Part shown: piece by piece, positions 1 through 5,545 of the stretch
Position numbering within the stretch: the stretch's first letter is position 1
Layout: the number at the start of each line of letters is the position of its first letter
DNA from: Escherichia coli
Lineage (GTDB): Bacteria > Pseudomonadota > Gammaproteobacteria > Enterobacterales > Enterobacteriaceae
Length of the DNA stretch: 5,545 nt
Reading direction: 5' to 3' (one strand)
Assembly (NCBI RefSeq): GCF_003334385.1
Contig: NZ_QOWN01000081.1
Made by a program: the position numbers and the translations under genes
The notes under the pieces: generated by a model
Seen by the model: only the letters and a program-made list of their open reading frames with translations
Databases searched by the model: none
Told to the model about the DNA's origin: nothing

Positions 1-1
1 T

Positions 2-77
2 TGGTGGGTCGTGCAGGATTCGAACCTGCGACCAATTGATTAAAAGTCAACTGCTCTACCAACTGAGCTAACGACCC
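2..77 (-). tRNA. lysV: tRNA-Lys (anticodon UUU), 76 nt including encoded 3' CCA
   Basis: Reverse complement of 2..77 reads GGGTCGTTAGCTCAGTTGGTAGAGCAGTTGACTTTTAATCAATTGGTCGCAGGTTCGAATCCTGCACGACCCACCA. This gives a cloverleaf with anticodon loop CUUUUAA (anticodon UUU), a T-arm GGTTCGAATCC and a terminal CCA. It matches the E. coli tRNA-Lys sequence as I recall it. Position in the Val-Lys operon beside gltX suggests lysV. Confidence 0.93.
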
Positions 78-80
78 GAG

Positions 81-156
81 TGGTGGGTGATGACGGGATC
101 GAACCGCCGACCCCCTCCTTGTAAGGGAGGTGCTCTCCCAGCTGAGCTAATCACCC
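81..156 (-). tRNA. valU: tRNA-Val (anticodon UAC), 76 nt including encoded 3' CCA
   Basis: Reverse complement of 81..156 reads GGGTGATTAGCTCAGCTGGGAGAGCACCTCCCTTACAAGGAGGGGGTCGGCGGTTCGATCCCGTCATCACCCACCA. The anticodon stem-loop is CCUCC-CUUACAA-GGAGG (anticodon UAC), with T-arm GGTTCGATCC and terminal CCA. Only 3 bp (78..80) separate it from tRNA-Lys. The symbol is uncertain: it is the promoter-proximal copy (valU position) but also the copy directly abutting lysV (valY position in K-12 as I recall). Confidence 0.92.
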
Positions 157-173
157 CCGCTGTGTGGAGTCGC

Positions 174-201
174 ATTATAGGGAGAGTTCAAAATGAGTCA
201 A
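174..201 (-). promoter_or_regulatory. sigma70 promoter of the tRNA-Val/Lys operon, stringent-type
   Basis: Minus-strand reading gives TTGACT (201..196), a 16-nt spacer, TATAAT (179..174), then the GC-rich discriminator GCGACTCC. The mature tRNA-Val 5' end lies 17 nt downstream of the -10. An A/T-rich stretch upstream (about 203..245) could hold UP-element or Fis sites. Confidence 0.7.
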
Positions 202-321
202 CGCATTTTCTAAAGAAATTGTTCGTTCGTCGTAAATTTAAGCAAGATGATCGCAAAACAGACCGTGTTGCGCAATTTGTCAACGAAAACAATAATGCGT
301 AAGGTAGAAACCCGAACTACA

Positions 322-349
322 TTGAGGAATCAGGCGGGAGTGATAGAAT
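322..349 (+). promoter_or_regulatory. candidate gltX promoter (one of possibly several)
   Basis: TTGAGG (322..327), a 16-nt spacer, then TAGAAT (344..349) preceded by an extended -10 TG at 341..342. The predicted start near 356 would give a roughly 58-nt leader to the gltX ATG. An alternative candidate is AATAAT at 291..296. From memory, gltX has multiple promoters; none can be confirmed from sequence alone. Confidence 0.35.
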
Positions 350-414
350 ATCGCCCACTTAATTTTTCCAGGATTTGCCGGTTGTCGGCATCTTTCTAAA
401 CGTAAGGCCATTTC

Positions 415-1830
415 ATGAAAATCAAAACTCGCTTCGCGCCAAGCCCAACAGGCTATCTGCACGTTGGCGGCGCGCGTACTGCTCTTTACTCCTGGCTTTT
501 TGCACGTAACCACGGCGGTGAGTTCGTGCTGCGTATTGAAGACACCGATCTTGAGCGTTCCACGCCGGAAGCTATCGAAGCCATTATGGATGGCATGAAC
601 TGGCTGAGCCTGGAGTGGGATGAAGGTCCGTACTACCAGACCAAACGTTTTGATCGCTACAACGCGGTGATCGATCAGATGCTGGAAGAGGGCACTGCTT
701 ATAAATGCTATTGCTCTAAAGAGCGCCTGGAAGCGCTGCGCGAAGAGCAAATGGCGAAAGGTGAGAAGCCGCGTTATGACGGTCGCTGCCGCCACAGCCA
801 TGAGCATCATGCTGATGATGAACCGTGTGTTGTACGTTTTGCTAACCCGCAGGAAGGTTCTGTTGTTTTTGACGATCAGATCCGTGGTCCGATCGAGTTC
901 AGCAACCAGGAACTGGACGATCTTATTATCCGCCGTACCGATGGTTCCCCAACCTATAACTTCTGTGTGGTTGTCGATGACTGGGATATGGAAATCACCC
1001 ACGTTATCCGTGGCGAAGACCATATCAACAACACGCCACGCCAGATCAACATTCTTAAGGCCCTGAAAGCGCCGGTGCCGGTTTACGCGCACGTTTCTAT
1101 GATCAATGGCGATGACGGTAAAAAACTGTCCAAACGTCACGGGGCAGTCAGCGTAATGCAGTATCGTGATGACGGTTATTTGCCAGAAGCACTGCTGAAC
1201 TATCTGGTGCGTCTGGGCTGGTCCCACGGCGATCAGGAAATCTTCACTCGTGAAGAGATGATCAAATACTTCACTTTGAATGCCGTCAGCAAATCTGCCA
1301 GTGCGTTCAACACCGACAAGCTGCTGTGGCTGAACCATCACTACATTAACGCGCTGCCGCCGGAGTATGTTGCTACTCACTTACAGTGGCACATTGAGCA
1401 GGAAAATATCGATACCCGTAACGGCCCGCAGCTGGCTGATCTGGTGAAACTGCTGGGCGAACGCTGCAAGACGCTGAAAGAGATGGCACAGAGCTGCCGT
1501 TATTTCTACGAAGATTTTGCTGAGTTCGATGCCGACGCCGCGAAAAAACATCTGCGTCCGGTAGCGCGTCAGCCGCTGGAAGTGGTTCGTGACAAACTGG
1601 CCGCGATTACTGACTGGACCGCTGAAAACGTTCATCACGCTATTCAGGCGACGGCGGATGAGCTGGAAGTGGGTATGGGTAAAGTTGGTATGCCGCTGCG
1701 TGTCGCCGTAACCGGTGCGGGGCAGTCTCCAGCACTGGATGTTACCGTTCACGCAATTGGTAAGACCCGCAGTATCGAGCGTATCAACAAAGCGCTGGAT
1801 TTTATTGCTGAACGCGAAAATCAGCAGTAA
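415..1830 (+). CDS. gltX: glutamyl-tRNA synthetase (GluRS), class I aminoacyl-tRNA synthetase, 471 aa
   Basis: A 471-codon ORF with ATG at 415 and a Shine-Dalgarno AAGG 7 nt upstream. The translation carries the class I HIGH-type motif (HVGG, codons 16-19) and a KMSKS-type motif (KLSKR). A Cys-x-Cys-x24-Cys-x-His zinc-binding signature (C98, C100, C125, H127; nt 706..795) is present, as expected for E. coli GluRS. Length and N-terminus ([19 protein letters not shown]) match E. coli GltX as I recall. Confidence 0.97.
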
Positions 1831-1847
1831 TTAGCGTGTAAAAAGAT

Positions 1848-1881
1848 AAACGGCAGGAGATAATATCCTGCCGTTTTTTAT
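1848..1881. terminator. bidirectional intrinsic terminator between convergent gltX and yfeD
   Basis: A perfect 7-bp GC-rich stem, CGGCAGG (1851..1857) pairing with CCTGCCG (1867..1873), encloses a 9-nt loop. It is preceded by an A-tract (1848..1850) and followed by TTTTTT (1874..1879), so either strand sees a hairpin followed by a U-tract. It sits between the gltX stop (1830) and the yfeD stop (1882). Confidence 0.75.
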
Positions 1882-2274
1882 TTATGCTGATTCGTCAATA
1901 TCGAGACGGGCGAGGAAATTGCGAATTCCTTCACGTGACAAAAATTGCGCGACTTTTTCCTGCTCAATGTCTGTCATATTATCTATCGCGTTGATGATTT
2001 GTCGATACGCCGGGGCGCGTGCTCCAGGAGCGTATTCAGCAATTCTCTCTTCAGCTTCCATCAACATTGGTGTGTTATGGAAGGCTGGCGTGTTCTGAAT
2101 AAACTCGCAAACTTGCGTATCGACCAGAATAAGTCTGGCACGACCGCCTTTCACGCCGGGAAATTTTTCCGTTTTCCAGCCTTTTTCTCTGATCCAACGG
2201 TTAACAGTTTGTTTAGCCACACCGAGGCATTCAGCCAGTTCTTCGGTGGTCATTTTATTGCGTAATCTTTTCAT
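1882..2274 (-). CDS. yfeD: small putative DNA-binding protein (helix-turn-helix, YfeC/YfeD family, DUF1323-like), 130 aa
   Basis: A 130-codon ORF on the minus strand. Its N-terminal roughly 55 residues (MTTEELAECLGVAKQTVNRWIREKGWKTEKFPGVKGGRARLILV) look like a helix-turn-helix and are clearly paralogous to the adjacent upstream ORF. The start lies 1 nt after the yfeC stop, suggesting translational coupling. There is no obvious Shine-Dalgarno; an alternative start is at M8. Confidence 0.85.
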   Translation of the reverse strand: MKRLRNKMTTEELAECLGVAKQTVNRWIREKGWKTEKFPGVKGGRARLILVDTQVCEFIQNTPAFHNTPMLMEAEERIAEYAPGARAPAYRQIINAIDNMTDIEQEKVAQFLSREGIRNFLARLDIDESA

Positions 2275-2275
2275 A

Positions 2276-2635
2276 TTATTTGCTATCGCGAATCCCTAAG
2301 CGTTGTAACAATCCGATAATCCCTTCCCGCAGAAGCAAGGATGTAAACTGTTTTTGTTCAACTGGCGTCATCTCTTTCGCCAGTGTCACCAGCAATACTT
2401 CAAGCGGCGCATCACCAGAAAGGGCAGGCGCTTCTCCCTGACCTTCTGGACGTTCAGCATTGCGAATATATTCACGAACCTGTTCATTGACGTGAACCAG
2501 TCGGGCTTTGCCACCCTGGACGCCAGGTTTTGGTGACGTTGTCCAGCCTTCCTTGCGTACCCATTTATTAATGGTCTGGCGGCTATAGCCGGTCAGTCTG
2601 GCAAGTTCATCTGGTGTCATCCTCTCCTTGAACAT
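2276..2635 (-). CDS. yfeC: small putative DNA-binding protein (helix-turn-helix, YfeC/YfeD family, DUF1323-like), 119 aa (114 aa if it starts at M6)
   Basis: A 119-codon ORF on the minus strand with a Shine-Dalgarno AGGGA 6 nt upstream of the ATG at 2635. An alternative start at M6 (2620) is preceded by AAGGAG at short spacing. The N-terminus (MTPDELARLTGYSRQTINKWVRKEGWTTSPKPGVQGGKARLVHV) is paralogous to YfeD. Confidence 0.85.
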   Translation of the reverse strand: MFKERMTPDELARLTGYSRQTINKWVRKEGWTTSPKPGVQGGKARLVHVNEQVREYIRNAERPEGQGEAPALSGDAPLEVLLVTLAKEMTPVEQKQFTSLLLREGIIGLLQRLGIRDSK

Positions 2636-2794
2636 AACAATTCCCTGAATGTATGTGGGTCTATTAGTAGTTCATTTTATAACACCACTTTACAGGAAAC
2701 CGTGACATGAATAACTACTGAATGCGAGCGGTTTTCCAAAATTGTTCATTTGCCTGATTTTTCAGCGATTGAAACTACACGTTGCAATTTGCCG

Positions 2795-2823
2795 TTGACA
2801 CATTCGGGCGGAATTCATATGAT
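2795..2823 (+). promoter_or_regulatory. sigma70 promoter of the tRNA-Ala (alaW-alaX) operon, stringent-type
   Basis: Consensus -35 TTGACA (2795..2800), a 17-nt spacer, then -10 TATGAT (2818..2823), followed by the GC-rich discriminator GCCGCCC. The first tRNA-Ala starts about 33 nt after the -10. Confidence 0.72.
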
Positions 2824-2855
2824 GCCGCCCGTCAACTCGACAAGCTTTACGTGAC

Positions 2856-2931
<76 letters not shown>

Positions 2932-2970
2932 AATTTTGCACCCAGCAAACTTGGTACGTAAACGCATCGT

Positions 2971-3046
<76 letters not shown>

Positions 3047-3055
3047 AATTTCCAA

Positions 3056-3081
3056 CCCTCGCTGCAAAGCGGGGGTTTTTT
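3056..3081 (+). terminator. intrinsic terminator of the alaW-alaX operon
   Basis: Stem CCCTCGC (3056..3062) pairs with GCGGGGG (3069..3075) over 7 bp, including one G-U pair, around a 6-nt loop TGCAAA. It is followed by TTTTTT (3076..3081) and sits 10 nt after the alaX CCA. Confidence 0.8.
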
Positions 3082-3254
3082 GTCTCTGCTTTTTGCCGCT
3101 TTTGTAATACAGTCTACGTCCGGGTTAGTGCCGCCTGGTGAAAGCATCATTGGATGAAAAATCGGCAACAGGCTGGCCCCCTGTTTGCTTCGCGATGCGA
3201 ATAAACTTATTATTTGTGTGCCTGAAAACCCCGATCAGTGAGAGTAGTGTACTC

Positions 3255-5444
3255 ATGTTTGTGGAGCATAACCTGATAAAAAATATCAAGATATTCACAC
3301 TAGCGTTTACGCTCACCGTGGTACTTATTCAGCTATCCCGTTTTATTTCGCCACTTGCCATTATCCATTCCAGTTATATCTTTCTGGCGTGGATGCCACT
3401 GTGCGTAATGCTGTCAATCTTGTTTATCTTTGGCTGGCGCGGTGTCGTTCCCGTTTTATGCGGGATGTTTTGCACCAATCTGTGGAACTTTCATCTCTCT
3501 TTTTTACAGACTGCGGTCATGCTCGGTAGCCAGACGTTTGTCGTGTTGTGTGCCTGCGCAATATTACGCTGGCAGCTGGGGACGCGTTGGCGTTATGGAT
3601 TGACCAGCCGATATGTCTGGCAACGTCTGTTCTGGCTTGGTTTGGTGACGCCGATCGGCATCAAATGCAGCATGTATCTTGTGGGGAGCTTCTTTGATTT
3701 CCCGCTAAAGATATCCACCTTTTTCGGCGATGCGGATGCCATTTTCACGGTCGTTGATTTGCTAAGCCTTTTCACCGCTGTGCTGATTTACAACATGCTT
3801 TTCTACTATCTCACTCGCATGATTGTAAGTCCCCACTTTGCGCAGATATTGTGGCGCAGGGATATCGCTCCGTCGTTGGGCAAAGAGAAACGCGCATTTA
3901 CCTTAAGCTGGCTGGCAGCGTTAAGCGTGCTGCTACTTCTGTTGTGCACACCTTATGAAAACGACTTTATTGCCGGTTACCTGGTACCCGTTTTCTTCAT
4001 CATCTTTACCCTCGGGGTCGGTAAGCTTCGCTATCCGTTTTTAAATCTCACCTGGGCTGTTTCAACGCTTTACCTTCTGAATTACAACCAGAACTTTTTG
4101 CAAGGGGTGGAAACCGAATATTCGCTGGCATTTATTCTTGCGGTGCTGATTTCCTTTAGCGTTTGCCTGCTCTATATGGTGCGCATTTATCATCGCAGTG
4201 AATGGCTTAATCGCCGCTGGCATTTGCAGGCGCTGACAGATCCGTTAACGCTCCTACCCAACTTTCGTGCGTTGGAACAAGCGCCGGAGCAAGAGGCGGG
4301 CAAGAGTTTTTGCTGCCTGCGCATTGATAATCTTGAGTTTATGAGTCGTCATTACGGCTTAATGATGCGCGTTCACTGTATCCGCTCAATTTGCCGTACG
4401 CTGCTGCCGTTGATGCAGGAAAACGAAAAGTTGTATCAATTGCCGGGTAGTGAACTGCTGTTAGTGCTGAGCGGGCCGGAAACGGAAGGGCGACTCCAGC
4501 ATATGGTTAACATCCTGAATAGTCGGCAAATTCACTGGAACAATACCGGGCTGGATATGGGCTATGGTGCTGCCTGGGGGCGTTTTGATGGAAATCAGGA
4601 AACCCTGCAACCCTTGTTGGGGCAGTTAAGCTGGCTGGCGGAGCAATCCTGCGCACATCATCATGTGCTGGCGCTGGATAGCAGAGAGGAGATGGTTTCC
4701 GGGCAGACCACTAAACAGGTGCTATTGCTGAATACCATTCGCACGGCGTTAGATCAGGGTGATTTGCTGCTCTACGCCCAGCCAATTCGCAACAAAGAGG
4801 GTGAAGGTTATGATGAGATCCTCGCGCGACTGAAATATGACGGCGGCATTATGACCCCGGATAAGTTTCTGCCCCTTATTGCTCAGTTTAACCTTAGCGC
4901 GCGTTTTGATTTGCAAGTGCTGGAATCCTTGTTGAAGTGGCTGGCAACACACCCTTGCGACAAAAAAGGACCGCGCTTTTCAGTCAATTTAATGCCGCTC
5001 ACGCTGCTGCAAAAGAATATTGCCGGGCGGATTATTCGTCTGTTTAAGCGTTATCACATCTCCCCGCAGGCGGTCATTCTTGAGATCACCGAGGAGCAGG
5101 CGTTTTCTAACGCAGAAAGCAGCATGTACAACATCGAGCAGCTGCATAAGTTTGGTTTCCGGATTGCGATTGATGACTTTGGCACCGGATATGCCAACTA
5201 CGAACGGTTAAAGCGTTTGCAGGCTGATATCATCAAAATTGATGGCGTCTTTGTGAAAGATATTGTCACGAACACGCTGGATGCGATGATTGTGAGATCA
5301 ATTACCGATCTGGCGAAAGCGAAGTCATTGAGTGTGGTCGCGGAGTTTGTCGAGACGCAACAGCAGCAGGCGCTATTGCATAAGCTCGGGGTGCAATATC
5401 TGCAAGGGTATTTGATTGGTCGCCCGCAGCCATTAGCTGATTAA
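3255..5444 (+). CDS. pdeA: c-di-GMP phosphodiesterase: N-terminal multi-pass membrane (MASE-type) domain, degenerate GGDEF domain, EAL domain; 729 aa
   Basis: The long ORF ends at TAA 5442..5444. I chose the ATG at 3255 (MFVEHNLIKNIK...) because it gives the 729-aa length I recall for E. coli PdeA/YfeA. The frame is open back to a GTG at 3138 and an ATG at 3195, so the start is uncertain. The N-terminal roughly 320 aa are strongly hydrophobic, consistent with multiple transmembrane segments. The middle domain resembles GGDEF but has PGSEL (nt 4443..4457) where GG[DE]EF is expected. The C-terminal domain carries EAL-type motifs: EIL at 4815..4823 in place of EAL, plus EITEE, DDFGTGYA, KIDG, EFVE and QGYL. 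Confidence 0.88.
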   Translation: MFVEHNLIKNIKIFTLAFTLTVVLIQLSRFISPLAIIHSSYIFLAWMPLCVMLSILFIFGWRGVVPVLCGMFCTNLWNFHLSFLQTAVMLGSQTFVVLCACAILRWQLGTRWRYGLTSRYVWQRLFWLGLVTPIGIKCSMYLVGSFFDFPLKISTFFGDADAIFTVVDLLSLFTAVLIYNMLFYYLTRMIVSPHFAQILWRRDIAPSLGKEKRAFTLSWLAALSVLLLLLCTPYENDFIAGYLVPVFFIIFTLGVGKLRYPFLNLTWAVSTLYLLNYNQNFLQGVETEYSLAFILAVLISFSVCLLYMVRIYHRSEWLNRRWHLQALTDPLTLLPNFRALEQAPEQEAGKSFCCLRIDNLEFMSRHYGLMMRVHCIRSICRTLLPLMQENEKLYQLPGSELLLVLSGPETEGRLQHMVNILNSRQIHWNNTGLDMGYGAAWGRFDGNQETLQPLLGQLSWLAEQSCAHHHVLALDSREEMVSGQTTKQVLLLNTIRTALDQGDLLLYAQPIRNKEGEGYDEILARLKYDGGIMTPDKFLPLIAQFNLSARFDLQVLESLLKWLATHPCDKKGPRFSVNLMPLTLLQKNIAGRIIRLFKRYHISPQAVILEITEEQAFSNAESSMYNIEQLHKFGFRIAIDDFGTGYANYERLKRLQADIIKIDGVFVKDIVTNTLDAMIVRSITDLAKAKSLSVVAEFVETQQQQALLHKLGVQYLQGYLIGRPQPLAD

Positions 5445-5545
5445 CAGGCGTAAAAAAACCGGGGAATTATCCCATAAGCGCTAACTTAAGGGTTGTGGTA
5501 TTACGCCTGATATGATTTAACGTGCCGATGAATTACTCTCACGAT

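Follow-up and report, generated by a model that had tools for sequence, protein, structure and literature searches.

The window, that is, the whole stretch of 5,545 nucleotides analysed here, is the promoter-proximal end of an ordinary E. coli valU tRNA operon, in which one visible tRNA-Val gene is followed directly by a tRNA-Lys gene. We judge it rather likely that in the source genome, too, Lys comes straight after the first Val; that genome would then have a non-canonical array. Since the window stops 1 nt past Lys, within the repeat array, how many Val genes the source genome has is not readable from it, a point that the first-pass annotation had missed; its claim of two Val genes fewer than in K-12 thus holds for the visible window and not for the genome. 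What looks like a loss of Val genes comes either from recombination within a repeat array, which is common among strains, or from the assembly; neither amounts to new biology.

Read in the sense of the operon (minus strand), the left part of the window consists of a promoter, a 17-nt leader, tRNA-Val, CTC, tRNA-Lys and a single A, with which the window ends. The promoter (TTGACT-16-TATAAT, 174..201, divergent from gltX) matched the consensus at 11/12 positions in a scan of a region where two sigma-70-like sites were detected, as compared with 0.4 expected from shuffles, and it is identical to the MG1655 sequence upstream of valU. The leader, located between the -10 hexamer and tRNA-Val (157..173), ends with CACACAGCGG just before this first Val gene. 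The tRNA-Val(UAC) gene (81..156) and the tRNA-Lys(UUU) gene (2..77) were both called by ARAGORN and recognized by the Rfam model RF00005 with 65.9 and 79.2 bits, respectively (gathering score 29). They are separated by a 3-nt spacer (CTC, 78..80), and the single base past Lys, an A in the operon sense, is position 1. The Val gene is an exact match to all five K-12 copies (valU, valX, valY, valT and valZ), and the Lys gene to all six K-12 Lys genes. ARAGORN, Rfam and the promoter scan thereby bore out the positions first given for the promoter, the two tRNA genes and the 3-bp spacer. In addition, a promoter-like TTGAGG-16-TAGAAT with an upstream TG was noted on the plus strand at 322..349; shortly before the gltX start codon (415), positions 376..390 hold a GC-rich hairpin and, after it, a run rich in T.

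The remainder of the window anchors the locus. The gltX gene, coding for glutamate-tRNA ligase, occupies 415..1830 on the plus strand, according to the open reading frame list and to the gltX annotation in matching genomes, and is followed by yfeD, yfeC, the alaX-alaW pair and pdeA. Both tRNA-Ala(GGC) genes lie on the plus strand (alaX, 2856..2931; alaW, 2971..3046), which brings the number of tRNA genes in the window to four (Lys, Val and twice Ala), all called by ARAGORN and confirmed by Rfam. The pdeA gene was placed at 3255..5444 from the open reading frame list and the annotation of relatives, which start it at ATG 3255 (729 aa); the longest open reading frame in this region starts at GTG 3138 and codes for 768 aa (3138..5444). 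Exact matches to the 729-aa PdeA product were found in 417 assembly blocks.

The last 73 nt of the window (5473..5545, plus strand) are the left end of IS421, an IS186-like element of the IS4 family. The complete element measures 1,338 bp, starts at 5473 with the 23-bp terminal repeat CATAAGCGCTAACTTAAGGGTTG, is preceded by a 10-bp target duplication, GGAATTATCC (5463..5472), and lies in the interval from pdeA to nupC. In ETEC1730, TUM14664 and STK78-E, its transposase is annotated as IS4-like and of the IS421 family, while the site is empty in AS19. IS421 marks a sub-lineage, and the window stops inside it.

In MG1655, the genes annotated beside gltX are valU, valX, valY and lysV (b2401-b2404), separated by spacers of 44 nt (ACTACTTTATGTAGTCTCCGCCGTGTAGCAAGAAATTGAGAAGT), 46 nt (CTTTCTCGCCAGCTAAATTTCTTGTAAAAATGTGAAGTACCGAAGT) and 4 nt (CTTC). 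This reading agrees with the published lengths of the valU-operon spacers (PMC4176162). The K-12 arrangement given in the first-pass annotation, with three identical Val genes about 45 bp apart before lysV, was therefore correct, and alignment to the K-12 region and to relatives, as it had proposed, gave a reference locus with three Val genes, not one. Over 81..3587, the extent of the locus compared, the window is 100% identical to MG1655. The identity of 100% also holds for K-12 derivatives as far as position 5495, where the IS421 terminal repeat ends and their match stops. The window is E. coli of a K-12-like kind.

To describe the arrays of other genomes, tRNA-Val and tRNA-Lys genes are written below as V and K, with the length or the sequence of the spacers between them. 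When complete E. coli genomes were searched with a 226-nt query spanning the V-44-V-46-V interior (coverage of at least 80%), this core was found in 5,051 of 5,426 genomes (93%), across phylogroups; about 375 (~7%) were without it. Beyond E. coli, the last 25 nt of the leader joined to the first 20 nt of Val gave exact matches in 98 stretches from species-representative genomes of Enterobacterales. Among the stretches that could be read through, V-V-V-K after the window's leader was dominant, usually with CTTC, in at least 39 species representatives, including Citrobacter, Salmonella, Klebsiella, Kosakonia, Pectobacterium, Dickeya and others. Judged from this distribution, three Val genes are the old and normal state, which excludes a lineage that never carried three. 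To this last idea, put forward as one of the options in the first-pass annotation, we give next to no credence: nothing in support of it was found, apart from a few species representatives with two Val genes and one reduced-genome symbiont with a single V-K pair, and it is refuted by the 5,051 E. coli genomes, by the other Enterobacterales genera and by genomes with flanks identical to those of the window that carry three Val genes.

The array is nevertheless demonstrably plastic, and V-V-K, V-K, V-K-V-K and V-K-V-K-V-K forms were all observed among complete genomes. Two Val genes are present in the BW25113/J53-type array, V-46-V-CTTC-K by base-by-base reading in BW25113, a strain documented as having no valX (PMC5053530). 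ETEC1730 and L027 carry V-44-V-CTTC-K. Single pairs occur in 2020S05-235 (V-CTTC-K) and TUM14664 (V-ATTC-K); with GF4, Xuzhou21 and PapRG-06-5, the plausible single V-K genomes number at least five, a lower bound because the search joins pieces across the repeat and returns 100% coverage for one- and two-Val arrays alike. Finally, arrays in which Val and Lys alternate were read in STK78-E (V-CTC-K-135-V-CTTC-K, after the window's leader), 118UI (V-CTTC-K-51-V-CTTC-K) and AVS0753 ((V-CTTC-K-35)x2-V-CTTC-K).

The flanks do not predict the array. The canonical genomes L025 and L031 show zero mismatches to window 81..5545, yet they carry three Val genes and CTTC, while the hybrid STK78-E differs from the window's flanks by one base and the two-Val ETEC1730 by two. 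Reading the window's array off its closest relative was rejected for this reason, as the array varies among genomes with near-identical flanks.

In all related genomes that were read, a Rho-independent terminator follows lysV; in the window, it would lie beyond position 1. The DNA downstream of lysV exists in two E. coli forms, one with xapR-xapB-xapA-yfeN and the other with a small FlxA-like gene abutting yfeR, the latter in about 1,296 of the 5,426 complete genomes (L002 4541..4882; L004 4094..8392). In TUM14664, a K-12-like gltX side is combined with the FlxA-like one, and the tRNA array thus sits at a recombination or indel boundary. Two BL21 assemblies (CP081489 and CP083273) have a truncated or chimeric tRNA-Val of this array joined directly to rrf or mobB (L011 2144..2542 and L012 2022..2766), the outcome of a large rearrangement or else of an assembly error in the Val repeat.

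The two ends of the window bear on how it was assembled. At the left, positions 1..77 form a 77-mer beginning with the first base of a tRNA present in six copies (Lys plus 1 nt). The same 'tRNA + 1 nt' ending was found in at least nine independent drafts (L016, L034, L037, L040, L049, L063, L077, L091 and L120), several of which have SPAdes NODE names, while the ends of L017 and L019 lie 55 nt into Lys, as expected of a k=55 assembly. At the right, the window ends 101 nt past the pdeA stop and 73 nt into IS421. The window is thus probably a short-read contig from a k=77 de Bruijn graph, broken off at the first repeat which could not be crossed. In 254 of the 417 assembly blocks with exact PdeA, the gene is on a contig of only 2-10 kb, which indicates that short-read assemblies of this lineage routinely break around the locus.

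An internal control for the retention of tandem repeats is provided by the tRNA-Ala pair, itself a 76-nt repeat, of which the window has both copies. In metagenome contig L017 and in draft L032, the alaX/alaW pair is collapsed to one copy, a direct demonstration that short-read assemblies lose tandem tRNA copies. Furthermore, the base after the first Val gene is informative. It is C in the window and A in every common array of the sub-lineage: in the canonical L025, L026, L031 and L033, in the V-44-V arrays of ETEC1730 and L027, and in V-ATTC-K of TUM14664. In a k=77 graph, Val genes of 76 nt would share no node, and valU would be joined only to its true next base. Draft L034, of the same background, ends at leader-V-44-V+C, as expected. 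Since the window continues into C and the common forms into A, its source would differ from those forms. This argument depends on the assembler and the k-mer size that we infer for the contig, and so does the reality of the Val-Lys adjacency.

The CTC junction itself, which differs from the CTTC of the window's lineage and had also escaped the first-pass annotation, is less informative than it seems. The 155-nt block Val-CTC-Lys of the window is identical to valZ-CTC-lysY of the K-12 lysT operon; the reported K-12 spacers are CUUC for valY-lysV, CC for valT-lysW and CUC for valZ-lysY (PMC4176162). CTC is, however, the native valY-lysV junction of E. coli B, as opposed to CTTC in K-12-type strains. 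It also appears in short-read assemblies of backgrounds with CTTC in their long-read references, namely L017 and L032 (K-12-like), L023 (B2-like) and four Klebsiella contigs, the reference array of K. pneumoniae ATCC 13883 being V-46-V-CTTC-K. The spacers CC, CTC and CTTC, flanked by identical 76-nt genes, differ in steps of 1 nt, and a short-read de Bruijn assembler could merge them. CTC as proof of a lysT-operon origin was consequently rejected, and on the arrays compared this spacer is not diagnostic of where an array comes from.

As a single exact piece (window 1..216), leader-V-CTC-K was found in only 2 of the 5,426 complete genomes, AS19-RrmA- and STK78-E. The AS19-RrmA- sequence was obtained by scaffolding Illumina contigs with PacBio reads and filling the gaps; 76 tRNAs were reported for it (PMC5940949). 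Its lysT operon has only two Lys genes, K-132-K (NZ_CP027430.1 741965..742248; L035 21965..22248), as compared with the seven genes of K-12. In K-12, lysT is an essential unit, although the same tRNAs are also encoded by the valU unit (PMC11480407). With this mode of assembly, this tRNA count and a collapsed lysT operon, AS19-RrmA- was rejected as a true single-Val strain; the record contains collapsed Val/Lys arrays.

AS19-RrmA- illustrates the main competitor of a real Val-Lys adjacency, namely that the source array is canonical or has two Val genes and that the assembler either collapsed the Val copies or mis-threaded valU, by way of the shared 76-nt Val sequence, into another Val-Lys junction before halting at the next repeat. 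We hold this to be unlikely. Exactly leader-V-CTC-K is seen in this 'complete' genome made from Illumina contigs, and the same junction recurs in nine short-read metagenome contigs. These include L017, 99.93% identical to the window, L020, a valU/lysT chimera with 1.6x coverage, and the four Klebsiella contigs mentioned above. The references of such contigs have more Val genes and CTTC. Although the metagenome scan yielded contigs related to the window, it yielded no identical one. The base rate points the same way, as 93% of complete genomes are canonical, among them the zero-mismatch L025 and L031. However, the clear artefacts come either from apparent k=55 assemblies or from species with a native C after valU, such as Klebsiella, whose first spacer naturally starts with C and in which the artefact can thus arise. 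The end of the window fits k=77, and with A after valU in its sub-lineage, a false join of leader-Val to C should not form at this k-mer size; the tandem Ala pair was moreover resolved. We therefore prefer the reading in which Lys truly follows the first Val. It is based on the 77-mer contig-end signature common to at least nine independent drafts, on the retention of both tandem Ala copies, which L017 and L032 did not achieve, on the C after the first Val where the common arrays of the sub-lineage have A, on the real non-canonical arrays of BW25113, TUM14664, 2020S05-235, STK78-E, 118UI and AVS0753, and on the frequent occurrence of exact PdeA on short contigs, which was counted in its favour.

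A truly non-canonical array could have been reached in two ways, each involving homologous recombination between 76-nt tRNA genes of identical sequence. In one version, an unequal crossover between valU and valY would delete valX, valY and both spacers and leave a single Val-Lys pair. In the other, a sub-case that had not been considered in the first-pass annotation although it is a real third possibility, gene conversion from the lysT operon would exchange the interior of valU-valX-valY for a Lys gene and a lysT-type spacer. This would give a Val-Lys-Val-Lys array like that of STK78-E, with further tRNA genes beyond the window. We tentatively favour the single pair, at somewhat short of an even chance, while the hybrid seems to us quite improbable for this strain. 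Several observations do speak for a hybrid. The flanks of STK78-E differ from the window by one base and an IS4321 insertion only. Its 135-nt spacer agrees at 135/135 positions with the two spacers of that length in the lysT operon of the same genome, and the 135-nt spacers of this strain have two strain-specific SNPs with respect to K-12, common to the valU array and the lysT operon. Complete-genome hybrids also exist in 118UI (51-nt spacer) and AVS0753 (35-nt spacers), and the donor block V-CTC-K-135-V is present in the lysT operon of strain 2017.15.02CC. On the other hand, each of the three hybrids is a singleton among the 5,426 genomes, and complete genomes with a single V-K array are no rarer than those with a hybrid. 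Two assemblies with the XapR allele of STK78-E (L135 and L137) are canonical, and the IS4321 site is also where L137 breaks. Because of these canonical relatives, we rejected the idea that the window strain inherited the STK78-E hybrid; an independent hybrid event would thus be needed.

The 51-nt spacer of 118UI and the 35-nt spacers of AVS0753 correspond to the 3' parts of lysT-operon spacers, downstream of the pseudo-Lys 3' end that these contain. Strains differ in their lysT operon, which is modular and reads K-135-V-CC-K-135-V-CTC-K-146-K-132-K in STK78-E. The finding of lysT spacers within the valU array of three complete genomes suggests occasional gene conversion between the two operons. 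Other forms of the lysT operon were seen with K-51-V and K-33-K spacers (L005, L013, L014 and L015, 27000..29000); the long lysT spacers hold a pseudo-tRNA-Lys 3' end, and the short ones look like deletions between real and pseudo 3' ends. In STK78-E, IS4321, of the IS110 family, is inserted in yfeD at a position equivalent to window 2166..2170 (L009 4957..6286), and the independent draft L137 breaks exactly at this insertion point. Our literature search found no publication describing STK78-E.

Should the single pair be real, the number of Val(UAC) genes would fall from 5 to 3. With a hybrid array, the dosage would change from 5 Val(UAC) and 6 Lys genes to 4 Val and 7 Lys genes, the donor of the conversion being the lysT operon at a distance of 1.7 Mb; added to those of STK78-E, 118UI and AVS0753, such an array would mean that the two Val/Lys operons of E. 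coli swap blocks and undergo concerted evolution. Variation in the copy number of identical tRNA genes in tandem is already known as a frequent polymorphism. For users of genome records, tRNA gene counts and short inter-tRNA spacers at the valU locus are unreliable in short-read contigs, and collapsed Val/Lys arrays occur even in a record deposited as a complete genome, at least in that of AS19-RrmA-.

The valU unit works as in K-12. The sigma-70 promoter divergent from gltX drives a polycistronic tRNA transcript, and RNase P has been shown to cut such transcripts into single pre-tRNAs in the 3' to 5' direction, short C/U spacers being substrates of RNase P and not of RNase E (PMC4176162). As a CUC spacer is already functional at valZ-lysY, a processing defect would not be expected.

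Compared with known systems, the window is closest to the K-12 valU operon, with which it has in common the locus, the promoter and the sequences of the Val and Lys genes. It differs by its one visible Val, by CTC in place of CTTC and by the absence of the 44-nt and 46-nt spacers, differences that describe the window itself; valX, valY and the terminator of the K-12 operon are not within it. BW25113/J53, ETEC1730, TUM14664 and 2020S05-235 represent contracted versions with flanks like those of the window, of the type expected from unequal recombination between identical Val genes, but they keep the CTTC junction (ATTC in TUM14664) where the window has CTC. The Val-CTC-Lys junction is found at valZ-lysY of the lysT operon; that operon is located between cpoB and nadA and has 135- or 149-nt Lys-to-Val spacers upstream of Val, whereas the Val of the window is preceded by the valU promoter and gltX. 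The collapsed short-read arrays (AS19-RrmA- and L017-L024) have an identical leader-Val-CTC-Lys and contigs that end in or just after a tRNA; unlike them, the window keeps the tandem Ala pair and has an end that fits a larger k-mer. In the hybrids STK78-E, 118UI and AVS0753, the valU promoter is followed directly by Val-Lys, as in the window, and STK78-E also has the CTC junction.

Follow-up and report, generated by a model that had tools for sequence, protein, structure and literature searches.

The gltX-valU intergenic region of Escherichia coli: known back-to-back, non-overlapping promoters with proposed rrn P1-style activation of the tRNA promoter

Introduction

The control region between gltX and the valU tRNA operon of Escherichia coli K-12 is already known, and it is an ordinary locus, not a new one. 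A first-pass annotation of the DNA studied here, made from the sequence alone, stated that the gltX/valU arrangement had been studied experimentally, and the citations of two papers dedicated to the region bear this out (Brun et al. 1990, J Mol Biol 214:845; Champagne and Lapointe 1998, Mol Microbiol 27:1141), the second of which, according to its title, has the influence of FIS on transcription from both promoters as its subject. In K-12 the tRNA operon reads valU-valX-valY-lysV, with three Val genes and a 4-nt spacer between Val and Lys. RNase E processing is reportedly among the findings of the 1990 and 1998 studies; the earlier of the two is said to have described more than one gltX promoter (three) and to have proposed a tRNA-Glu-like fold for the gltX leader.

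Each half of the region can also be set beside other described systems. The rrnB P1 promoter combines a -35 hexamer TTGTCA, a 16-bp spacer and the -10 hexamer TATAAT with an 8-nt, G+C-rich discriminator (TATAATGCGCCACCA) and an A start 9 nt after the -10; upstream lie an A/T-rich UP region and Fis sites at -71, -102 and -143. The tyrT promoter drives a tRNA operon and also has a G+C-rich discriminator, with hexamers TTTACA and TATGAT and Fis sites at -71, -91 and -122; it is not back-to-back with a synthetase gene. The degenerate Fis consensus is recognizable by a G and a C that lie 14 bp from each other on either side of an A/T centre. On the synthetase side, the thrS operator is a leader stem-loop with an anticodon-like loop that immediately precedes the ribosome-binding site in the mRNA of an aminoacyl-tRNA synthetase. 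Here, the corresponding locus was analyzed in 5,545 nucleotides of one strand of an E. coli assembly (GCF_003334385.1, contig NZ_QOWN01000081.1); this whole stretch is referred to as the window, and coordinates are those of the window unless stated otherwise.

Results and discussion

Locus identity and gene order

The genes that frame the region, and a second tRNA operon further along the window, are as follows.

2 to 77, minus strand: tRNA-Lys(UUU), last gene of the operon, lysV equivalent (ARAGORN; Rfam tRNA, 79 bits; RefSeq of the identical strain)
81 to 156, minus strand: tRNA-Val(UAC), sole Val gene of the operon in this strain, valU equivalent (ARAGORN; Rfam; RefSeq)
415 to 1830, plus strand: gltX coding sequence, glutamate--tRNA ligase, 471 aa (ORF list; RefSeq annotation)
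2856 to 3046, plus strand: two tRNA-Ala(GGC) genes (ARAGORN; Rfam)

RefSeq gives the gene order of an identical strain as tRNA-Lys, tRNA-Val, gltX, yfeD, yfeC, two tRNA-Ala genes and pdeA. The spacer between tRNA-Val(UAC) and the gltX ORF start at 415 occupies positions 157..414 (258 bp) and is divergent, with gltX on one strand and the Val(UAC)...Lys(UUU) tRNA operon on the other, reading away. All 258 of its bases are identical to the gltX-valU intergenic region of K-12 MG1655 (NC_000913.3, 2520673..2520930; MG1655 coordinates equal 2521087 minus the window coordinate), so experimental results from K-12 apply to it directly. The flanking genes and their orientation are also identical, and differences from K-12 lie only outside the spacer: this is the same object. 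The boundaries, the motifs and the published start sites described below agree with the initial reading of a compact, 258-bp divergent region that serves gltX in one direction and a tRNA promoter in the other. The first 700 bases of the window gave a megablast match in 5,426 of 5,426 complete E. coli genomes.

This strain has one Val gene instead of the three of K-12, and its Val-Lys spacer is 3 nt long (GAG on the plus strand), not 4 nt. As one contiguous piece, the one-Val arrangement was found in only two of the 5,426 complete genomes (strains AS19-RrmA- and STK78-E), and the single Val gene is likely the result of repeat collapse by recombination between identical Val genes, or of assembly collapse. 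In several K-12-derived assemblies (records of E. coli BW25113 and J53) the match is limited to 383 bp, with two tRNA-Val genes annotated instead of three, a hint that even laboratory K-12 derivatives, or their assemblies, differ in the number of Val genes. Elsewhere in the window, a hairpin with an 11-bp stem and T-runs on both strands (1848..1876) sits between the convergent gltX and yfeD genes and looks, from its sequence, like a bidirectional intrinsic terminator. Term-seq placed a Rho-dependent 3′ end antisense to gltX at MG1655 2519434, i.e., window position 1653 on the minus strand (PMC7815308).

Conservation across Enterobacterales

Species-representative genomes were scanned with a degenerate pattern for the gltX N terminus, yielding 120 Enterobacterales loci. 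A divergent (Val-UAC)n-Lys(UUU) operon adjoined gltX in about 105 of the 120 species, with n between 1 and 4 and a gltX-tRNA spacer mostly 245-292 bp long; among these loci, the divergent arrangement was absent from Gilliamella and other Orbaceae. Counts out of 97 given below are based on a MAFFT alignment of 97 spacers, and because the species are related these counts are not independent of one another. Both core promoters were nearly invariant across the 97 species, while positions 246..319 were poorly conserved, even within the Enterobacteriaceae.

A few of the tRNA genes upstream of gltX were called oddly by ARAGORN: the promoter-proximal tRNA of Candidatus Symbiopectobacterium (locus L121) as “Cys(aca)” and two copies in Brenneria roseae (locus L024) as “???”. 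All are tRNA-Val(UAC) sequences that carry point changes or lack 1 nt in the anticodon stem, and they are probably decaying copies or sequencing errors.

The tRNA promoter

Leftward from the spacer, the promoter of the tRNA operon consists of the following elements.

196 to 201, minus strand: -35 hexamer TTGACT, 16 bp from the -10 (promoter scan; hexamer kept in 95/97 species, spacer length in 97/97)
174 to 179, minus strand: -10 hexamer TATAAT (promoter scan; 97/97 species)
166 to 173, minus strand: G+C-rich discriminator of 8 nt, GCGACTCC (sequence; nearly invariant in 97 species)
157 to 165, minus strand: 9-nt 5′ leader of the tRNA precursor, with the start, an A on the minus strand, at 165 (PMC4176162)

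The combination TTGACT-16-TATAAT matches the consensus at 11 of 12 positions. Only two matches of at least 11/12 occur in the whole window, both before tRNA operons (valU and alaW); dinucleotide shuffles gave 0.06 such matches per window, and none of 300 shuffles had two. The start of the valU operon has been placed 9 nt upstream of the mature valU 5′ end by Agrawal, Mohanty and Kushner, who note that EcoCyc gives this distance as 7 nt (PMC4176162). No valU start is among the start sites of Kim et al. 2012 (PMC3415461), and the Cappable-seq supplement has no entry for gltX or valU. Position 165 is T on the plus strand in 97/97 species. The leftward tRNA promoter proposed from the sequence alone (TTGACT, 16 nt, TATAAT and a GC-rich discriminator) was thus located correctly, as judged by its coordinates, the published start and its near-invariance in 97 species. 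The distance of about 17 nt from mature tRNA-Val that went with that proposal needs to be read differently: 17 nt (157..173) separate the -10 hexamer from the mature 5′ end, whereas transcription starts at 165 and the leader is 9 nt long.

The core closely resembles rrnB P1. Near-consensus hexamers are separated by 16 bp, the -10 is TATAAT, the discriminator is G+C rich and 8 nt long, with the same layout as that of rrnB P1, and an A start follows 9 nt after the -10; the two promoters also have the string CTCCCTATAATGCG in common. They differ in the -35 hexamer (TTGACT in valU, TTGTCA in rrnB P1) and in the product, which for valU is a tRNA precursor with a 9-nt leader, unlike that of rrnB P1. 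The tyrT promoter is likewise a tRNA operon promoter with a G+C-rich discriminator, with hexamers unlike those of valU. Given the signature in the discriminator sequence, the tRNA promoter would be expected to be under stringent and growth-rate control.

The same design recurs upstream of the alaW-alaX tRNA-Ala operon (2752..2855), where TTGACA (2795..2800), a 17-bp spacer and TATGAT (2818..2823) score 11/12. The discriminator (GCCGCCCG) is again rich in G+C, and a Fis-like site (GCCTGATTTTTCAGC) has its centre at 2759; if the start is taken to be near 2831, this corresponds to about -72.

The A/T-rich segment and its Fis-like sites

The segment at 203..300 had been singled out as A/T-rich, which composition confirms (63% A+T versus 51% for the whole window). 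It had also been suggested to hold activator sites shared by the two promoters, and the following candidate elements were found in or near it in silico.

203 to 224, minus strand: UP-element-like A/T-rich block, -38 to -59 from the tRNA start (13/15 consensus positions; function predicted)
229 to 243, either strand: Fis-like site I, GTCGTAAATTTAAGC, centre 236, i.e., -71 from the tRNA start (G229 in 96/97 and C243 in 95/97 species; A/T core conserved)
249 to 263, either strand: Fis-like site II, GATCGCAAAACAGAC, centre 256, i.e., -91 (only G249, 87/97, C263, 84/97, and the A/T centre conserved)
270 to 284, either strand: Fis-like site III, GCGCAATTTGTCAAC, centre 277, i.e., -112, or -80 from the gltX start at 357 (G270 in 73/97 and C284 in 71/97 species; T-rich centre)

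The UP-like block matches 13 of 15 specified positions of the UP-element consensus; its proximal A-tract (T206..T209 on the plus strand) is invariant in 97/97 species. Fis-like sites were profiled with a simple home-made heuristic, free of alignment, which scored every offset in each species after anchoring on the -35 hexamer. The three highest mean scores fell at -71 (8.05), -91 (7.40) and -112 (7.29), against a background of 3.44 ± 1.10; weaker offsets at -56, -67 and -184 were also more than 2 sd above background. At the offset of site I, 96% of species scored at least 7. Heuristic sites with a score of at least 7 occurred in the spacer at no higher density than elsewhere in the window, coding DNA included. 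Calibrated on rrnB P1 and tyrT of MG1655, the heuristic recovered the Fis positions given above for both. In the stretch 244..290, which has otherwise diverged, what has been conserved is the G and the C, at a distance of 14 bp, that flank an A/T centre.

At the level of sequence, the upstream region is therefore of the rrnB P1/tyrT type, with an UP-like element at -38 to -59 and the nearest Fis-like site at -71. Site I has its counterpart in both systems and the site at -91 in tyrT, while the more distant sites differ (-91 and -112 in valU versus -102 and -143 in rrnB P1; a third site at -112 in valU versus -122 in tyrT). UP-element function and Fis occupancy of sites I-III would follow from this likeness.

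It is unlikely that the retained G-N13-C blocks bind another protein, or serve DNA bending alone, to the point of being very improbable. The Fis score is a heuristic, and ChIP-chip in Salmonella Typhimurium put the gltX-valU intergenic region among the putative targets of FabR, together with several tRNA and ribosomal-protein promoters (PMC4804515). The FabR peak is called “putative” by its authors, though, and groups with other highly transcribed tRNA and ribosomal loci (PMC4804515); it may be a high-transcription ChIP artefact. The retained pattern of G, A/T centre and C, and the positions at -71 and -91, match what the heuristic returned at rrnB P1 and tyrT.

Whether the segment is shared by the two promoters is a separate matter. 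In its strong form, the suggestion would have the A/T-rich middle act as a truly shared activating region, with one set of bound Fis molecules activating the tRNA promoter and gltX alike. The Fis-like sites do lie between the two promoters, with site III 80 bp from the gltX start, and the title of the 1998 paper has FIS influencing transcription from both. Relative to the gltX starts, the sites stand at -121, -101 and -80 (start 357) or -96, -76 and -55 (start 332); the canonical spacing of -71/-91/-112 holds for the tRNA start only, so it is to the tRNA promoter, and not to gltX, that the sites are phased. The stretch between site III and the gltX -35 (285..319) is, moreover, the least conserved part of the spacer. 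Fis is also said to stimulate valU and not to stimulate gltX, which counts against a shared activating region. We regard such sharing as unlikely: of the original suggestion, the activator sites stand as sequence predictions (an UP-like element and three conserved Fis-like sites), while their phasing points to the tRNA promoter.

The gltX promoter and its start sites

Rightward transcription toward gltX involves the following features.

322 to 349, plus strand: main promoter, with -35 TTGAGG at 322..327, a 16-bp spacer, TG at 341..342 and -10 TAGAAT at 344..349 (promoter scan; conservation)
357, plus strand: main gltX start, giving a 58-nt leader, after the G+C-rich discriminator ATCGCCC (Kim 2012, 33 reads)
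332, plus strand: second gltX 5′ end, giving an 83-nt leader, with a weak candidate -10, TACATT, at 318..323 (Kim 2012, 19 reads)
403 to 408, plus strand: ribosome-binding site TAAGGC, 7 nt before the ATG (A404, A405, G406 and G407 invariant in 97/97 species)
291 to 296, plus strand: AATAAT, candidate second gltX -10, not supported (no start, no conservation)

The supplement of Kim et al. 2012 (PMC3415461) reports two gltX starts, whose printed upstream 51-mers end at window positions 357 and 332. The first falls 8 nt past TAGAAT and confirms the promoter TTGAGG, 16 nt, TG-n-TAGAAT that the first-pass annotation had assigned to gltX; conservation in 97 species concurs. This is an extended -10 sigma-70 promoter, with TG one base before the hexamer and a mapped start 8 nt downstream. 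Its match to consensus is 9/12 plus the TG, which is not unusual by itself, as 10 sites of at least 9/12 were found where 6.2 are expected; the promoter is accepted on the start-site data and its conservation instead of this score. TTGAGG is kept in 94/97 species, the 16-bp spacer in 94/97, the TG in 95/97 and TAGAAT in 87/97.

The non-consensus bases themselves (the GG of TTGAGG and the G of TAGAAT) are kept in 94/97 and 87/97 species, respectively, a pattern of sequence that suggests selection for tuned, not maximal, promoter strength.

The second published start, at 332, lay outside what the initial reading had foreseen; no convincing or conserved -10/-35 accompanies it, and we infer its assignment to TACATT. 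The 5′-end mapping proposed as a check on that reading is available from published data in both directions (valU start at 165; gltX starts at 357 and 332). The main starts, 165 and 357, are 192 bp apart and the two -35 hexamers are separated by 120 bp, so the core promoters do not overlap.

A further gltX promoter had been proposed at AATAAT (291..296). The hexamer is present, matches consensus at 5 of 6 positions and has TTGCGC 17 bp upstream; a functional gltX promoter upstream of the main one could conceivably use it as its -10 and might be among the three reportedly described in 1990, in which case Fis at site III would occlude its -35 region. With this best -35, the pair scores 8/12, below the scan threshold. 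Across the 97 species, identity to E. coli at these positions is 10-36%, and it reaches only about 10-50% within the Enterobacteriaceae, so that AATAAT is unconserved even there. Kim 2012 lists no start near 303, downstream of the hexamer. A working promoter at AATAAT is therefore quite improbable.

Mechanically called ORFs at 87..302 and 247..399 were rejected as genes: they precede the mapped starts and fall in the DNA that is conserved least.

The gltX leader

Between the main start and the ribosome-binding site, the leader contains one structured element.

376 to 390, plus strand: leader hairpin UGCCG-GUUGU-CGGCA (scan, folding; pairing kept with compensatory changes)

The scan flagged 376..390 (TGCCGGTTGTCGGCA, followed by TCTTTCT) as terminator-like. 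Leader structure was judged by folding each species separately and by counting pairs. A hairpin is predicted before the ribosome-binding site in most of 92 distinct leaders (mean z = -1.27), and pairing is maintained by compensatory changes (C378:G388 to U:A in 23 sequences; G377:C389 to A:U in 7). RNAalifold on a MAFFT alignment of the 92 leaders returned no consensus structure because hairpins from different families were misaligned. The E. coli gltX leader, folded as a whole, showed no advantage over shuffled sequences (z about 0). Its minimum-energy structure (58 nt) pairs CUUA at the 5′ end of the mRNA (358..361) with UAAG (403..406) of the ribosome-binding site; a C/U-U-U run after the gltX start is common in other species, and the CUUA-UAAG pairing is very short. 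A single 454 read has its 5′ end at 382 (PMC2760140).

Structure conserved with compensatory changes, together with the terminator-like call, could point to a regulatory RNA, either a transcription attenuator or a mimic of the tRNA-Glu anticodon arm bound by GluRS as in the thrS operator. A genome-wide survey of 2009 did predict a “translational” attenuator at 360..407 (PMC2760140). The gltX leader also resembles the thrS operator in that the stem-loop lies just upstream of the ribosome-binding site of a synthetase mRNA. A mimic would, in addition, suit the tRNA-Glu-like fold reportedly proposed in 1990. Yet the loop sequences differ between genera, and gltX leaders, unlike thrS, show no conserved anticodon-like loop; no conserved UUC was found in the hairpin loop, which argues against a conserved tRNA-Glu anticodon mimic. 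The Term-seq tables (PMC7815308) contain no 3′ end within the gltX leader, a result that speaks against attenuation by termination. An intrinsic-terminator attenuator was rejected on this ground and because the stem is only 5-6 bp and the T-run interrupted. The absence of better-than-shuffled folding in E. coli weighs against a regulatory RNA, as does the search with Rfam covariance models (T-box, leader and sRNA), in which the only matches in the window above gathering score were the four tRNAs and no family matched the gltX leader. A regulatory RNA of either kind seems improbable to us, and the putative role of the hairpin is most likely in mRNA stability or in modulation of translation.

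A broader reading, which we hold only tentatively and think rather doubtful, would make the hairpin an uncharacterised post-transcriptional control or stability element for GluRS that, together with the three-site Fis array and the sub-consensus gltX hexamers, tunes the output ratio of synthetase to tRNA. A leader structure was reportedly proposed as early as 1990, so a regulatory hairpin would extend known work and not open a new category.

Proposed model and significance

Very probably, positions 157..414 correspond to the known region in which the promoters of E. coli gltX and of the valU-type tRNA operon stand back to back without overlapping, with activation of the rrn P1 style proposed for the latter. 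Leftward, a stable-RNA promoter of this style initiates at 165, 9 nt before mature tRNA-Val, and RNase P removes the short leader. Its strength would come from contacts of the RNA polymerase alpha subunits with the UP-like block at 203..224 and from Fis bound at -71, -91 and -112 (236, 256 and 277), on one helical face. The discriminator, the short spacer and the distant start would make for a short-lived open complex, with sensitivity of the promoter to ppGpp/DksA and growth rate as the expected consequence. In the rightward direction, gltX is transcribed mainly from the extended -10 promoter, with hexamers deliberately kept below consensus, from 357 and more weakly from 332. In the 58-nt leader, a hairpin of conserved structure precedes a strong ribosome-binding site. 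The observations on which this model is built are the identity with K-12, the motifs together with the published start sites, and conservation across the order; the tRNA and gltX promoters may in addition be coupled, and the leader hairpin may contribute to gltX expression.

As a discovery the locus carries little weight, because it is a textbook-style example already dissected by experiments in the 1990s. It is of use as a positive control: both main promoters were placed correctly by reading the raw sequence without tools. Comparison across species adds coordinates for a likely UP element and three Fis-like sites, and shows that the whole design, including the non-consensus gltX promoter and the leader hairpin, is almost unchanged across Enterobacterales.

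Follow-up and report, generated by a model that had tools for sequence, protein, structure and literature searches.

The stretch of DNA analysed here, referred to as the window, comprises 5,545 nucleotides of the Escherichia coli contig NZ_QOWN01000081.1 and carries, according to ORF and tRNA scans and to a megablast comparison with complete E. coli genomes, the gene order lysV/valU–gltX–yfeD–yfeC–alaW/alaX–pdeA. It is K-12 sequence: of 5007 bases aligned with MG1655 (99.98% identity), only position 4072, inside pdeA, differs, with an A in the window and a G in MG1655. The coordinates of the two are interconverted by subtraction (MG1655 = 2521087 minus the window coordinate). The ORF scan and the comparison with MG1655 place gltX on the + strand at 415–1830, and yfeD and yfeC on the − strand at 1882–2274 and 2276–2635, respectively, in agreement with the preliminary description, which had called gltX and yfeD as convergent genes. 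The gltX stop codon, TAA, occupies positions 1828–1830, the yfeD stop codon, also TAA (TTA on the + strand), lies at 1882–1884, and the 51-nt gap between the two contains a single hairpin. At the opposite end of gltX, the window has one tRNA-Val gene followed directly by tRNA-Lys (positions 2–156), while MG1655 and other E. coli have valU-valX-valY-lysV, with three tRNA-Val genes; the cluster in the window looks like the result of a 242-bp loss via recombination between identical tRNA-Val copies.

The hairpin is formed by a perfect 11-bp inverted repeat, able to fold in the RNA of either strand, with a left arm at 1848–1858 (AAACGGCAGGA), a 7-nt loop at 1859–1865 (GATAATA), and a right arm at 1866–1876 (TCCTGCCGTTT). 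On the + strand, the gltX stop is followed, in order, by TTAGCGTGTAAAAAGAT, the left arm, the loop, the right arm, and TTTAT, and then by the TTA of the yfeD stop. A 7-bp GC stem had been reported previously, and the sequence in question, CGGCAGG/CCTGCCG (1851–1857/1867–1873; six G-C pairs and one A-U pair), is present, but represents only the core of the helix, which is extended to 11 perfect pairs by four A-U pairs, one on the inner side and three on the outer. The GC-closed core hairpin (CGGCAGGA, the loop, and TCCTGCCG) spans positions 1851–1873 on both strands. The distances of 18 and 9 nt given earlier between the stop codons and the stem are right as coordinate differences (1848 − 1830 = 18 and 1882 − 1873 = 9), with the former counted from the extended stem and the latter from the GC core. 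The gltX stop codon lies 17 nt ahead of the extended stem and 20 nt ahead of the GC core, and the yfeD stop codon, in the yfeD sense, lies 5 nt and 8 nt ahead of them.

The free energy of the GC-rich stem-loop ranges from −14.2 (GC core) to −17.8 kcal/mol in the gltX sense, and from −13.3 to −17.5 kcal/mol in the yfeD sense. The fold energy of positions 1848–1881 and of their reverse complement, which had been suggested as a check on the hairpin, is thus about −17.7 kcal/mol on either strand, with z about −6.8 (z = −6.85 for the 34 nt of the + strand and −6.79 for the − strand), and none of the 200 shuffles matched it. Within the window, this is the sole perfect inverted repeat of at least 8 bp with a loop of 3–8 nt, and an 11-bp inverted repeat arose in five of 300 shuffled windows. 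A consensus terminator scan found the hairpin to be terminator-like on both strands, although the scan returned 11 sites in total, against 6.2 expected, so a bare pattern match carries little weight. The Rfam scan of the window recovered tRNAs only, with two sub-threshold chance hits overlapping the hairpin. The palindromic hairpin between gltX and yfeD is a real, conserved, and ordinary transcription terminator.

In the gltX direction, the tail of the hairpin (UUUUUUAUUUAU) is a U-run that is uninterrupted and lies directly 3' of the stem, with a run of six T at 1874–1879 and a U-tract at 1874–1881 (UUUUUUAU) that has seven U in its first 8 nt and an nT of 5.16. The SMRT-Cappable-seq data of Yan et al. 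2018 (PMC6131387, Supplementary Data 1) include, in both growth conditions, a reverse-strand unit that contains b2400 (gltX) alone, with a TSS at 2520730 and a TTS at 2519207, which corresponds to window position 1880, one base past the six-T run. In one condition, 193 reads started at the gltX TSS, with 54 ending at the TTS, four passing it by at least 50 bp, and three ending within 50 bp, while the respective counts in the other condition were 334, 171, seven, and 16. From these counts, approximately 4–7% of the reads that reach position 1880 pass it. Termination at the hairpin in the gltX direction is supported by this published 3' end and its low read-through, and the earlier proposal of the hairpin as the gltX terminator stands. 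The 3' end was labelled a “novel TTS”, that is, one with no match to an EcoCyc-listed terminator at that time (PMC6131387), and is already present in a published table. The hairpin is an element of an already known kind. The curated Term-seq data of Adams et al. 2021 (PMC7815308), which cover three growth conditions, have no 3' end at 25192xx on either strand, but this absence is weak negative evidence, even for gltX, because only approximately 900–1200 dominant ends are listed per condition. A search of the literature text for gltX together with termination found nothing relevant.

There is no material difference, in the gltX direction, from canonical intrinsic terminators, such as that of alaWX, which share the GC-rich stem of 7–11 bp, the short loop, the six T directly after it, the position 17–20 nt past the stop codon, and a 3' end mapped in the U-run. 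The alaWX terminator itself (ACCCTCGC ... GCGGGGGT, followed by a T-run, at 3054–3077) is conserved across the same enterobacterial genera and, as in the gltX–yfeD hairpin, its stem is conserved while its loop drifts. In Enterobacter, the inner stem of the alaWX terminator is paired differently (ACCCTCGTC AAAA GACGAGGGT).

In the yfeD direction, the transcript past the hairpin is encoded by the A-rich flank of the + strand (the portion at 1839–1847 reads AAAAAGAT), and its tail at 1839–1850 of the − strand, UUUAUCUUUUUA, consists of three U, AUC, and five U, with six U in the first 8 nt and an nT of 3.70. Each strand had been described as reading as a hairpin plus a U-tract, which holds for the + strand, but not for the − strand, where UUU is followed by the AUC interruption, giving UUUAUCUUUUU. 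The two directions were ranked by a d score with modern energy parameters, the formula of which reportedly goes back to d'Aubenton-Carafa and co-workers in 1990; only the ranking of the values is meaningful, with the gltX sense at +36.5, the yfeD sense at +6.2 (marginally positive), and the alaX terminator at +37. The hairpins were picked for scoring with a limit on length, as a safeguard against over-extended helices closed by A/U pairs. The yfeD-sense rows of Salmonella and Kluyvera, in which an unrelated hairpin was scored, were left out of the length-limited scoring, and the value for Salmonella is taken from the scoring without a limit.

The preliminary description had proposed mapping the 3' ends on both strands, and published data place the gltX end at 1880, but have no yfeD or 25192xx(+) end in Supplementary file 1 of Adams et al. 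(PMC7815308) and no yfeCD TTS in Supplementary Data 1 of Yan et al. (PMC6131387). Both lists are abundance-thresholded. In the latter, the yfeC|yfeD unit has TSSs at 2518406 and 2518421, with no TTS called. The Term-seq data include one 3' end 128 nt inside the yfeC ORF (MG1655 2518595) and another 14 nt ahead of the yfeC start (2518453), which correspond to window positions of about 2492 and about 2634 on the − strand (PMC7815308), and suggest that much of the transcription of yfeCD is stopped or processed early. The scores of these ends are about 2000, against 10^5–10^6 for the neighbouring tRNAs, and yfeCD thus appears to be weakly expressed.

The proximity of the yfeD stop codon may also be important. 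The tR2 terminator is almost fully repressed when located 8–9 bp from a stop codon, whereas its efficiency is 0.12 to 0.8 at 17–18 bp and reaches its maximum beyond 30 bp (Li et al., PMC4824070). By analogy with tR2, ribosomes that terminate at yfeD may mask the hairpin in a similar way. The hairpin had been proposed as a terminator shared by both genes, of which the gltX half has its mapped 3' end, and the yfeD half is read from the sequence, with an interrupted U-tract, a d of about +6, a stop codon 5–8 nt away, and no mapped end. The hairpin is a plausible, but weaker-looking, terminator of yfeD, and the reading of a shared terminator is only partly supported.

Further transcription barriers have been reported beyond the hairpin on both strands. 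The Rho regions reported by Adams et al. 2021 (PMC7815308, Supplementary file 2) include one at 2519434(+), antisense to gltX, with upstream/downstream counts of 138/20 without bicyclomycin (BCM) and 137/104 with BCM (score 5.2), and one at 2519097(−), antisense to yfeD, with counts of 95/43 and 83/117, respectively (score 3.1). The former lies about 190 nt past the hairpin, at about window position 1653, and coincides with a stretch rich in C and poor in G in the gltX antisense RNA (1607–1747 on the − strand, +100 to +240 past the hairpin), in which C reaches 0.44 and G 0.20 at +120 to +200. The latter lies on the gltX-sense strand at approximately 1990 (+ strand), about 110 nt past the hairpin and not at the hairpin itself, and the composition scan of this strand found no clear C>G stretch near 1990. 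The bicyclomycin data consist of low read counts in 800-nt windows, in which read-through is not distinguishable from antisense RNA started downstream. The Rho-sensitive RNA may be read-through rather than newly started antisense RNA; on the gltX strand the downstream count with BCM (117) is higher than the upstream count (83), an excess beyond the approximately 5% read-through that points to additional antisense starts. Since Rho-sensitive RNA is found past the hairpin on both strands, other barriers exist besides it, and to say that it prevents convergent read-through, as had been done earlier, goes too far.

The gltX gene and the yfeD homologue are convergent in all the loci examined, in 10 genera, with a gap of 25–66 nt that contains one hairpin. 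These genera are Escherichia (five species or lineages), Salmonella, Citrobacter (three species), Enterobacter, Leclercia, Lelliottia, Trabulsiella, Yokenella, Kluyvera, and Cronobacter; the YfeD search of genome contigs recovered six loci, and the wider sampling was obtained by exact-protein look-ups. The stem ACGGCAGG/CCTGCCGT is found in at least one species of nine of the 10 genera, with different loops (GATAATA, AGAGATAC, GAAGACG, TTTC, TTAT, GAAAA, ATGAC, GTAA, and others), which vary between genera from 4 to 8 nt in length. Unrelated GC hairpins occupy the same place in Kluyvera (GCGGG/CCCGC), Cronobacter (GCCGGC GCAA GCCGGC), and C. sedlakii. In Cronobacter (L014, 3914–3944), the whole of the 25-nt gap is TAA G AAAAAA GCCGGC GCAA GCCGGC TT, followed by TTA, so that the gltX terminator has the stop codon of the yfeD homologue within its T-run, and the gltX stop lies right beside the A-run, making this the most compact and symmetric version of the junction among the loci examined.

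Across 13 sequences of nine genera, seven of the 11 stem pairs never vary, and the sole change in the 8-bp conserved stem is that from A-U to G-U in C. freundii. Covariation was considered as evidence for the stem and discarded, given that only the outermost A-U pair and the loop-closing pair, where the alignment is uncertain, have changes on both sides, and the functional support thus comes from the conserved position and architecture, together with the turnover of the stem in three lineages. The invariance of the stem might also be read as a two-strand constraint, in which a G·U on one strand is an A·C on the other, but this reading was rejected because the one-way alaX terminator is equally invariant in the same genera; its invariant stem and drifting loop imply that the invariance says nothing specific about use in two directions.

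The tails are less uniform. Most genera retain or extend the A-tract, several have near-symmetric flanks, and the yfeD-sense tail equals the gltX-sense tail in quality in Enterobacter, Leclercia, and Cronobacter. The yfeD-sense d is +48 in Enterobacter, +42 in Leclercia and Cronobacter, about +6 in E. coli, Lelliottia, and C. freundii, and −13 in C. amalonaticus, which has no A-tract, while the gltX-sense d is positive in all those examined except Trabulsiella and C. sedlakii, the latter having poor tails in both directions. As predicted by these scores, two-way strength is variable at this junction and the termination of gltX is nearly constant. The better tails hint that two-way termination has been selected in some lineages, and that E. 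coli could exceed its score.

Within E. coli, a K-12-like allele of the junction is found in about 3000 genomes, and a second allele, about 88% identical over the 141-nt query, in about 1950. In one example of the latter (L001, 1501–1640 against window 1790–1930), the outer ten stem pairs are unchanged, while the inner A-U is replaced by an A·C mismatch, and the loop is AGAGATAC, as against GATAATA in the window. The gltX 3' end, the hairpin loop, and yfeD fall into two clear allele classes, at ≥99% and about 88% identity, with few intermediates.

In 546 of 5426 complete E. coli genomes (about 10%), homology ends just past the T-run (window 1879–1886). A 1747-bp element of the IS200/IS605 family, with a tnpA remnant and tnpB, and without a target duplication, is inserted between ATTTAT and GCTGATT in one of the loci examined (L002, 3096–4842; the same layout is found in L004), and gives yfeD a new TGA stop in both. 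In another (L003, from 3090 onward), IS200C follows directly after the T-run, and yfeD is truncated. Two different elements of this single-strand transposon family thus adjoin the same terminator. Given that yfeD lies 1.7 kb from the hairpin in the IS-bearing strains, it can do without the hairpin.

The best explanation, to which a probability of about 0.62 is assigned, is that the hairpin is the intrinsic terminator of gltX and a weaker terminator or pause for yfeCD, and that Rho acts on both strands further downstream. The GC-rich stem would form in the nascent gltX RNA, and the monocistronic transcript would be freed at about 1880 owing to the weakness of the rU:dA hybrid in the six-U run. 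Given the perfect palindrome and its A-rich 5' flank, the yfeCD transcripts coming from the other side would meet the same stem and then the poorer, interrupted U-tract. In the yfeD direction, the hairpin would most likely be a partial terminator or a pause site, rather than an efficient terminator. For RNA that passes the hairpin, whichever the direction, Rho would end transcription within some 100–200 nt, which would limit the antisense RNA over gltX and yfeD.

A fully shared and efficient two-way intrinsic terminator, at which both gltX and yfeCD would end, is unlikely, but fares best among the alternatives. It would fit the terminator-like pattern on both strands, the nearly equal hairpin energies, and the retention of the A-tract in most genera, with near-symmetric flanks in several. 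The yfeD-sense tail of E. coli, with its six U in 8 nt, also scores similarly to the gltX-sense tails of Salmonella and E. albertii, and the yfeC|yfeD unit given by full-length reads coincides exactly with the operon in RegulonDB (PMC6131387). These points have to be set against the absence of a yfeD 3' end from both published datasets (PMC7815308, PMC6131387), a proximal U-run of only 3 nt, with its low d and a stop codon so close to the stem, and the Rho-sensitive region on the same strand about 190 nt downstream. The loss of the A-tract in C. amalonaticus, the poor tails of C. sedlakii in both directions, and the IS found between yfeD and the hairpin in approximately 10% of the E. coli genomes also count against it.

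Both intrinsic terminators and bidirectional terminators between convergent genes are well known in E. coli. The latter normally differ in read-through by direction, and the terminator shared by can and hpt, for example, has 93% termination in one orientation and 85% read-through in the opposite one (SMRT-Cappable-seq, PMC6131387). Like the can/hpt terminator, the gltX–yfeD element is one palindromic hairpin with A-rich and T-rich flanks between convergent units; unlike it, the gltX–yfeD hairpin has a mapped 3' end one way and, the other way, an interrupted U-tract set against a stop codon.

It is distinctly unlikely that the element works strictly one way, with the A-rich flank serving only to extend and strengthen the gltX hairpin, and with yfeCD being ended by Rho, decay, or premature termination. 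The Rho region antisense to gltX, with its C-rich stretch, would be expected in this case, as would the Term-seq ends inside yfeC and its leader, which suggest that many yfeCD transcripts stop early, and both the yfeD stop codon against the stem and the IS-bearing strains would also fit. Even so, a hairpin of −13 kcal/mol followed by UUUAUCUU is unlikely to be without effect, and most genera retain or extend the A-tract. A-tracts reportedly enhance termination in the same direction, a finding said to be that of Chen and co-workers in 2013.

Improbable, and ranked below the strictly one-way element, is a collision-assisted terminator, in which the hairpin pauses the polymerases and head-on gltX and yfeCD polymerases, together with trailing ones, release the transcripts. 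A class of overlapping bidirectional terminators has been described between convergent E. coli genes by SEnd-seq, in which the hairpin is required and intrinsic termination is weak in either direction alone (Wang, Ju and Liu preprint 2022). The gltX–yfeD layout resembles this class, being a convergent pair with one hairpin in the overlap and a possible pause. The class is, however, described as Rho-independent and as unlike intrinsic terminators, whereas the gltX–yfeD hairpin is a textbook intrinsic terminator one way, flanked by Rho-sensitive regions. The gltX sense is, by its sequence, canonical and strong, and needs no collision, and the apparently weak expression of yfeCD would make collisions rare for the gltX polymerases. 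Neither the text of the preprint nor the accessible portion of its supplement names the pair, nor does it have an entry in the accessible portion of the supplement of a terminator-prediction paper.

More speculative, and given very little probability, are two further roles, the first of which is that of a gate kept leaky on purpose for transcripts from yfeD. The hairpin would be masked by ribosomes that stop 5–8 nt from the stem, and the read-through from yfeCD, followed by the action of Rho on the C-rich stretch, would provide a translation-dependent dose of antisense RNA over the 3' end of gltX. Separately, because two different IS200/IS605 elements sit directly beside the hairpin, it may be a preferred target of the single-strand transposases of this family, which could favour either its single-stranded DNA form or the T-rich flank.

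That a dimeric regulator, such as YfeC or YfeD, binds the palindrome as DNA, so that it would not be an RNA element, is hardly credible, even though it is a perfect palindrome beside two genes of HTH proteins and is conserved in sequence across genera, given that the motif of YfeC determined by ChIP-exo does not resemble CGGCAGG, being an inverted repeat rich in TTC with 6 nt between its halves, in a paper that makes no mention of gltX, that loops of 4 to 8 nt would break a fixed half-site spacing, that three lineages have swapped the stem for an unrelated GC hairpin in the same place, and that the nearby alaX terminator likewise has an invariant stem and a variable loop.

The reading of the hairpin as an intrinsic terminator of gltX, backed up by Rho, provides an essential aminoacyl-tRNA synthetase gene with a documented intrinsic terminator in its annotation, and offers a worked example of how a palindromic terminator between convergent genes can differ in strength by direction. 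The strands and the genera differ in the quality of the tail, the spacing of the stop codon, and the downstream Rho sites. For annotation pipelines, a combination of hairpin, A-tract, and T-tract should not be called a two-way terminator without checking each tail and the 3'-end data. The locus has little importance beyond its correct annotation, and nothing in it departs from a known kind.

Two minor features of the 3' end of gltX may also be recorded. PdhR was considered as a protein that binds the hairpin and was rejected, since its gSELEX peak lies elsewhere, within gltX and about 75 nt upstream. This peak has been assigned to AATTGGTAAGACCCGCA (window 1756–1772), a PdhR-box-like sequence with 10 of 14 matches (PMC7660256), which is unrelated to the hairpin. 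A 10-bp helix is also predicted at 1802–1830 (UUAUUGCUGA ... UCAGCAGUAA), where the gltX ORF ends, with the stop codon included in it, and may be a simple consequence of the conserved coding sequence of gltX.

Follow-up and report, generated by a model that had tools for sequence, protein, structure and literature searches.

The closest solved structural relatives of the proteins considered here, YfeC and YfeD, are the excisionases, BldC, RacA, pSK1 Par, and the DNA-binding domains of the phage Mu transposase and repressor. With the Mu proteins (MuA I-alpha and Mu c; 1tns, 1qpm/1g4d) they share a homologous stretch of 45 N-terminal residues, the wing motif GW..(R/K)..GVKGGKA and the winged-helix fold, and the Mu c repressor additionally has helical segments after its DNA-binding domain, as found in YfeC and YfeD. 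However, YfeC and YfeD are chromosomally encoded, measure 119–130 aa and lack the transposase or repressor C-terminal regions; no Mu-like genes lie nearby and the DNA targets are, as far as known, unrelated. Small winged helices of the excisionase/AlpA/MerR superfamily (Pukovnik Xis, 4j2n; TorI; Tn916 Xis; profiles HTH_17 and TIGR01764) are structural relatives as well. In contrast to excisionases, yfeC and yfeD are conserved core genes without a partner integrase, and their products carry an extra C-terminal hairpin and score below the cut-off of the TIGR01764 ‘excisionase’ profile (28.8 bits; YfeD 27.7, YfeC 18.7).

YfeC and YfeD share only 9–21% sequence identity with BldC, RacA and pSK1 Par, and nothing in the present data points to cooperative filament-like binding, centromere function or chromosome anchoring. 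Canonical MerR regulators possess an N-terminal winged helix of the same superfamily, but in YfeC the wing is followed by a disordered linker rather than a long antiparallel coiled coil, an effector-binding domain is absent, and matches of both proteins to Pfam MerR_1 (E 0.24–0.32) leave them outside the MerR family.

The yfeC and yfeD genes and their paralogous products

The region under study is the yfeC-yfeD operon of Escherichia coli, already annotated and partly characterised, and lies in a 5,545-nucleotide stretch that was analysed as a whole (the window). The first-pass annotation had proposed two minus-strand ORFs of 119 and 130 aa, 1 nt apart, and had named them yfeC and yfeD; these coordinates are exact, and the names agree with the annotation of RefSeq genomes (K-12 loci b2398 for YfeC and b2399 for YfeD). 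According to the ORF list, the RefSeq annotation and the PF07037 match, yfeC covers 2276..2635 on the minus strand, with its ATG at 2635 and the stop TAA at 2276–2278. The downstream, faster-evolving paralogue yfeD covers 1882..2274 on the same strand (ATG 2272..2274; ORF list, PF07037), and the stop-start junction TAA-T-ATG at 2272..2278 (minus strand) leaves nucleotide 2275 as the single intervening base. The curated K-12 start of yfeC is an in-frame ATG at 2620, giving 114 aa; our comparative data favor the 119-aa start. In RefSeq, K-12 YfeC is labeled ‘DNA-binding transcriptional dual regulator’ and YfeD carries a MerR family name.

The pair is flanked by gltX (415–1830, plus strand) and by two tRNA-Ala(GGC) genes (2856–2931 and 2971–3046, plus strand), with tRNA-Val (81–156) and tRNA-Lys (2–77), both on the minus strand, beyond gltX. 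An Rfam scan of the window detected these four tRNAs only; neither within yfeCD nor around it is there a known sRNA or leader. Positions 1700–2900 are 100% identical to K-12-type strains, with the same yfeC and yfeD genes, and the best E. coli matches reach 99.9% identity over the full window; the sole difference from MG1655 is in the neighboring tRNA-Val array, the yfeCD region itself being unchanged. All 5426 complete E. coli genomes contain both genes, annotated as such.

YfeC and YfeD are clearly paralogues, far beyond chance. BLASTP aligned them with an e-value of 3e-27 (48/127 identities, 38%), and their Smith-Waterman score of 207 stands against a mean of 27 (sd 4.7, maximum 52) for 1000 shuffles (z = 38), not at the chance level that had been allowed for beforehand. 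The C-terminal tails alone score 66 (shuffle mean 17.7, maximum 36). The N-terminal parts, estimated by eye as about half identical, indeed have 28/57 identities (49%), and the two motifs read from the sequence, N-terminal W-x-R... and C-terminal M-T-x-x-E-Q..., occur in both proteins.

The assignment to small HTH DNA-binding proteins of the DUF1323/PF07037 type with an excisionase/MerR-like winged helix was upheld by Pfam and AlphaFold2, i.e., by the profile and structure-prediction checks that had been suggested. Pfam PF07037 (YfeC-like, formerly DUF1323) matches both proteins over its full length (model positions 1–122 of 122; YfeC E 4.5e-51, YfeD E 1.1e-63), and a two-part architecture is predicted for both, a winged HTH and a C-terminal helical hairpin with the elements MT..EQ, REGI and RLG. 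In YfeC, the winged HTH (2456..2635, minus strand; residues 1–60) would consist of a strand, helices 8–15 and 19–29, a beta-hairpin wing (33–48) carrying PGVQGGKARL and a helix 51–60, followed by a disordered, poorly conserved linker (residues 61–77) and the hairpin (2300..2404, minus strand; helices 78–87 and 91–112), a putative oligomerisation module. Mean pLDDT of the YfeC model is 82, with 89–92 in the hairpin and below 50 at residues 63–68; identity among orthologues is about 27% in the linker, 75% in the hairpin and, across genera, 88% in the N-domain. For YfeD, modeled in a fused chain, the winged HTH (2089..2274, minus strand; residues 1–62) has the same order of elements, and the hairpin (1906..2013, minus strand; residues 88–123) corresponds to fusion helices 232–242 and 246–267. 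Near-invariant columns among 28 PF07037 members are M6, E10, L11, A12, G16, Q20, T21, N23, W25, W31, G38, G41, G42, A44, E93, R103 and G105, and the wing of the family has the invariant motif G-V-x-G-G-[KR]-A.

Searches tie the N-terminal domain to phage Mu. A PF07037-family profile matched MuA I-alpha (1tns) with an e-value of 7.2e-6 (29.6 bits) and the Mu c repressor (1g4d) with 0.031. As single sequences searched against PDB sequences, YfeC hit the Mu DNA-binding domain (E 0.01) and YfeD gave no match. Pfam PF02316 (HTH Mu-type) lists YfeC at E 0.048, does not list YfeD, and faintly matches the Chimaeribacter orthologue; UniRef names some orthologues of the YfeC family ‘HTH Mu-type domain-containing protein’; and the first AFDB50 match outside the YfeC family is a Mu-like c repressor. 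YfeD also matches HTH_17 (E 4.9e-7). Two other labels were rejected. A LysR assignment (table in PMC4797297) looks like a misplacement, as PF00126 and PF03466 are absent and the proteins have 119 and 130 aa, not about 300. A PADLOC match to mad1 (E about 1e-5) covers the generic HTH only and was dismissed as a sign of a role in defense.

Transcription, translation and conservation of the operon

A probable yfeCD promoter with the extended −10 element TGtTATAAA is located at 2676..2684 (minus strand), 40 nt ahead of the yfeC ATG (2635), and has no good −35 element. Since a strict sigma-70 consensus scan called no promoter for yfeCD, this assignment rests on comparative conservation: of 23 upstream regions aligned across diverse genera, 22 keep TG-n-TATAA. 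The same alignment revealed conserved blocks at 2696..2738 (minus strand; TTTC 2696–2699, GTCAC 2702–2706, CTCGCA 2723–2728), which form a candidate operator. In many genera, CTCGCA belongs to a palindrome, TGCGAG-N4-CTCGCA, as its right arm, whereas E. coli has a degenerate left arm (TGGAAA, 2733–2738). Downstream, a bidirectional intrinsic terminator at 1848..1876 (11-pair stem with 6 G-C pairs, T-runs on both strands) is common to the convergent gltX and yfeCD.

The 20 nt that precede the yfeD ATG contain no Shine-Dalgarno-like sequence. Together with the 1-nt junction, this suggests that translation of yfeD is probably coupled to yfeC by termination-reinitiation. The geometry of a coupled operon, a start close to the upstream stop without its own Shine-Dalgarno sequence, is present and conserved, and yfeD translation may depend on that of yfeC. 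All 80 of the Enterobacteriaceae species representatives listed carry a second YfeC-like gene behind the first, with a spacing of −20 to +19 nt that is exactly 1 nt in 51/80 and an ATGA overlap in 5/80. gltX is convergent with the pair in most of the 80 loci, and tRNA-Ala is divergent in 78. The related loci were gathered with a 10-sequence family alignment, and the counts refer to the loci listed, beside 146 further genome loci that the scan detected (e.g., Pantoea, Mixta, Tatumella, Gibbsiella). The proposal of a single operon ending at a bidirectional terminator thus agrees with the junction, the upstream −10 element and the terminator, and phylogenetic profiling bears out the co-occurrence of the pair.

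Taken together, we favor, with a probability of roughly 80%, a coupled operon of two paralogous PF07037 DNA-binding regulators, with YfeC as an autorepressor, which was duplicated beside gltX. A single transcript would carry both genes, starting from the extended −10 sigma-70 promoter that lies some 40 nt before yfeC and ending at the hairpin shared with gltX. Most likely, ribosomes terminating at the yfeC stop start YfeD translation 1 nt downstream, so YfeD output would be tied to YfeC translation. The C-terminal hairpin most likely mediates self-association, by which dimers could read inverted-repeat sites. YfeC would mostly repress a few dozen scattered promoters and hold down its own operon, YfeD would bind a largely different set of sites, and a single gene already beside gltX would have been duplicated in tandem to give the pair.

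Published binding and expression data and the mode of action

Binding sites, transcriptome and the extracellular-DNA phenotype in this reading are taken from the literature. Gao et al. (2021; PMC8464067) performed ChIP-exo for both proteins, with 50 site rows for YfeC and 43 for YfeD, described a motif, a TTC-rich inverted repeat with 6-nt spacing, and found 16 of 20 direct YfeC targets repressed. Their yfeC-deletion transcriptome shows effects across 205 genes; yfeD rises by 4.3 log2 (20-fold), and ‘yfeCD’ is given as a direct target. An extracellular-DNA phenotype is cited. The opinion of the first-pass annotation that targets and function are not well established is, therefore, outdated. 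Its description of the pair as the least-understood content of the window is still fair, as the physiological role is vague.

The peak that the authors assigned to ‘yfeC’ falls at 3024..3057 (no strand), where it covers the 3′ end of alaX and the first part of the alaX terminator. It is the only peak near the operon and lies about 400 bp from the yfeC start, off the inferred promoter. In NC_000913.2 it corresponds to 2516052–2516085, the usage of this version having been verified on the rpmH and sfsB sites; for the placement in the window (g = 2521087 − w) we take the coordinate offset to be +1978. tRNA genes are typical false-positive regions in ChIP experiments. Searching the window for TTC-N6-GAA, an approximation of the published motif, gave a single match, located in gltX, a number not above chance.

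Many sites recur with other tagged factors (3889534 also for YdhB, the 33329xx region also for YciT). This recurrence and the 40% of YfeC sites that are intragenic (PMC8464067) indicate that part of the published YfeC ‘regulon’ may be noise. In the yfeC deletion, ybaQ is down 36-fold where YfeD is 20-fold up, and a YfeD ChIP site is located at ybaQ. The rise of yfeD itself need not reflect lost autorepression, as the deletion construct could have caused it.

An alternative considered was that YfeC and YfeD form an obligate heterodimer or hetero-oligomer which is the DNA-binding species, with coupling setting the proportion of the subunits. Subunits of one complex are commonly coupled in translation, the two genes are adjacent in all 80 species listed, and both proteins keep the hairpin motif MT..EQ...L.REGI..L.RL. 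However, the heterodimer that had been thought possible found no positive support. The two ChIP-exo lists share one site only (3332954), a weak test since the 8-myc tag was placed C-terminally, on the putative dimerisation hairpin and, for yfeC, also on the coupling junction. A fused YfeC-linker-YfeD AlphaFold2 model (34-row paired alignment) reached a pTM of 0.33, again a weak test, as modeling two chains joined by a linker differs from predicting a multimer proper; hairpin pLDDT dropped from about 90 in the monomer to 73–79 in the fusion, with no confident inter-chain packing. Further, the two single-copy loci (one of them in Chimaeribacter, Yersiniaceae) manage with one gene, three copies occur in one Enterobacter species, and YfeC was modeled as a homodimer by the authors (PMC8464067). 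We therefore regard the obligate heterodimer as unlikely.

Less probable still is an architectural or nucleoid-associated role like that of BldC, RacA and pSK1 Par, in which many weak sites would be bound cooperatively via the C-terminal helices. These effector-less MerR-like winged helices, which multimerise on DNA, are among the best structural matches; YfeC and YfeD have no ligand-binding domain; and the high share of intragenic sites, the targets without a common function and the effects over 205 genes would fit such a role. On the other hand, a nucleoid protein would be expected to have more than the 50 or so sites at most listed here, the published motif is a discrete inverted repeat (PMC8464067), and abundance looks low (yfeC baseMean 55 in the published expression data).

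Similarly doubtful is a locus-bound two-tier circuit derived from a Mu-like repressor module. In this case, the gene would have become fixed beside gltX in the lineages covered (80 Enterobacteriaceae species and the two single-copy loci) and been duplicated later; YfeC would throttle the operon and, via coupling, YfeD; the faster-evolving YfeD would carry much of the ‘YfeC regulon’, with ybaQ as an example; and the pair might act on the neighboring stable-RNA and gltX units, a possibility drawn from the YfeC peak on alaX.

Origin of the pair and its meaning

The tandem pair of paralogous regulators appears to be an old feature of the chromosome. Among the loci listed, two are single-copy, in Chimaeribacter and in one uncultured relative, and both are convergent with gltX. 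The first genes (yfeC) are monophyletic and have a mean identity of 74%, compared to 53% for the second genes (yfeD); rates after duplication are, on this comparison of sequences, asymmetric, the upstream copy being conserved and the downstream copy diverged. Conserved synteny and the single copies beside gltX argue for a duplication that took place long ago on the chromosome and against a mobile element. We infer that the duplication dates to the base of Enterobacteriaceae and that the partnership with gltX is older.

It is very improbable that the pair is a remnant of a mobile element beside tRNAs, i.e., an excisionase/recombination directionality factor or Mu-like repressor without host function. 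The homology of the N-terminal domain to Mu transposase and repressor domains, a resemblance to excisionases and terminase small subunits, the YfeD score just under the TIGR01764 cut-off and the tRNA genes on both flanks could suggest such an origin. However, no integrase, flanking direct repeats or other phage genes occur in the window, in line with the earlier impression that mobile-element hallmarks are missing, and no integrase was found at the 80 related loci, where the neighbors, as in the window, are gltX, tRNA-Ala and pdeA. The synteny with gltX is kept across Enterobacteriaceae and at both single-copy loci, of which that of Chimaeribacter has no adjoining tRNA gene. Both genes are under purifying selection, with the YfeC N-domain highly conserved across genera. 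Their GC content (0.44–0.49) is not far from that of neighboring genes and, thus, shows no sign of foreign origin; and the viral structures in BFVD gave generic HTH matches only (E above 1e-3), without a close structural homologue. A mobile origin would at most be an ancient domestication.

The idea of a type II toxin-antitoxin module comes from RASTA-Bacteria (PMC2374986), which scores such small neighboring genes highly when they are coupled and one of them has an HTH, and the label recurs in a TraDIS study of K1 (PMC5847654). It is close to refuted: YfeC and YfeD are paralogues whose secondary-structure elements come in the same order, which leaves neither as a toxin, Pfam, NCBIfam and PADLOC gave no match to a toxin family and there is no partner with a distinct toxin fold, yfeC deletion strains are viable despite 20-fold more yfeD mRNA, related lineages carry a single copy at the same place, and the chromosomal position is fixed, with the pair in every one of the complete E. 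coli genomes.

For this operon of two PF07037 regulators, gene annotation in all E. coli genomes, a Pfam family and genome-wide binding maps of both proteins existed already. Our analysis adds a duplication inferred at the base of Enterobacteriaceae within an older gltX partnership and followed by asymmetric rates, a statistical tie of the N-terminal domain to the DNA-binding domain of the phage Mu transposase and repressor, and a preference for the 119-aa start of yfeC. It also adds that the published yfeC-deletion transcriptome is confounded by 20-fold over-expression of yfeD and that the ‘autoregulatory’ YfeC ChIP peak sits on a tRNA gene. These additions are useful to anyone seeking the physiological role of the vaguely understood YfeC/YfeD pair.

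Genomic context and paralogy of yfeC and yfeD

The two genes form the yfeCD operon, which is already known, and the coordinates and 1-nt gap reported in the first-pass annotation are exact: yfeC covers 2276–2635 on the minus strand (119 aa, stop codon TAA at 2276–2278) and yfeD 1882–2274 (minus strand, 130 aa, ATG at 2272–2274), with a single T at 2275 between them. The window is oriented in reverse of the MG1655 chromosome (NC_000913.3 position = 2521087 − window position). On one side lie gltX (415–1830, plus strand) and, on the minus strand, tRNA-Val (81–156) and tRNA-Lys (2–77); on the other, alaW (2856–2931, plus) and alaX (2971–3046, plus), identical tRNA-Ala(GGC) copies with 39 nt between them, followed by pdeA, the last gene of the window. 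A strict consensus promoter scan found the near-consensus TTGACA-17-TATGAT (2795–2823, plus), which drives alaW-alaX and has a conserved A-tract block upstream (CGCTGAAAAA, read on the yfeC strand); the transcript ends at a 10-pair terminator (3054–3077). The array upstream of gltX (2–156, minus) contains one tRNA-Val(UAC) and then directly tRNA-Lys(UUU). Its MG1655 counterpart, valU-valX-valY-lysV, has three Val genes, and the best full-window matches have two, with 121 extra bp relative to the window; among the top-listed matches, only strain AS19-RrmA- matched the array contiguously. The difference is copy-number variation via recombination between identical tRNA genes.

The paralogy of the two proteins, previously claimed from N-terminal identity judged by eye and two shared motifs, is confirmed. 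Both motifs are found in both proteins, and BLASTP aligned YfeC with YfeD over 127 columns at 38% identity (E 3e-27). The local alignment score of 207 lies far above the 27 ± 4.7 of 1000 shuffles; the N-terminal halves are 49% identical, and the C-terminal tails score above all shuffles by themselves.

Protein family, fold and evolutionary history

PF07037 (Transcription regulator YfeC-like, formerly DUF1323), which had been suggested for a profile search, covers both proteins end to end (E 4.5e-51 for YfeC and 1.1e-63 for YfeD), and the remaining Pfam matches are weak, generic HTH models in the first 30 residues. In NCBIfam, YfeD scored 27.7 bits with the TIGR01764 excisionase DNA-binding domain, just under the cut-off of 28.8. 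PHROGs gave weak matches to phage DNA-binding proteins, terminase small subunits and excisionases, and PADLOC a generic HTH match only. Using a 28-member alignment, AlphaFold2 (mean pLDDT 82) predicts for YfeC a winged helix-turn-helix in residues 1–60 (strand, helix, helix, beta-hairpin wing, helix), disorder in residues 61–77 and a helical hairpin in residues 78–112; YfeD shows the same order of elements in a fused-chain model. Neither outcome named earlier as refuting the proposal of a small DNA-binding pair, a missing DNA-binding fold or a chance-level alignment of the two proteins, is borne out. Structural matches were Mycobacteriophage Pukovnik Xis (score 6.9), pSK1 Par (6.4), BldC (6.0), RacA (5.3), MarR and MerR proteins (about 4–6) and the Mu repressor (4.9, 24% identity). 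The PF07037-family profile matched the enhancer-binding I-alpha domain of MuA (E 7.2e-6) and, more weakly, that of the Mu c repressor (E 0.031), and the wing motif GW..R..GVKGGKA is common to the YfeC family and Mu DNA-binding domains. A Mu-like c repressor was the first AFDB50 match beyond the family, and the viral structure library held no close relative. The RefSeq label “MerR family” on YfeD is correct for the superfamily but not below that level. The listing of both proteins as LysR family in a table of uncharacterised factors (PMC4797297) is a misplacement, since neither has a LysR domain and both are one third the size.

The YfeC family is tiny, with only 81 clusters (50% identity), many of them fragments, among 1.84 billion representative proteins; named members belong to the Enterobacteriaceae and a few Yersiniaceae and Erwiniaceae. 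Phylogenetic profiling had been proposed earlier as a check on co-occurrence; the best 80 of 226 matching stretches in species-representative genomes were compared, all 80 from Enterobacteriaceae. A second YfeC-like gene directly follows the yfeC ortholog in each of these 80 loci, gltX lies convergent and downstream in most, and tRNA-Ala(GGC) is divergent and upstream in 78. Spacing within the pair ranges from −20 to +19 nt across the 80 loci (exactly 1 nt in 51, an ATGA overlap in five). Cedecea has a gap of 47 nt. In two Silvania species (loci L032 and L034), the usual stop is lost and yfeC extends 20 nt into yfeD, and Enterobacter sp. BIGb0383 has three tandem YfeC-like genes, one yfeC and two yfeD-like (locus L051, 6366–7138). 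Chimaeribacter (Yersiniaceae) and one uncultured relative have a single YfeC-like copy, convergent with gltX and, in Chimaeribacter, without an adjoining tRNA gene. A neighbor-joining tree with Chimaeribacter as its root places the upstream genes (yfeC) in one monophyletic group. Mean pairwise ortholog identity is 74% for YfeC and 53% for YfeD over the whole protein, 88% and 65% in the N-domain, and about 27% for both in the linker. The simplest reading of these sequences is that a gene already beside gltX was duplicated in tandem once, at the base of the Enterobacteriaceae, and that the copies then diverged asymmetrically. The locus predates its tRNA neighbors. In the duck isolate E. coli BL12 (genome match H1, NZ_CP079780.1), an IS903B-family insertion splits yfeC into two annotated “YfeC-like” fragments, indicating that natural loss of yfeC is tolerated.

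Expression signals and the start of yfeC

The bidirectional terminator named in the first-pass annotation is a good hairpin at 1848–1876. The strict consensus scan found no promoter for yfeC. Aligning 23 upstream regions from diverse genera revealed, on the minus strand, a conserved extended −10 TG-n-TATAA (2684–2676, 40 nt before the yfeC ATG), conserved GTCAC and TTTC blocks (2706–2696) and a palindrome TGCGAG-N4-CTCGCA (2738–2723) with a left arm decayed in E. coli, from which we infer a candidate yfeC promoter and operator. The palindrome sits between the divergent alaW and yfeC promoters and is conserved in many genera (seen in the related loci L021, L030, L037, L042, L047, L055, L068 and L073); Escherichia, Citrobacter and Salmonella retain the right arm alone. 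No Shine-Dalgarno-like sequence precedes the yfeD ATG, which together with the conserved junction favors a putative termination-reinitiation coupling from yfeC to yfeD. A promoter-like TCGACA-16-GATAAT (1976–2005, minus, 10/12 matches) lies inside yfeD in the direction of the gene; across the scanned region, sites of this kind are no more numerous than chance would predict.

K-12 curation starts yfeC at the ATG at 2620 (114 aa) and PGAP at 2635 (119 aa), and both in-frame ATGs are conserved. In about 70 different orthologous sequences, the five additional codons encode M-[FIL]-K-E-R, and the Arg codon varies synonymously (AGG, CGG, CGA, AGA, CGT). Since Lys-Glu-Arg is kept while the Arg codon changes, the comparison favors the 119-aa start as the probable one. 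The conserved AAGGA between the ATGs could equally act as a ribosome-binding site for translation from the inner ATG.

Published regulon and alternative interpretations

With both proteins tagged, Gao et al. (2021; PMC8464067) listed 50 YfeC and 43 YfeD site rows. YfeC sites contain a TTC-rich inverted repeat with 6-nt spacing; deletion of yfeC alters 205 genes, and the 20 direct targets, 16 of them repressed, include rpmH, rpmB, rpsU, lpp and ‘yfeCD’ itself. Previous work cited there found more extracellular DNA released by a yfeC mutant. An E. coli K1 yfeC mutant colonized the neonatal rat small intestine more weakly in a TraDIS study (PMC5847654), and LEE1 expression in EHEC was unaffected by yfeC deletion. 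Considering these papers and the RefSeq K-12 name, dual regulator, the earlier statement that targets are not well established is outdated. Nevertheless, the physiological role remains vague, and a 2025 CRISPRa/i preprint still terms yfeC ‘partially characterised’.

Coordinates of the ChIP-exo dataset (PMC8464067) refer to NC_000913.2, as verified on the rpmH and sfsB sites. The YfeC and YfeD site lists have one common site only, in the 5′ part of sfsB (nlp; NC_000913.3 3334932–3334961, locus L089); a YciT peak lies about 70 bp away, and the region may be sticky. The sfsB product is Ner-like, a homolog of phage Mu Ner. Assuming a version offset of +1978, the ‘yfeC’ peak (2516052–2516085) converts to 3024–3057 in the window, covering the alaX 3′ end and the first part of its terminator; yfeC is about 400 bp away, and the inferred promoter lies outside the peak. 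ChIP artefacts are common at highly transcribed tRNA genes, and this peak may reflect either the hyper-ChIPability of a tRNA gene or genuine distal binding. Further, yfeC deletion raised yfeD by 4.3 log2 and lowered ybaQ by 5.2 log2, and ybaQ carries a strong YfeD site (S/N 29.7; PMC8464067); over-expressed YfeD may therefore account for some of the ‘YfeC regulon’.

The suggestion of a heterodimer is unsupported. AlphaFold2 on YfeC and YfeD fused by a 25-residue Gly-Ser linker (34 paired ortholog rows) gave a pTM of 0.33, a mean pLDDT of 68 and a hairpin confidence below the monomer’s; such a fusion is no real multimer prediction, and it lends no support to a specific hetero-interface. The single common site argues against an obligate DNA-bound heterodimer, although the 8-myc tags of PMC8464067 are attached at the C-terminal hairpin and, in the case of yfeC, at the coupling junction too. 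We lean towards separate homodimers.

An architectural role like that of BldC, RacA or Par is possible given these structural neighbors, the absence of an effector domain and the large number of sites inside genes, but the small site number and discrete motif speak against it. Origin as a mobile-element remnant fits only as ancient domestication of a Mu-type domain; in agreement with the first-pass annotation, neither integrase nor repeats were found in the window, nor a compositional anomaly at yfeCD. The toxin-antitoxin call of RASTA-Bacteria (PMC2374986), propagated into a later paper (PMC5847654), fails, as the proteins are paralogs of one fold, no toxin family matched, deletion mutants are viable and sister lineages carry a single copy.

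Apart from the heterodimer and the unestablished targets, the earlier interpretation was largely correct. The new points, all small, concern how the pair evolved, its statistically supported link to the Mu DNA-binding domain, the evidence on the yfeC start codon and two reservations about the YfeC regulon as published.

Follow-up and report, generated by a model that had tools for sequence, protein, structure and literature searches.

A 729-residue start for Escherichia coli pdeA and a very probably accidental open frame across its proposed promoter and leader

Over-extension of a gene to the first start codon of its longest open reading frame is a common annotation artefact, met where the frame happens to be open into non-coding DNA upstream. 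The region 5' of pdeA resembles such cases, its upstream frame being open by chance with a length of 3 to 102 codons among relatives, and differs from the artefact seen elsewhere in that long versions of the allele studied here are absent from the databases searched. The PdeA protein of E. coli K-12 (YfeA, b2395; NP_416896.4, 729 aa) has the same start, length and MASE1/EAL architecture as the protein described here, with no difference at the locus. The closest described alternative is given by the profiled proteoforms (Meydan et al. 2019, 10.1101/520783; Weaver et al. 2019, 10.1101/511675), in which upstream in-frame starts likewise share a single frame. Unlike the proteoforms mapped with retapamulin or Onc112, the upstream candidates of pdeA are not conserved in frame, are located 5' of the mapped transcript start and lack a Shine-Dalgarno (SD) sequence. 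The functional papers on YfeA/PdeA contain nothing on its start codon, and the searchable text of the supplements of the TRAINSPOTTER N-terminomics and the Stringer et al. Ribo-RET studies has no entry for pdeA, yfeA or b2395. A sequence-only reading of the locus had chosen ATG 3255 as the start and regarded the choice as ambiguous. Our analysis indicates that PdeA is very probably translated from ATG 3255 as a protein of 729 aa, with the 208 nt between alaX and this ATG being non-coding and the upstream open frame accidental.

The window, which is the whole stretch of 5,545 nt that was analyzed (contig NZ_QOWN01000081.1), carries genes for tRNA-Lys and tRNA-Val on the minus strand in its 5' part, before gltX (415-1830). 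The gltX-lysV interval contains one tRNA-Val gene in the window versus three in MG1655. Between gltX and the tRNA-Ala genes are yfeD and yfeC, both on the minus strand. The two copies of tRNA-Ala(GGC) are on the plus strand, the first being alaW (2856-2931) and the second alaX (2971-3046; ARAGORN, Rfam and MG1655 annotation). A terminator scan places the intrinsic terminator of the alaWX operon at 3054-3081 on the plus strand, with a stem of 10 bp (3054-3077, six G-C pairs) and a T-run that reaches 3081, and alignments show its sequence to be kept across Escherichia and Citrobacter. The pdeA coding sequence (yfeA, b2395) occupies 3255-5444 on the plus strand, 729 aa plus stop, according to the open reading frames and the RefSeq annotation, and encodes a MASE1/degenerate GGDEF/EAL protein. 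Over 3040-3500, the sequence of E. coli K-12 and those of about 70% of 5,428 complete-genome records match the window without a single difference (100% identity). A search of the window with Rfam returned four tRNAs only, with no known riboswitch or sRNA in the pdeA leader.

The gene order yfeD-yfeC-(tRNA-Ala)-pdeA-nupC is shared by nine loci from seven genera, as judged from the called genes for a YfeC-like pair, pdeA and a nucleoside transporter, and this conserved synteny confirms the orthology of pdeA. It should be mentioned that a single-protein scan of genome contigs returned Escherichia only, and the other genera were obtained through exact-protein look-ups.

An open reading frame runs from GTG 3138 to 5444 on the plus strand and would encode 768 aa. 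GTG 3138, ATG 3195 and ATG 3255 share this stop-free frame and give 768, 749 and 729 aa, respectively; ATG 3195 is 19 codons and ATG 3255 is 39 codons past GTG 3138. TTG 3150 and GTG 3216 are additional in-frame start candidates; going 5' from ATG 3255, the first stop in the frame comes 42 codons away. The coordinates and the common frame that the sequence-only reading had given for the three main candidates all hold, its translated extension matches the window, and GTG 3138 is indeed 57 nt past the alaX terminator, measured from the end of the T-run at 3081. In 20,000 shuffles of the 208-nt alaX-pdeA intergenic region, the frame was open for at least 39 codons in 15-18% of cases, an in-frame start was present at least 39 codons upstream in 8-12%, and some upstream in-frame start was found in 55-64%. 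The open frame upstream of pdeA is no longer than chance gives.

Comparison with orthologues argues for ATG 3255. Orthologues from seven genera have their Met1 aligned with the methionine encoded at 3255. Among the 120 best orthologue clusters, 51 have a length of 729 aa, which is the modal length, and their first residues align with MFVEHNLIKNIKIF. Citrobacter proteins begin with MPVKHNLI..., those of Salmonella with MPDKCNVLKNIKIF and those of Enterobacter with MNRKTYNNVKIF; in Lelliottia, Leclercia and Kosakonia, Met1 is likewise aligned. In six taxa an in-frame stop is found 3-16 codons 5' of the conserved ATG with no intervening start (E. whittamii, 9 codons; C. amalonaticus, 16; E. hormaechei, 6; Lelliottia, 4; Leclercia, 10; Kosakonia, 3), the sole start-like codon after the stop in Kosakonia being a TTG directly adjacent to the ATG. 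The open length 5' of the conserved ATG is 42 codons in the window, 32 in E. coli D3, O157:H7, AST85 and Escherichia sp. E1V33, 97 in JJ1886, 41, 27 and 9 in three other Escherichia lineages, and 3 to 102 in other genera. Such variability in open length is as expected of non-coding DNA.

The pattern of substitutions is consistent with the same start. When variable sites were counted by codon position in nine Escherichia sequences, the first 300 nt of the pdeA coding sequence gave 16/5/35 for positions 1/2/3 and no indels. The corresponding counts are 8/11/6 for 3138-3194 and 8/1/2 for 3195-3254, with indels of 1-2 nt present in both segments. Codon periodicity of the substitutions is therefore found from 3255 onwards only, and an N-terminally extended proteoform was rejected on the basis that the extension lacks third-position bias and carries indels of 1-2 nt. 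In the 729-aa protein, the Pfam MASE1 domain covers residues 16-315 (E = 1.4e-67), and Pfam gives no domain match in the extension 5' of ATG 3255. The earlier remark that the extension is not obviously a signal peptide or transmembrane segment was right, and the extension is no domain; MASE1 begins at residue 16 of the 729-aa form.

A further candidate lies within the accepted coding sequence. The start region AUGUUUGUG has a second start-like codon, GTG 3261 (Val3), 6 nt downstream of ATG 3255 and at a similar SD distance (-3.1 kcal/mol), and the true start could be placed there, two codons 3' of the ATG. We consider this very improbable, as Salmonella has GAT as its third codon, two of three Citrobacter have GTA or GTT, and the codon is not a start codon in Enterobacter, Lelliottia, Leclercia and Kosakonia either, where residue 3 is R, S, T and Y, respectively. 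The ATG at 3255, unlike codon 3, is invariant in all six of these genera.

The only strongly conserved block upstream of ATG 3255 in Escherichia, Citrobacter and Salmonella is 3184-3217, which is flanked by indels on both sides and contains none. We propose that this block contains the pdeA promoter on the plus strand. The -35 hexamer TTGCTT (3185-3190), proposed from its conservation, is invariant in 10 sequences of Escherichia, Citrobacter and Salmonella and stands at a fixed distance of 17 nt from the -10 hexamer. The proposed -10 hexamer TATTAT (3208-3213) is supported by the conserved block and by a mapped 5' end 6 nt downstream, and reads TATCAT in two Citrobacter. Compared to the sigma-70 consensus, TTGCTT matches at 3/6 positions and TATTAT at 5/6, with a spacing of 17 nt, which is below the threshold of the automatic promoter scan; the scan omits the pdeA promoter because the -35 hexamer matches at three positions of six.

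The offset between the v3 and v2 coordinates of MG1655 at pdeA is one that we take to be 1978. On the minus strand of NC_000913.3, ATG 3195 is at 2517892 and GTG 3138 at 2517949. Considering that ATG 3255 corresponds to 2517832 in NC_000913.3, the mapped 5' end RVS_(II)-2515890 (U00096.2) falls at about 2517868 in that version and at window position 3219 on the plus strand. This TAP-enriched 5' end is listed in the transcription start table of Romero et al. 2014 (PMC4681348), in which BW25113 was mapped on U00096.2. It belongs to class II, being TAP-enriched without a visible step in global RNA-seq, and comes from this one study (PMC4681348). The gene itself has low expression. The placement was checked with other entries of the same table. 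The alaWX start at 2516279/80 converts to 2829-2830, which is 6-7 nt after the TATGAT of a strong scanned promoter, and two entries that are 115 nt apart, as the tRNA genes are, map at most 5 nt from the alaX and alaW 3' ends. The end at 3219 is 6 nt past TATTAT, within the 5-9 nt expected of a -10 hexamer. No transcription start in the alaX-pdeA interval was found in the searchable text of the Cappable-seq, ROSE and RNA-seq compendium supplements. The 5' end at 3219 is probably the main pdeA start. It follows that the pdeA mRNA would begin 3' of both GTG 3138 and ATG 3195, with a leader of 36 nt (3219-3254, plus strand), although transcripts reading through the alaX terminator could contain the upstream candidates.

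GTG 3138 (3138-3140, plus strand), the 5'-most in-frame start candidate, was rejected. Its connection with the pdeA frame depends on a polymorphic run of cytosines at 3176-3180 (plus strand). The alignments show five Cs in the window and in K-12 and four in E. coli D3, O157:H7, AST85 and JJ1886, and the run is one base shorter also in four other Escherichia lineages; most E. coli and every outgroup have four bases at this site. An exact 65-mer with five Cs occurs in 2053 of 5106 matching records and the exact version with four Cs in 1678. Of the records that differ from the five-C query, 15 were sampled, and every one is 1-2 nt shorter. The fifth C is a derived 1-bp insertion that joins GTG 3138 to the pdeA frame, and GTG 3138 lies outside this frame in every outgroup and in some 60% of the complete E. 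coli genomes. GTG 3138 is also 81 nt 5' of the mapped end at 3219. The frame break at the C-run, the non-coding substitutions and the position of the 5' end rule out GTG 3138 as a conserved start.

A strain-specific role for GTG 3138 was considered separately. In strains with five Cs, this codon might be used on transcripts that read through the alaX terminator, yielding a lineage-specific PdeA of 768 aa. Some 40% of complete E. coli genomes have the frame open, and the SD-like pairing of GTG 3138 (-3.2 kcal/mol) is no worse than that of many real starts. However, the frame is owed solely to the derived insertion, the segment that begins at GTG 3138 has indels and no codon periodicity, and the codon comes after the strong alaX terminator and upstream of the proposed pdeA promoter and transcription start. 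No pipeline represented in a collection of about 15 billion proteins has called the 768-aa form from GTG 3138. We regard its use as extremely improbable and retain ATG 3255 as the start.

ATG 3195 (3195-3197, plus strand; 749 aa), located in the spacer of the proposed promoter, was also rejected as an in-frame start candidate. Among the lineages aligned, only E. coli and Escherichia sp. E1V33 have ATG 3195 and ATG 3255 separated by 60 nt. MOD1-EC7003, SCPM-O-B-8794, C. rodentium and a second Citrobacter have a separation of 59 nt, E. whittamii and C. amalonaticus one of 58 nt, and Salmonella one of 55 nt. Indels that are not multiples of three thus place ATG 3195 out of frame with pdeA in 7/9 non-coli lineages, and the indels between the two ATG codons cluster at 3219-3237. 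The 80 nt at 3186-3265 are identical in 4956 of 5428 records; within E. coli, ATG 3195 is always in frame, and the E. coli sequences alone would not suffice to exclude it. The frame-breaking indels and upstream stops of the relatives, the non-coding substitutions and the mapped 5' end, 24 nt downstream of ATG 3195, rule it out as a conserved start.

ATG 3195 might still be a genuine, possibly minor, start in E. coli, giving a 749-aa proteoform with the extension MRINLLFVCLKTPISESSVL. It is an in-frame ATG conserved in all E. coli examined, and the triplet is retained in most relatives. Against this reading, which we judge highly unlikely, are the loss of frame in the non-coli lineages, the location of the codon between the conserved -35 and -10 hexamers and upstream of the mapped 5' end, and the variation in 3195-3254, most of which is at 'codon position 1'. 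In addition, ATG 3195 has no SD (-1.5 kcal/mol), is in more structured RNA (-16.1), and its 749-aa product is absent from the collection of about 15 billion proteins.

Across Enterobacteriaceae, a comparison that the sequence-only reading had suggested as a check, neither GTG 3138 nor ATG 3195 stays in frame. The ambiguity it had seen is not real, since the indels, the upstream stops of relatives, the substitutions and the 5' end at 3219 exclude both codons. Its choice of ATG 3255 was right, as indicated by the conserved Met1 together with the frame breaks and the same three lines of evidence.

The translation signal of ATG 3255 is modest. GAGAG at 3240-3244 is separated from the ATG by a spacer of 10 nt, and its duplex with the 16S tail has an energy of -4.0 kcal/mol, which is equalled by 21% of the start-like triplets in the window. 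The SD of ATG 3255 is weak, as the earlier reading had remarked, and statistically not distinctive. ATG 3255 ranks first among six candidates in SD pairing and lies in the least structured RNA (-8.3), by a small margin. SD strength and local RNA folding separate the start candidates unconvincingly, and the case for ATG 3255 is not rested on them. In the leader, 3219-3237 is variable, with indels that are not multiples of three, and GTGAGAG (3238-3244) is the sole conserved and the sole SD-like element. Folding of the leader gave no significant structure (z = -0.02).

Taken together, these observations suggest an arrangement in which the 208 nt from alaX to the ATG begin with the alaWX terminator and a spacer that evolves fast. 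These would be followed by a conserved promoter of the sigma-70 type (TTGCTT-17 nt-TATTAT), by the start of transcription near 3219 and by the 36-nt leader. GTG 3138 is linked to the pdeA frame by a lineage-specific insertion of 1 bp in the C-run, and ATG 3195 would be kept owing to its place in the promoter spacer and its palindrome, not to start function. Initiation at ATG 3255 would depend on the weak SD within A/U-rich RNA that is free of structure. The segment 3138-3254 encodes nothing new, and the upstream open frame is real but ordinary.

The sequence-only reading had also expected that annotation pipelines may call different N-termini. For the allele of the window this is not the case: pdeA begins at 3255 in 6/6 RefSeq records inspected (MG1655 and five PGAP-annotated genomes), and the collection of about 15 billion proteins has the exact 729-aa PdeA on 191 contigs but none of the exact forms of 768, 749 and 742 aa. 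The expectation does hold elsewhere. Two deletions of 1 bp extend the open pdeA frame of B2-type E. coli back into alaX, and an 811-aa call, present on 56 contigs, begins inside the tRNA-Ala gene with an N-terminus, MQEVSGSIPLSST, that is translated tRNA. Calls of 737-811 aa are also found in Citrobacter and Enterobacter. Over-extension accounts for the deposited 737-811-aa versions from B2 E. coli, Citrobacter and Enterobacter, a part of which start within a tRNA gene.

The significance of the result is very small, as it confirms the already established 729-aa annotation of PdeA. The 117 nt before ATG 3255 are assigned to promoter and leader, which gives the proposed pdeA promoter and the 36-nt leader defined positions, and constructs, fusions and structure predictions of PdeA should begin at ATG 3255.

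ATG 3195 lies inside a palindrome, TTCGC-GAT-GCGAA (3189-3201; TTCGCGATGCGAA), which shows almost no variation between Escherichia and Salmonella. The sequence of a promoter spacer is normally free to vary. A near-invariant palindrome in such a spacer could be a repressor operator, and we put forward, as a speculative and on balance unlikely proposal, that 3189-3201 is a putative operator of a pdeA repressor and that ATG 3195 is conserved for this reason. If this were true, what looks like an alternative start codon would belong to a site that regulates a c-di-GMP phosphodiesterase. Obvious candidates for the repressor would be YfeC and YfeD, which are encoded next to pdeA in divergent orientation, since the published motif of YfeC is a TTC-rich inverted repeat. 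The main text of the YfeC ChIP-exo paper does not name pdeA among the targets.

Of 5428 E. coli records, 4956 carry an identical copy of the 80-nt segment at 3186-3265, which comprises the proposed promoter, the leader and the start of pdeA, whereas the adjoining 65 nt (3146-3210) are the same as in the window in just 2053 of 5106 records. There is thus a steep increase in conservation at the proposed -35 hexamer. Between this hexamer and the proposed -10 lies a palindrome, TTCGC-GAT-GCGAA (3189-3201), which is almost unchanged from Escherichia through Salmonella in the sequence alignment. Promoter spacers are variable as a rule. The palindrome may be an operator. The published motif of YfeC, the neighbouring regulator, consists of TTC-rich inverted repeats placed 6 nt apart; pdeA is absent from the YfeC targets named in the main text of the paper that describes this motif. 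It should be mentioned that the start codon of yfeC (2276-2635, minus strand) is ambiguous too, with a longest ORF of 119 aa and a PGAP call of 360 nt in one strain, while the gene in MG1655 RefSeq has 345 nt, corresponding to 114 aa.

Directly adjoining the -35 of pdeA is an inverted repeat, AACAGG-N7-CCTGTT (3167-3185), with the polymorphic C-run in its loop. When read on the minus strand, the repeat is followed by a T-run and obtains a terminator-like score in the terminator scan. In the alignment, other Escherichia show no more than loose conservation of its arms. Downstream of the promoter, a perfect small hairpin, GAGTA-GTG-TACTC (3241-3253), ends 1 nt short of the ATG at 3255 and overlaps the Shine-Dalgarno-like GAGAG. 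This hairpin is invariant across Escherichia and is not preserved in Citrobacter or Salmonella. The pdeA leader as a whole was found to fold no better than shuffled sequences.

At the other end of the window, a single tRNA-Val gene (81-156) is located between gltX and the tRNA-Lys gene (2-77), whereas MG1655 carries valU, valX and valY in this interval. A full-length match at 100% was obtained for just one of 5,429 records, E. coli strain AS19-RrmA- (NZ_CP027430.1). Based on this match and the single tRNA-Val gene, the window is not MG1655, although around pdeA it is identical to K-12.

Over-extended or truncated versions of pdeA are found in other genomes. In B2-type E. coli (JJ1886, locus L005, 1-514), the frame 5' of pdeA is open for 97 codons and reaches the tRNA gene alaX. 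An 811-aa protein, which starts inside the tRNA-Ala gene and reads through the tRNA terminator, has been deposited in NCBI, IMG, ENA and Logan from a source of 56 contigs; it is a mis-annotation that has been propagated. On one contig of a highly fragmented assembly (GCA_002924505.1, locus L022, 1167-1320), a deletion takes out the second tRNA together with the terminator and spacer and stops 1 nt short of the proposed -35. Because the lone tRNA-Ala is thereby fused straight to GTTTGCTTCGCGATG, a 714-aa protein starting within the tRNA is called. The junction may represent either a true deletion or an assembly artefact. In E. coli FELIX_MS533 (NZ_CP137696.1, locus L006, 1501-3183), an IS1 element lies 5 nt 5' of the pdeA ATG, at about window position 3249, and all that remains of the gene is a 705-nt 3' fragment annotated as a pseudogene; pdeA is therefore dispensable in this strain. 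A 631-nt contig of a 'Bacillus hominis' assembly (NZ_BOQD01000653.1) is, at the protein level, 100% identical to residues 17-226 of E. coli PdeA; almost certainly, this assembly is contaminated with E. coli DNA.
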